DNA of 63,409 nt, filler included, from Parasitella parasitica NRRL 2501 (taxonomy: Eukaryota; Fungi; Mucoromycota), in assembly GCA_025201805.1 (NCBI GenBank). It is 15 parts of 14 records of this genome, joined end to end, with 100 filler letters (N's around TTAATTAATTAA, not from the genome) between each part and the next. Parts side by side here need not be neighbours in the genome. Positions count along the whole stretch, not along the records: positions 36,601 to 38,683 come from MU619390.1; 14 more parts are not named here. One strand, written 5' to 3'. This document shows positions 1-63,409 of the stretch, piece after piece. Under the pieces are notes generated by a model, which worked only from the letters and a program-made list of their open reading frames with translations, had not been told where the DNA came from and ran no database searches. How positions within the stretch are numbered: position 1 is the stretch's first letter; every line of letters begins with the position of its first letter. A program made the position numbers and the translations under genes.

Positions 1-1498
1 TAATTAGCCGATGCTCCCGAATCAATCAACACCGAACAAACAGAACCATTCACCAAAGCACGACATAAAGGCAGTTTAGTATTAATTTCACCAGCATTTA
101 ATACAAACTGAACATCCTTTTGTATCATACAATCATCAATCAGTAGAGGTTCAACATAAGACTTTGAAGTAGGTAGTACACAATACAGGTAAAAGGAAGA
201 ATCAATGGCTTTATTTTCAGAAATATGATCATTATAATCATCAGAAACTTCACGCTCTTCCAAGAATGCTAATTGGGAGCGCTTTTCTGAAGGACAATCC
301 CTTTGAAAGTGCCCAAAACCTTCGCAATTATAACATTGTATATTGGTATGAGACGAACCACGACCACCAGAACTATTATCATTTCTAGCACTACAATTTG
401 GATGGCCACCATGGCCACACCATGACCACGAAGACCTTTGAATCCCCCACGGGAACCACCACGACCTCGGTAACCACTACGACCATGAGAACCACCACGA
501 CCAGACGAATGCCAAGAGCGCATGTAGTTAAGCAGCTCCTTGGACTCCGCGACTGACAAATCCATGGGATCATCCACCTGATAATCCATTCCAAGAGAAG
601 ATGCCTTCCGAACCGAAGATACACCATCTAAACGATTGCCTTCATAAATGTGCGCAGCCGGAATCACCTCGCTCAGGATCGGATTCTCCATGTCAACATG
701 ATCCTTGATACTGACTCTAGCTGCCGAGTCCTTCAAACCAGCATTAAATTTATCGACGGCTTCCTCATCCGTCATGCGTGGAATACTCAACTTGATGGTC
801 ATGAAGTCTTGTACGTATTGTGTAATAGTTGACAATTGCTTTAAGCTACGCATCCTGTCTCGTGCTACGGAAACCGAGTTATCAGGCTTAAAGTAAGCAC
901 GCAACTCCGTTTTTAGTTGTAACCAGTTATCCGGAGCAGAATTCAACAATCGCAGGTTTTGATACAATATTTTTGCGGCACCCGTAATAAGTAATGTTAC
1001 ACCCAATTTAGCTGACTTGATGTGATCGAGACTCTTGAGATCCGAGTAATAATCTATGGATATAATCCATGCTTCAATTGTGTGAGGATCTCTGGAACCA
1101 TCATATTTGCGAGGTTTTCCAACGAAATCAAAAGCATCATCTGTATGCTTCTTCGAAAGTATCACCTCTTTCAAAATTTCAGCGATTTTTAAGATATCAC
1201 TGTTGTTGCCTGCTTCACCAGCAGATAAAGATTCACCTTTGTTCATTTTGTTGTTGTTGAGTGATCCTGGTTCAAAAAATTTACGTGCCAATTCACTTGC
1301 TAACTTGTGCCAATGTTCTTCTCTTTTTATTGTTGATGTCAATCTTTCTTCTTTAGTAAATTGACCACTTTTTGTCTTTCTTAATTTGCTGTTATAATAA
1401 CCAATATCGTCTTGATATTTAAGTTGTTTGATGACCTTCTCTTCAATTTCAAATTGGTTTTTTAACTTCTTGAGGTCTTCTTCAGTTATATTTGACAT
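1..1498 (-). mobile_element. Ty3/gypsy gag-protease (frameshifted near 418, runs off the window edge)
   Basis: ORF 269..1498 has a retrotransposon Gag capsid region (PRKYDGSRD...ELRAYFKP...LKQLSTITQYVQDF) and an RGG tract. After a frame change near 418 my translation gives a CYNCEGFGHFQRDC zinc knuckle and the aspartic protease motif LIDSGASAN at the edge. Confidence 0.85.
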
Positions 1499-1540
1499 TC
1501 ACCAATCACTTGAATAAAATAAAAAAAACGATCAATTGGT

Positions 1541-1553
1541 TCAGATGCTACCA
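1541..1553 (-). promoter_or_regulatory. Primer-binding site (TGGTAGCATC, initiator tRNA-Met type)
   Basis: TGGTAGC lies 2 nt inside the LTR end on the gag strand; complementary to a ...GCUACCA tRNA 3' end. Confidence 0.7.
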
Positions 1554-1555
1554 AA

Positions 1556-1709
1556 TGTCGTGTGCAGATAAATATGTTTTAGAGTAGATTTATGAGGAAG
1601 TATGTAAAATGTTATATATGAGATAAAAGATACCTTTATTATTTTAAGATACAATTGATATTTATATACTAATTAAAATGGTTACACACAAGTCTGTGAG
1701 CAACTGACA
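1556..1709 (-). repeat. 5' LTR, family A (154 bp)
   Basis: TG...CA termini (TGTCG/TGACA on +), adjacent PBS, near-identical interrupted copy at 20916-22734. Confidence 0.85.
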
Positions 1710-1747
1710 CGCTAAACACACTACATCTGCAAAAAATGTAAAAAGAA

Positions 1748-1831
1748 TCCGGTTTACAAGATTCGAACTAGTGACCTAGAGATGTCGATTTTCACTACAG
1801 TCTCCCGCTCTACCAACTGAGCTAAAACCGG
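1748..1831 (-). tRNA. tRNA-Tyr(GTA) with ~11-nt intron
   Basis: Minus strand CCGGTTT-TAGCTCAGTTGGTAGAGC-GGGAGA-CTGTAG[tgaaaatcgac]A-TCTCT-AGGTC-ACTAG-TTCGAAT-CTTGT-AAACCGG-A folds as a cloverleaf; one T-T mismatch in the T-stem. Confidence 0.9.
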
Positions 1832-2276
1832 AAGGGTTGTAGAATGTCTCAGTCGGTAGAGCGTTCAACGGAATGCGCTGAGCAAGCCTTAATATACCTA
1901 AGGACGTTGGTTCGAATCCCACCTTCTCCCCTTTCCGTGAATCTACCTCACATGAATCGCTACTCACACCACGTTCCATCGGTATGATCAAGCTTGTTTA
2001 GGCGTGCTGCGGTTCGTCTAGCCGGCAATGGCCCAGTGTCTAGTTCGCTTTCCCCCGTCTTGCGGGTAAGGTCTTACCATAGTCTCTCTCACTTGTCTCC
2101 CATTTCGCATTTGGGTTTTAATGCCGTTCTGATTATGGGTCCAGTACCCCTCACAGCTCCCCAACTAACCAATAATCAAAAATATGCTTTTCCCCATCGT
2201 ATCCTCATAGTATAGCAATTAATGACCAAATCTGTCGCATGCATTAAATACTAATAAAAATCAAATAAGTTTTCGC
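1832..2276 (+). mobile_element. tRNA-derived SINE (~445 bp)
   Basis: A-box-like TGTCTCAGTCGG (1845-1856) and B box GGTTCGAATCC (1909-1919), no valid cloverleaf, unique body, 3' tail homologous to 37545-37615, followed by CTGAGCTA (2277-2284) repeating 1817-1824. Confidence 0.75.
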
Positions 2277-2284
2277 CTGAGCTA

Positions 2285-2384
2285 NNNNNNNNNNNNNNNN
2301 NNNNNNNNNNNNNNNNNNNNNNNNNNNNTTAATTAATTAANNNNNNNNNNNNNNNNNNNNNNNNNNNNNNNNNNNNNNNNNNNN
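2285..2384. other. Artificial contig spacer (N44-TTAATTAATTAA-N44)
   Basis: Six-frame stop linker. Also at 4042-4141, 5779-5878, 7401-7500, ~20545-20644, 28671-28770, 30445-30544, 36501-36600, 38684-38783, 42111-42210, 43905-44004, 49581-49680, 51595-51694, 62216-62315. Confidence 0.98.
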
Positions 2385-2964
2385 ATGTACTATTAATATA
2401 GACTGGATAAGACTATACATGGAATGATATACACGCTTATGGATCGATATTAATAATCTTCGCATAGAAGATTGATCAGGGTACTACCTCGGGTAAAGTC
2501 TATCTCCTCACTCAAATAGATTTAAGTTATCTTGAGTCTGCTGATATGTAGGTTAGCACAAAGTTATGATGCTAGTTACGCAGTATTGTCGTACATGTTA
2601 AATTGCGAGAATAGAACATTTATCCACAGTTTAAGTATATAAAGGTTCATCTACCTGGCCAGTAGATGAACTGGAGCTTTATACACCTGTCGATTTGATA
2701 ATAAAACCTATACCTTATCAAGTTGACTTTATTGTTTTTTTTATTACAATTTTTTTCCGTGAATCCATATAACATTTTATACCGATTCCACAGTATATCT
2801 ATTTCGTATATTAAAACACACTCCAGCGTTTACCGACATCTGTTTACTGCAGAAAAAATAAAATAATGATGTTGATATTTGCATCAAGGTTCTCATTGGA
2901 AAATCCATATATAATGTAATCAGATGAAATCAAAAAATCACATATCAACATTGCATATAACGCT

Positions 2965-3095
2965 GATAGGCTCCGATAAACAGCAAAATAAACACTGTCT
3001 TATGCATCATAAGAACAGGCATAATCATCGCTATCCGAGCATATTTTGTTTTTCACTGGGTGATGTCTCTATCAAAAGTTATTTGCAAAAACAAA
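2965..3095 (+). repeat. Dispersed non-coding repeat, probable DNA-transposon subterminal sequence
   Basis: Closely matches the reverse complement of ~51900-52028 (AAATAAACACTGTCTTATGC...TCTCTATCAAAAGTTAT). Confidence 0.75.
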
Positions 3096-3706
3096 TTTAT
3101 TTTGCATTTTTGATTTGCCAGTGGCAAAATTTTTTGGTTTTCGGTGTTTTAATTTTTAAACCCCGCATCTTCAGAATTTGCTTTGTTAGTTCCTGTATTT
3201 CGTATCTATAATTGCTTCTGCTATAAGGTCTTTTTTTTGTTGCAGAGGATTGTATGAGAGTAAAATCAGATACTAAAACTAACAATCCACTACTGCCGAA
3301 GTAGTCAGTATTCCCATGGGTATAATAATATGCACAAATGGGCATAATAAAAAAAAATTGGGCACATTAAGCTGTTCAAATGTGCATAGCAAGATGATCG
3401 AGGTTTTTAACGTAATTTATCAAAGTAACTAGATTGCGATGTAATCACTAGTTGTGATAGCTTGGGTGATTTAAGGAATACACGAGTTAATTATGAAGTC
3501 ATTGCGACCTCTCATTGTCGAGATATATCAATTGTGATTTTATTAAATGGAAGTATTATGCACATGTGCATCTTAAAGTGGCCTAATAATGACGGTGATA
3601 ATAAGCCTCAGCTCGTATAAATTACAAAAAAATATCATACTGCGTATGTTCTGTTTTTTTTTTTATTAACAAAATGAAATAAGGTAAGCTATAAATTAAC
3701 GATGTT

Positions 3707-4041
3707 TGATTTATCAGAATGAGAAATTATTCAAATAAAAAGGTTGTGAATTAATCAGGTAAAGATCTCGTTTATTACATGGAAAAAATTGATTTATCAG
3801 AATGAGAAATTATTCAAATAAAACGGTTGTGAATTAATCAGGTAAAGATCTCGTTTATTACATGGAAAAAATGATGGTTTATATACTAGTGAATCTAAGT
3901 GGACTGATGAGAGGATAAGATACAAGTGTGAGACATGGTGTGATTTAGAGAATGGAACGATAGATCGTATCTATTATCCATGAACATGTCATGTTGAGTT
4001 ATAAATAAGGAACATGATCCATTGGGATCTGTTCCTGAATT
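3707..4041. repeat. LTR family E-like sequence with an 83-bp tandem duplication
   Basis: 3707-3789 is repeated at 3790-3872; both units begin TGATTTATCAGAA like the solo LTR at 6284-6538. Confidence 0.65.
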
Positions 4042-4141
4042 NNNNNNNNNNNNNNNNNNNNNNNNNNNNNNNNNNNNNNNNNNNNTTAATTAATTAANNN
4101 NNNNNNNNNNNNNNNNNNNNNNNNNNNNNNNNNNNNNNNNN

Positions 4142-5778
4142 ATGTTTGAAAACTTTTTATTTAAAATAGTTTTATTTATGATACTAATGTCTGAACCAGG
4201 GTCCACTTTTCCTATGATACGGGTATCATTAATAAGCAAAGGAGTTATTAGATTAAATTCATTTTTTCTTTTTGCAATTGTAGACTTACAATCTTTGTCT
4301 TCCATAGCCTCTCGGAAGAGGTTGCTTTCATTAGCAGAGCCGGAACTCCTGCTTTTGCCGTTGCGGGAACGACGACGTTTGCCCTGACCATTGGGGCGAT
4401 TTTGGTAGGGATGTGATCCAGACGACTGGACAGAATTGACCTTGAAGGATGCCTTCATGGCCAGATACTCGGGGCATTCGTGGCCATGGAACCAGGTCTT
4501 ACCACACCACTTACAGAAGGTGTTTCCAGAAGCCTTCTTCGGTACGTTTGACCTATCAACACGTCTTGAGGTTGATGCTCCCTTATTTAATCGACAATCC
4601 TTTTCGTTGTGGCGAGCTTGAGCACCACCATGATTCGAGCAAAAGAAACTAGTAGGTGACGAGCCAGCAGGGGAGGAGAATCCAGCTGTGGACGATTTTG
4701 GAGAAACACCGCCGCCACGAGAAGCACCACCTTTCTTGATGCTGATGAATGAAATAGGGCACTTTTGTCCATTGAGTATGTTGAGAGCGCACGTTACGAT
4801 TTGATTTGCTGTGAAATCAGATTGGCCAGGATATTGGGCACAGAGAACCGAATTGATTTGAATCTGCCACGAGGCAGGAAAACCCAAAAGAAAAGTATCA
4901 CCCAATGTGGTATCCTCAGAAGAATATCCGGCTTCGAGCATGGCACGAGCAAAGCGATTGTAGTATTCTTCTGTCGTTTCTCCAGGTTTCATGGTAGCGG
5001 TTTGTACCTCTCGACGAGCATCCAATCTTAAGGCAGCATTATTAAATTTCTTTGTAAACAGGTCCTTTGCAGCAGACCAAGTACCAGCCTTCAACAACTC
5101 TTGGTTCAACCACAAATCCAAATCGTACGGAATGGTTAACGGAATGTACCGACGCCAAACATCTTCAACAGATTTGCCAGATGACAGGATAACCTTCTCG
5201 AAGGACCTCAAAAAATGGTGGATGGAATCATATGTCAATTCGTTTGGAAAGTACTTGGTTGCACTTGAACGCAATTGGAACTTTGGAAGGTCTTGCTTGG
5301 ACAGAGAAATTCCTTCATTGTCTCCAGACAATGCAGAGGTAACATTTGCTTCAGATAGCTTGGCAGATGATTTTAATGTAAAGATTAACTTGTTCATCCC
5401 CTCGACTTTTGCACGCATTTCCGAAATATGATTTTGCCCTTGCTCGTTATCAAGATCAGTACCTTCAATCATGTCAATGAGCAACCCGATATATTGATCC
5501 CTCTGGTGCAATAACTTCTTTACAGCGTCAATTGGATTGGAGGAGACCATGGAGATGGAAGAAGTAATTGATGAGGCAGAGTCAGGAGCTGATATAACTG
5601 GGGGAGCCTGAGGCATGTCTTCGTCTTGAAGATTGAGGTGCACTTCGCGCATACCAATCTCCACTTGAGTCAGAGAAGGGTCACCGGCAATTCCAGGAGC
5701 AGAAATGGGAACGGTTGGCTGAAGTGGAGCTTCAACAGCAGAACCTTCGATAGGTGAGTTAGCACCAGGGACAGCAGC
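4142..5778 (-). mobile_element. Ty3/gypsy gag-protease (partial, open across the whole contig)
   Basis: Gag capsid-like region (MKPGETTEEYYNRF), Cys/His knuckles (CSNH..HNEKDC; CKWCGKTWFHGHEC), protease-like motif IIGKVDPGSDISII. Confidence 0.85.
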
Positions 5779-5878
5779 NNNNNNNNNNNNNNNNNNNNNN
5801 NNNNNNNNNNNNNNNNNNNNNNTTAATTAATTAANNNNNNNNNNNNNNNNNNNNNNNNNNNNNNNNNNNNNNNNNNNN

Positions 5879-6022
5879 TATATTTTAGTATAAATAGAGA
5901 TCATATCTTATGTCAATAAAAGTCTTCAGTTTTGTATCTGGTTTTATTCAGAAAGTCTTTATTACTTTACACAAATCTTATTTACATAACATTACGCTGC
6001 GCCCTTTGACACTGGCACAACA
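5879..6022 (+). repeat. Partial LTR, family B
   Basis: Reverse complement of 21216-21360; contains TATAAATA and AATAAA and ends CAACA. Confidence 0.8.
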
Positions 6023-6246
6023 AGCTAATCGTTATAAATGTGAATCGTTCATTGATAAGTTGAGCTTCGCAATTTAGAATAGGTAGAACCCAAATAGATG
6101 GTTTCTTATACAAGACATTCTATTGAATACTTCTATTTACTAGATAGAATAATCGATGCCATTTAACCTTAGATCCGATTAGGAACGGTTGCCATAAAAA
6201 CTGAGTTGAAATAGTGGTAACCATGGTATTCTATGGATAGAACAAA

Positions 6247-6800
6247 GATAATGCTGATAGTAATGATTCTTCGTCGTCCTCAGTGATTTATCAGAAAAGT
6301 TCAAATAGAAATTAATCAGGTGAAGATCCGTTTATTACATTCAAAAATAGAGGGTTTATATACTTCCTATGAACTGAGGGAAGCGATGTGGGGATAAAGG
6401 TTTTAGTGATGAGATCCGGGAGATAGGGTAGATTGTATCTATCCCAAATGTCATGTCATATAATTTTATGATCTGATGATTTACTTTTCAGTATGAGTTT
6501 ATATTACATTGACATCCGGTTTTAGAATTGATACATCACTCAGACGAGAGTAATCAAACCTTTGCTGTGGCTAGAATGGCCAACAAGAGCAAGAAAGCGA
6601 GAAAAGACATCTCAATGATATATATCTTGATTGTAAGCATCTCAATAGTGATTATTTTAGACAGATGCTTAGTAATAATATGAACACTAATGGCCTTCTT
6701 TATCTACCTGTTATTCTAAAATCCCAGAATGGTGTTAAAGTCAACACTTGGTTCCTGCTGGACATTGGATGCACTTTTAGTGCTATCTCCTCTCAACTGG
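6247..6800 (+). pseudogene. Degenerate gag-protease fragment, paralog of 40622-40912
   Basis: High nucleotide identity to 40622-40912; split by the solo LTR at 6284-6538. Confidence 0.85.
6284..6538. repeat. Solo LTR, family E, with CTCAG target-site duplication
   Basis: TG...CA ends flanked by CTCAG on both sides; removing it restores colinearity with ~40655. Confidence 0.85.
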
Positions 6801-7501
6801 TTGATTTTATGCGTCTTGAAACGGATATATGAGAACTGTTCGCGATATGATCGGTTTGATCAGGTGGTAATCTTTTAACTTGAGAGATTATGAATTCAGA
6901 TGTAATTAACAAGCTAAAAATTACGAAATGAATTAGAGCTATGTTAATAAACATCATCCAGTTGATCCTCTCTGTTATTATCATGTTGTAACTTACAAAT
7001 ATATAGATGCTGCCTCCTTGCTTCTTTTTTCGTCGAGTATTATATATGATCTAGTGTATCATCTCTTTTCACAATTAATGTAGGTGGTTATTTGTTATTG
7101 TCGTCACAACATAATTTATTATACTCATGCACTTTTCTTGTATATAGCAAATACCTCAGCGGCTGCTTCAATTTCAAATCGGGTAATAGCTAATCTTGCA
7201 CTGTTTTCCATCATTGCCTGTGTGAACCAAAGGCTACATAATCAAGACAATATCGTATGTAACGATATGAAATGAAACCAATAATAAATTACTGGTCCAT
7301 ACTACAAAAATTGAGAAATAAACAAAAGTTACAGCTACATTTTTATACGCAAATTTTACTTTTTTGAGCACATTTTTTTGAGTGTACGGGCACATTTTCG
7401 NNNNNNNNNNNNNNNNNNNNNNNNNNNNNNNNNNNNNNNNNNNNTTAATTAATTAANNNNNNNNNNNNNNNNNNNNNNNNNNNNNNNNNNNNNNNNNNNN
7501 T

Positions 7502-8356
7502 GATTCGCCCCGCAGAGTAGGGAGAAAGCCTGTTACTAGCGATGAGGAGGATTCGGACAACCCAAAGTCAAAAAGAAAGGCACAGAACCGAGCAGCACAG
7601 AGGGCTTTTAGGGAAAGAAAGGAAAACCACGTTCGTGTTCTTGAAGATAGGGTCAAGGAATTGGAAGAGCTGAATTTGGACAAGAACTCGAAGCTGCTGC
7701 TGGAAAACGAAAAACTGAAAGAAATGATTGCCCGTTTGCAAAATGAAAATGCAGCTCTGCTGGGATCAACCGTGTCGTTTGATAGTCCTCTGAATTCCCT
7801 CGGCGATGAAAGGCCCCAGAAGATCATCCGCCAGAACAACCTGACGGCATCACCCACTGCTAATTTCGACAGCTTGAGCAGCGGCTATTCCACATCATCG
7901 AAGAGTAGGTCAAACACACCCGAAATTCAGATCCGCCATCAGCTGACCATTGACGACATCTTGAAAAGCGACTTGCCTTCCAAGGCACTGCTTGATCATT
8001 CGGAACTGCTCAACAACGATAAATTGGATTACGGCTCACAGCTGGACGATATATTAAACCAAAACCACCTTGCGTTTGAAGCAAATCCGTCTCAGTTTGA
8101 TTTCTTTTATCCTCTCACAGCGTCAAATGACATATTAAACACTGCTGCGATTACGTTGCCGCCCGAGGGAGAAAAGGACAGGGAAATCAAGTCCATCACA
8201 AAGGTGTGGGACAAAATTTCCCAGCATCCAAGATTCGATGAGATCGACATGGATGTGCTGTGTGATGAGATGCACAAAAAGGCGACTTGCCAAGATTTTG
8301 ATCATGATAAAGAGATGGAAAAGCTTGTTGATCAATATTATCCCGCAGAAATCTAA
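7502..8356 (+). CDS. Yap1/AP-1-like bZIP transcription factor (5' partial)
   Basis: KRKAQNRAAQRAFRERKE basic region and zipper; C-terminal cysteine-rich domain DMDVLCDEMHKKATC. Confidence 0.9.
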   Translation, partial: DSPRRVGRKPVTSDEEDSDNPKSKRKAQNRAAQRAFRERKENHVRVLEDRVKELEELNLDKNSKLLLENEKLKEMIARLQNENAALLGSTVSFDSPLNSLGDERPQKIIRQNNLTASPTANFDSLSSGYSTSSKSRSNTPEIQIRHQLTIDDILKSDLPSKALLDHSELLNNDKLDYGSQLDDILNQNHLAFEANPSQFDFFYPLTASNDILNTAAITLPPEGEKDREIKSITKVWDKISQHPRFDEIDMDVLCDEMHKKATCQDFDHDKEMEKLVDQYYPAEI

Positions 8357-8549
8357 CCCACCCACCCACGCACACACACACACACACGCACACACGCACA
8401 CACACACACCCATATACACGCACACACACACACACACAGAAACTCGCTGTTCTTTTATTTGCACTGTTTTCATGTCTATTATGTATATCATTCATCGTTT
8501 ATTTCTTTCTTTATTTCAATAAAAAAAAAAAAAAAAAAAAAATAAAAAA

Positions 8550-8592
<43 letters not shown>
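8357..8592. repeat. (CA)n microsatellite and poly(A) tract
   Basis: CA-rich 8357-8438; A-run 8521-8592. Confidence 0.9.
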
Positions 8593-8594
<2 letters not shown>

Positions 8595-9980
8595 AAAGTT
8601 TACTTCAAGAACTCATCAGTGTGATTCCCATAATGATACAAGCAAGAGAAACATATGGGCTCAGTCTTTCTCCTACTCTTGCAGCCTTCCAAAACAATCC
8701 AAGCACACTATCATTACCAAGTCAGTTGAAAGATCCTCCATCCATCGAGATTTCTCGCTTACCCAGTCTTTTTTCTATCTAGTAAAGAGGGTGCTTGTGC
8801 CCTCACGTAAGTGCAGGTGCAAATCAAAAGTAAAATTACCAGCAATAACGATTGAAAGTTAAAAATGGCAGACTACAGAGAGCTATTTAGGTCACTTGTC
8901 TGCTTGAACGACTGTATTTCACTAGTTACCATTTTATATTGTGCGTCGAGCTGTGGTAAAAAAAAAACAAAGGGCAACTGGGAATATCAAACACACATTA
9001 GCGCTTTATAATGCTGGACGAGTCACATTACGACACGAAGAGAGAATGGGTTCATCATGATGAATGGCTGATAATAGATCGTTCACAGCGCGCATCTACA
9101 ACATTCAAGCACTACTAGAGTGATCATACCACCGTACACCTTGTCAAAGTCTCAAAACATTTGAGGATAATTGGCTTGACAGTTAGACGCTGAGTGATAT
9201 AAGATGTTCATTGCATTTTGAGCAAATTCGTCAATGCAAGGAAATCATGTATCGTCAGGGTTCTACAAAACACTGGTCCGGCAGCGATTGCTCCAAAAAC
9301 CATGCCCAAATATGTACTTGAATCTTATTTTTCGTATTTATACAATGTGTATATCATCAGTGAATAGCTACTGTTTGCAGAATTTTATCATCACATTAAG
9401 CAAAGCTTCAGGTCTTTATTTAACATATCTATCACCAATTCCAGTTCCTTGCGAGACTCATCGTGCAGCTTTTTAACATGCGGTTGCATTTTACGGTTGT
9501 ACAATGGTGGACTGACAGCGGATTATTACACGCAATATTGTCCCAGAAACATACAGACTTACCGAATATCATCTTTATCCTTGAAATATTTCAACTGACA
9601 CAGGTTTCTGACAATGTCATATTCAATGCCCTTTCTCAAAGAAGCATTGTTCAAAAGCATCAGTGTATTTTTCGCTACCAATATACGTTGGTTACTTTTC
9701 TTCTCCTCAAAGAAGGCGGTAGAATTTGTCATGTACAAATACCTTTGATTTCAATTTCTGGATCAGTCAAATATAGCTTATTTTCAAAGCCTTGACGGAT
9801 CAAGGATTTGACATGTCTCTTATTGACGCCATTCACAGCCGCATCTCCTGCTCTCAAGAATTGACGATACCGACTGCAGATGCTCATGTGTGGTGAATGA
9901 CAGTAGTCGCTCGGCGCAAGGCTGCAACATTTACCACTTTGAAGGGAGCTTAGACTTCGTGACTATGACATACAGCACAG

Positions 9981-9984
9981 CCAC

Positions 9985-10025
<41 letters not shown>
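9981..10025. repeat. (CA)n microsatellite
   Basis: Seen directly. Confidence 0.9.
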
Positions 10026-10028
<3 letters not shown>

Positions 10029-10601
10029 CAGCATAACGTCTAACGGGATCTATAGTATCTAGTACGTGCTGGTCATTGTCGATGGTAATAATATTATTAC
10101 GAAAAAAAAAAAAGTGCCAAGACATAACGTTGCAACAGATACGATAGTTTGAGCTTTTAAAGATACAAAAAGACTTTATAGCCGTGTCATGTTTGGCAGC
10201 CAGGATTTTAACTGGGTTAAATTGTGTTAGATGCACTCACTCTTGAACTTGCGTTTCTTTGATTCGGGTTGGCTAACTTGAACGATGTCGCAGTTTGCTT
10301 TGTTCTAAATGCTTTAAGTCGGTAATTTAATACGGGCCAATAGTAAAGCAGTTCCTGAGCGGACGTTATGATGAGGATCAAGACTATAGCTGTCAAAACT
10401 TGTATCAAACCACGCTCGTTTATTGTAAAAGGACAACGGAATACGGCAAGAAACCATTTTCTAGTTGTTCTTTTTTATTTTTATTAATATCTTCTATATC
10501 CTCAGCTACAGAAATGTCCTTGTTGCATGACCCATTGTTGCTTTTCCACAAGAAACCATAACCTCAAGTTGTGCCTATCCTTATATATCTATCTGACACC
10601 C

Positions 10602-23026: not shown

Positions 23027-25198
23027 ATGCGTGGTGTTCCTATTATTCCACCAGGTACTAATCGGCCGGGTGCGAGCTCGTCTGATGAAATCCAGCAAAT
23101 TGCAACAATACAAAAAAATGAAAAAACAAATGACAAAAAAGAAGAAAAAAACATTGAAAAAAAAGAAAACAATAATAAAAAAGAATCAGAAAAAAATACA
23201 GAAAACAAAGAAAAACAAACAATAAAAAAAGCAATAGTTCATGCGTCGGATTCATCATCTCCGCCTCCTGAAGCAGCACAAATACTCCACCATCAGATGC
23301 CTCCCAAACAGCGTATGCGAAAGTTACCTATCTCAATTAACACATCCAACTCCATGTTACAGTCAATTTCTACCAGTAACAAACGAAAGCTTACGGAAAC
23401 ACCAGTTACCCCATCCATTCTGAGTCGCCTTTCGGGTGCGCTCTCTGGCTTACAGAATGAACTAGTATCCAAATTTGGGAAATCAAAAAGCGAATTGTCA
23501 TGTGAACACTGCACTAACATTGGTTGCATTAGCATTACATCCCTGAGACACGACTCTGATTCGGACGAGGACGACGACATGAACAGAAATTCACCACCAT
23601 TGGAGTTCCAATGTATTGTTTGTCATCGCGAACAATCTATGGCTCATATGAATCAGGCCCTTGGAATCATTTCAAAAAAACCAAAAAACACTGATCTTAC
23701 AACAGCCTCACCAGCCCACTTCACGCCTCTTCCTGGAACTCCTGCATCCCTGATCTCTGCCGAGGATATTGCTTCTTCTGAGCAGTACCAGAAACTGAAA
23801 CAGCAAATCAGCTGCATTGAGTGCACAACCATTGGCACCTTGGTCAAATTTGGATTTACCAAATCTTCACCCCCTAGGCCTCGCTTCCAATGTAACCATT
23901 GCAAGCGAATTTTTAATATCTCCAACATTGTGGATATGATGTCCCACCTCAACCACCAACATTCTGAATCCAGCCTCTCCCCTCCCACTGTAGAGGAAAA
24001 TATTATGATTACAGATGCTCAACCAACTGCCTCAATCTCCTCTATCCACGACAGTCAGGATGACATGTTGCCAATTTGGCTTGAAAACGACAATACTAAT
24101 CCAACAGCATCAAACAACTCTCAAGTGATTAATTTTTTACTTGACAGTGTTAAAAAGCTTACGGAACAAGCTAATGACAACCAACAAAAATTTGACTACA
24201 TTAATACTTTGATTGAACAAAATGAACAGCTTAAAAAAGAACTAAACGAACAGAAAAAAGAAAATGAAATGCAAAAAAAAGAAATTGAACAGTTAAAAAA
24301 CATGATGAAAGAACAAAAAAGACAAAAAAATACAATTATGAATACCAACAATAATATGAATACTACTGACATGCATCTTGACCACAATAGCACACAAGCC
24401 AGGGAACAAGCTAATACCAATACGCCACAAAATACGGAAACCACCCTAGATAATATGGACGCTGATACTACTAACCCCTCCTTCCCCCCATTAGTCCCAG
24501 CTATTCCCAGTTATGCTGAACAGGCCCGAAAGCCTGGATTCATTAAAATCAAATATGCACCCGGTCAATTTAGATCCCATCAGCCAACTGCTGCCAACTT
24601 GGAGCTTGCCTTCACGATATTCAACGCAACACAAAAACCACCTACTGCTGAATACAAATACATTTATTTCCCTAGTAACAAACGAATGAAGCCAAGCATC
24701 ATTCGATCCAAATTGACACTTCTAGGCATCGACAACGTCCGTATTCTAGATGCTCACTGTCCTGATTGGAATGTGATCGGGCTACTGATCCACACCAATT
24801 ATGAAGCAGAGCTTCTCTCCAGATTTACAGCCGCCAAAGTTAATCCAATCTCTTATGATTATTTTGATCCTATCCATCTTCGAGATCAACGCTATTCTGC
24901 CTTGCCAGATAGCGAAAAGGTAATCAAATTACAAACCATATTCAAAAATAACTTGATGCGCTCACTTTCCTTTATGCGTTATCCCACATGCCACTCGGTG
25001 GCAAAATATTTTCACCGCAAAGAAATTTTGACTACACCCGAACTCAATGCTTTCCTTCAGAACAAAAAACAACAACAAATTGCACAGGTATTTCCATCCA
25101 ATATTAACACCACAGCAACACCATCAAATCCTGCTTCTATTCCCCACGAGGCTCCCCAGTCACCACCCGCGGCAAGTGACACCAATATGCCACTATGA
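23027..25198 (+). CDS. LINE ORF1 (two C4 zinc-ribbon-like motifs, coiled coil, conserved C-terminal domain)
   Basis: C-terminal YKYIYF..KLTLLGIDNVRILD..VIGLLIHTNY..FDP is shared with 34632..35555, 36601..37101 and 42211..42723. Confidence 0.85.
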   Translation: MRGVPIIPPGTNRPGASSSDEIQQIATIQKNEKTNDKKEEKNIEKKENNNKKESEKNTENKEKQTIKKAIVHASDSSSPPPEAAQILHHQMPPKQRMRKLPISINTSNSMLQSISTSNKRKLTETPVTPSILSRLSGALSGLQNELVSKFGKSKSELSCEHCTNIGCISITSLRHDSDSDEDDDMNRNSPPLEFQCIVCHREQSMAHMNQALGIISKKPKNTDLTTASPAHFTPLPGTPASLISAEDIASSEQYQKLKQQISCIECTTIGTLVKFGFTKSSPPRPRFQCNHCKRIFNISNIVDMMSHLNHQHSESSLSPPTVEENIMITDAQPTASISSIHDSQDDMLPIWLENDNTNPTASNNSQVINFLLDSVKKLTEQANDNQQKFDYINTLIEQNEQLKKELNEQKKENEMQKKEIEQLKNMMKEQKRQKNTIMNTNNNMNTTDMHLDHNSTQAREQANTNTPQNTETTLDNMDADTTNPSFPPLVPAIPSYAEQARKPGFIKIKYAPGQFRSHQPTAANLELAFTIFNATQKPPTAEYKYIYFPSNKRMKPSIIRSKLTLLGIDNVRILDAHCPDWNVIGLLIHTNYEAELLSRFTAAKVNPISYDYFDPIHLRDQRYSALPDSEKVIKLQTIFKNNLMRSLSFMRYPTCHSVAKYFHRKEILTTPELNAFLQNKKQQQIAQVFPSNINTTATPSNPASIPHEAPQSPPAASDTNMPL

Positions 25199-28100
25199 GT
25201 AAATCTTTAGGCATTACCTTGTGGAATGCCCAGGGCATCACAAGCGAAACTATGGATTTTATTTTTGACAATTTACCTATGCAAACTAATCTTTTTTTTA
25301 TTACTGAAACATGGCTTTTACCACAACGCTCTTTACCTACGACATGGACCCAAATCCACAATTTTGGCATTGGCGTTGACAGGGCTCGCCGAGGACAATT
25401 TGGTATCTCGCTACTCATCAACCCTTCTTTCCAATATACAGTCCTTCCTCTACCCATCTATCAAGAGTCCAAGTTCATCCTCCCCTGTCAATGCCAAAAT
25501 TATCTCATCCTATGTACATACTTACCTCCTTCCCTAGACGATCAAGCCTGTTTTGATCTACTAAGTGATTCATTAGAACATTATGCCGCCAACTATGAAT
25601 TTGAACATGTCTTACTTTGTGGCGATTTCAATACGCGCCTTGGCGACTATATTGGCGATAAGCGTCAAAATGGTCGAAATCAACCGTTCTTAGATTTTCT
25701 TCACACTCATTGCCTTACTTTGCACAATGTTGACCATGCTTTTGGTGTGCCTACGTACATCAAGGGCACTGAAGCAAATCCTATTGACAAAACCAGCATT
25801 ATCGACTTTTTTATGAGCACACATCCGTTTGATATGGAGGGTATCTCTATGTCTATCACAACTGACGTCTATTTAGGATCAGATCATAAGATGGTTCATT
25901 TTGAATTACCTCATGATTTCGATCCACCGCCTATCACAAATGTCCATCCACGTTTCTTATGGAACCTAAACAAGTTCAAGCCATCGCAAGAGCACCCTAA
26001 TCGCCATCTTGACCACATTCGTCAATACCGTAACCATATTCGTTCACGTCTGGATGAATTTTTACAGCTTGTGGATCCAACCATTTTGTCCTATATGCCG
26101 GGTCATCAACAGAAACAAGAACATATTGATCGTTTAAATACTAACCTGATTGACATAATCCATAGCTCTTTAGATGCAACAATACAGCGACACTCACCGC
26201 GCCCAAAAACCTGGAAATGGTTTTATACACAAGAACTAGCAGATGCTTGCCATCGACGAGAGCGTTTGTACAAAAAATGGAAATATGCTAACCGATTCAA
26301 CAAAATTTTATTTTGGAAACAGTTTCAAGAAGCAGCAGATATTGTTCGCTCCATCATCGATAAAACTAAGCGCTTTTATTTCAAACAATTCTGTGACAAG
26401 TTATCCACCTCTGAATTCAGTAAGGCAGCCAACAAGATCAAGCACATTAAACGCAGCAAAAGCCGTTTAGCTAGCAGCGTATTCCAACATGTAGATGGTC
26501 CCCAAACGGCTGTCGACACAATCACTACCTCTTGGCAAGACACTTACGATGGTAAGTATATCAATCCAGCGGTCGAACAGGTGCCGACTCAGTTCCCATT
26601 GTCTGACGAGGGCTTTGATCTGCCCATCTTGTTTGATTCTGACGACGTGGCGTACGCTATCAAATGCCTACCCACCAACAAAGCTCCTGGATTTGATCAT
26701 ATCAAGTCAGAGATGCTCAAACCAATAACTGATCTTATCTCACCTGTATTACACCATTTCTTCTCTCTCTGTTGGAAGTTTGCCATCATCCCCACCGACT
26801 ACAACCATGCACAAGTTATCCCCATCTACAAAAAAGGACCCGTGCATGATCCCAAAAACCATCGCCCTATCAGCCTGATTTGCACATTTCGCAAGATTTA
26901 CGAAATCTGTCTTTACAACGTTCTCTTACCTCGCTCCGTACCACTAGACCCAGTACAGGGCGGCTTTCGACACCAACGAAGTACATTGGATCAGGCTCTA
27001 TGCCTACAGGAACTAATAATCAGGTATAAACAAAAACACAAAGAATTTCCTACTCTATTATTTTTAGACATCAAATCTGCATACGACACAACCGATAGGA
27101 ATATTATATGGAAGGCATTGCAGAATGTCAACATTGATATTCCATTCCTGACCACACTTCAACTACTGTTCAATAACGTGCAAATTGAGGTCCTCCTCAA
27201 TGGCCACGTCTCCACCACTCCTTTCAATCCGATTACAGGTGTTCTGCAGGGCTCTACCCTATCTCCACACTTGTATTCGATCTATATCAATTCGCTCGCT
27301 CAAGCTCTTCGTGCTGAGCCGACATCAGCCAATAGCGCTATATATTCAACAATTCGTATGCCACCACCACAGCCAATTTCTCGCGGTAATACCCCCTCTC
27401 CACTCCTTTTGAACTCACTTTTCTTTGCAGATGATGTTGTTATATTAGGAAATGCACGTAATACACAGGCACTTCTTAATATAGCTGAGCAACATTCAAT
27501 TTCTCTGGGCTATAGATGGAATCCTCTCAAATCCGCCATTATCCTCCCCCCTCACCTCCAATCCGCCACTCCATCACCACCATCTTATGCCTTATATGAT
27601 CAACCAATACCAACTGTAGCCAACTTTAAATACCTCGGTATTTATTTTAGCTACAAAGGTATCGACAACAAGCAAATGCTACTGCACAACGCCACGAAAG
27701 GATCACAAGCCATGAATATTTTACATTCTCTTGGTGCCAATGCCACTGGATTTGACAAACAACTCTCATTCCAATTCTACAAATGTTTTATTCGACCAAT
27801 TTTTGAATATGCCCTTCCATTACTAACTCCCACTAACAATGAACTGAAAATTATAGAAAAAGCTCAGGACAATGCCTGTCGTCTTATTATGCATGGACAT
27901 AAATCTTCATCGACCCAGGTAATAAAACACATGAACAATTTAGCCAATATGAATGATCGCATGGCCGTTCTTTGTGCAAAAAATCTTGTGCGTGTCCATC
28001 AACTCCCAGCCGACGCATTACTTACACTCTTTTTACAACAACTTCTCACATCACGAACCTGCCATCTCAAAAAATTACAACAACGCAACCCTATATGGCA

Positions 28101-28670
28101 GCAGTTAATCTCTCCACTCACCATCACCAGCACAACACGCCAAATTTACATTCAACACGCTGATCTCAAGCTACAAATCAACCAATTTCTTTTAGATCAA
28201 TGGCACTCCACTCAATCCAAGTTTATATATGCAGGTCATTGTCGCACTACCCTCGGCATTGATCCAATTATGTACCTACCAATGACAGTGCACGAACGGA
28301 GCCGCCTCATTCGTTGGCGAATGGGCTGGCTACCCGGAAAGCCACAAGCTTGCCGTAATTGCAACCAGGTCAACACCCTCACCACACAACTACATGTAAT
28401 TCAATGTTTCCAAATTTGCGAAAATATTGATATGGACATCCACTCCTTTTTGAATACACTACCAAAATATCCACCTAGCTCAATAACAGAAAAATTTTAC
28501 TGGACCACTCGATGGACAGTTTTACAACAATTCCTGTTCAATCTCGAAACCATTTGCCTGCCACCAGATGAGCCCATTAACCCAGCATCATACACAGATC
28601 AATCACCTTTTGTTGCTTGGATTAACGGCTCTCCTAGACTCACTACACCTTTTGCTCTTACATTATCTTG
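25195..28670 (+). CDS. LINE ORF2: AP endonuclease-reverse transcriptase (runs to contig end)
   Basis: WNAQG, ITETW, GDFN, IIDF, GSDH; KAPGFD, RPISL, FLDIKSAYD, GVLQGSTLSP, FADD, FKYLG; C-terminal RLIRWRMGWLPGKP-CxxC. Confidence 0.95.
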
Positions 28671-29028
28671 NNNNNNNNNNNNNNNNNNNNNNNNNNNNNN
28701 NNNNNNNNNNNNNNTTAATTAATTAANNNNNNNNNNNNNNNNNNNNNNNNNNNNNNNNNNNNNNNNNNNNAAGCATTAGCATTTGCATTTGCATATGCAT
28801 TTGCAGTTTTAAGACATTGCACTGTTTGAACAAATCAAACCTTTTCATGCAACAAATTTATTCGGCAAAGGACAGGAAGAATATGCTCGGATTTGTTCTG
28901 TATAAAAAAGCACTTTAGACAAGATTAGACTTTTATGATGTCGGGATCTTTTCTACTAGTGCCACAAACCCACACAAACTCCCATCCCTTTTTTTCTTTT
29001 TCTTTTTTTTAATTCAGTTTTTACAACC

Positions 29029-29511
29029 ATGTCTACTATAGCTGCTGCTGCTGCTCCAACACAAAAAGACGTGCTGGTTGGGGTTGGCTGTTTTGTCACA
29101 TATACAGATGCGAAAAGCGGAAAGACTCGCATACTTGTAGGGCAACGCGCTGGATCGCATGGTGCGGGTACCTGGCAATTACCCGGCGGGCACTTGGAAA
29201 TGTTTGAAGACTTTGAAACATGTGCAAAACGAGAAATTGAAGAGGAAACCAACTTGACATTACCTTTGGATGACATCAAGATGGTGACAGCAACCAACAA
29301 CATTATGCATGCCGAAAAGAAGCACTATGTCACTATTTTCATGAGGTGTCATATACCCGAGGCAGCCATTGTTGATGTGAAGGTGATGGAGCCTCACAAG
29401 CTGCAAGGGGAATGGCAATGGTTGACGGTGGATGAACTCAAGAAGACAGAGCCGTTATTTTCTCCCTTACAAAAGTTTGTAGATGAACAAGATTTGACAT
29501 TTTTGGAATAA
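29029..29511 (+). CDS. Nudix hydrolase (NUDT15/MutT-like)
   Basis: GAGTWQLPGGHLE..ETCAKREIEEETNL Nudix box; HYVTIFM, MEPHK. Confidence 0.92.
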   Translation: MSTIAAAAAPTQKDVLVGVGCFVTYTDAKSGKTRILVGQRAGSHGAGTWQLPGGHLEMFEDFETCAKREIEEETNLTLPLDDIKMVTATNNIMHAEKKHYVTIFMRCHIPEAAIVDVKVMEPHKLQGEWQWLTVDELKKTEPLFSPLQKFVDEQDLTFLE

Positions 29512-30068
29512 AGGAGATGTATCGATACCGGTGCGGTATAGACACAGCATGTATCACTATATACAACTCAACCATAGATGTACGCAAAACATGAGTAATG
29601 CCATCTAAATACGGTGCATCTATGTGTTCCTCATCATTGAATCAAGCAGTGATGAGCAAACATGCAGCGTTGCTCGCAAATGTATACATGTCTGAGTTTT
29701 AATTTTGCAGTTGTTGGAGAACAGCTTCCGACGTTGCTCGAGCAAAAAAATGATCCCATGTCTTTTGGCGATGCTGATGCCTTCATCTCTGATAATATAG
29801 ATTTCGTCAATGCAAGTTGTATCCAAATATATATTTCGGTTTTTTAAATATACTGTAAGCATATAAACTCTATTTTCACTCTAAATGTGATGTCAGCTTT
29901 CTGCATCTTCCTTTTAAACATGTACAGCTTTGCTTCCTGGTTCCTTTTCCCTTTCTCTCTCTTTTTATTTTTCTTTTTCTTTTTCTTTATTTTATAAAAA
30001 AAAATACACACAAGCACGCACATCAGAGGGAAAAGCTTTGACTATTTTGAAGAAGAGAAAAAAAAAAA

Positions 30069-30444
30069 ATGAGGACAACACTATTTGTAGCTGGCTTTGG
30101 CGGACGTACACGCGCAAGAGATCTCGCTTACGAATTTGAACGGTAATGTGTTGTCTTGTTCTGAACACTGCATTTTCCCGCACTAAATAGATTCTCGGCA
30201 AACTCACAGTTATGGTCGATTGGTGCGCTGCGATATCCCAGCACCTAAAACCTTTACTTCCAAAGTGTAAATGCCTTTTTTTTTTATTTTTTTTTTTACG
30301 TGAGTATTGGATATTAAAACGCTTTTTTTTTTTAGTTATGCTTTTGTCGAATTCGAAGATCCGCATGATGCCGAGGATGCCTTTAACGAAATGCATGGTA
30401 GACGTATTGACGGTTATACCATCAGCGTCCAGGTTAGAGTGAAA
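30069..30444 (+). CDS. SR-type RRM splicing factor (Srp1-like), multi-exon, 3' partial
   Basis: Exons MRTTLFVAGF..RARDLAYEFER / YGRLVRCDIPAP / YAFVEFEDPHDAEDAFNEMHGRRID. Confidence 0.88.
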
Positions 30445-30840
30445 NNNNNNNNNNNNNNNNNNNNNNNNNNNNNNNNNNNNNNNNNNNNTTAATTAATTAA
30501 NNNNNNNNNNNNNNNNNNNNNNNNNNNNNNNNNNNNNNNNNNNNCAAATGCTATATTGCATTCGATCTTTTGATCATTGTTGCAAGCATTGGGAAACAAA
30601 AAAGTTGGGATCAGGAACTATGTCCGAAAAGAAAAAAGGAAGCAAAAGATATCTCAGACCAACAATGACATCTAGGATGGTCAGGGTGGTGGATGGGAGA
30701 CGCATGGCTAATAAGGAAGATCAATGACAACATGGATGCCCTCGCATCGTGCATAGAAATGATTGTAGCAGTGGAGGGACAAACAGAGGAAGCAAATCAC
30801 AACCGGTTCACCACAGAGCAGGAAAAAAATTGGACGCCTG

Positions 30841-33800
30841 TTAGGCTGGGGAAGCCCACACTTGTCCAGGAGCAGGATCTGTCGTGTAATCCCCGTCAGG
30901 ATTACAGAGCTGGTCAAAATGCCAAAGAAGAGTGCAGAGATCAGACCACCAAGGTGGACAGTTGGAGGAGGAAGGAGAGGTCGGCAACAGATTCAATGCA
31001 TGGTCGATAATTGTACCATGAAAAGAATCTGGGGGGAGTGGCAGAGAAGAGATCAAATCAGATGGCAGTGTGGAGCATTCATGTAGGTGACGGCGGGATG
31101 TTCGATCACGATTACATGCACAGGGTCTTGGTTTACCAGGCAGCCAACCCATTCTATAACGAACAAGACGACTACGACAGGGTCTACTAGCAGGGACGAA
31201 CATGACGGGATCGATACCAATTTTTGGGCGACAAGCACGAATCAGTACCTTGTCAGTCTTGGACAGAAATTCATCTTGCCATTGCTGGCGTCGGTCAAAA
31301 AACCACTTTTTCAAGTGACGTTTGTTGACAGAGGGAACTTCGACTAGAGCACGAGCAGCTAATTTTTGTTTTTTCAATTTGGACAAAGAAGAACTTGGTA
31401 GCGAAGTGGACAACAAAGAGATCAGACCGTCTTCCGGTAGAAACAGTGAGCGCAAACAATACTGGGCAACTAAAATTGCAGCGCGTTGTTTCATCAAAGG
31501 AAGATTTGTCACGTGTCGAAATACCATGGTTGAAGCAGCACGATGACCACCAAAAATCATCCGAAGACACGTATCCTGGACCTTTTCCAAAGCCTTGAAA
31601 TCAGCCTCACGAAGACAAGCAACACCCAATCCATATTCGAGTTTTGGACGAACAAAACAGGCGTACAGCTTGGTAGAGAAGAGCAGCGGGAATCCAGAGC
31701 GATTGCAACCAATTGAGTTAAGTTGTGCCATAGTTGCCATAGTTCCACGTTGACATTTCTTGACAATAGCAGGTGTGCAAATTCCTTTGCGATCGAAAGG
31801 TACACCGAGATATACGAATTCATTCACGACAGGAATTTCTTCACCATATAAAGTCAAATCAACAAAGGTTGAAGAGGTACGAGAAGGTGGATTGATAATA
31901 GCACATTTGGACGGGGCCCAACGATATCCAAGCGAGAGAGAGTGTGTTTCAGCAAGAGATAGCATGTGTTTCACTTCACGAGCAGAACCTAGGATAGCAA
32001 CATCATCAGCATATAATAAAGAGTTAATTGCAATACTGTGTGGAACGAGGTTATGATGGCTTGACCAAAGAGGCGTAGGAGCAGAGGAAGGAGAGGTAGA
32101 GACTATGGTAGTGGTTGAAGCAGATGCAGCTTGTCGTAATAGAGCAGGCAATGAGTTGATGAAGATGCTGAATAGATGAGGGCTTAAACTGGATCCCTGA
32201 AGCAATCCTGTGTGAAGGGAGAGTTCTTTCGATACGCAGTTTTGGTTCAATACAGAAATGGACACATCATCAAACAAATTTGAGAGCAGAGAAACGACAG
32301 GCATGGGAGCATTAGCAGATAGAAGTGATTGCCAAATAACACGGCGATCTACAACATCATACGCACTCTTGATATCCAAAAAGCAGACAGTCGGCCAATG
32401 ATAATGTTGGTGTTGATACTCTTTCATGAGATCTTGTAAACTGAGAGCACCATCTAAAGCACTTCGTGCAGTACGGAATCCATTTTGAGCAACATCAATG
32501 GTAGGCGAGATGTCCAGAACAAGAGGGGCAAGGCACAATTCAAAGAGTTTCCTCAGGGTACTAGTCAGTGAAATAGGCCGGAAGCTAGATGCTTCAGTGA
32601 CAGGTCCTTTCTTGTGAATACTACACACATTACCATGTCGCCAATCAGATGGTGTGTAAGACCACTGATATGTTAAGGCAAACATGTATGACAAGATTTG
32701 GGCAAGCGGCTTTCGAATAGGGACAAGCATTTCCCCGCGTAACGAATCTCTTCCAGGTGCTTTTCTTTTTGGTAGCAACTTAATCTTTTCGATAATATTA
32801 TCAATACTGATAATCTCATCAAAAGCCTCATTATGGACAGTAGCCGATGGAATTTGGTTAGGATTAGTAGCATCATCAGCATCTATAGACAATACATGTG
32901 ATAGAGAAGGAACAAATGGAGCAGCATCAGGATTCAAAGTACTCACTATACCACTAGGTAAAAGAGTACCACCAACAAAAGAGTCCTGGTCAGACGTGTT
33001 GAACAGTATAGCATCAGCAGTCTCAGCAAGAAGAGAAGCTGTAGCTTGTAACGTATCGCTACCGGATACAATTACACCAAAAGGGACGGGTAAACCATCC
33101 GCGAAAGGACATGGAGGTCGAGTTTGAGGTAGGTTAGCACCAGAGTAAATTGTAGCAAGATGATCACGCATAGCAGTAGCACCAGCTTGAGCACCATCCA
33201 CATGTAGATACCCTGATTGTCTTTGGCGCCTAGATTTGATCAATTTGACTTTAGACATAGCTTTTGAGAAATCTTGTTGAAATAAAGATGCACAAAATGC
33301 GTGCCAGGAAACCTGTTTAGCTCTACGAAGCGCTTGTTTGAACTGTTGATGGGCTTGGTTGTGTTGATTCCACCAGAATGCTTTATCCAATGAGTCTGGA
33401 CAACGACGATAGTTACGGTACATAGATTCGCGATGATCCGCTAATCTTTGTAAGTCAGGAGTCCAAAACTTTTTCCAATACGAGGGGCGTTGAGACTGAC
33501 GAGTGACAGAATCATCAAGCGCCTTATAAATACATTGGTTAAGCTCAGTATTTAACTCATCAATTGGAGGGCGAAAAGTAGGAGGGGATTGTACAAAAGA
33601 AATCAGCCGGTTTAGCAACGGTTTAGAGAGAGACTCAAAACGCTGAGCATACAGATTTCGTACGTCAGATTCTTGTAAACGTGAAAGCTTCCAGAGACGA
33701 CGAGGAGATGATGATTGTGGTTCAACAATAGCGGGTGGTTCCGTAGAAAGATAATCAAAGGTTAGCGACATCAGTTTGTGATCAGATCCCAAAGACAAAT

Positions 33801-34632
33801 CAGAGTAAATACTAATTGAAGGTGAAGAAGAGGAAGATGAGGTATCCAGAGAGGCAGAAGAAAGAGATGCTACATTGGTAATGTAGTAATCGACAATGCT
33901 ACTTACATCTCGCCCACGACGACGATCCTCTAGGGTAGGTGTGGCGTGGGCTAATTGACAATTCAAAACGTTTAATTCATTATCAGCACAGTACTCTTGA
34001 AGAAGATTGCCACGAGCATTAGTATCATAGTCACCAACGAAACTACCCATACGTGCATTGAGGTCGCCACATATAATTGTATCATGATCCAATGGTATTG
34101 CGTTGAGGATAGACGAGACTTCAGCGGTATAGAGACCATCTTGTTCGGGAGGTATGTACAGACAGATGAGCCGAAGCTCGCGACCAAGTTGAATCCCAAG
34201 TGCGAATTCATGCAAGGCAGAGGGCAGAGGTGTTTGGAACGCGGTAAGAGGGCAAGAGGGGTTGATCAGGCAAGAAATGCCTCTTGAGCCTCGACCGCCA
34301 CCAGCGACAGGAATTCCAGGCAAGTGGAATTGCTGCCAGGTTGTGGGTATATGGACCGGAAGACGATGTAGCCATGTTTCCGTAATAAAGAGAACTGAAA
34401 AGGATTGGCAGTATCGGAGGACATCATCAATTGTTGTGTCTCTAAGACCGCGAGCGTTCCAGAGACCAATTGTGAGTGGAGTGAGGGAGACGCTATTAAT
34501 GACGGTGGCCGAGAGGCCGGGAGGTGTTGTAGGATTATTGTTATTAAGGAATGTAGTTGGAGTATTAGTAGTTGTATTAGTGATGTTGGGAGACATGGTT
34601 GGGTTATAATGATTGAGTTCACACTCAATCAT
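30841..34632 (-). CDS. LINE ORF2: AP endonuclease-reverse transcriptase (intact)
   Basis: WNARG, ITETW, GDLN, GSDH; KAPGRD, RPISL, FLDIKSAYD, QGSSLSP, YADD; RLVRYRMGWLPGKP-CAC; same family as 25195. Confidence 0.95.
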   Translation of the reverse strand: MIECELNHYNPTMSPNITNTTTNTPTTFLNNNNPTTPPGLSATVINSVSLTPLTIGLWNARGLRDTTIDDVLRYCQSFSVLFITETWLHRLPVHIPTTWQQFHLPGIPVAGGGRGSRGISCLINPSCPLTAFQTPLPSALHEFALGIQLGRELRLICLYIPPEQDGLYTAEVSSILNAIPLDHDTIICGDLNARMGSFVGDYDTNARGNLLQEYCADNELNVLNCQLAHATPTLEDRRRGRDVSSIVDYYITNVASLSSASLDTSSSSSSPSISIYSDLSLGSDHKLMSLTFDYLSTEPPAIVEPQSSSPRRLWKLSRLQESDVRNLYAQRFESLSKPLLNRLISFVQSPPTFRPPIDELNTELNQCIYKALDDSVTRQSQRPSYWKKFWTPDLQRLADHRESMYRNYRRCPDSLDKAFWWNQHNQAHQQFKQALRRAKQVSWHAFCASLFQQDFSKAMSKVKLIKSRRQRQSGYLHVDGAQAGATAMRDHLATIYSGANLPQTRPPCPFADGLPVPFGVIVSGSDTLQATASLLAETADAILFNTSDQDSFVGGTLLPSGIVSTLNPDAAPFVPSLSHVLSIDADDATNPNQIPSATVHNEAFDEIISIDNIIEKIKLLPKRKAPGRDSLRGEMLVPIRKPLAQILSYMFALTYQWSYTPSDWRHGNVCSIHKKGPVTEASSFRPISLTSTLRKLFELCLAPLVLDISPTIDVAQNGFRTARSALDGALSLQDLMKEYQHQHYHWPTVCFLDIKSAYDVVDRRVIWQSLLSANAPMPVVSLLSNLFDDVSISVLNQNCVSKELSLHTGLLQGSSLSPHLFSIFINSLPALLRQAASASTTTIVSTSPSSAPTPLWSSHHNLVPHSIAINSLLYADDVAILGSAREVKHMLSLAETHSLSLGYRWAPSKCAIINPPSRTSSTFVDLTLYGEEIPVVNEFVYLGVPFDRKGICTPAIVKKCQRGTMATMAQLNSIGCNRSGFPLLFSTKLYACFVRPKLEYGLGVACLREADFKALEKVQDTCLRMIFGGHRAASTMVFRHVTNLPLMKQRAAILVAQYCLRSLFLPEDGLISLLSTSLPSSSLSKLKKQKLAARALVEVPSVNKRHLKKWFFDRRQQWQDEFLSKTDKVLIRACRPKIGIDPVMFVPASRPCRSRLVRYRMGWLPGKPRPCACNRDRTSRRHLHECSTLPSDLISSLPLPPDSFHGTIIDHALNLLPTSPSSSNCPPWWSDLCTLLWHFDQLCNPDGDYTTDPAPGQVWASPA

Positions 34633-35555
34633 TATAACATTTCCACTTCGGAGTCATGCATGGCAGCATCGCCATCCACGGGGCGACGGTAGCCAAAGAG
34701 ACCCTCCTCAGGGGCCAAGGCTTCAATGTCTTCAGAGGTAATCCAACCTGCAGTCTGAAAGTAAGCAGCGACAGAGGCAAAGAGACGGGAACGACGAGAT
34801 GCCAAGTAACGGAGGGACTGTGTGCAGCGCTTGATCTGCAACTCAAAGGCAATATCCTCGCGCTTTGAGATTGAGAGCTCACGGTACTTGGGATCAGCAA
34901 CGTGCTGCGGGTCAACAGGGTCAAAGTTGGCCACAACTGCAACTTTGTTCTTGGACAATAGGTCCAGAAGGGTTTCCTTGTATTGGACATGGATCAGAAT
35001 GCCAATAACGTTGCGAGCGGGGAAGGTTACATCAATGATGCGAGATGCCTCTGCACCGATGAGGTGCAAGTTGTTGCGAACTTCAGTTCTGGTGAAGCGG
35101 CGAGAACGGTTGATATAAAGGCATTCATAGCCCTTAGGTCCGTCTGCTTGGGCATTAAAGCCACGGGTAATAGCCTGACGGTGCTTTTCAGTCACCTCAG
35201 AGGGAGCTTTGATCTTTCTTGATCTGTGCTTCTTCTGGACAATTTCAGTCCAAGTGGAGGTGGTCTTGGGGGTGCCAGTTGCTGCCTTGCTGTGCTGCGG
35301 CTGCTGATTGGTTGCAAAGGAAGCTGGGTTATGTTTGACAGCTGAAGGGGAAGCAGTAAGATCGGCAATCTGTTGACGAAGACTGGCATTTTCTTGAGTC
35401 AAAGAAAAATTTTTGTTTTTCAGATCTAAAATGGCACTTTTAAGAGTGTTCAACTCTTCCAGGGCGGTACGGTGAACAGAAATATCCTTCTGCATACTGA
35501 TGACTAACGTCTGCAAATCTAGTTGCGACATAAGAGTGGATGGTTCTGGCTCCAT
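34632..35555 (-). CDS. LINE ORF1 (coiled coil plus conserved C-terminal domain)
   Basis: GYECLYI..IGAEASRIIDVTFPARNVIGILIHVQY..FDPVDP; its stop overlaps the ORF2 start (TAATG). Confidence 0.88.
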   Translation of the reverse strand: MEPEPSTLMSQLDLQTLVISMQKDISVHRTALEELNTLKSAILDLKNKNFSLTQENASLRQQIADLTASPSAVKHNPASFATNQQPQHSKAATGTPKTTSTWTEIVQKKHRSRKIKAPSEVTEKHRQAITRGFNAQADGPKGYECLYINRSRRFTRTEVRNNLHLIGAEASRIIDVTFPARNVIGILIHVQYKETLLDLLSKNKVAVVANFDPVDPQHVADPKYRELSISKREDIAFELQIKRCTQSLRYLASRRSRLFASVAAYFQTAGWITSEDIEALAPEEGLFGYRRPVDGDAAMHDSEVEML

Positions 35556-35825
35556 GGTCTGTTTACCGGTTGCTAGATGATCGAGTGAAAAAATATTTGC
35601 GGTGTTTTTGGGGTTTTTTGTAAAACAGGTAAATACTTGATCAATCGTTTTGAAAGTTGAACAGAATATACTTTAAGATATTAACACTTAATGTATATTC
35701 TATTGACGGTTGTTGCTTTGGCTGTTTACTGCTATGGATTTCCTTGTCTAATATTAATATCACGTGTACCTGAATTCTGAGGTCAAAACGTAATAAAAAA
35801 TTGGAAAAGTGAAAGAAAGGTGGGG

Positions 35826-35898
35826 GGGGATGTAGCTCAAATGGTAGAGCGCTCGCTTAGCATGCGAGAGGCACTGGGATCGACGCCCAGCTTCTCCA
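35826..35898 (+). tRNA. tRNA-Ala(AGC)
   Basis: GGGGATGTAGCTCAAATGGTAGAGCGCTCGCTTAGCATGCGAGAGGCACTGGGATCGACGCCCAGCTTCTCCA; G3:U70 pair; poly-T terminator. Confidence 0.96.
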
Positions 35899-36252
35899 AT
35901 TTTTTTTTTTTTAAAAAAAAAAAAAAAACATCTTGCTGACATTTTCTCACTTTATGGGCCTGGAAGACAATCTTACCGCTAATGACCTCTTTTCCGATGT
36001 GAAGAAGCTAAGCATTATCATCAAACCTTCTTCTTCGACAATCCAAATGTCAGCTGAAGATATCTTGCTAGAGAAATATGTTTCTGTTCTCTTCCCTTCT
36101 CACCTGACAGTACCAAAATGGTCTCGGGAGCAATTGCGGGACCTTTTCCGAATGCATTTCGTTGATAAGATGAAGGCTGGTCATGCTGCTGGCATGAGCG
36201 AAATCAATTCTCTAACACCGCATTAGCCTACATTTGACAAGCGAAAGATGAT

Positions 36253-36438
36253 ATGCAAAACCAAGACGAAGCTCCTTCCGAACCGAAACTAAAAGGAAAT
36301 CAGAAAGTGGCACCTAAAAGTAGCAATCTTTTGGTTTGGTTCTTCGATGAGAATCAAGATGCTCTTGCTGTGTTGAGGCAATTCCACAATGTGACGATGT
36401 CTGAGAGTGGCCTTAGAAACCACCTAATGAAGAAGTGC
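36253..36438 (+). pseudogene. Degenerate Tc1-like transposase fragment
   Basis: FFDENQDA..TMSESGLRNHLMKKC resembles the second HTH of Tc1/IS630 transposases; cut by LTR D at 36439. Confidence 0.5.
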
Positions 36439-36500
36439 TGTTGAGATCTGCAAGATCGAAATAAGAAAAGTATAATATAAAACGTTGAATTAACGAGATA
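36439..36500. repeat. LTR end, family D
   Basis: Starts TGTTGAGATCTGCAAG; reverse complement of ~20688-20751. Confidence 0.7.
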
Positions 36501-36600
36501 NNNNNNNNNNNNNNNNNNNNNNNNNNNNNNNNNNNNNNNNNNNNTTAATTAATTAANNNNNNNNNNNNNNNNNNNNNNNNNNNNNNNNNNNNNNNNNNNN

Positions 36601-37615
36601 GTACACCATGATTATGTATTTACTTTCACCAGTACAATGCATTTGAAAGGTCGTGGCTGCTCTCCTCTTGCTGACTTTGATCCTTGCGATCCCAAGAATC
36701 TCTTGGATCCAAAGTATGACTCTCTCTCTCCCTCTCTTCGTGCTGAAAAAGCTGTAGAGATTGAAAATCTCCGTTGTCTCCGTGCGCTGTCGTTTGTCCG
36801 TCGCTCTGTTCGCCTCTCTGTTGCTCGTTCCTTTCTGTTTTACGACAGAATTACACAAAAGCAATTCGATGCTATTGTAGCAGAGGAATTGTCTTTTCGT
36901 GCCGCCGCTGCTCCTCGTCCCCCTGCTCCCTCTGCAAATGCTATCCAAGATCGCTTGGCCAAGAAACAGCACCTCCGCTATCTGAGCAATCTGCTCTATT
37001 TTGACCCTGCCACAGCTAAAACTTTGGCATACACTGAATCTCCTGCTCTTTCTCCCTCTGCTGCTATTGACACAGAGATGACAGAAATATCTGGTGTCTA
37101 AACGTGTCTGTCAAATGTAGTTTCTTCTGTTGCCCTCCGTTTCCGCCTGCTGTCTTCCCTTGTGCTTTTGTTTTCTTTTGTCTTTTCTCCCGTTACTTGT
37201 TCTTTGGTCCCTGCTCTCCTTCCTTTTATTACATTTCTTATGTAATAATATCTCTGCCTCTCCTTTTTTTCTCGTTTTTTTGTGTCTTCCCTGGTTGTGT
37301 CTTTTGTTTTTGTTTGTGCTGCTGTATGCCGGTCGAGGTCTCCTCAGTCGCACCGTGATCATACACCACAACTTCTCCATCAGCCTTCCTTCTTCTTTGT
37401 TCTCGTACTCCTTTTTCATGACATTACAACTTTTTGCAAGATATATTTTTTAAGATCGACCCCGCTTTTCCTTTTTTGGTATCATGCCGACGGTGCCAGA
37501 TTGGATCAGATAGCTTATTATATATTCCTTTTTTATTGTAATAGATTCTCTTAGTATAGCAACTTATGATCATATCGATTAATGCATTAGATACTATTAA
37601 TAAAATTCAATCTTA
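36601..37615 (+). mobile_element. ORF1-only non-autonomous LINE derivative (5' partial)
   Basis: ORF1 C-terminus (VHHDY..DFDPCDPKNLLDPKY..RCLRALSF..SVARSF, stop at 37101), pyrimidine-rich UTR without ORF2, 3' stem-loop, then antisense tRNA 5' fragment. Confidence 0.75.
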
Positions 37616-37632
37616 AACTGAGCTAAACGAGC

Positions 37633-38675
37633 TTACTGATCTTGACACCCTGCAGAATTGTCTTGTTGCGATGTTTGTGGGCAGTACTTGGGTTAATGTT
37701 GCAAAGCATATCACATGTATTCCCAGTATCAAACATCGCTACAATGTCTTGGCCACTCGTTTTGCTCTGCGTGCTGCTACTTTGCCACCCGACAGCCTGT
37801 TAGTCCTGCTACGGGATAGCTTGTCTTATACAAGATTGGACCGTTTTATATGCGACAATCCGCTGTATGTATCTCTGCCTGCTTCTGTGCCTTCGTCTGC
37901 TGGCTTAAAACAAATATTTGATGAATATTGGCAAGACCAAGTAGATCGCCAACTGGAATCCGCAGCTGTTACTGGACGTTTGACTCTGCTCCGTGCTTGT
38001 AGGCCTACCGCTACTCAACCGGATCCTATCTTGTACCTTCCAATCAGTCGCTCTGCTCGTAGTCGTTTAGTTCGTTGGCGCCTAGGTCGCTTCACAAACA
38101 GGCGTGAAGAGTGTCCCTGTATGTCACCAGAGGGTGTTCATATATCTCGGGATCATTTTGTCACATGCCGTGCTCTTGACCCTGCGCTTTTTGATGTCCT
38201 GCCTTTTGCTCCTCCTGGTGTGCATCCTATAGATCAAGCTCTGAACGAACTGCCAGTGAAAGCCTCTGAGGGTCCGCCTGACTACTGGCCTGCTCTGCTA
38301 CATTTACTGTATGCTATAGATTGCCTTGTGCATCCGCTGGCTGTCATAGCCCCGGCTCCAGATCCCGAGTCCCTTTGGTTCTATCCGAATGATTGATCTG
38401 ACTGTGATGAACCTGCCTACATTGTTGTTTTCCTTGTGCGGCGCCTCGGTGGTAAGTCCTATCAAAGTTCCCATCCGTTGGTTGTTCCTCAAGATCCTCA
38501 ATGTTAGCACTATTAGTCTCGCCGTCCTGCTTTACTCTATTCACTCTCCTTTTTATCCCTTTTGATAGTGTCCTGATAGGGGTTTTTTTGTTCCTTTTTC
38601 TTTCTCTTTCTTGAAATTAGGCAATGCTCATATCGAGTGCCCATTTAATTTCTTATAAATAAACATAAATCTTTA
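37633..38675 (+). mobile_element. 5'-truncated LINE (ORF2 C-terminus to 38396 plus 3' UTR)
   Basis: LLRACRP..DPILYLP..RSRLVRWRLG..CPC..H..C homologous to the other ORF2 C-termini; flanked by AACTGAGC on both sides. Confidence 0.88.
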
Positions 38676-38783
38676 AACTGAGCNNNNNNNNNNNNNNNNN
38701 NNNNNNNNNNNNNNNNNNNNNNNNNNNTTAATTAATTAANNNNNNNNNNNNNNNNNNNNNNNNNNNNNNNNNNNNNNNNNNNN

Positions 38784-39017
38784 TGTTATATCAATAACAT
38801 GTCATAGACCTTGTAGCAAGATCAAGGGGCTAAAAGCCAATGTGCGTGGTAAATCAGGGATTTACACCGCATGCTCTATATATAAATCTTGGTTACAGTT
38901 GTGTATGATGACGTTAGCACATAATGTTAGTTTATATAAATACATCCAGAGGATGTGTTTCTAATAAAAGTGTAACTCTTTGGCAGATTCATTTTACTGA
39001 CTTATTTTGACATAACA
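38784..39017 (+). repeat. 5' LTR of a Ty3/gypsy element
   Basis: TGTTA...TAACA termini, TATATAAA and AATAAA, directly upstream of a gag ORF. Confidence 0.75.
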
Positions 39018-39061
39018 CTTTTTTGAATCACCTTAACATTTTTTACACTTTAACAATTACA

Positions 39062-40915
39062 ATGAACTCCCAGCAAAACAACAAGACTGAAACTTACGCT
39101 GCTATTGCAGCACGCGCTACTGGCTCACGCCAAGCTACTCCTCGCCGAAGCAACTCGCTTGCATCTGGTAACCGTTCGTGTCGTTCATCCGACATGAACG
39201 TGGACTCTGACACCCAAATGTCTGATAGACAGGAAGGCCGTCCTAGTTCCGTATCGAGCAATATTGCTGCTTTACGTGAAGCTGAACTCAATGAGAATAT
39301 CGAGAGGGAATTGAGCGAAGACGCTATTCCTGTGGACACGCGCTCTGTAATGAGTGATAGTGTCGAGTCGGATCTCTTATTGCATCAAGAGATGAGCCCT
39401 CTAGATGAGGAGCACCGACGCCTTCAATTTTACCATGATCTTATGGTATTGAAAGACGATCTCTACAGGGCATCGCATTTAGCGATGATGAACCCTGACA
39501 ATGAGGCATATGCCAATCGTGCAAAAGCCTTGGAAAAGCACTTTGAAATAATCAAGTCCAACTACAATGTGTTGTTTGCAGACTTGCTCAAGAAGGCAAT
39601 TTCTCCTCCTACTCCCACGGCAGGACAGGCCTTGATTGTGCCCACTGATACCCCTTTGTTGCAATGGAAGAAGGGTGAGATTGTGGATAGTAGCAAGCGT
39701 GTCTTTGCTACTGTGGACGAATGTCTGTCCAGATTCAGGGATGTTGTTGAGCGATGTGGTCTAGACATCGATTTTAACTGGCAGAGGATTATTAAACCTC
39801 AAATGCCTGCCAACATGGCTGCATGGACTCGTGCATTGATCAAGGAATCTCCCAAGATGAATTGGTCAGATTTTACAGAAAAGTTGAAAGAGAAGTTCAG
39901 AATGTCTGTAGAAGCTCAGAAGTGTGATGCTCAAATGAAGCTAAAGCAATTGAAGTTGAGAAAGAGTAAGAACCTTGAAGCTTATATCGATAGGTTCAAT
40001 TCTCTCAAGGATAGAGCTGGTTTCAAGGATCAAGAGACCTTGATTGACTATTTGCTCCGTGATTTGAATGCAGACATGTACAGTGCCTTGTTTCTGCATA
40101 TGAATCAGTTAAGCGATATAAAAAATCGTACATTAGATTATGCAATCTCACACTTGCGTATTATCTACAACCTGTTGGTAAGAGATACGTTTTACCAAGA
40201 GCAATTGCGAAGAGAGGAGAAGATGTTACAACAAAAGGTAACTCGGACCGTACGTAAAACGATGCGTAACCAGCACGATCGTCGTGGTAGTACATCGAGA
40301 AAGCAGCACGCTTTCTCTCACAGTAGTAGTAGGGGTAACACGAAGCCGTATCCTCATCCCCTTACTTCTAAGAGTCTTGGTAAAAAGCCAAACCCCCGTG
40401 CTGAAAAGCCCCATGGTAAGCAACGCCATGACTATCATAAGAGTAGTGGTAATACTCCAGAATGCTTCGCCTGTGGGTTTACACCATTTATATATGCTCA
40501 TAAAGCTGTGTGTAAGAAAAACCCAGACAACATGAAACGGGAACAGAAGCAGCAGCAGAAGAAGGGTAGTATATCCAAGAGGATTGTCCCCAGACCGGCA
40601 CCTCGAGATAGCAGCAGTGAAGATAATGCTGATAATAATGATTCCTCGTCGTCCTCAGATGAGAGTAATCAAACCTTTGCTGTGGCTACAATGGCCAAGA
40701 AGAGCAAGAAGGCGAGAAAAGACATCAATGACATGGATCTTGATTGTAAGCATCTCAATAGTGATTATTTTAGGCAGATGCCTAGTAATAATATGAATAC
40801 TATTGGCCTTCTTTATCTACCTGTTATTCTAGAATCCCAGAATGGTGTTAAAGTCAACACTTGGTTCTTGCTGGACACTGGATGCACTTTTAGTGCTATC
40901 TCCCCGCAACTGGCA
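39062..40915 (+). mobile_element. Ty3/gypsy gag-protease, truncated just after the protease active site
   Basis: Gag region (LKQLKL..LEAYIDRF), CFACG..H..C knuckle, FLLDTGCTFSAIS; unrelated sequence follows ~40913. Confidence 0.85.
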
Positions 40916-42210
40916 CCATGGCTAACTTCAGTGCTATTTTTTTTCACATTTATCATCAGTTCTAATGACTAGTGATTAGGTGTTTTACTGGATGACTGGT
41001 GATACACCATTTTATCACTATTGATGCTTTTATCACAAAGACTAAATTGATGACCAGTGATAAATACGATAATCGCTTGTGATTAGCAATTAGCAGCATT
41101 GATAAATTAATCACTGGAGAAAAAACAGTGATTCTAGTTATAGAACAATCACTGGGTAAAAACAAATAGCCCTAATCACAAAATTCATTATAGCACTGGT
41201 ACTTTTTGCTATGAAATCACGGTAATAAACATTTATTCAAAATTATCCAAAAAAATTTCAGCAGCAATTGCATATCACGTTGGATTACGTTTCTTTTTGT
41301 TATTATAGATAGAAAAAAAACAATTTTATTTGAAAATAGGCATATATTTTTGTCTGAAAAAATTATTGGAGTATAGAGGAACTGACACAAAAGATATTAT
41401 TATTATGATAAATGTTCATGGCAGCTGTATACATATATGATGTTGTCCGCATATGACAAGGTGCTATATTTTTTATATAGTAATATATCTGCTATATGTT
41501 TATGATAAGACACGTTATAAGAAGATATTATAGCAATAAAGGCCTGTAAACTGTTTTATACAGAAATATTAAGACAACAAACTGAAAAAATTACAAACGA
41601 AAAGCAGCAGTATTATACCTATACACAATGGTAATTAGCTGTATGCATTATGCGATAGAAAGAATAACAGCTTACCATCATTAAACCTATACAAGGTAGG
41701 AGAAATCTACGATGGAAATACCACAGTGATTAAAATTTAGCACATAAGATATTAACACGCACGGAATTCTAGTCAGACTTGATGTACCTTCATAAAAAGA
41801 GCCCCATCTGTGTGTTGATGACAGTTGATAGTATCTAATATTTGTAAGAAAACTGATATTTGAGAGAAAAAATAAAAAAGAGATCCAAAATGTACACATA
41901 TTTATAGTTTTCAAATTAGTGGCAAAGTCGAAGCAACGAGGATATCCGCAAGTATTTGGTGTGGTTGTTGTACAAATTTTGTTGTGATTGAAATGGTGAT
42001 TAGTGATTACTGAAGTTTGCTTGCCATTTTCCGAATACAGCAAATTTATTTACTGAGATAAACATATATAAGCTCGCAGGTGCCAAAATTGAATAACATT
42101 TATTATAAATNNNNNNNNNNNNNNNNNNNNNNNNNNNNNNNNNNNNNNNNNNNNTTAATTAATTAANNNNNNNNNNNNNNNNNNNNNNNNNNNNNNNNNN
42201 NNNNNNNNNN

Positions 42211-43232
42211 TAAGTTTGCATGCTTGGTGTCACAAATGACGCTTTCATGGTGAGGATCAAAATTCATAGGTGTAACCTTTCCTTTTGCCAATGAAGCCTT
42301 AATCTCGTCGGCATATGCGTTATGAACTAAAAGGGAAATGACCCCTTTAGTTGGGAATTGAACAGCTAGAACTCGACGATTGGATATGCCAATGATAGCC
42401 AAACGCTTTCGAACTGTACGCTGGTTTGTACGTGCTGGATTTCTGAAGTGGATGAATTGGTATCCAGTAGGGCCTGTGTTTTCTGTAAATCCACGATATG
42501 CCCAATTTAGCATACCTTCAGTAGGGGGGTCTTTTTTTGTTGTTTTTTGAGTTTTCAATTGTTTTTGTGCTTTTTGAGTGTTTTGTGCTTTTTTTGGTGT
42601 ATTGAGATTTTTCTTGGCAGCATTGGCCCATCGGCTGTCGGCAGTAGTGGAAGAAGAAGCTGTTGATTGTTGAAGGGCCTGAGTGTTATTGTTACTATTA
42701 ACAGCAGAGTTGTTAGTAGTCATATTAGTTTTTTGAGTCTTTTTTAATTGTTCGTTTTCAAGTAATTATGCTTTTTCCAATTGTAATTTCAAGTCTGCAT
42801 TTTCTTGCTGGAGCTGCTCTACTAGAGAGACTCGTTGTTTAAGTTCAGTAACTTCTGCCAAAAATGGAGCAAGTTGCTGTTGAATGAGTTTCTGAATATC
42901 TTCCATGTGGTGGGCTGAGACTGATGTTGCAGGTTTTTTTGTTGGTGTGATGTTTGGTGTCTTTGTTTCGAATTTACGTTTTGTGCGAGTAGCAGCTACT
43001 GTGCTAATGATTGGGCTCGCAGTTGCGGGGGTTGGTGTGATGTTTCCCGAAATGGGATCTTTACCAGTAGGAGAGATTGGAATTTTTAAAAATAGTTTTG
43101 AGGAGGTTTTTTAACAGGGGGAAAGTGAAGCGTGTTAATTAAGATAAAAAGGAAGTTTGCAGGATGCCTGGATAGATTGAAAAAGTATAAAAAGAGGTGA
43201 TTTTTCAACGCGCGAGAAACTACCTATACTTC
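42211..43232 (-). mobile_element. LINE 5' end with ORF1 (in-frame TAA at 42766-42768)
   Basis: Coiled coil then GYQFIHF..RLAIIGISNRRVLAVQFPTKGVISLLVHNAY..FDP; the first ~50 nt match 22890-22943. Confidence 0.85.
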
Positions 43233-43246
43233 TCTTCGGTAGTATA
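43233..43246 (+). pseudogene. tRNA-Asp 5' fragment (nt 1-14)
   Basis: TCTTCGGTAGTATA is identical to the start of the tRNA-Asp at 22889 and has the same upstream context. Confidence 0.85.
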
Positions 43247-43904
43247 AACTAAAGTTTTTATTTAATAAGATAGTAGCTATAAAGATCTTCGCTATTTAGC
43301 CATTTGATCAACTACAATGATAAGATAATAAAGTTAAATGATAAAATATAAAAACTAGACAAGCTAGAAAAAAAAAAAAAGGGGGATAATGTATGAAGGG
43401 GCGGATTACGCAGAGACAAAATCCTGAGAAGCACTCAGGGTATCAGAACAATGAACAAATACTAGTTGACCAGGAGACGGCTCGTCATCAAAAGTGGCTG
43501 CAGTGTGAGATAGCTTGTCGATCTTGAAAAGTAACTGATTGAGCACAGGCCATGTGTGTTGCCAGTGCTGTGTATGAAATGAGATAAACTTTTTCGGTAG
43601 TAGATTGAGCAGAAAATCGATTTCTGTTGCAGGCAATTCAGGGCGTGTGTAGTTCTTAATATGTTGACGTAAGAGTATATCAAGGAGCTCGAGATTGCTG
43701 TGCAGTAATGGACAAGAGAGGAAGAAATGACGTTTGGAAATAGCAGTAGTGTTATCACAGGGACAAAGAATTGGTGTAGAGGACTTTGGTATGAGCCAGC
43801 CCATGCGCCATTTGATGAGACGATGGCGTTCTTTGGTTGTACAAGGAATAAACAAAATAGGATCGCTGGTAGGTACGGGATCCGAGCGGCACTGCTTGAT
43901 ATTT
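43247..43904 (-). mobile_element. LINE 3' end (ORF2 C-terminus to 43406 plus 3' UTR)
   Basis: DPILFIP..ERHRLIKWRMGWL..CPC..HF..C; 3' stem-loop and A-rich end. Confidence 0.88.
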
Positions 43905-44111
43905 NNNNNNNNNNNNNNNNNNNNNNNNNNNNNNNNNNNNNNNNNNNNTTAATTAATTAANNNNNNNNNNNNNNNNNNNNNNNNNNNNNNNNNNNNNNNN
44001 NNNNTTATATAAGATATGAAGGATAAGATATGAAGAATATAGTATAAAGTGGATAAAGGATAAAATAAAATGAAATAAAATTTATAAGAAAAGAAAGGAT
44101 AGAAAGAGAGC

Positions 44112-47100
44112 CTATAAAGAAGCATGAACTTGATCTTCGTCGATCATCTTGGAGATGTCGAGTCGGATACTGTTCAGTACGGCAGCGGTTTCGAAAGCCT
44201 TTTGGTTAAAGACAAAACGGTAGTGAGCCCTCCAAATGTTAGCCAGAGTAATCATGACTATGAGATGAGAGGGTGCCCGGGGCATTTGACTATACCGGAT
44301 GTTGTAAAAGTTAAAAGAAAGGATGGAATGGCAGATATCCTCAATGGTAACAGTGGGCCAAAGAAACTCAAAGATGATACCTTGCCAAACGAGAGCCTTG
44401 TTTGGACAGCGGAATAGGAAGTGATCCAGAGTATCTGAGGCAGAAGAGCACACTACACATATGTCCGAGCTATGGCGATCAGGAAAAATCCGGTGCAAGA
44501 GCGAGAGATGTGGAATACAATTGTTAATGAAACGATATATAACATTCCGCTGGATCATGGTAAGTGACAGAGACCAAAAGAAGGTCCAGGCAGAAGAGTT
44601 TATAGCTCGCAAGTGTGAAGGTACAACTAAAAGAGAAGAACAAGCCTGACGGAAAGTTTTGGAGTGACTTTGCATGGGAGATCGATTAGTAGCATTCATA
44701 GGTAATAACTTTTGAATGAAAGGACGCAGAGAGACTGAGGTGGACGTGGTATCTGTAACAGCATTTGGATTGCAGAGAGGTAGAAAAAAGGGTTGTAATT
44801 TGAGATCGCCTGATTCGATGCCTCGAAACAATTGCCGAGGTGCCTGTTTCCAAAGGAGTAAACTAGGGTCAGCAGTGTCTTTCCAGTGTAAAAACTGACC
44901 AGAGGAATGCAGTTGAAATACGTCTGAGACAGCCATAGCTTTTAACTTTTGTGGCAATCTGTATGAGCTGGGAGATACCCGGTACATGATGGTGGCTAGA
45001 GGTAAACTGAGACCAGTAGCATGATTGATGGCAACTGAGTCATAATCTCTAGGCAACATGTCAATAGCTCTATATAACATATCAATGGTTGTCACTCGTC
45101 GCTTTCTCGTAAGTTGCTTGCGGGCCAAAGGCAAAAGCAAAGGAAGTTGAGGAGGATGAAACCCGTTGTGATTGGTGATATGGTATGAGAGCATGGTCAA
45201 GAGAGGGTTAGAAAGTAATGTAGAGGTATCCATTTGGAGAACCGGTTGTACCCAGCGAAAGTATAAGGCAGCATATTGTAGTTTAACATCTAGCACACCC
45301 AGGCCACCCTTGTGGCGAGGAAGAGTCCATGTGCTCCACGGTATAACTGGGAAGATCCCTTGTTTCAAATACTGGATGGCCACGGAAGTAATCTGTTGAA
45401 GATCATGGAAAGTAAGTGGTGTTACCCTGAAAACATACCAGCACTTTGATAAGATCAAGGTGTTAACGACAGTGGCTTTTCCCAGAACAGACAATGAACG
45501 GCAAGAGTGAGTTTGAACCGCACGTTTCAGAGTAGCAATAAGAGAGGTGACAAAGTAATTGCGTTGCGGAGCGCTTTGGATGAGGGGATAACCGAGATAA
45601 GTTAAGGGTTGAGCATCATCTGCGGTATGAAGATGATGTATATTCATATCAGCAAGAGGGCGGTTCCAGAAATCACGCGTGTTCCTACCAGAGAGAGAGA
45701 AGGCTTTCACCTTGGAGTAGTTAAAACGAGCATTAGATGCACGGCAAAACAGGTCCATGTAGAATTTCAAAAGGCAGAGGTCTTGCTGATCGTGTGCAAA
45801 TACCAGAGCATCATCCGCATAGCAGAGAATTTTGGTAGTCAAGCTAGCAGGTTCGCCTGAAGGGTTGTGTTGAGTTAATTGGTAACCATGGAAATCTTGG
45901 TCGTGCAGGATACTTTGTAAGAAAGGCTCAAAGGCAAGATCATAACATATACACGAGATGGGATCACCTTGCTTGAAGCCACGTAATTTGAGAACTTCTC
46001 CAGTGAAATATCCATTGATATTGATCTTGATACGATTATCTGCCATCAGGTGGTAGATACAGTTGACAATGCTACTAGGAAAGCCAAATCGGTTTAGGAC
46101 AGCTCTGAAGTAGGCGAGGTTGACTCTATCATAGGCTTTCTCCTGGTCAAGGAGGAGGCCAATATCACGATCTAAGGAATCAAGTGTACTTTGTTGGCCT
46201 GCCATAATCCATTTACGTTCAGCATCTTCCATAATGAGTTGGCACCTGAGGCCATTCTCGGCAATATATTTCTCAGGAATAAAACCAATTTGGTTAGGAT
46301 TAATGAGTTTAGGGCAAACTTCCATCATTCGCTGGTTAAGGATTTTGGTGAAGCATTTGTAATCACAATTGGCTAAACTTAGTGGCCGGTAGTTGCCCAT
46401 GGCTTTAGAATCACCCGTCTTCTTTAGCAAAGTCATTATGGATTCATTCCAGGAATCCGGAAAGACTGATTGTTGCAATGCATCATTGAAGACTATAAGT
46501 ATCAAATCCTTGAGGGGCGGGGAACGCATAACCAGGTTGAGAATTTCAAAAGGTAGGCCATCCGAGCCAGGACTGGACTTCCGAGGTGAGGTTTTCAAAA
46601 CATAGAGAATGTCCTCAAAGTCAATGGAGGAGGTAAGCAAGGAGCTGTCATCAGAGTTCAAACGCAAGTGCTCAGGGATAGATGATAGCAACTCTTGTAT
46701 GACTGTGGGTGCAACGGGATCAGGACTAAAAAGTTCTGTATAGAAGTTTTTAGCAATACGAAGTTTGTTGGGGTGATCATCAAATACAACATTATCGCTA
46801 GGATCAATTAATGCATTTATACTTCTTTGTGCTTCTCTGGTTGCAACAGTCCGCTTCAAATAGCCGGCATCCTTCTCGCCTTTCTCCCGCCATGTTTTGC
46901 CCGCCTTCAAAGCCGCCACTTCAGCCACTGATTCTTGTAAGGATCCAATCTGTCGTTCAATAGTTTGCAATATCTGAAAGTAGAGACCTCGGTTTTTAGA
47001 TTGCCGAAGCATCATATTTCGTTTCTGTTGAAGCTTCTTCAGTTGTTTATCTCTCCAGTTGTTGTCTGTCAGTTGAAAGGCCTTGATAAAGGTTTTGACT

Positions 47101-48026
47101 GTCTCCTTGACCCAATCCCATGTTTGCTGAGGAGTGGAAATCGAGAGGAGGTTTGGAATCTCCAAAGCTTTGAGTTCTATATGTTTCGCCAAAGCTGATC
47201 TAAAATCCTTACGTTGAGCGAGCAAAGGGTTGGCTTTCCAAGCACCGGGTCCACGTCCTAGTATATCGTCATAGCGAAAAGATATGCCAAGTAGTGCATG
47301 ATCCGTCCAAAGTCGCGACATGTGTAGCTGGTCTGGATCGTCCACACGGTACGCAGAATTTTCGTCACAAAATATAAAATCAATAATAGATTGGTTAGAG
47401 TCATTCTGCCAAGTAGGTTGTTTTTGATCCCGAAAACAATCAATATAATGTTCCGTCAGAAGGTTAATCCATTCTGTTGGAGCGCTAGTAAGACTACCAT
47501 CCTCTCTTAAATGATTCTCATAGGAATAATTGAAATCCCCTAGAATAAGTGTGGGAGTGGAGTGATAGTCAGTAAGTGTTTGTAAGATAGGTGGAAAATT
47601 TAGCAATTCAGTGTAGAACGCAGAACGTTGTGAGTGAATTCCTGATCTTCCATAGAGGTTGAGGATTGTGGCGATGGTGACTAGTGTGTTGGTATCTGCA
47701 TCGTCTGTTAAGTTTAATTGTATGTTGGCAAGAATGAAACGACCATGGTCGATACCATCTTTGATAATTTGAAGGCTGTATTTATTGTTGAGACAAACAA
47801 TTCCACAGTGTTGTGTCCAATGACTTGAATTAGGTATTGTTGTTCTAAATTGAATGTTGAATTCATCTATAATTTGTTGACTTGTTGCATGTGTTTCTTG
47901 TAGGAGGAGGATATCATATTCCAGTGATCTTAAATAACGAATAAATGATTGTCTTGTTGTTGGATTGTTTTGTTTACGGAGGCCACGACAATTGAGTGTG
48001 GCAATTTTGCAGGTTGAGTAAATCAT
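44112..48026 (-). CDS. L1-clade LINE ORF2 (APE-RT-zf-RVT), intact
   Basis: TLNCRGL, LQETH, GDFN, TDH; KSSPGSDG, YRPLSL, LDQEKAYD, QGDPIS, YADD; CVVC..DTLDHFLFRC. Confidence 0.95.
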   Translation of the reverse strand: MIYSTCKIATLNCRGLRKQNNPTTRQSFIRYLRSLEYDILLLQETHATSQQIIDEFNIQFRTTIPNSSHWTQHCGIVCLNNKYSLQIIKDGIDHGRFILANIQLNLTDDADTNTLVTIATILNLYGRSGIHSQRSAFYTELLNFPPILQTLTDYHSTPTLILGDFNYSYENHLREDGSLTSAPTEWINLLTEHYIDCFRDQKQPTWQNDSNQSIIDFIFCDENSAYRVDDPDQLHMSRLWTDHALLGISFRYDDILGRGPGAWKANPLLAQRKDFRSALAKHIELKALEIPNLLSISTPQQTWDWVKETVKTFIKAFQLTDNNWRDKQLKKLQQKRNMMLRQSKNRGLYFQILQTIERQIGSLQESVAEVAALKAGKTWREKGEKDAGYLKRTVATREAQRSINALIDPSDNVVFDDHPNKLRIAKNFYTELFSPDPVAPTVIQELLSSIPEHLRLNSDDSSLLTSSIDFEDILYVLKTSPRKSSPGSDGLPFEILNLVMRSPPLKDLILIVFNDALQQSVFPDSWNESIMTLLKKTGDSKAMGNYRPLSLANCDYKCFTKILNQRMMEVCPKLINPNQIGFIPEKYIAENGLRCQLIMEDAERKWIMAGQQSTLDSLDRDIGLLLDQEKAYDRVNLAYFRAVLNRFGFPSSIVNCIYHLMADNRIKININGYFTGEVLKLRGFKQGDPISCICYDLAFEPFLQSILHDQDFHGYQLTQHNPSGEPASLTTKILCYADDALVFAHDQQDLCLLKFYMDLFCRASNARFNYSKVKAFSLSGRNTRDFWNRPLADMNIHHLHTADDAQPLTYLGYPLIQSAPQRNYFVTSLIATLKRAVQTHSCRSLSVLGKATVVNTLILSKCWYVFRVTPLTFHDLQQITSVAIQYLKQGIFPVIPWSTWTLPRHKGGLGVLDVKLQYAALYFRWVQPVLQMDTSTLLSNPLLTMLSYHITNHNGFHPPQLPLLLPLARKQLTRKRRVTTIDMLYRAIDMLPRDYDSVAINHATGLSLPLATIMYRVSPSSYRLPQKLKAMAVSDVFQLHSSGQFLHWKDTADPSLLLWKQAPRQLFRGIESGDLKLQPFFLPLCNPNAVTDTTSTSVSLRPFIQKLLPMNATNRSPMQSHSKTFRQACSSLLVVPSHLRAINSSAWTFFWSLSLTMIQRNVIYRFINNCIPHLSLLHRIFPDRHSSDICVVCSSASDTLDHFLFRCPNKALVWQGIIFEFLWPTVTIEDICHSILSFNFYNIRYSQMPRAPSHLIVMITLANIWRAHYRFVFNQKAFETAAVLNSIRLDISKMIDEDQVHASL

Positions 48027-48034
48027 AATAATAA

Positions 48035-49525
48035 TTATAATGATGGAGGAGAAGGCTGCTGTCCAGCTGCTGTATCAGGAGGCGTTTCATTACCATCAGA
48101 AGAAGAATCATTTTGTGTATTGGAGTTCATTTGAACGAGGCGTCTGTTAACTGTAGCATCAGTGTTGGTTTTGGTCTTTTGTGCTTTATTACATGCTCCC
48201 TGAGCATGAATTTCAGGAGAGTGGGGAAGAGTGGGTTCACTCATAGGAACATCAGGTTGTTCAGCCGAGGCTGCAACAGGTGTCATATTCACAGCAGATA
48301 AATTGTTGACTTTATTATTTTCATTGTCAATATCTTGTTTGGGGTCCTGAGAGCTAGGTGCAGGAACAGTTACAGTAGTTATATTGGAAGCAGGAGCAGC
48401 AGTAGCTACAGTGGTTGACCGAGCTGAGGAAGGAGGTTCAACAACCATTGGAGTGGTCTGCGTGGTAGGCTTATTGGCAGATTTACGCTCCTTCTTACCA
48501 ACAGAAGCATTTTGGTTGGGTGCAGGGACAGCACGAGTCTTGCTGGGAGCAATAGTAAGATTGCTGTTATTTCTAGGGCAATTCTTCCATCGGTGGCCTT
48601 TCTTAAGGCAGTTGTGGCAAGTCATCCAAGAGTACAAATCGGGGCAATCAGCACGACAATGTTCAGTTGAGCCACAGCACCGACAGAAATCGGGCATCCT
48701 GTCCCAAGTTAAGGTTATCTTTCGGAATTCGCCGTCATCCTCATCCCATACAATTTCGCGGTTGAGATGTTCATGGTGTACATGTTCAGCAGCGCAATGA
48801 GAGCGCTCAGGGCACGGATCAGCCGGGAGTTCAATTGTGGCATATCCGCCACCGACATAATAGCCTTCCTTCTTGCTTAATCCATAGTCAAGGACATTAC
48901 CGAATTTTTGCAACCGTTTTTTCAAGTCCTTTTGCAACAAGGGAAGTTGTAGAAACGGAAGTCCAGACAAAGTCAAACGTACAATCTGGGTATCAGCAGA
49001 ATAGGAGGGAAAGCCTTTGATGTAAGTGCCATCAGTGAGGCATATGCCTTTGTCGGTAATTGTGTGATACGAAAGTGAATTAGGGGCCCACATGGTCTCC
49101 ATGAACACATGATTCAGATAGGTGCGAGTTTTCTCACAACGCCCCAAAAATTCATTATATCCTCGACCGTCAACATCTGCGTCTTTATTGAAGTCATCTA
49201 AGGCATCTCTAAGTATACTGAGGTCCTTAACATGAGTGATATCAATGAGGACAGATCCTTGTTCAAATCCTTTAATGAAAGGGCGAACAAGTTCAATAGG
49301 ATCTAGTTGGGTTTGGCTGTTAGTTGCTTGGTTGGACTCGGAATCGTTCAGTACTGGTTGAACAATTGTGGGTGATAAAGAGAGATACTGTTGTTTGGCT
49401 TTGCCTTTTTTTCCTTTTCCCGCAGCAATGACTGACCAGGGAACGTTAGGTTTGATAGTTGGAGAGGGCGAACTGGAAAGTCCAGGTCGCGATGAATTTG
49501 CTAAAGTACGGGTAGTGTTTACCAT
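48035..49525 (-). CDS. L1-clade LINE ORF1 with two CCHC zinc knuckles
   Basis: CRCCGSTEHCRADC and CHNCLKKGHRWKNC; 8 nt upstream of ORF2. Confidence 0.9.
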   Translation of the reverse strand: MVNTTRTLANSSRPGLSSSPSPTIKPNVPWSVIAAGKGKKGKAKQQYLSLSPTIVQPVLNDSESNQATNSQTQLDPIELVRPFIKGFEQGSVLIDITHVKDLSILRDALDDFNKDADVDGRGYNEFLGRCEKTRTYLNHVFMETMWAPNSLSYHTITDKGICLTDGTYIKGFPSYSADTQIVRLTLSGLPFLQLPLLQKDLKKRLQKFGNVLDYGLSKKEGYYVGGGYATIELPADPCPERSHCAAEHVHHEHLNREIVWDEDDGEFRKITLTWDRMPDFCRCCGSTEHCRADCPDLYSWMTCHNCLKKGHRWKNCPRNNSNLTIAPSKTRAVPAPNQNASVGKKERKSANKPTTQTTPMVVEPPSSARSTTVATAAPASNITTVTVPAPSSQDPKQDIDNENNKVNNLSAVNMTPVAASAEQPDVPMSEPTLPHSPEIHAQGACNKAQKTKTNTDATVNRRLVQMNSNTQNDSSSDGNETPPDTAAGQQPSPPSL

Positions 49526-50636
49526 GCGAAAGAAAGCTTCTTGCCAATTATTTTTCAGCTGGCGCCATTTATTTTTTGATNNNNNNNNNNNNNNNNNNNN
49601 NNNNNNNNNNNNNNNNNNNNNNNNTTAATTAATTAANNNNNNNNNNNNNNNNNNNNNNNNNNNNNNNNNNNNNNNNNNNNTTTTTTTGCTGCTTCTCTAC
49701 TTCTATTACGCTGCTATTATGTTACTACTATATACTCTCATACTTGATCATCTACAATCCAAACGCATGCAATTTGTGTTCATTATTGCTGGTATTATAC
49801 ATTGTACCTCTTTGATTCTGGGTAAAGTTGATTTTTTTCCTTAAAAACAGTAAATATTACACAACAAGTTTTCTAAAACAAGATAATTAACACTCTCATA
49901 CGCATTCTTTTATAGTACCTATCACAAAGAAAACAATATTCAGAATAATGGCGTGTTTCTAGTGCAGTAATTCATTCAGGTATTATCATTTATTATGTTT
50001 TTCTAAAAGCTTTTTTACTAACTCAAAAATCTCTTCTGCTTTACATTTAGGTTTTGTTCTCTCGTCGTCGTGTCAAGTGGATGGCCTATCACTGAAATTT
50101 GACATTAGCTCTTTATCCGGGTCATACAGGAGCATGTAGGCTGTTTCTACTCATTAACTGTGCTTACCCTAGCAGTTCTTGAGATGGGCCATTTTATCCA
50201 AAGCTACGAAGTGTGGTAAGGCACTTTTTGGCTGCTTAGGGGTGGTATTGCTTGAAATTCTACCAATTTCTATTTTTGGTCGGATTTCAAGCTCCGCCTA
50301 ACATCAAAACAGGGGGAAACCCTGTTTTTTTGTTTTTAGGATTTAGGGGTTGACTTAGCCAAATTAATCGTGATTTTATGAGAAAAACAAAAAAAAAACA
50401 AAAATAAAAAAAAATTGCACACTTTTTAGTTTGGTTTTTACTGATTTTTCAAAGTATTTTTTATTTGTACATGTGGTTTTATTCAGTTTCAGCAATTATT
50501 TGATCGGTCATTCATATTTACTGTGCCAGTCAAGCATTGAGATGGGTAGCTAGGATATTGTAGCTATTGAAATTTGTTTGTTGTGTAAGGTATTCATATG
50601 GTTAATACCGCGGATTAGGACTGTCTGCTGTTTCTC

Positions 50637-51594
50637 TTAGTTATCCTCTTCATCATCAAAGTGCGCTCTTTTTCTAACTATTTCTATTGCATCTGCATCT
50701 AAGCTGTATTTTCTCTTGATTTTCAAAGGCAAGTCAGCACCAAAAAAGTAGAGATTGCTTGAGTCCTTGACTCTAGACATTGCAACATAATATAATTGTT
50801 GGCCGTGTGTAAGTACGTTATCTAGATGAATTCCAACGCAATAAATAGTCATGCTTTGTGATTTATGGATTGTTGATGCAAATGCTGGTATAATAGGAAA
50901 CTGGATCCTGACATAGCTCGTGCCAGGTACTTGGCGAGAGATACGCTGTAACCAGTATAGTATTTCATCTTTATCATCTACGCCTCCGGTTTTTCTCAAA
51001 CAAATATTGCTGTGGTCGATATCGGCTACAGTAGCCACGGTTGCATTTACCCAACCTTGCGATACATTCAAGTTCTGGATAACCATGACGGGCATATCAA
51101 TTTTCAGGTAGAGGGTGGCAGCTAATTTTGTTTCCTTTAAGGCTGCTCGCGCAGTTCCTTCCGTAGTATCAGAAAAACTATCAATTGCTTCAATCCTGTG
51201 TCCTTCACCTGGAAAACCAGCATAATATTTTTCATTTGCCTTCCTAATCAGCTCAAGAGTGGTATATAGTCGTAGACAGGTCATGGGCAAGCATCTTTTC
51301 AAACCAGTATGATCATTTATAAATTTGATAACTGATCTGTCAAATTTAGCTATCCTGACTTTGTTGAGAATTTCAATGAAATCTTCGTCTTGCTGTCTAA
51401 CAGGCTTTATTAGGTGAAATCGACAAACAGAATTAACTATTTTTGTATTCCATATTGTGCCTTCATTTTTTTGAATTGGCAGCAATTGAGCTATATCGCC
51501 GAAAAAAACTATCTTCACACCACCCATGATTGTTGTTCTCTGCGTACTTTTTATAAGGGCTTCTTTTATCATATCTAACATTTCTGCACTAAGC
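50637..51594 (-). CDS. Pif1-family (SF1B) helicase C-terminal part, probably transposon-borne and degenerate
   Basis: FGDIAQLLP, VRQQD..FIEILNKVR, NLNVSQGWVN, QFPIIPAFASTIHKSQSMT, YVAMSRV. Confidence 0.85.
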
Positions 51595-51899
51595 NNNNNN
51601 NNNNNNNNNNNNNNNNNNNNNNNNNNNNNNNNNNNNNNTTAATTAATTAANNNNNNNNNNNNNNNNNNNNNNNNNNNNNNNNNNNNNNNNNNNNCGATTA
51701 TATGCAATTGTGATATGAAAATTTGTGATATCATCTGATAACTTTATAGATATCAATGAAAACATGAATGTCAATGTTGTTTCCAGATAGCGCCAAGTCA
51801 ATGCTAAGTTTTCCAAGTTAGATCTCGGTTCTACGGTCATTTTAGCAAAAGTTATGAGCAAATATCTGATATTAATGATAAATATTGAAAAATAAAAGT

Positions 51900-52028
51900 A
51901 TTTTTGCAGATAACTTTTGATAGAGACATCGCCCAGTGGAAAGCAAGGTATGCTCAGATAGCGATGATCATGCCTGTTCTTATGGCGCATAAGACAGTGT
52001 TTATTTTGCTCTTTATCGAAGCGTATCA
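51900..52028 (-). repeat. Dispersed repeat (copy of 2965-3095)
   Basis: Direct sequence similarity. Confidence 0.75.
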
Positions 52029-52304
52029 TCGATTATATTTGAATGGAGGATGTCGTCAACGCAATTCAACCTTTTAATTTGAGACTTGACTATTTTTTAC
52101 TGATTTATTAATTGTTTCCCACGCCATGGATTTATGGCAGCTTTTGAAGTTTGATTCAAATAAGGCAGAAACACAATGCAATTCAACATTAATAAAACAA
52201 ACTATTCTTCTAATGCAAAAAGTTGGAATTATGATAAATGTTAATTATAATGCAATAAGCGATAGCGTATAATATCTCAGCGTCAACTAGTTCTCATGAA
52301 TATA

Positions 52305-55300
52305 TTATTTTGGAAGGACTAATCCGCATCTTATATCAACAGGACTTTGCAGTACCTTCATGAAAACAGTGTCCAAGGGTGTTAATAGAGACGTACTTTT
52401 AGTACTAATATTAGGCTGTTTGGGTGCTGCGTTTCCCTCTTGTGATGGCTGGTATGTTGATGATGAAGAAAAAGGGGTACCCACGGTTGCTCTTCTCATT
52501 TGGACCAGCCTAGACTGTAGCGAATATAGCATATTATTTAGATGTTGTGCGAGAGTTGAATTTGTTAGTGTATCTGTTTTCAGTAAAATAACGTCTTCCA
52601 GCAACGATTCTGATACAAGGCGGGCCTCTTCAGGTTGCATAGATCGAATAAGTGATAATGCGATTTCGTAGGCCACTTGAGAATCCGTAGTGTGATCAAA
52701 CAAGTCAATTTGGAGGTTTTCGTCTACAATATCCATCCAGTTATTTTCATCTAGTTGGTCGACAGGATGCTTTTGTTCTAAAATATGCGAAATCTGTTGG
52801 TTGAGTGTGTCGACTTGGAGCGTGATAAGATCGATGCGTTCGTCCATGTACTGTGGCTCATCCGAGACGAGCGCCATTCCTGATTTTTGCTCTTCCTGAA
52901 TTATCAATTCTCGCTCAGCTAATAGTTCTTTTTGTTCATCTTTCAGTCTATCACGCTTAAACAAGACGTTAGTAATGGCTGACTGTAAATTTCCTTGTTC
53001 AAGGAATGTAAACCTTTTGTATTAACTCTTCGCCAGCTTTGGCAGTTGAATGATTTCTGACATATAAAGAAATGGCTCTGAACAGTAAAAGTTAGGTTTT
53101 TTCTCTTATGCTTTTGTTGTTAATGTGCGATTGTACCTATGAATTAGTTTTTTCTTCTGGTACACTTGTTGCTGTAAGGATGTTACTTTGAATTTGCCAC
53201 CCACTTTTTTTATGGCATTCTGCTTTACAAGATAACCACGTACATTGGCACATGCAGCAGCTTTTGCCAGCAAGTTGCGATCAGTGATTCCGCTTCCCGC
53301 AGGAACTTTTTTGCCATGGTTAGCCAGCACCTTTTTCAGAATAGCGGCAATCTGCTTCATCTGCCCATTCAATGCCACGATTTCTTCAGTGGCCAGTTTG
53401 CACGCCGACTTTTGCTGCATAAGATCTCTTTCCAGTCGCTTTCTAGCGGAAACAAGTTGAGCTTCCTGTCTCTTCATCTTGGTCATTTCTTTTCCATTTT
53501 CCAGAGACTTTTCTCGAGCTCTGTCTGATTCCAATTTTAGGCGTTTAATTAGCTTCTTTTTCTCATGAGTTAGCTTTTCTACGGTCTTGTTCAACTGATC
53601 TATGACTGATTGATTTTGATTTCTCATTGTGTCTGATTTGCTAATTAATTGCATATGCTTTCGGCGCAACACTTGTTGGTCTGCCTGTTGCTTTTTAATG
53701 CGACATTCGTATTGATTTCGTAGCTCTGCAAGCTCGCGTTTGTATTGTGAGGTAGCAGTAGTTTTTTTCACAGTGGTTTCTTGCAATTTCCGGTTCAGTT
53801 GCTTTACTTGATCTACTCGTAATTTCTCACACTTCTCTACTTGACGGATCAAAAGGTGTTTGCTTTCTATGGCGCTGCTTAGCTTTTGCAATAAGCGTTT
53901 ATTCTCGCTAATATGGTCGTTTTGAAGCACTGGTATAGTGGGCGGCGTTATATCTACTGTGCGTCGTCTATATTGTAAGGCTTTAGGATTTGTATTCATA
54001 TCGCTTTTTTTCAGGTCCCATGGGCTGCTATTATGATGAGCAATCGAAATCTAGCGAGGAAGGAGTTAGTAGATGCATCTATTGAATGGCATCTCATAAC
54101 ATATACTTTAGCAGATTCCAAGAACTCTGTTTCTCTTTCCATGCTCTTCCTTGCTTCCTGCAAGATTAAGTTTTCATTCGACTCGTCCATCGCTCTCAGT
54201 TGCTTTGGTGACGCCGTGTTACTACTGGCATTTAATGAAGAAGATATACTTCTTCTTCTGCCATTTTTTGCTCGCTTGCTGCCAAATCTGTAGCTGTGCT
54301 TCTTTTTTTTACTTGTTTTTTCGGAAAGATTTTCTTTGCTTAGCAATGGTGAGCGTGCAACATTAGTTGAGTTGGATGCTGTTGATGCAACCAAGGTTGC
54401 AGATGAATCAATATGATCGATTTGTAGTACGCTTTTATTCTGATCCGTAGTGCTCAACAGTGCTGCAGTTCGTTGCTGCTGCAGCTGCTGCTGTTTCAGC
54501 AACTGTTGAGACATAAAAAGCTCTCCGCGAAGAGACTCAATAGTGGTCGCATATTCTTGTACGAGGGCTTCTTGTGCAAACGGTTGGTCGTGTCCGTTCA
54601 GCTGATGCTTATAATGGTCGCGTTCATATTTCACAGAGGCTAATTCGAATGTTGTTTGATCTAGCGTCTGATGAAGAGAGCCAAGCTGAGACTTGAGACT
54701 GTCCATTTCATCGTTGACTGCACGCAGAAAATCATCTGTGCTCCTGAGTTCCTCTTTCAACCGCGTGATTGTAGCCTTCAGACGGTCTGATTCACCTAGC
54801 TCCTGGTTAATGACAACTCTGTTCCGAATGTTCCTGGCTCTGTTGGCATATTTCAATGTATTCAATGTCTCTGTCATGTTGCTGACGGCAGGCGAGGCAC
54901 ACGCTAGCATCAATGTTTGACTATTGCCACCTAAGCTGTCTTGCAGAAGCCTTGTAAGCTTGGAGTCCCGATATGGTATATGGGACACACGGCGAGACTC
55001 ATCGCCCAACGCCGAAATGACGTTGCCGAGTGCTAATAAGCCCGTATTGATAGAAATGCCTTCTTTTGCTCGGTCTCCCACGGCATTTGTTCGCTTTAAC
55101 TAAGGCGTGTTTTGGATTTTTAGAACACGCACATAAAGTCAACTGCAGTATTTACCCTTTCTGATCCAGCAAGATCGACAAAATGGAACTTGGATACAAG
55201 TCGTTTTGTATGCCGTGAAGCAGAATTATTTGGGCTGAAAACGTTGGTTTGGTTAAACAAAGTTGCATTTTCAACAAAGGTCTCATCTGATTCGGTCTGA

Positions 55301-56095
55301 AACTGTTTGAGAATAATGGAAAAAATTGCATGCGACCTGGATGATGTACTATTCATGTCCGTTGACGCTGTGGTACGTGCAATAGAGCCCTTTTGTAACA
55401 GGCCCATTAATTCAGTTGGATTTGAAACAGCCTCTTCTCTGACACCTGCCCAGCATATATTGCCATGGCTGTCCTCTCTGATTGTCAAATTGAGCCCCTC
55501 TCTTCTGCTCTTGACATTCGGACACAACAGATCTACAAGATCCTCATTATGCAGCTCCAGAAAGGAGACGTAAACTTGAAAAGAGTAACTATCTGATCTC
55601 TTTGACTCTAGTGAATGAAATAAAGAGTCTATGAATCTTGGTACAATGCCATCGTTTACAGAAGCATTCATGACGGAATCCAGGCCGATGCCCATGCTGT
55701 ACGTTTTCCCGCTTCCTGTTTGGCCATATGCTAAAATTGTCGAGTTGTATCTGTTCCCAAGTTAATCGCAGATTTTTCGCAAATGTATTTTTAACGTGGA
55801 ACCATACCCTTCTATGAATTTGTTCAATAGCGGAATCACGCATGAGCTATAGACCTCTTGCTGTGATGAGTGAGGTGGATACACATAATCAAATGTAAAC
55901 GGTCTGTCTCCTCCCAAGACGACCTGTTGCTGATTATTTGGAATAAATGCAACTGCATTATGGTGACAATGCTGCTTTTCATTTTCCGTGAGAGGCCTTA
56001 TCCTGACTGCCACTCTACATGTCACTGTAAATAAGCAAACTGTAGCCATGCCCTTCAGCGCTATCTTACCGAACAGAAGATGATGAAGCTGTCAT
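52305..56095 (-). CDS. Kinesin-4 family (KIF4/KIF21-like) motor protein, multi-exon
   Basis: [66 protein letters not shown]; coiled-coil tail. Confidence 0.93.
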
Positions 56096-57489
56096 TTTTT
56101 ATTTTTCTTTTGCAGGAATGAACAAAGAAAGAAAAAAGAGGGAAATAAGAGGAAAGAGAAAACGCCAAAAAGTTGCTTCCTCAATATGTCTAAATTCAAA
56201 TGTACGCATATAAACAATTTTACAAAAAGGGGGGAACGATAGAAGAGGCAATATGATGATAATAAAAACAAAAAAACTTATTTTTACATGAGCACCTTTT
56301 TCGGAAAGTATTCATACACTTTAGGAAATAATTTGGTGCACTTCAGGAAAAAAAAACTCGTTTACGTTAAGGAAGTCTGAAAGCGTTTACATATTGATAG
56401 ATGATGACCTTTCCAAACAGTTAATGGCCCAAGAAAAAACATTCAAATGTTCTGTTTATCAGTTGAAACAATACCTAATACTTTGACAGTTTCACAAGAT
56501 ACAGTGACAACAGTGCCCAAGGGCAAAATGTGTAGGGTGGTTTTAAATTGTTCATCCCAAAGGGTGAGTTTCTTTTTTTTTTTTTTTTTTTTTTTTGCAA
56601 ATTCTTCATATCTATAACATCAGCCGTTACTATGAATCAGAGAAACCGCAACAGAAGTGGTCAAAGGCTTAAATATTAACATTTTATCTATGAAAAAGTT
56701 CGAGCGCCTATAATTACCACTTTCAAAAGCATGTACATTACACTTCCAAGAGTATTGCTGCATTATTTACTGTCAAGATAAAACAATGCGACATAACACT
56801 GTGTAGCAGTGTGTACCAATACAAAGGAGAAGCAATAAGAATATACAAGGATACCTCAAATCCGTGAGCATACATATTATTCTTCATACGTGTCCACTAT
56901 ACAGAAAGAGCACTGATGAGAATTCAATTATTGGGCTATATCTGTAAGAATATGTACTTCGACAGTTTAAAGTAATAACTAAAAAAAAAAAAGAATACAA
57001 TGACTTGCTGGGATTCGACAAACAGGAAAAAGAAAAAAAAAACTTTCTTTACCTTTGAACCTTGGAAGTCTTCATTTGTCTTGCATGGCGATCACTTGCA
57101 ACAGCACGCGGTTGACCCCAGTCATCATCCTGGTGCAGAATGTGGTGCTGCGCCTGAATGCCCATATTGTTACTTCCCATGCCTATATCTTCAACCTCAT
57201 TGCTATGAGGGTCAATAGATGACAGCGATGCAGGAAGAATGCTGGGGCCAACATGCAGTTGGTTCAATTTACGGAGCAAAAAAAGATAGATACTATGGCA
57301 GAAGAAAAAGAATTCCTAAAGTGCACCAATACTTTCCGAAAAAGGTGTAAACATGTGTTTTTTGTACTTTATATATATTTAACTCTACTATCCTTACTAT
57401 GTATATACCTCCTATTAATTACATTCTTTCCGTGAACAATATGTATTAGTCGAAAGTCTAAATGAGGGTATTTTTCATTTGGAGCTGGG

Positions 57490-58200
57490 TAGGAGAGAAT
57501 CAACGAGGAAGAGCACAATACAATGAAATGGGAAGACAAAGTTCGCCCACATCACCTATAAACGTTAACCCACGCAAGATTTGATTGTGAAGAACAGGAT
57601 TCACAGGAAAAATTGGTTGATAAAGGTTTAAATGCTGAAACGGAATAGAAAAATCATCACGATGGCTACTCTAAGCAAAGCTTCATTTTGTTTATTGTAA
57701 TAAGGCAAGTGACACAGAAATAGACCAAGAGACTTGAAAGGAAGCAAAGCTTAGAACATCTTGAAAGAAAAACTAACAAAACCACCGACTTATAGGTGCA
57801 TCTTGATGAAAGACATGAGATTTTATCTAGTCAAATTTTATGATCATAACGCTAAAACCAGGATTGTAGATTCGTACTCATTAAAGAGCTTGAAGGCTTT
57901 ACATTAAAGGAAATCAGTTTGCGAAAGAAGAGCGTATCTTTCACTCGAAAGTTAGAAACGATTTATCAAAAATCATATAGCATAAATTGAAACTTAGAGT
58001 AGGGAAACATGAACTATCTTTAAAATCAAGTTTTTATGGATGAATCGAGTTTTGACATCAACATGAGACCTCCTGAAGGATGGTCTGCTATGGTTATATA
58101 AGCTGCTAATGATCGCTTCAAATACTAAAGTGTAATTTTTGAAATAAGTTGTGTCGATGGAAATTAGAAACTAAAAAGTGTACTCATCGAAAAGATTATA
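57490..58200 (+). pseudogene. Degenerate Tc1/IS630 transposase
   Basis: FMDESSFDINMRPPEGWS at ~58033 matches the first catalytic Asp motif; multiple stops; boundaries approximate. Confidence 0.6.
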
Positions 58201-58931
58201 GATGGTCGAGGCAAATTGTCAAGAGAGAACATGATCCTAGACAAAAATTTCCAGAGACACTGTCGTCAACTATTATTGTTATGTACATTTTATTTGCATT
58301 CATCAGATGAAAGGATGCTACACAGTGATGATAATGCGCCCATTTCCATAGAGATAACAGCAGCTGAATCCTGTCTACATTATATGTATTATTTTATCTT
58401 GATCAATAGGAATTTATTTATCGAAACAAGAAGGTTGTAATACATCAATATACATGTTTCATGAGTTTCGAAATTTTTCTCATTAGGTAAGAGAATAGAT
58501 TAGTGGTAGGCCATGCGTCTACACAATATATACAACTCTCCTTTTTTGAAAACATTCCCATATATATGTATTCAATTGACAACATCTAGTCTGGGCAAAA
58601 AAAAAAAAAATTGAATTGGTTGTTGATTTCCTTGTTCACATGTTGCGCATGCAAAAAGAAGCTGTTTCTACAAAAGCGTCGAGGCGTCATCATCAAAAAC
58701 AGCAAAAGCATGTTGAAATCAATGGCTTGTTATAGCTAATATCGGCATCTTTTTTTAGTCGATACAGATGAATTCATAGTGCACTCTAACGATTCCCTTT
58801 TTTTGCTTGTGCTGTTGTTTTTATTCCTTGTGTACCCCCCTATTTCCAGCCTTATAAAATACAATCATTATTAAACCGAGCTTTTCACTCGTTTCTCTTT
58901 CACGTTTACCATTCAAATCATATTCACAAAA

Positions 58932-59411
58932 ATGCACAATCATTCACATAACCATCATGGCCCAAAACGACAACAACAAAATCTGCCCAGTTTACATCAT
59001 TTAATGTTACCGTCTCCCCCGCTAAACTATTATAACAAATATCTACCACAACCACAACCACAACCACAATCTTCGCATTCATACCCAGTGAATACATCTT
59101 CATACCATTATTCACCACAGCCGCCCAAGATACCACGCATGGAGTTCCTTGATTACGATGAACCAATGGACCTGCTACCTTCAGATAACCAAGTCTTGAA
59201 CGATGTCTCCATGTTCTTCTTTGGTACTGGCTACAGCAAAATGACACTGTATCAATCATCATCTATACCCTCAACACCATCATCTCCAGCGCCACCTTAC
59301 AACGATTTCACCTTATTTGATCCCCTAGAACAAATATACTCTTCAACTTCATCGTGTAAAGGGAGAATGATACCTGATTTGAATGCCTCTTCGTATTCTT
59401 CTTTTTATTAG
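58932..59411 (+). CDS. Hypothetical Pro/Ser/His-rich protein
   Basis: 159-aa ORF, AAAAATG context, TATAAAA upstream (~58853), AATAAA downstream (~59437); no recognisable domain. Confidence 0.5.
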   Translation: MHNHSHNHHGPKRQQQNLPSLHHLMLPSPPLNYYNKYLPQPQPQPQSSHSYPVNTSSYHYSPQPPKIPRMEFLDYDEPMDLLPSDNQVLNDVSMFFFGTGYSKMTLYQSSSIPSTPSSPAPPYNDFTLFDPLEQIYSSTSSCKGRMIPDLNASSYSSFY

Positions 59412-59850
59412 ATCTGTCTTGTCGTTATTTTGTACAAATAAATATATATATACATAGATGCAAAGTGATTCCATTCCAGTTGTTGATCTCGAGGATTTTT
59501 ACTTTATTATCTCTTATTTTCCAATTAAGTCATATCGTTGTCTAGGAAACCAGCCCTTTTCGTCGTCATCAAGGATGCACTATCAATTTTCTTTGAAAAT
59601 AATGGAATATAGAGATGATTTTCTTGCTGTGTTTTAAGCTGCTGCTGTTGCTGTACTCGAAGAAAACTAGGTCTGTTAGTAAATGTTTCCTCCTATCTAC
59701 ATCTTGCAATCAGCAATTCAAAAGTGAGGCGTACTCATCCAACCAAGCAATATAACCAGAAGCTTCTTTTTTTTTTTCTGCGTGGATTAGATATATATAC
59801 AAGTGCCAAAATCTAAGGATGTTTTAAAATTATGATCAAATTGAGCAAGT

Positions 59851-62037
59851 TTATTGAGTGCTACTAGAGGATTTCTTCTTTTTATTACTACTGGAAGACT
59901 TCTTTTTTTTGCCCTTCTTCTTTGATTTCTCTAACGTTGGCTGTTCAACAGTTTCTGGTGTGATATCCTATATTTACAGTCATCATTTCAATAAAAAGAT
60001 TTTTTATATTCTTTTCATTCCTCAGCAGACTTACGATATTAACAATTTCTTGCTCTGTTTGGTGATGCCATTCATGTTCTTGCTCTGCTATTGGTTTCGA
60101 TTGACCTATTGACCATGGATTTTCATTTGATCCGCCAATCTCCTCATACCCACCTACAAATCCGCTTTGGAATGTGGGCGATTCCATAAACGGGCTTTCA
60201 GATGCAAAAAGTGAATCGCTTGGACGAATCCTATTATCCTCATCTTCGCTGTCTGATACCACTTGGGGCCCTGATAGCCTTCGCAAGCTATGGGTCCAAA
60301 CGTCGTTCAGCTCGCTTTTGAATACTGGCTGGTATTCTTCCTCTTCTTCTATTTGGTCTGGCTCTGGTTCTGGTTCTGGTTCTTCTTCTTGTATTTGTTC
60401 GTCTTGCACAGCGACGTGTTGCTTATGGATGTCTGCTGGCCTGCTATAAAAAATAGGCTCTACATCCTCATCACCCAACACCATAGGATTACCGGGCCGT
60501 TCGTCATCTGAGTCTTGTTTGCCAGGCGCAGGCAAATCGATGTGTGCATCAGCATCTTCGCCAAACCAGTCGTCGTTCAATTCATCGTCCACATTAAAAT
60601 CAACAACTGTAGGAATTTGTTCAGAAACCAACTTGACATCTTTCGTCTTTTTTGATTTGACAGGAGATGTTGGCACGGGCGGTGTTTCTTGGCGACGAGG
60701 GAAGCCGTCCAGTATGGTAGGATGATCCGATGCAATATCCTCGAGTTCTTGATCCCAAGCTGATTTCATTTCTTCCTCCTGCCTTGCCAGCCTCGGTTCA
60801 GACGCTGTATTCAGGCTTTAGAATAACAGACGATGAGATTTTACATACATAGTTCTTACGTTGATTAAAGTTATCTTGTCCTCTTCTTCTCTGCATGCCT
60901 GTAGGCACATCGTCATCTGTATCCAGAGTTTCCAGCAAGTCCACAATCTCCACTGCCTTCAACTCCAATTGTTTGTTGAGGGATTCAATCATCAGCTGTA
61001 AGAAGGGGACCCCCAGATACTCATAAATGTACTTCAACCCTAGTCCAGTTTGCATACTTGTCTCGGCATAGCGAATCAAATTAGGCTTAATTGCCCCCCT
61101 TTTGATTCTATCTTGGTTGTGCTCGTATAGGGTGGCATGAACTGCATCCATTTCTACTTTTCTCTCTTGCTCTTTGTCGCAAAAATTACCCAAAACAAGA
61201 ACTGCCACGCTTTCAGGCACATTTCCCAGTTCCTTGTTGACGTAATCAAATGTCCATGGTTTAGTTGTATCAAATATCAAAATAACTCCATGCGTGTTGC
61301 GATACACGTTCACTGTGGAGGCATCCAATCCCATTGAAACATCCTGATCCTCCTCTTGCGGTTGCTGCGTTGATTGGCTTGGTGACACGGCGCTGTTAAT
61401 TTGTGGATCGCTAGGCTTATGCTCCAGCTTGATGCCCTTACTTCCAGGCCTGCTTTTGTTGTATGCTTTATCTACAACATCCCAGACTTCGATCTTGACA
61501 ACATCGTTCGAATCTTGAAAAATGTCAATGGTCCTTATTTAAGATGAAAAAAAAAAAAAAAAAAGTCTTTGAAAATAGTGTACCTTTGTAATGCCAGGGT
61601 ATATTTGCCACTTGGATCTGTGGGGTAGAAGTGTATTCTTGTTCGAAATCAGCTCCCTGTAATCGATGGACTTTTCATGTTTTTTTTGCTCTGTTAATTT
61701 GTTGCATAAACTGGGACATGGCATCAGACTTACATAGGTTACTTTTGCCCGTCATGACATCTCCTCGTAATACAATCTTCACTATAAATGTACATACAAA
61801 TAAGCATCAGAACAGCCATACTAAATGAGACAAGCCGTTGATTTACTGTTGTATTGAACGCCCTTTCGAAATGCATTGCTCATGGTTTTGAAAGATTGTT
61901 GTGAAGAGGCTACTTGAGGTGCAACAGATTCCTGGAATGTATTAATTTTAGCATGTAGTATGCAAAATTGATCATTCGAATGTAATACACACCTTTTTTG
62001 CTGCCGTTCCTCCTCCAAAAGACCACCAAGAACTCAT
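59851..62037 (-). CDS. RABL6: Rab-like protein 6 (RBEL1) homolog, multi-exon
   Basis: FRKGVQYN-MKIVLRGDVMTGKS, IQVANIPWHYK, VVKIEVWDVVDK, LDASTVNVYRNTHGVI, acidic region and Lys-rich C-terminus. Confidence 0.88.
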
Positions 62038-63409
62038 TGTTTTGTATTATGTGAGAATGAAGAAATAGGGCGCATACTTTTTGTATGCAGCTTGCTACAT
62101 AACTTTTTTTTTTTTTTTTTTTTAATGACGTAAAATTTTCAAGTTATCAGGTTAAATGAGACGTTGTCATGGGAATCTAAAGTCATTCGAGTTGGCAAGA
62201 ACCAATTTTACTCGTNNNNNNNNNNNNNNNNNNNNNNNNNNNNNNNNNNNNNNNNNNNNTTAATTAATTAANNNNNNNNNNNNNNNNNNNNNNNNNNNNN
62301 NNNNNNNNNNNNNNNTTTCAACTTTGGGTCAACCTTCAGGGTCATTTTTAGGTACGGATTTCGGGTTCAAGCCAAGTATACATCCTAATACTAGTACAAA
62401 AACTGTATCTCATCACGCTTTCCACCGTTGAGTTCCAATATCTATTTTAGTTTTGTCGAGATACTGCTGCCAAAACAAGATCTTGTTGCTGATTTTATAG
62501 CAATTTATGTGGATAACAATTCATTAAGTCTTATGTGTATAAAAGTATTTAGTTATATACTTGTGGAATTTTATTCACAAAGTCCGTATCACGTTAAAAT
62601 ATTATAATAGCACATTTGCACAACATTTTGCTGTGCATTTTATATTGGGAAAACGGAGATGCTCTTCAATATGTAAAGAGAACCTATTCCAAATTATAAG
62701 GGAAAACAGATGTTCTCTTAAGAAAGATTATATATAATTTATTACTCAATAGTTGCTTTGTCAGACTCAAAGTGAGGGACAATTCGATTTCTAGGAATAG
62801 GGGATGAAAGCGTTTGGTGGTATATATAGTATATCCGACCTTTAAAAAGAATTTGTATGATTACCAATATACTTTATTGTTTTTCCTCCACTACTCGATC
62901 AATAAACTGAGCAAAATGTTCAGTTAAAATGTAAAGACAAGGTTGACAACATCTAGAGAATACTGCATATTATTTATTAGCTGTAAAAGTAGGTCATCCA
63001 AGATTTTGATTCATACATTAAACTATGTAGAAAAATCAGACATTTTAGCTTAGAAACCAAGATAGATTCGGTTTTTCTGTTTTATCCATTATTTTTCAAT
63101 ACAACTCGCTTTGATCTGTGCACAACATCAGTTAGGTTAAGCACCAACTCTTGTATCAATGTGTTGTATTATGCTTGGATACTTCTTTGTGATAAATTTG
63201 GCATCAAATATGCAATTAAAAAGGTTACAAGAAGATTCTTTTTGACAAACTGAACGATTTAGAACAGAAAATGCGCTTTTTTTTTAAATTCAGCTGAGTG
63301 CTCAGTCAAAGGCTTTGGAGGTATAGCTGGTAACTATACCATGACATTTCAGCATAGAATCATCTCTCTTTTCGGAAATCAGTACTAAAAAATAGATCAG
63401 AATCTCTAT

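Follow-up and report, generated by a model that had tools for sequence, protein, structure and literature searches.

The tRNA-Tyr locus and its adjoining unit

The window analysed here is a stretch of 63,409 nt, filler included, that was joined from 15 parts of the genome of Parasitella parasitica NRRL 2501. The locus under study lies in its first piece, positions 1-2284, which corresponds to G000:C222:8920-11203 of the genome assembly (32.8 Mb in 450 scaffolds). The piece contains an intact tRNA-Tyr gene with a T5 run 3 nt past its 3' end, and, on the opposite strand, a non-coding unit of 445 nt (1832-2276, plus strand), which begins at the base adjoining the tRNA +1 nucleotide at 1831 (Table 1). 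ARAGORN with default settings yielded zero tRNA calls over this piece, because it misses the tRNA-Tyr gene due to the intron; this result was set aside, as the gene is resolved both by Rfam and by the intron option of ARAGORN. A non-coding unit of about 445 bp with A and B boxes, starting near the tRNA-Tyr +1 nucleotide on the opposite strand, had been predicted from the sequence, and the analysis agrees with this description. The longest ORFs of the unit comprise 47-73 aa and have no Pfam match, the B box is perfect, and an A-box-like site precedes it.

Directly after the unit follows the octamer CTGAGCTA, which is identical to positions 1817-1824, i.e., to the antisense of nt 15-8 of tRNA-Tyr, as had also been claimed. 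The contig break that had been noted behind it corresponds to about 1,230 N within scaffold C222, which start past position 2284. Eight of the about 15 bases of the expected target-site duplication are thus visible before the gap, and these eight represent a generic part of the A box that is common to most tRNAs, so that they cannot show a Tyr-derived flank. Beyond the gap lies the 3' part of an element with a tail of type A1 (see below), flanked by a fragment of another tRNA, which does not fit a simple nesting of elements.

The other side of the tRNA-Tyr gene is occupied by an LTR-retrotransposon (1-1747, minus strand), which lies downstream of the gene in the same orientation. Its gag ORF (269-1498) matches PF03732, and a CCHC zinc knuckle is encoded in a different frame at about 294-335, which implies a frameshift inside gag; the protease motif DSGAS is cut off by the beginning of the contig. 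At a distance of 38 nt from the 3' end of the tRNA-Tyr gene lies an LTR-like stretch (1655-1710), of which further copies are present in L066 (98%) and in the related metagenome contig L068 (84%), where the copy lies about 75 nt downstream of another tRNA. The LTR-retrotransposon may represent a second, LTR-type tRNA-associated element. A match to SNORD46 (358-452, minus strand) was rejected, since it reached 23 bits compared to a gathering score of 40 (E 0.05), is situated inside the Gly/Arg-rich gag coding region, and is most likely due to chance.

Table 1. Features of the tRNA-Tyr gene and the adjoining unit, in window coordinates.
Feature	Position	Strand	Basis
tRNA-Tyr(GTA) with anticodon-loop intron	1748-1831	-	Rfam RF00005 57.4 bits, E 3e-11; ARAGORN -i, 11-nt intron
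Expected target-site duplication, left copy (antisense of nt 15-1 of tRNA-Tyr), ctgagctaaaaccgg	1817-1831	+	Sequence; rule inferred from L050, L004, L030
Leader, 7 nt, from tRNA-Tyr +1 to the first base of the tRNA-like head	1832-1838	+	Sequence; head start from ARAGORN
Degenerate tRNA-like head, 93 nt	1839-1931	+	ARAGORN cloverleaf only with threshold lowered to 90%
A-box-like site, 7/9 specified positions of TRGCNNAGTGG	1845-1855	+	Read from sequence
B box GGTTCGAATCC, perfect (10/10) versus GGTTCGANTCC	1909-1919	+	Read from sequence
Unique non-coding body	1932-2200	+	Single copy by BLAST, pattern, profile; no Rfam family
LINE-type 3' module (tail), 76 nt	2201-2276	+	Alignment, BLAST; best match of tail model
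Three-tier hairpin conserved across LINE tail families	2208-2253	+	Comparative pair count; same fold predicted per tail
Junction motif CTGAGCTA, start of the expected right-hand copy (tRNA nt 15-8)	2277-2284	+	Sequence

The leader of the unit is compatible with a Pol III 5' leader as well as with extra bases of a LINE-type 5' junction; the 5' junctions of the partner LINEs, which are described below, show 0-3 extra bases. In the head the A and B boxes have a tRNA-like spacing, and the cloverleaf that ARAGORN predicts at the lowered threshold has five of seven acceptor pairs, a D stem of 3 bp, a long variable region, and four of five pairs in the T stem. The Rfam tRNA model did not report the head, even when the short stretch was searched alone, and the Rfam matches to tmRNA and tracrRNA that this search yielded were at chance level only and were dismissed. 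By minimum free energy, the head folds no better than shuffled sequences do (z = 0.23). None of the tRNA genes in the genome was retrieved by a pattern search with the 16-mer of the D arm and the B box, and a profile built from the head matched only the head itself. A metagenome scan with the flank of the B box retrieved only an unrelated long-arm tRNA, which shares the T arm and the 3' acceptor strand; this hints at the type of the head and does not represent a copy of it. Judged by its motifs, the head thus appears to derive from a tRNA, but it would be old or strongly modified. The body of about 270 nt is GC-richer than its flanks. Neither the body nor the head has similarity to the 5' UTR, the ORFs, or the 3' UTR of the partner LINEs. 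Three T4 runs are located between the head and the tail, one of them near 2116, and runs of T5 or longer are absent from the unit, in contrast to the T5 after the neighbouring tRNA-Tyr gene.

The partner LINE family, its insertion sites and its tails

The 3' module of the unit belongs to a family of tails that are carried by LINEs with an AP endonuclease and a reverse transcriptase as well as by derivatives with ORF1 only. The full-length LINE at locus L050 has a length of about 4.9 kb and comprises a 5' UTR of about 190 nt, an ORF1 of 359 aa, and an ORF2 of 1119 aa, which encodes an AP endonuclease (PF03372/PF14529) and a reverse transcriptase (PF00078); no match to RNase H (PF00075) was found in this ORF2 by Pfam. 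The C-terminus of ORF2 has 33 matches in the genome. Among named sequences, the closest relatives of ORF2 come from Mucor velutinosus (88%), M. saturninus, and Rhizopus; an exact search with the element proteins gave no match.

In the copies examined, the partner family inserts at the same nucleotide position in tRNA genes. The 5' end of the L050 LINE adjoins the +1 nucleotide of a tRNA gene head-to-head, and its 3' end is followed by a C and a perfect copy (14/14) of tRNA nt 14-1. At L004 a truncated copy of 75 bp is inserted at a tRNA-Lys(CTT) gene with the same 14/14 duplication, and the L030 copy has a duplication with a match of 14/15. Element 5' ends at tRNA +1 were found in L050, L030, L004, and L068. 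The neighbouring tRNAs are intact after LINE insertion and reach 65-68 bits with Rfam. That the unit had been placed by the same rule as these LINEs was part of the original prediction, and the L050, L004, and L030 LINEs indeed insert at tRNA +1 and duplicate the 5' end of the tRNA.

The 3' flanks of the tails are equally uniform. All 22 distinct tails listed, together with further copies, are followed by CTGAGCYA and seven additional nucleotides, which are the antisense of tRNA nt 7-1, and therefore the presence of CTGAGCTA after the unit is not due to chance. Several different tRNAs are represented among these flanks, and CATCCCC is found at many junctions. One tail is flanked by CTGAGCCA, which matches a tRNA with GGCTCAG, and thus the CTGAGCYA stretch is derived from the target. 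The first C of the junction motif is not tRNA-derived at tRNA-Lys sites, and the motif is partly linked to the element. From the junctions and the duplications we infer that the first nick would occur within the A box (TAGCTCA|G), where it would separate nt 14 from nt 15 in the sense strand of the tRNA gene, and that the second nick would be placed at -1/+1. Nicks at these two sites would lead to a 14-bp duplication of tRNA nt 1-14, to an element that is arranged head-to-head at +1, and to an intact tRNA gene. As read from these junctions, the insertion rule holds for the LINEs and is well supported.

A tail of LINE type at the 3' end of the unit had been proposed on the basis of an alignment with a single derivative element, and the same tail family was recovered elsewhere in the genome. 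The local alignment score of the unit tail is 64, compared to 24 ± 4 for shuffled sequences, and BLAST alignments with the family tails have 71-76% identity over 64-88 nt (best E about 1e-8). Two short motifs of the tail occur 13 times each in the genome, compared to 0-1 times for the reversed control, and the respective loci match the unit over its last 76 bases or so only. The similarity of the unit to the LINEs ends abruptly at the position at which the truncated L004 copy begins. Four types of tails are present in the genome, which were designated A1, A2, B1, and B2, and the unit tail is a mosaic of them, with an A1-like outer stem, a B2-like core, and the B-type terminus TTTTCGC.

The tails share a hairpin with three tiers. 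In the hairpin alignment 97% of the cells are paired, compared to 20-39% with slid partners, and the support for the hairpin comes from this comparative count only, as the folds of single tails are weak by energy. Four pairs of the hairpin have compensatory changes, one of which, from U-A to C-G, is private to the unit. The unit tail has kept 12 of the 13 pairs in spite of diverged loops, and this conservation, together with the private compensatory change, argues that the tail has evolved under selection for the fold. A covariance model of the tail hairpin detects 36 sites in the genome, and the unit tail is the sole member of its variant. Thirteen of the sites were newly found with the model, and they include G000:C6:59137, C45:13575, C99:78015, C32:253630, C191:302, C9:117361, C122:71218, C21:48301, C21:51770, C48:35968, and C139:77799. 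The survey of tail types and junctions comprises the tails listed, and the 13 newly found model sites lie outside it.

Origin of the unit and comparison with known retroelements

The unit occupies the exact position and orientation at the tRNA-Tyr gene that the LINE rule specifies, and the junction motif follows its 3' end. Its copy number was addressed with several approaches. A single copy, which was one half of what the original prediction had listed as speaking against itself, is what BLAST of the unit returned from the 32.8-Mb assembly, and the head and this variant of the tail were likewise single copy each. Patterns of 29 nt and 33 nt from the unit, the latter taken from the body, with three mismatches allowed, retrieved no further copy from the assembly, and profiles of the body and the head retrieved no second one; the tail hairpin model with its 36 genome sites served as a positive control for the profile method. 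At the sensitivity of BLAST, patterns, and profiles, a source gene for the unit is absent from the assembly. The assembly has N gaps at many arrays of tRNAs and LINEs, and thus the copy number is a lower bound. In the related metagenome contig L068 the LINE rule is seen, and the unit is absent.

On balance, the evidence leans towards the view that the unit is a solitary SINE-like retro-insert, which was mobilised in trans by the local LINE machinery. An RNA of about 445 nt would be transcribed, with the internal A and B boxes probably serving as the promoter for Pol III, and it would contain a short leader, the decayed tRNA-like head, the unique body, and the 76-nt 3' module with the hairpin of the local LINE family. 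The LINE protein would take this RNA in trans for target-primed reverse transcription, and a single insertion at the tRNA-Tyr gene would result, which predicts that AAAACCGG directly follows CTGAGCTA. The unit would be either a dead-end copy of a source gene that has been lost or has not been assembled, or a newly born proto-SINE. The SINE-like character is supported by the facts that both ends of the unit obey the rule of the partner, that the hairpin has been kept, and that the unit has Pol III boxes, is short and non-coding, and is free of runs of T5 or longer. Points against this reading are the single copy with no source gene in the assembly, the generic nature of the eight visible duplication bases, the different tRNA fragment beyond the gap, and the failure of the Rfam tRNA model to report the head; in addition, Pol III could terminate at one of the three T4 runs before it reaches the tail. 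Because it is present in one copy, the unit is not a proven SINE family. Of the original proposal of a tRNA-derived SINE that homes to tRNA genes, the architecture, the placement, and the partner LINEs have thus stood, while the repeated family has not. It is unlikely that a living family of tRNA-headed SINEs exists that homes to the tRNA A box via the tail hairpin of a site-specific LINE, with the unit as its sole assembled copy and further copies in unassembled arrays or in sister Mucor strains.

The single copy also suits explanations without any SINE. One of them, which we regard as rather unlikely, is a one-off chimeric retrocopy, for which reverse transcription would have started on the 3' end of an RNA of the LINE lineage (76 nt) and would have switched template to one or two cellular RNAs, the last of which was pre-tRNA-like, so that a SINE gene never existed. 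The abrupt end of the LINE similarity at the start point of the truncated L004 copy is in agreement with such a switch, the short leader of the head resembles that of a primary Pol III transcript, and chimeras of LINE-1 with non-coding RNAs are documented (10.1101/2025.02.02.635956). However, the parents of the 270-nt body and of the head would be expected elsewhere in the genome, and neither patterns nor profiles found them. In addition, the head is far from any extant tRNA, and the tail copies no extant LINE tail, but is 71-76% identical, an A1/B2 mosaic, and carries a compensatory change. An old relic could be single copy as well, and the unit might stem from an extinct lineage of LINEs or LINE derivatives of the same superfamily, which was 5'-truncated or internally deleted and has retained a tRNA-like module by chance. 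Deletion derivatives are common, as is evident from the tail types A1, A2, B1, and B2 and from the ORF1-only derivatives of 2 kb, and the tail of the unit is intermediate between the types. Yet the head and the body are unlike any LINE 5' UTR, ORF, or 3' UTR, a perfect B box together with a well-spaced A box is unexpected in a LINE 3' UTR, and a random truncation would have hit a position 7 nt before the tRNA-like head by coincidence; we regard this origin as quite improbable.

The remaining explanation dispenses with a single insertion, and proposes a composite of a decayed divergent tRNA gene, a spacer, and an unrelated LINE tail of 76 nt, truncated, of which the tRNA target is hidden in the gap. 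The family rule would put the +1 nucleotide of the targeted tRNA directly to the left of a truncated tail, and no tRNA is present at 2120-2200 on either strand; furthermore, a pseudo-tRNA 7 nt from the +1 nucleotide of a divergent tRNA gene is without parallel among the other loci examined. We regard a composite as very unlikely, in spite of the existence of truncated tails of 76 nt (L004), the resemblance of the head to an old pseudo-tRNA, and the location in a cluster of tRNAs and transposons with rearranged arrays.

As a solitary SINE-like retro-insert, the unit can be compared to tRNA-derived SINEs (SINE2) of the stringent type, with which it has in common a Pol III head with A and B boxes, a body without coding capacity, and a 3' module that a LINE carries as well. 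Stringent SINEs carry the 3' tail of their partner LINE (Kajikawa and Okada, 2002, as cited in PMC4494074), and by analogy the 3' module of the unit is presumably recognised by the reverse transcriptase of the partner LINE. The unit differs from SINE2 elements in that it is single copy, has a head too decayed for tRNA models, lacks a simple-repeat or poly(A) end, and is inserted site-specifically. Inheritance of the target specificity of the partner by non-autonomous elements has been described for SINEU-3, which is mobilised by Tx1-Mar, and for the R2 SIDEs (PMC4494074; PMC3414825). Both are, like the unit, short non-autonomous retroelements at the exact site of the partner LINE, but they target a Mariner transposon or the 28S rDNA, whereas the unit is found at the A-box region of a tRNA gene and has a tRNA-like head of its own. 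Chimeric retrocopies of the U6/L1 type, in which a small Pol III RNA is joined to a LINE 3' end (10.1101/2025.02.02.635956), also combine a Pol III-type 5' part with a LINE 3' end in a single insertion. In contrast to them, the unit has a 270-nt non-LINE body in between, and a parent gene of its head and body is absent from the assembly.

For the partner LINEs, the closest parallels in targeting are found in dictyostelids, in which TRE5 elements insert about 50 bp and Dp_NLTR-A 2-6 bp upstream of tRNA genes (PMC5006619). They share with the partner LINE that they are APE-type non-LTR elements upstream of tRNA genes in a compact genome and leave the tRNA gene intact. However, the dictyostelid elements are directed by the Pol III transcription complex to a window of distances (2-6 or 31-98 bp), and in NLTR-A/B the RT is followed by an RNase H domain (PMC5006619), whereas the partner LINE has a fixed junction, a duplication of tRNA nt 1-14, no RNase H, and a host from the Mucorales. 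Since the protein search placed ORF2 with sequences from Mucor, TRE5 and NLTR-A are analogues of the partner LINE and not relatives. The conserved A-box region of many tRNA species also serves as a sequence-specific target for the Dada DNA transposons, which insert into tRNA genes with the target-site duplication TAGCTC from within the A box (PMC3706591). These DDE transposons generate duplications of 6-7 bp and split the gene, in contrast to the partner retroelement, with its 14-bp duplication that regenerates the gene. GremLINE1 of Mucor lusitanicus is, like the partner, a LINE of the Mucorales with APE and RT, but it is located at centromeres, its insertion sites are AT-rich, its duplications consist largely of A/T, and targeting of tRNAs has not been reported for it (10.1101/2022.12.01.518749). 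In the literature searched, a SINE was not reported for the Mucorales, nor was a tRNA-derived SINE that targets tRNA genes, which does not prove their absence. Likewise, a description of an A-box-specific LINE in the Mucorales was not found in the literature searched, which left Repbase reports and subscription journals outside, and here, too, absence is not proven.

The partner LINEs appear to cut the conserved A box of many tRNA species and yet to regenerate the gene via the 14-bp duplication. This would be a "safe harbour" strategy unlike the distance-based targeting of Ty3, TRE5, and NLTR-A, and from the rule the AP endonuclease is expected to be sequence-specific. The unit may show a SINE at its birth, or at a failed birth, with a Pol III-type head attached to the hairpin that serves for recognition in a stringent LINE. 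If further copies of the unit exist, the origin of its head and its target would be linked in one class of genes. As the unit is present in one copy, it is the LINE rule, and not the SINE, that gives the finding its weight.

Tandem arrays and derivative elements

Elements of the partner family were also often observed in tandem, separated only by a 15-nt fragment of a tRNA 5' end, at L036 (540-560) and at junctions of L008, L015, L032, L038, and L039. The same spacing is found at junctions of L048, L051, and L053-L063. The commonest fragment is CTGAGCTACATCCCC, and it is directly followed by the 5' end of the next element. Together with the terminal C of the element, the duplicated fragment rebuilds tRNA nt 1-15, and the fragment may itself have been targeted again; alternatively, the 15-nt fragment may be carried by transcripts as a 5' transduction.

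Non-autonomous derivatives of about 2 kb are located at L036 (556-2560) and L007/L030 (7028-8606), and they consist of a 5' UTR, an ORF1-like ORF, and a 3' UTR. The ORF1-like ORF has 351-388 aa, a coiled coil, and no Pfam match, and the tails are of type A1 or B2. At L030 (6473-7090, C23 copy), a C-terminal piece of ORF2 runs in frame into a repeated 5' region and an ORF1-like ORF, next to a gap of 78 N; either the element is chimeric or two tandem copies were collapsed during assembly. The full-length LINE of L068 is flanked by two different tRNA fragments (190-215 and 5024-5040), i.e., by GCCTTCTTGG on the 5' side and a tRNA-Lys-like fragment on the 3' side, which suggests recombination between copies or nested insertions.

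Follow-up and report, generated by a model that had tools for sequence, protein, structure and literature searches.

How did a short, tRNA-like sequence come to lie directly before a truncated retroelement in the genome of Parasitella parasitica NRRL 2501? The window, meaning the whole stretch of DNA that was analyzed, comprises 63,409 nucleotides joined from 15 parts of assembly GCA_025201805.1, and the piece that raises this question (positions 36601-38683) comes from MU619390.1. A first-pass annotation had reported a 17-mer, AACTGAGCTAAACGAGC, at 37616-37632 and a shorter match to it, AACTGAGC, at 38676-38683, and had read these as the antisense 5' end of a tRNA, duplicated on either side of a LINE that had lost its 5' part. 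Both strings are present exactly as described, and the 8-mer AACTGAGC occurs twice against an expectation of 0.07 from shuffled sequences, none of which reached two occurrences. The piece quite probably lies inside a head-to-tail array formed by a Mucorales LINE family with sequence-specific insertion into tRNA genes, with a truncated element (B) and an ORF2-less element (A) at the same site. All parts of this array lie on the plus strand.

Element B as a whole spans 37633-38679, corresponding to approximately the last 1,047 bp of a 5'-truncated LINE. Its ORF2 remnant (37633-38396) comprises the last ~255 codons, translates without interruption up to a stop codon at 38394-38396, and contains a CxC...H...C motif. 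In a protein search, the frame at 37617-38393 matched 37 proteins, every one of them from Mucorales. The best match was a 'reverse transcriptase domain-containing' protein of Mucor ambiguus with 80% amino-acid identity, and more distant matches came from Cokeromyces, Benjaminiella, Pilaira, and Rhizopus. Among the coding parts of these relatives, B is homologous solely to the C-terminus of ORF2, and Pfam returned no match for either ORF of the piece (the A and B frames). At the nucleotide level, homology to the M. ambiguus copy (L003) starts exactly at 37633 and extends to the contig end with 76% identity. Because this homology begins at 37633 and spans the last ~255 ORF2 codons together with the 3' UTR, the truncation in mid-ORF2 that had been proposed for B is real.

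The ORF2 remnant is followed by a 3' UTR of subfamily 1 (38397-38679), 283 nt of non-coding sequence with an AT-rich tail that ends in ...TCTTTAAACT (...AATCTTTAAACT) and has no poly(A). A 13-copy alignment analyzed with RNAalifold places a long hairpin at 38431-38494 and a small hairpin, GCTC-ATAT-CGAG, at 38626-38638, and a motif scan locates ATCGAGTGCCCATT at 38632-38645. To the right of B, only the four bases GAGC (38680-38683) precede the contig end. They equal the first four bases of the 13-mer GAGCTAAACGAGC (37620-37632) that lies directly to the left of B, referred to here as the tag, which we interpret as the left copy of B's target-site duplication or as the tag of the array; in place and length it agrees with 13-bp duplications proven in relatives. 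On this piece, neither ARAGORN (also with relaxed settings and introns) nor Rfam called a tRNA or a family, as is expected for a fragment.

The DNA to the left of the tag is the 3' end of a second element, A, rather than the rest of a tRNA. The frame at 36601-37101 is open from the edge of the piece to a stop codon at 37099-37101 and resembles the C-terminal part of ORF1; in tblastn, it is 33-38% identical to ORF1 sequences from full-length relatives (L004 553-1524; L127 6203-7183 and 836-1897). It is followed by 518 nt of CT-rich, non-coding sequence (37102-37619), a 3' UTR of subfamily 2 that ends in ...CAATCTTAAACT. Positions 37259-37435 match the 3' UTR of a subfamily-2 LINE (L127 275-448; 71% over 182 nt), and the motif ATGATCATATCGATTAATGCAT is common to both. 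The terminal ...ACT of A stands directly before the tag, as it does in all copies of the family. No ORF2 is present between the ORF1 of A and its 3' UTR (36601-37619), and A is therefore a copy with an internal deletion or a non-autonomous derivative that consists of ORF1 alone, inserted at the site that B used. Since the left neighbor of B is the 3' end of another element, the piece shows an internal junction of an array, comparable to those at L003, L004, and L127 in relatives.

To interpret this junction, we relied on DNA around twelve of the protein matches and on 30 junctions at 19 loci in Mucor, Pilaira, Benjaminiella, Cokeromyces, and Rhizopus. One full-length relative, L127 (1897-5556), matches the Pfam domains RVT_1 (6.7e-23), Exo_endo_phos_2 (3.5e-12), and Exo_endo_phos (2.5e-7), with an ORF1 of ~325-350 aa upstream, and full-length units measure ~4.8-5.3 kb. 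Across the family, copies have no LTRs, share a common 3' end, and are flanked by target-site duplications, and truncated copies occur in the piece studied here (B) and at L005, L002, L131, and L139. Judged by these features, the family is a non-LTR LINE with an APE endonuclease and a reverse transcriptase and without a poly(A) tail.

All 30 related junctions share one anatomy. The element ends in ...(A/C)CT, without poly(A), and is followed by GAG(C/T)N9. The bases AACT form the conserved 3' terminus of the element (...AAACT or ...AACCT among copies), and the duplication pairs found in relatives are 12-13 bp long and always begin with GAG(C/T). These true pairs fix the boundary, so that the duplication starts at GAG and covers 12-13 bp. 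Furthermore, the D loop of tRNA-Ala reads GCTC-AAATGG, whereas the family junctions read GCTC-AGTT or GCTC-AGGT, which marks AACT as element-borne. A 17-bp duplication is ruled out, because AACT/ACCT belongs to the element in 30 of 30 junctions and the proven pairs measure 12-13 bp. The duplication of all 17 bases assumed in the first-pass annotation is therefore corrected to the 13 bp at 37620-37632. The proposed layout, GCTCGTT-TA-GCTC-AGTT, is indeed tRNA-like, but only 13 of its bases are target-derived and AACT is the terminus of the element. The reverse complement of the tag itself, GCTCGTT-TA-GCTC, resembles tRNA bases 1-13, with the tag reading antisense from base 13 to base 1.

The same anatomy limits what the recurrence of AACTGAGC can tell. 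Because all 30 junctions read ...(A/C)CT and then GAG(C/T), a repeat of AACT plus GAGC is expected for any two copies of the family, whatever their target. As every family junction begins with GAG(C/T), the GAGC at 38680-38683 is uninformative on the target. The string common to both junctions of the window is 11 nt long, TTAAACTGAGC, and the target information consists of only nine bases, TAAACGAGC, which are present once, as the right copy ends with the contig. The string thus recurs as reported, but its recurrence is no sign of a target duplication, and bracketing of B by the same tag is putative within the window.

The relatives reveal what such tags stand for. In four genera, the corresponding 13-mer equals bases 1-13 of tRNA-Ala(AGC), with the insertion placed between bases 13 and 14. 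The same position is used in three species of Mucor, in Pilaira, Benjaminiella, and Cokeromyces, and in one metagenomic relative, and the tRNA-Ala tag is found at L127 (M. velutinosus), at L003 (M. ambiguus), and in metagenomic relatives (L128, L129). In three genera, the first LINE directly adjoins base 1 of an intact, antisense tRNA-Ala gene, and head-to-tail LINEs follow with the 13-mer between each. More specifically, ARAGORN calls an intact tRNA-Ala(AGC) on the minus strand of the Cokeromyces recurvatus locus L131 (9581-9653), the base 1 of which adjoins a 5'-truncated LINE. This LINE starts in the reverse transcriptase domain and ends in ...AATCTTTAACCT. Next come GAGCTACATCCCC, which is complementary to bases 13 to 1 of tRNA-Ala, a second LINE, and the 13-mer again (13-mers at 11521 and 16460). 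In Pilaira anomala (L139), the array lies among ordinary genes and runs from an intact tRNA-Ala (5404-5476) through a truncated LINE, tag, full LINE, tag, LINE, and tag to unique flank, with 13-mers at 5464, 5947, 11520, and 13491. In Benjaminiella poitrasii (L140/L141), an intact tRNA-Ala at 1302-1374 borders directly on the 5' end of a LINE of full length, tags follow at 6523, 11427, and 16591, and at least five further units of ~5 kb, belonging to two alternating subfamilies, are each terminated by a tag.

Two earlier arguments can be judged against these arrays. Truncated copies abut tRNA base 1 at both L131 and L139, which upholds the argument that a truncated copy without its own 5' end cannot supply the tRNA segment. 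The claim that the duplication ends at tRNA position +1 is right in kind, as proven at L131, L139, and L140, but the right copy in the window is GAGC alone.

Two further features tie the tags to the genes beside them. The tRNA-Ala of Pilaira carries a compensated acceptor variant (A5>T/T68>A), and all Pilaira tags carry this variant as well. At L001, the tag at 10003 is followed by a flank that shares 88% identity with the DNA upstream of an intact tRNA-Ala gene at the same locus, 8 kb from the tag, and this site is a disrupted tRNA-Ala paralogue with its own flank. The Pilaira variant and the L001 flank exclude coincidence and an RNA-primer origin of the tags, and tRNA genes are the normal target of this LINE family, as the arrays of the relatives prove. 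The upstream flanks of tRNA-Ala(AGC) genes have a conserved motif in common, AAAYCAYGKGGAAAAT...GACCAAAAA, within and between species (L001 2037-2085, L001 10016-10050, and L128 1297-1325). The tRNA-Ala at L001 1962-2036 was considered as the 5' partner of the L001 array and ruled out; it has its own upstream flank, paralogous to that at 10016.

The tRNA specificity of the family is strong without being absolute. Solitary truncated copies occupy non-tRNA GAGC/GAGT sites at two loci. At L005 in M. lusitanicus, the copy lies between GAGCTTCTTTCCA (8094-8106) and GAGCTTTTTTCCA (10702-10714), with LINE homology from 8107, and adjoins the start of a protein gene. At L002 in M. plumbeus, GAGTCATTTGCG is duplicated at 388 and 1752. 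Common to all sites are GAG(C/T) and a preference for TA, and the verified off-target sites (GAGCTT.., GAGTCA..) share little else. In M. velutinosus (L004), the identical 13-mer GAGCCAAGAAGGC at 371 and 11013 flanks a full-length LINE; on the flanks of L004, L006, and L001, ARAGORN and Rfam called no tRNA or family. To the right of the L004 tag, the stretch at 11026-11120 is a degenerate, tRNA-like sequence in sense orientation with a GTGGATTCGAATCCCAC T-arm, called by neither program.

The family is also found at tRNA-like sequences beyond tRNA-Ala. In Rhizopus arrhizus (L132-L138, contigs from seven assemblies), the tag is GAGCTAAGCGACC (L132 1526-1538), the complement of which, GGTCGCT-TA-GCTC, resembles a tRNA 5' end. 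Its difference from the Ala tag implies a switch of the target tRNA between genera. The tag of the window, in turn, most likely derives from a different tRNA than tRNA-Ala(AGC), and we consider it likely that it is a genuine tRNA 5' end. As a lead to the tRNA concerned we take isoleucine, since yeast tRNA-Ile(UAU) presumably starts with GCTCGTGTAGCTC.

A reading that keeps the family and its mechanism but treats the 13-mer of the window as an off-target genomic look-alike, selected through a preference for GAGCTA... and unrelated to any tRNA 5' end, seems unlikely to us but has several observations in its favor. The duplications at L005 and L002 are verified non-tRNA sites, GAG(C/T) and the TA preference are all that the sites have in common, and a tRNA with the sequence of the window tag appears in none of the fetched loci, where all five tRNA genes called by ARAGORN are tRNA-Ala(AGC) and none begins with GCTCGTTTAGCTC. 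However, the verified off-targets are solitary and truncated, while the site in the window has been used at least twice, by A and by B, as at the proven tRNA sites. The sequence GCTCGTT-TA-GCTC also has the G1, T8-A9, and GCTC D-stem layout of a tRNA, and Rhizopus is a case in which the family uses a tRNA-like 5' end other than that of tRNA-Ala. These three points argue for a tRNA origin of the window tag.

Two other explanations would remove the target DNA from the picture altogether. If a 5' tRNA fragment had primed reverse transcription and been carried into each copy, the geometry would fit, as the element's sense strand is followed by antisense tRNA bases that end at the mature 5' end. 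Such priming is ruled out as far as the relatives are concerned and is extremely improbable for the window: the 13-mer lies within an intact neighboring tRNA gene and stands after every array unit, including the lineage-specific acceptor variant, the L001 tag at 10003 keeps the upstream flank of the tRNA gene itself, and the non-tRNA sites show ordinary duplications of genomic DNA. It is very improbable, too, that the 17-mer is part of the element, at its 5' or 3' end, or a repeat that arose by chance. AACT truly is the 3' end of the element, and AACTGAGC precedes full-length 5' ends at L003 and L004. But the nine bases after GAGC vary by locus, match the neighboring tRNA gene, and precede truncated and full-length copies alike, and the 8-mer is far more frequent than the shuffles predict. 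An origin of the 13-mer within the element or by chance is already contradicted by these locus-specific bases that match adjacent tRNA genes.

Under the preferred reading, insertion into tRNA genes, the junction anatomy suggests the following course. In relatives, the element is placed antisense to the tRNA, its 3' end is joined to tRNA base 13, bases 13 to 1 are duplicated, and its 5' end, whether complete or truncated, meets tRNA base 1, so that the whole gene is restored on that side. The APE-type endonuclease would nick the tRNA-sense strand after C13 (5'-..TAGCTC^A-3'), the last of the bases 8-13 that make up the first half of the A box. The freed 3'-OH would then serve as primer for copying the element RNA, a template that the reverse transcriptase probably recognizes via the covarying hairpins of the 3' UTR. 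The other strand would be cut at the tRNA -1/+1 boundary, at a distance of 13 bp. Fill-in of this stagger would then duplicate bases 1-13, rebuilding the complete tRNA coding sequence on the 5' side of the element and leaving a 13-base stump with the old upstream flank on its 3' side. Further insertions at the gene or the stump would lengthen a head-to-tail array with identical tags. Since all sites share GAG(C/T) and the off-target sites little else, DNA sequence would be recognized directly; the simplest reading is that the endonuclease recognizes a short motif and that further bases of the tRNA 5' sequence strengthen this recognition.

Extended to the whole lineage, this scheme would describe an APE LINE lineage of Mucorales, spread across genera, that inserts sequence-specifically inside tRNA genes (nick after TAGCTC, 13-bp stagger, gene regenerated), builds long arrays from a single tRNA gene, and switches between tRNA species. 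Its targets would be tRNA-Ala(AGC) in four genera (Mucor, Pilaira, Benjaminiella, and Cokeromyces), in Rhizopus a tRNA-like end that begins GGTCGCT..., and, according to the first-pass annotation, several tRNAs in the genome of the window. We regard this extended description, taken in full, as an even call.

Recognition of the RNA would involve the 3' UTR. The subfamily-1 hairpins comprise 23 predicted pairs, 12 of which show compensatory changes (RNAalifold, 13 copies from 6 genera); the long hairpin follows directly after the stop codon, and the small GCTC/GAG hairpin lies near the end. This predicted covariation fits a LINE whose reverse transcriptase recognizes its own 3' UTR instead of poly(A). 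The long hairpin has an invariant GGTAAGT...ATCAAAGTTCCCA core, in which GTAAGT is similar to a 5' splice site as well. Scanning metagenomes for the 14-mer ATCGAGTGCCCATT yielded chance matches only.

Several known elements share parts of this behavior. Sequence-specific APE LINEs of the R1 and Tx1 groups occupy 28S rDNA (R1/RT), U2 snRNA genes (Keno), 5S rDNA (Mutsu), and the spacer of zebrafish tRNA-Leu (Dewa, the known member with a tRNA-related target) (Kojima & Fujiwara 2004, as cited in PMC3706591). The Mucorales family resembles them in combining an APE endonuclease and a reverse transcriptase, in a fixed position within a multicopy RNA gene, in a fixed-length duplication and a precise 3' junction without poly(A), and in tandem arrays and 5'-truncated copies at the same site. 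In contrast, its target lies inside tRNA genes rather than in rDNA, snRNA genes, or a tRNA spacer, its 13-bp stagger ends at tRNA +1 so that the gene is rebuilt intact, and its hosts are early-diverging fungi. The Dictyostelium elements TRE5-A/TRE3 and the yeast element Ty3 take positions beside the tRNA gene or some way off, through contact with the Pol III machinery (PMC3706591, PMC5391098). With all of these, the Mucorales LINE shares the use of tRNA genes as safe havens, and with Ty3 also the final position directly upstream of tRNA +1. Unlike them, it cuts at a fixed base inside the gene, and its sites share GAG(C/T), which is not the TRE5-A/TRE3-type pattern of a distance window outside the gene without a sequence requirement at the site. 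Dada DNA transposons (Perkinsus Dada-tI/tY) target the A box within tRNA genes and duplicate TAGCTC (PMC3706591). The A-box position is shared, and TAGCTC corresponds to bases 8-13 that border the nick of the LINE, but Dada elements are DNA transposons that use a DDE transposase and generate duplications of 6-7 bp.

Within the same hosts, GremLINE1 of Mucor is described as having a zf-RVT domain, an A-rich 3' end, and duplications beginning with A/T in AT-rich pericentromeric DNA (10.1101/706580; PMC9963178). Both are LINEs with ORF1, APE endonuclease, reverse transcriptase, and clustered copies. In contrast to that description, the tRNA-targeting family has no match to zf-RVT (PF13966), ends in ...CT, and generates GAG-initial duplications, and it falls outside GremLINE1; in the scheme of PMC9963178, its class may be 'other LINE'. 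On GremLINE1, neither 10.1101/706580 nor PMC9963178 discusses tRNA targeting. Another LINE, which has a zf-RVT domain and is A-rich in its 3' region, occupies L131 (1-~4850), ~4.7 kb to the left of the array's tRNA-Ala gene. Its reverse transcriptase shares 28% identity with that of the tRNA-targeting family, and it may be GremLINE1-like. Our search of the full-text literature found no account of tRNA-internal LINE targeting in Mucorales; Repbase reports lay outside its scope, and a prior description there is possible. Within the searchable literature, the family appears to be a previously undescribed variant of target-specific LINEs, and the interpretation appears right in kind for the family.

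The LINE R2 is being engineered for programmable gene insertion. Target-specific LINEs serve as natural models for programmable insertion into safe harbors and show how mobile elements persist in compact genomes. To these, the present family would add a target within tRNA genes that the element repairs through the duplication it makes, and a switching between tRNA species that can be traced across related genera. One host is M. lusitanicus, in RNAi mutants of which LINE retrotransposition can be provoked (PMC9963178), and the specificity is thereby open to experiment. The arrays also affect the annotation of Mucorales pathogen genomes, as ~5 kb units beside tRNA genes collapse or break assemblies, as at the contig end in the window.

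Two of the loci contain passengers or later arrivals. At L001, a non-coding unit of ~280 bp (9723-10002) ends in ...AAATCACT just before the tRNA-Ala tag and may have been carried along by the LINE machinery as a short, SINE-like, non-autonomous passenger. At L004, a Ty3/gypsy-type LTR element (1571-7635) is nested in the full-length LINE, and its insertion looks recent, since its two 336-bp repeats (1571-1906 and 7300-7635) are 100% identical.

What the first reader, a model, noticed from the sequence alone, without database searches (positions are those of the whole stretch)
43180..43330. Head-to-tail LINE junction separated by tRNA-Asp nt 1-14
Seen: on the minus strand a LINE 3' tail (...TAAAAACTTTAGTT) runs into TATACTACCGAAGA, the antisense of tRNA-Asp 14 to 1, and then into the 5' end of a second LINE. 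Inference: repeated insertion into the same tRNA-Asp pushed the older element outward, forming a tandem array punctuated by tRNA stubs.
Basis: partly seen in the sequence, partly recalled or inferred. Interest (0 to 1): 0.8.

Follow-up and report, generated by a model that had tools for sequence, protein, structure and literature searches.

The report
tRNA-Asp-targeting LINE tandem array
Two copies of a fungal (Mucorales) jumping gene sit head to tail, separated by the first 14 bases of a tRNA-Asp gene. Relatives show that this element family inserts at one fixed spot inside tRNA genes and rebuilds the gene each time, so the same gene can be hit again.

Summary
On the minus strand, the end of a LINE ORF2 (CCHC knuckle, stop at 43406-43408) and its 3'UTR tail ...AAAAACTTTAGTT stop at 43247. 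Next comes TATACTACCGAAGA (43246-43233), the antisense of TCTTCGGTAGTATA. From 43232 a second LINE begins with its 5'UTR and ORF1.

The same bases extended by GTGG start tRNA-Asp(GTC) genes in nine metagenome contigs, so the stub is real tRNA-Asp nt 1-14.

The element belongs to an APE-endonuclease/RT LINE family found here only in Mucorales. Relatives show how it works:
- In Zychaea, two copies each have a tRNA-Pro nt 1-14(16) stub at the 3' end and an intact tRNA-Pro abutting the 5' end. This is a target-site duplication.
- In Syncephalastrum, an intact tRNA-Gln abuts the 5' end.
- A metagenomic subfamily forms arrays punctuated by a tRNA-Glu-like stub. The head of one array reads on past nt 14.
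- In Parasitella, a 5'-truncated copy follows the Asp stub, which indicates separate insertion events.

An intact tRNA-Asp at the head of this genome's own array was not seen.

I rate it a new variant of a known kind (tRNA-gene-specific LINEs). I found no description of it in the searchable literature.

The parts
43406..43904 (-). C-terminal 165 codons plus stop (43406-43408) of ORF2 of LINE 'a'. The frame is cut by the piece edge at 43904.
   Evidence: It has 88% identity to a Parasitella parasitica protein. It aligns to the C-termini of APE+RT proteins P0021, P0056, P0073, P0053 and P0111.
43712..43765 (-). Cys-His knuckle CPCDNTTAISKRHFFLSC (C-x-C-x9-H-x4-C) in the ORF2 C-terminal domain.
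   Evidence: Translation. The motif is conserved in the alignment to P0111 and in L001 and L006. No Pfam model matches it.
43247..43405 (-). 3'UTR of LINE 'a'. It has an internal T13 run (43368-43380) and no terminal poly(A). It ends with the family-conserved tail AATAAAAACTTTAGTT.
   Evidence: The tail motif AATAAAA(A)CTTTnnnn is conserved in the Asp-, Glu- and Pro-targeting subfamilies.
43277..43317 (-). Predicted conserved stem-loop in the 3'UTR (GTAGTTGATC...GATCTTTATAGCTAC). It may be the RT recognition element of a stringent-type LINE.
   Evidence: 14 pairs, 3 of them with compensatory changes. Only 4 sequences were used, so support is weak.
43233..43246 (+). tRNA-Asp(GTC) nt 1-14 stub, TCTTCGGTAGTATA. 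It covers the acceptor 5' strand, U8, A9, the D-stem 5' strand and A14, which is the first half of the A box. I interpret it as a target-site-duplication copy.
   Evidence: A Logan contig breaks exactly at 43233 into unique flank. Identical stubs occur in Parasitella L003, L007 and L008.
42907..43232 (-). 5'UTR of LINE 'b', starting GAAGTATAGGTAGTTTCTCGCGCGTTGAAAAA. The boundary with the stub is ambiguous by up to 4 nt (GAAG repeated).
   Evidence: The same start directly follows the stub in L007 and L008. The CGCGCGTTRRAAA...TATACTTTTTT motifs are shared with the L030 family 5'UTR.
42211..42906 (-). ORF1 of LINE 'b'. It has a coiled-coil N-terminus, an in-frame TAA at 42766-42768, then a conserved C-terminal domain. 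It is cut by the piece edge at 42211.
   Evidence: It has 95% identity to P0124 and 65% to Parasitella ORF1, and 31% to L030 ORF1. The three bases of the stop codon are absent from the contigs of runs X3 and X5 (table 4).

Best explanation
The piece is an internal junction of a head-to-tail array of a roughly 5-kb non-LTR retrotransposon. The element has ORF1 with a coiled coil and ORF2 with an APE endonuclease, an RT and a Cys-His C-terminal domain. The host is a Mucoraceae fungus. The element is specific for tRNA genes, and this subfamily targets tRNA-Asp(GTC).

Inferred mechanism:
1. The endonuclease nicks the tRNA-sense strand inside the A box, after nt 14 (TAGTATA^GTGG).
2. The freed 3'-OH primes reverse transcription of the LINE RNA from its conserved ...AAAAACTTTAGTT tail. 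The LINE therefore ends up antisense to the tRNA.
3. The other strand is cut about 14 bp away, at the -1/+1 border of the gene.
4. Fill-in duplicates tRNA nt 1-14.

The result is: upstream flank | dead stub (nt 1-14, no B box) | LINE (reverse complement) | complete tRNA gene. The internal promoter of that gene is untouched, and only its upstream flank is new.

Because the target is rebuilt, the next insertion lands between the previous LINE and the gene. Older copies are pushed outward, and a stub is left between each pair.

In LINE sense, copy 'a' (43247-43904) lies nearer the gene and should be the younger. Copy 'b' (42211-43232) should be the older.

Shown: the anatomy, the tRNA identity of the stub, and the TSD with an intact tRNA in relatives. 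Inferred: the nick positions, the order of events, and an intact tRNA-Asp at this array's head.
For: 1. Anatomy of the junction.
2. The stub is tRNA-Asp(gtc) nt 1-14.
3. The family is APE+RT. Human L1 ORF2p is the nearest solved protein.
4. Named relatives all come from Mucorales.
5. Zychaea L004: two copies, each with stub GGGTTGATGGTGTA(G) at the 3' tail and an intact ARAGORN tRNA-Pro abutting the 5' end. Four matches to the 14-mer were found where 0.08 is expected.
6. Syncephalastrum L005: an intact tRNA-Gln abuts a LINE 5' end. That 5' end is homologous to the Zychaea one (CTCTTGTTCYGCTATTC).
7. L030-L032: intact ORF1 and ORF2 copies in arrays with stub TAGACCATTGAGGA, whose D arm matches tRNA-Glu. 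The L030 head reads on into GTGGCT.
8. Parasitella L003: tail | stub | LINE truncated inside ORF2.
9. Phascolomyces L006: a more distant copy has a 15-bp TSD at a non-tRNA site, so a stagger of about 14-15 bp is a family trait.
10. This genome's runs hold a contig with unique flank | stub | tail. They also hold a 4865-nt contig showing that copy 'b' is about 5.0 kb and is again followed by tail + stub + a next 5' end, so at least three copies lie in tandem. The tail regions of neighbouring copies are divergent (34 differences in 173 nt).
Against: - No intact tRNA-Asp was found next to a LINE 5' end in this species or in Parasitella. The three 5' ends seen are all preceded by a stub, and in L007 the stub follows AAAT plus a degenerate stub and tail.
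- The scan for 5' end + stub + non-A in metagenome contigs gave 0 matches.
- In L031 the LINE 5' end joins non-tRNA DNA, so the gene is not always preserved.
- The stubs in the related contigs L002 (TCTCAGATAGTATA) and L001 (TCTCAAATAGTATA) differ in the acceptor part. I could not match them to a tRNA gene.
- Logan unitigs do not bridge the window's junction with 31 nt on both sides.
- Copy 'b' in the window has an in-frame stop in ORF1, so at least this copy is not functional.
Confidence: 0.8

Rival explanations
1. The 14-mer is not target DNA. It is the LINE's own terminal sequence, for example a tRNA-derived 3' end, so the junction is a direct LINE-LINE join without any tRNA gene involved.
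For: The 14-mer always accompanies the LINE tail in the Asp subfamily. No intact tRNA-Asp was seen beside these copies. If the LINE is transcribed through into the stub, the stub would be part of the RNA.
Against: Different subfamilies carry different stubs, and each matches a different tRNA: Pro, a Glu-like one, and Asp. In Zychaea the stub equals the first 14-16 nt of the intact tRNA-Pro that abuts the other end of the same copy. In L007 the stub stands at a LINE 5' end with no intact tail directly before it. A distant relative makes a 15-bp TSD from unrelated DNA.
Confidence: 0.07
2. The array arose by tandem duplication or unequal crossing-over of one LINE-plus-stub unit, not by repeated retrotransposition into a regenerated tRNA.
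For: Tandem repeats of about 5 kb can expand by recombination. The piece alone cannot tell the two processes apart. The Zychaea tRNA-Pro/LINE pair shares an identical tRNA 3' flank, so it is itself part of an inverted segmental duplication.
Against: Array members differ in how they are truncated: L003 holds a copy reduced to its last ~480 nt directly after a stub. They also differ in their extreme 5' nucleotides: ACTTATCAAGCG versus GAGCTGTTAGCG in L030. Neighbouring tails are markedly divergent. Recombination would copy whole units.
Confidence: 0.1
3. The head-to-tail join is an assembly artefact caused by collapsing dispersed LINE copies that share ends.
For: The junction zone is repeated about tenfold. 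Short-read unitigs break at 43224 and at 43245/43246. The Parasitella scaffolds are full of gaps around these elements.
Against: The same tail|stub|5'-end order is present in independent assemblies of different organisms and samples: L002, L003, L008, L030, L031, L032. It is also present in a 4865-nt Logan contig of this organism.
Confidence: 0.03

Closest known systems
Sequence-specific non-LTR retrotransposons that insert into tRNA genes: NeSL-1_TV (tRNA-Pro), LIN15_SM (tRNA-Arg), LIN25_SM (tRNA-Glu). From PMC4640811, as read.
   Same: These are LINEs with a fixed insertion point inside a multicopy small-RNA gene. Related families differ in their tRNA isotype. They follow a safe-haven strategy.
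   Different: Those belong to the NeSL group with a restriction-like endonuclease. This family has an APE-type endonuclease and was found here only in Mucorales. The passages I read describe no 14-bp TSD that rebuilds the tRNA and no resulting LINE arrays for those families. I did not check their supplementary figures.
Dictyostelium TRE5/TRE3 and NLTR-A/B, and yeast Ty1/Ty3: retrotransposons targeted to Pol III genes (PMC5911963).
   Same: They use tRNA genes as harmless landing sites and leave the gene functional. TRE elements are APE-type LINEs with ORF1 and ORF2.
   Different: Those integrate outside the coding region, 2-150 bp upstream or downstream. They are guided by TFIIIB/TFIIIC and accept any tRNA. 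Here the insertion is inside the gene, at one nucleotide position in the A box, and each subfamily is tied to one isotype.
Dada DNA transposons, including Dada-tD for tRNA-Asp (PMC8869645).
   Same: They insert specifically inside tRNA genes. Their lineages have diversified by tRNA isotype, tRNA-Asp among them.
   Different: They are class II elements with a DDE transposase. They are found in fish. In the cases described there (the Dada-tV families) the insertion is in the anticodon arm.
Grem-LINE1 of Mucor (10.1101/706580, PMC9963178).
   Same: It is an APE+RT LINE of the same fungal order.
   Different: Grem-LINE1 has a zf-CCHC ORF1 and a zf-RVT domain. It also has an A-rich 3' end, A/T-rich target sites and a pericentromeric location. 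None of these domains was found here, and the tail is not poly(A).
R1/R2-type rDNA-specific LINEs and telomeric or Giardia head-to-tail LINE arrays (from my own knowledge).
   Same: They show precise site specificity. Read-through of the downstream target may help 3'-end positioning. Arrays form when the target is retained at an element end.
   Different: The targets differ (28S rDNA, telomeres). R1 and R2 inactivate the unit they enter, whereas here the gene is rebuilt.

Membership tests
Non-LTR (LINE) retrotransposon, APE type | ORF2 with an N-terminal apurinic-like endonuclease and a reverse transcriptase | tested here: met
   The piece holds only the ORF2 C-terminus. That part aligns to the C-termini of P0021, P0056, P0073, P0053 and P0111, which carry Exo_endo_phos(_2) + RVT_1. 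So this is met through homologues, not within the piece itself.
Non-LTR (LINE) retrotransposon, APE type | Marks of target-primed reverse transcription: 5' truncation, target-site duplication, no LTRs | tested here: met
   5'-truncated copies occur in L003 and in L004 copy 2. TSDs of 14-16 bp occur in L004 and of 15 bp in L006. No terminal repeats were found in the piece.
Target-sequence-specific LINEs of tRNA genes | Independent copies inserted at the same nucleotide of the same gene type | tested here: met
   The Asp stub ends at nt 14 in the window, L003, L007, both L008 sites, and a Logan array-end contig. The Pro stub occurs twice. The Glu-like stub occurs at four sites in three contigs.
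Target-sequence-specific LINEs of tRNA genes | The target gene is identifiable next to the element in the same genome | tested here: inconclusive
   Met for Zychaea (tRNA-Pro) and Syncephalastrum (tRNA-Gln). Partly met for L030, where 20 nt of a tRNA lie at the contig edge. Not seen for tRNA-Asp in this species or in Parasitella.
NeSL clade (known tRNA-specific LINEs) | Restriction-like endonuclease C-terminal to the RT | tested here: not met
   Relatives have an N-terminal APE domain. This element is therefore not a NeSL member.
Tx1 or L1 clade | Placement of the RT domain within the clade in a phylogeny with reference elements | not tested
   No reference set of LINE clades was available. 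The only indication is that human L1 ORF2p is the best solved match (E about 1e-11).
Pol III-complex-guided retrotransposons (TRE5/TRE3, Ty1/Ty3) | Integration at a variable distance outside the tRNA coding region, independent of isotype | tested here: not met
   The insertion point is inside the gene, after nt 14(-16). Each subfamily has its own isotype.
Grem-LINE1 (Mucor) | ORF1 zf-CCHC (PF00098/PF16588), ORF2 zf-RVT (PF13966), A-rich 3' end | tested here: not met
   No such Pfam hits were found in the window ORF parts, in P0126, in L030 ORF1 or in P0111. The tail is ...CTTTAGTT.

The most novel reading that the evidence does not exclude
A LINE clade found across Mucorales has split into isotype-specific lineages (Asp, Glu, Pro, Gln). 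All of them nick the A box of tRNA genes at nt 14/15 and use a 14-bp stagger ending exactly at tRNA +1. Each insertion therefore rebuilds a working gene and a fresh target, giving a self-renewing landing pad that grows LINE arrays.

Isotype choice may be inherited through the RNA. Read-through into the downstream stub would give the transcript a 3' end (UAUACUACCGAAGA) that can pair with the nicked target strand over 14 bp. That pairing would position the start of reverse transcription.
Probability: 0.35. Interest if true: 0.8.

Novelty: new variant of a known kind. Interest (0 to 1): 0.66.

Why it matters
Site-specific LINEs are natural examples of precise, RNA-templated gene insertion, and the R2 system is already being developed for that purpose. 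An APE-type family that targets a short conserved motif present in every tRNA gene would add a different kind of example. It has apparently re-tuned itself to several isotypes, and it leaves the hit gene intact.

For Mucorales genomics, it would explain part of the 'other LINE' fraction and some local assembly gaps. It also predicts that tRNA loci are hotspots of structural variation between strains.

It is a eukaryotic counterpart of bacterial integrases that insert into tRNA genes and regenerate them.

Tried and rejected
- ARAGORN and Rfam found no tRNA or other RNA family in the piece. This is expected for a 14-nt stub.
- Pfam and NCBIfam gave nothing for the window's ORF fragments.
- Exact look-ups of the window's own ORF products found no recorded gene, so the source contig could not be extended.
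- The metagenome scan for LINE 5' end + stub + non-A gave 0 matches.
- No tRNA-Gln stub was found at the 3' side of the Syncephalastrum copy. Its 3' end seems lost.
- The tRNA-like flank in L008 (GGGGCTACGGTCCTTTAGCTCAGTGG...) has no ARAGORN or Rfam call.
- ORF1 has no solved or Pfam relative.
- I considered and rejected identity with Grem-LINE1, with TRE-like Pol III-guided targeting, and with the NeSL clade (see the membership tests).
- Literature searches found no description of tRNA-inserting LINEs in Mucorales. Repbase could not be consulted.

Full report
**What is in the piece.** Only 42211-43904 is genome. Read on the minus strand, it starts inside an open frame that runs from the piece edge to a stop at 43406-43408.

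The 165 residues have no Pfam or NCBIfam match. They do contain a C-x-C-x9-H-x4-C knuckle.

An exhaustive HMMER search gave 106 relatives. The long ones (P0021, P0034, P0056, P0073, P0053, later P0111) match with their C-termini. They carry Exo_endo_phos/Exo_endo_phos_2 plus RVT_1. This is therefore the end of ORF2 of an APE-type non-LTR retrotransposon. Among solved proteins, human L1 ORF2p is the nearest.

A 159-nt 3'UTR follows. It has an internal T13 run and no terminal poly(A). It ends in AATAAAAACTTTAGTT at 43247.

Then come TATACTACCGAAGA (43246-43233) and GAAGTATAGGTAGTTTCTCGCGCGTTG..., a 326-nt leader. An ORF starts at the ATG at 42906. This ORF has a coiled-coil start, an in-frame TAA at 42766-42768, and then a domain shared with ORF1 of Parasitella copies (65%) and of the L030 family (31%).

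**Is the 14-mer tRNA-Asp?** TCTTCGGTAGTATA occurs once in the window, with 0 expected even at one mismatch. Extended by the canonical GTGG, it matched 20 metagenome contigs. In nine of them ARAGORN calls a tRNA-Asp(gtc) beginning exactly at the match. No other isotype begins there. The stub is therefore a genuine tRNA-Asp(GTC) 5' end: acceptor 5' strand, U8, A9, D-stem and A14. I could not retrieve the tRNA-Asp gene of the source species itself.

**Organism.** The closest named proteins are from Parasitella parasitica (88% for ORF2, 65-78% for ORF1). More distant ones are from Zychaea, Syncephalastrum, Phascolomyces and Lichtheimia. All are Mucorales. Runs holding the stretch have 31-37 Mb of contigs. 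The source is a Mucoraceae fungus, which I leave unnamed.

**Evidence from this genome's own runs (Logan contigs of four runs from four studies).**
- K-mers of 43180-43293 have about ten times the depth of the LINE bodies, so the junction type is repeated many times.
- A 180-nt contig reads unique sequence ...GGTAGCAGGTTCG, then from exactly 43233 TCTTCGGTAGTATA + AACTAAAG.... This is the outer end of an array, breaking at tRNA nt 1.
- A 4865-nt contig shows that copy 'b' is about 5.0 kb long. It is itself followed by a (divergent) tail, the stub and the first bases of a further LINE 5' end. At least three copies therefore lie in tandem.
- Unitigs break at 43224 and at 43245/43246, which means the sequence branches there. 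By depth, about half of the '5' end + stub' k-mers do not continue into the two tail variants seen. That would fit intact tRNA heads or further tail variants, but it proves neither.

**Relatives show the mechanism.**
- *Zychaea mexicana, L004.* A full-length copy (5820 to about 11153, plus strand) starts directly at nt 1 of an intact tRNA-Pro(tgg) on the opposite strand (5746-5819). It ends ...AAAACTTTTGAA | CTATACCATCAACCC, the antisense of tRNA-Pro nt 1-15 with one change, followed by unrelated flank. A second, 5'-truncated copy on the other strand lies between stub GGGTTGATGGTGTA(G) at 12723 and an intact tRNA-Pro at 14068-14141. The 14-mer occurs four times in 20.7 kb against 0.08 expected: two genes and two stubs. 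This is a target-site duplication of tRNA nt 1-14(16) that leaves a whole gene at the LINE 5' end.
- *Syncephalastrum, L005.* An intact tRNA-Gln(ttg) abuts a LINE 5' end (CTCTTGTTCTGCTATTCGTCAC). That 5' end is homologous to the Zychaea one. Its 3' stub was not found.
- *The P0111 family, L030-L035.* Its ORF1 (392 aa) and ORF2 (1372 aa) are intact. It forms arrays with ...AAAAACGTTTGAAC | TAGACCATTGAGGA | 5'UTR. The stub is the antisense of TCCTCAATGGTCTA, whose nt 8-14 equal the tRNA-Glu D arm. At the left edge of L030 the sequence before the first LINE is the antisense of TCCTCAATGGTCTAGTGGCT. The tRNA there continues past nt 14 into the D loop. This is an array headed by more than a stub, although the contig ends after 20 nt.
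- *Phascolomyces, L006.* This more distant copy sits in non-tRNA DNA with a 15-bp TSD. A stagger of 14-15 bp is therefore a property of the family.

**Independent events.**
- In Parasitella L003 the order is tail | TATACTACCGAAGA | LINE starting inside ORF2. This copy was truncated at its 5' end during insertion, directly at tRNA nt 1.
- The extreme 5' nucleotides vary between array members.
- Neighbouring tails differ strongly.

These points argue for successive target-primed insertions rather than duplication of whole units.

**Model.** The insertion point is the same in four tRNA types:

| tRNA | Sequence around the insertion point |
|---|---|
| Asp | TAGTATA\|GTGG |
| Pro | TGGTGTA\|GTGG |
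| Glu-like | TGGTCTA\|GTGG |
| Gln (if the same site) | TGGTGTA\|ATCGG |

This is the middle of the A box. The steps I infer are:
1. A first nick falls on the tRNA-sense strand after nt 14.
2. Priming starts on the conserved LINE tail.
3. A second nick falls about 14 bp away, at -1/+1.
4. Fill-in duplicates nt 1-14.

The stub lacks the B box and is dead. The rebuilt gene keeps both internal promoter boxes and is again a target. New copies therefore enter next to the gene and older ones move outward. In the window, copy 'a' should be younger than copy 'b'.

The 3' tail motif AATAAAA(A)CTTTnnnn is conserved across the Asp, Glu and Pro subfamilies. A predicted 3'UTR stem-loop is also conserved, though weakly supported. 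Both suggest stringent recognition of the RNA 3' end.

Whether isotype specificity lies in the endonuclease is untested. The alternative is pairing of a read-through transcript (ending in the stub) with the nicked target.

**Weak points.**
- No intact tRNA-Asp was seen at the head of an Asp array.
- L031 shows a 5' junction to non-tRNA DNA, so some insertions or later rearrangements lose the gene.
- The stubs of L001 and L002 differ in the acceptor part and could not be assigned to a tRNA.
- The window's copy 'b' carries a stop in ORF1. The three bases of that stop are absent from the contigs of runs X3 and X5, so the frame is open there in other isolates.

**Comparison with the literature.** tRNA-gene-specific LINEs are known in the NeSL group: NeSL-1_TV, LIN15_SM and LIN25_SM (PMC4640811). 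tRNA-proximal LINEs are known in Dictyostelia (PMC5911963). tRNA-specific DNA transposons (Dada, including Dada-tD) are known in fish (PMC8869645).

Mucor LINEs have been catalogued as Grem-LINE1 and 'other LINE' without mention of tRNA targeting (10.1101/706580 and PMC9963178). Eight full-text searches found no description of this family. Repbase could not be checked.

I therefore rate it a new variant of a known kind: an APE-type, A-box-specific family that regenerates its target gene and builds arrays.

**Verdict.** Confidence in the mechanism is 0.8. Interest is 0.66.

Noticed in passing
window 42766-42768 (minus strand TAA): There is an in-frame stop between the coiled-coil part and the rest of ORF1. 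Contigs of runs X3 and X5 lack exactly these three bases, so ORF1 is open there in other isolates. The X1 contig has the window's form.
   Followed up: partly
window 43591-43604 (minus strand): Inside ORF2, TCTACTACCGAAAA differs from the stub antisense TATACTACCGAAGA at only 2 of 14 positions. By my own rough estimate, about 0.01 such matches are expected in the piece by chance. It is also present in Parasitella L003 at 264-277, with 3 mismatches. Its meaning is unknown.
   Followed up: no
window 43223-43246: TATACT...AGTATA forms a 6-bp inverted repeat across the boundary between the stub and the 5' end. The LINE's first bases AGTATAGGTAG also resemble tRNA-Asp nt 9-19 (AGTATAGTGGT) in sense orientation. 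GAAG is repeated at the boundary, which could be microhomology for 5' joining.
   Followed up: no
window 43277-43317 (minus strand): A predicted 3'UTR stem-loop is conserved in the window, L002, L008 and L001. It has 3 pairs with compensatory changes, based on only 4 sequences.
   Followed up: partly
window 43368-43380: A T13 run (in LINE sense) lies just after the ORF2 stop. Relatives have similar homopolymer runs at the same place (L002, L003, L008; A-runs in L030). All four runs laid show G at 43370, which interrupts the run.
   Followed up: no
L008 9739-10652: In this Parasitella copy the ORF1 stop (10455-10457) is followed directly by the 3'UTR and tail, with no ORF2. It may be an ORF1-only deletion derivative. 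Assembly gaps lie beside it.
   Followed up: no
L008 10653-10745: The flank beyond the Asp stub looks tRNA-like, with A and B boxes (GGGGCTACGGTCCTTTAGCTCAGTGG...GTTCGATTCTC). Neither ARAGORN nor Rfam calls it.
   Followed up: partly
L004 5700-14190: The two Zychaea tRNA-Pro genes share an identical 3' flank and face each other across the two LINE copies. The locus is therefore an inverted duplication as well as a double insertion site.
   Followed up: no
L007 9649-9680: A degenerate tail and a degenerate stub (TAGACTACCGAGGA) are separated by only AAAT from a perfect stub and a LINE 5' end. This may be a remnant of an extremely truncated insertion.
   Followed up: no
L006 9936-11394: A more distant family member in Phascolomyces is inserted outside any tRNA, with the 15-bp TSD CTATTTATCCGTTTG. 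Not all lineages are tRNA-specific.
   Followed up: partly
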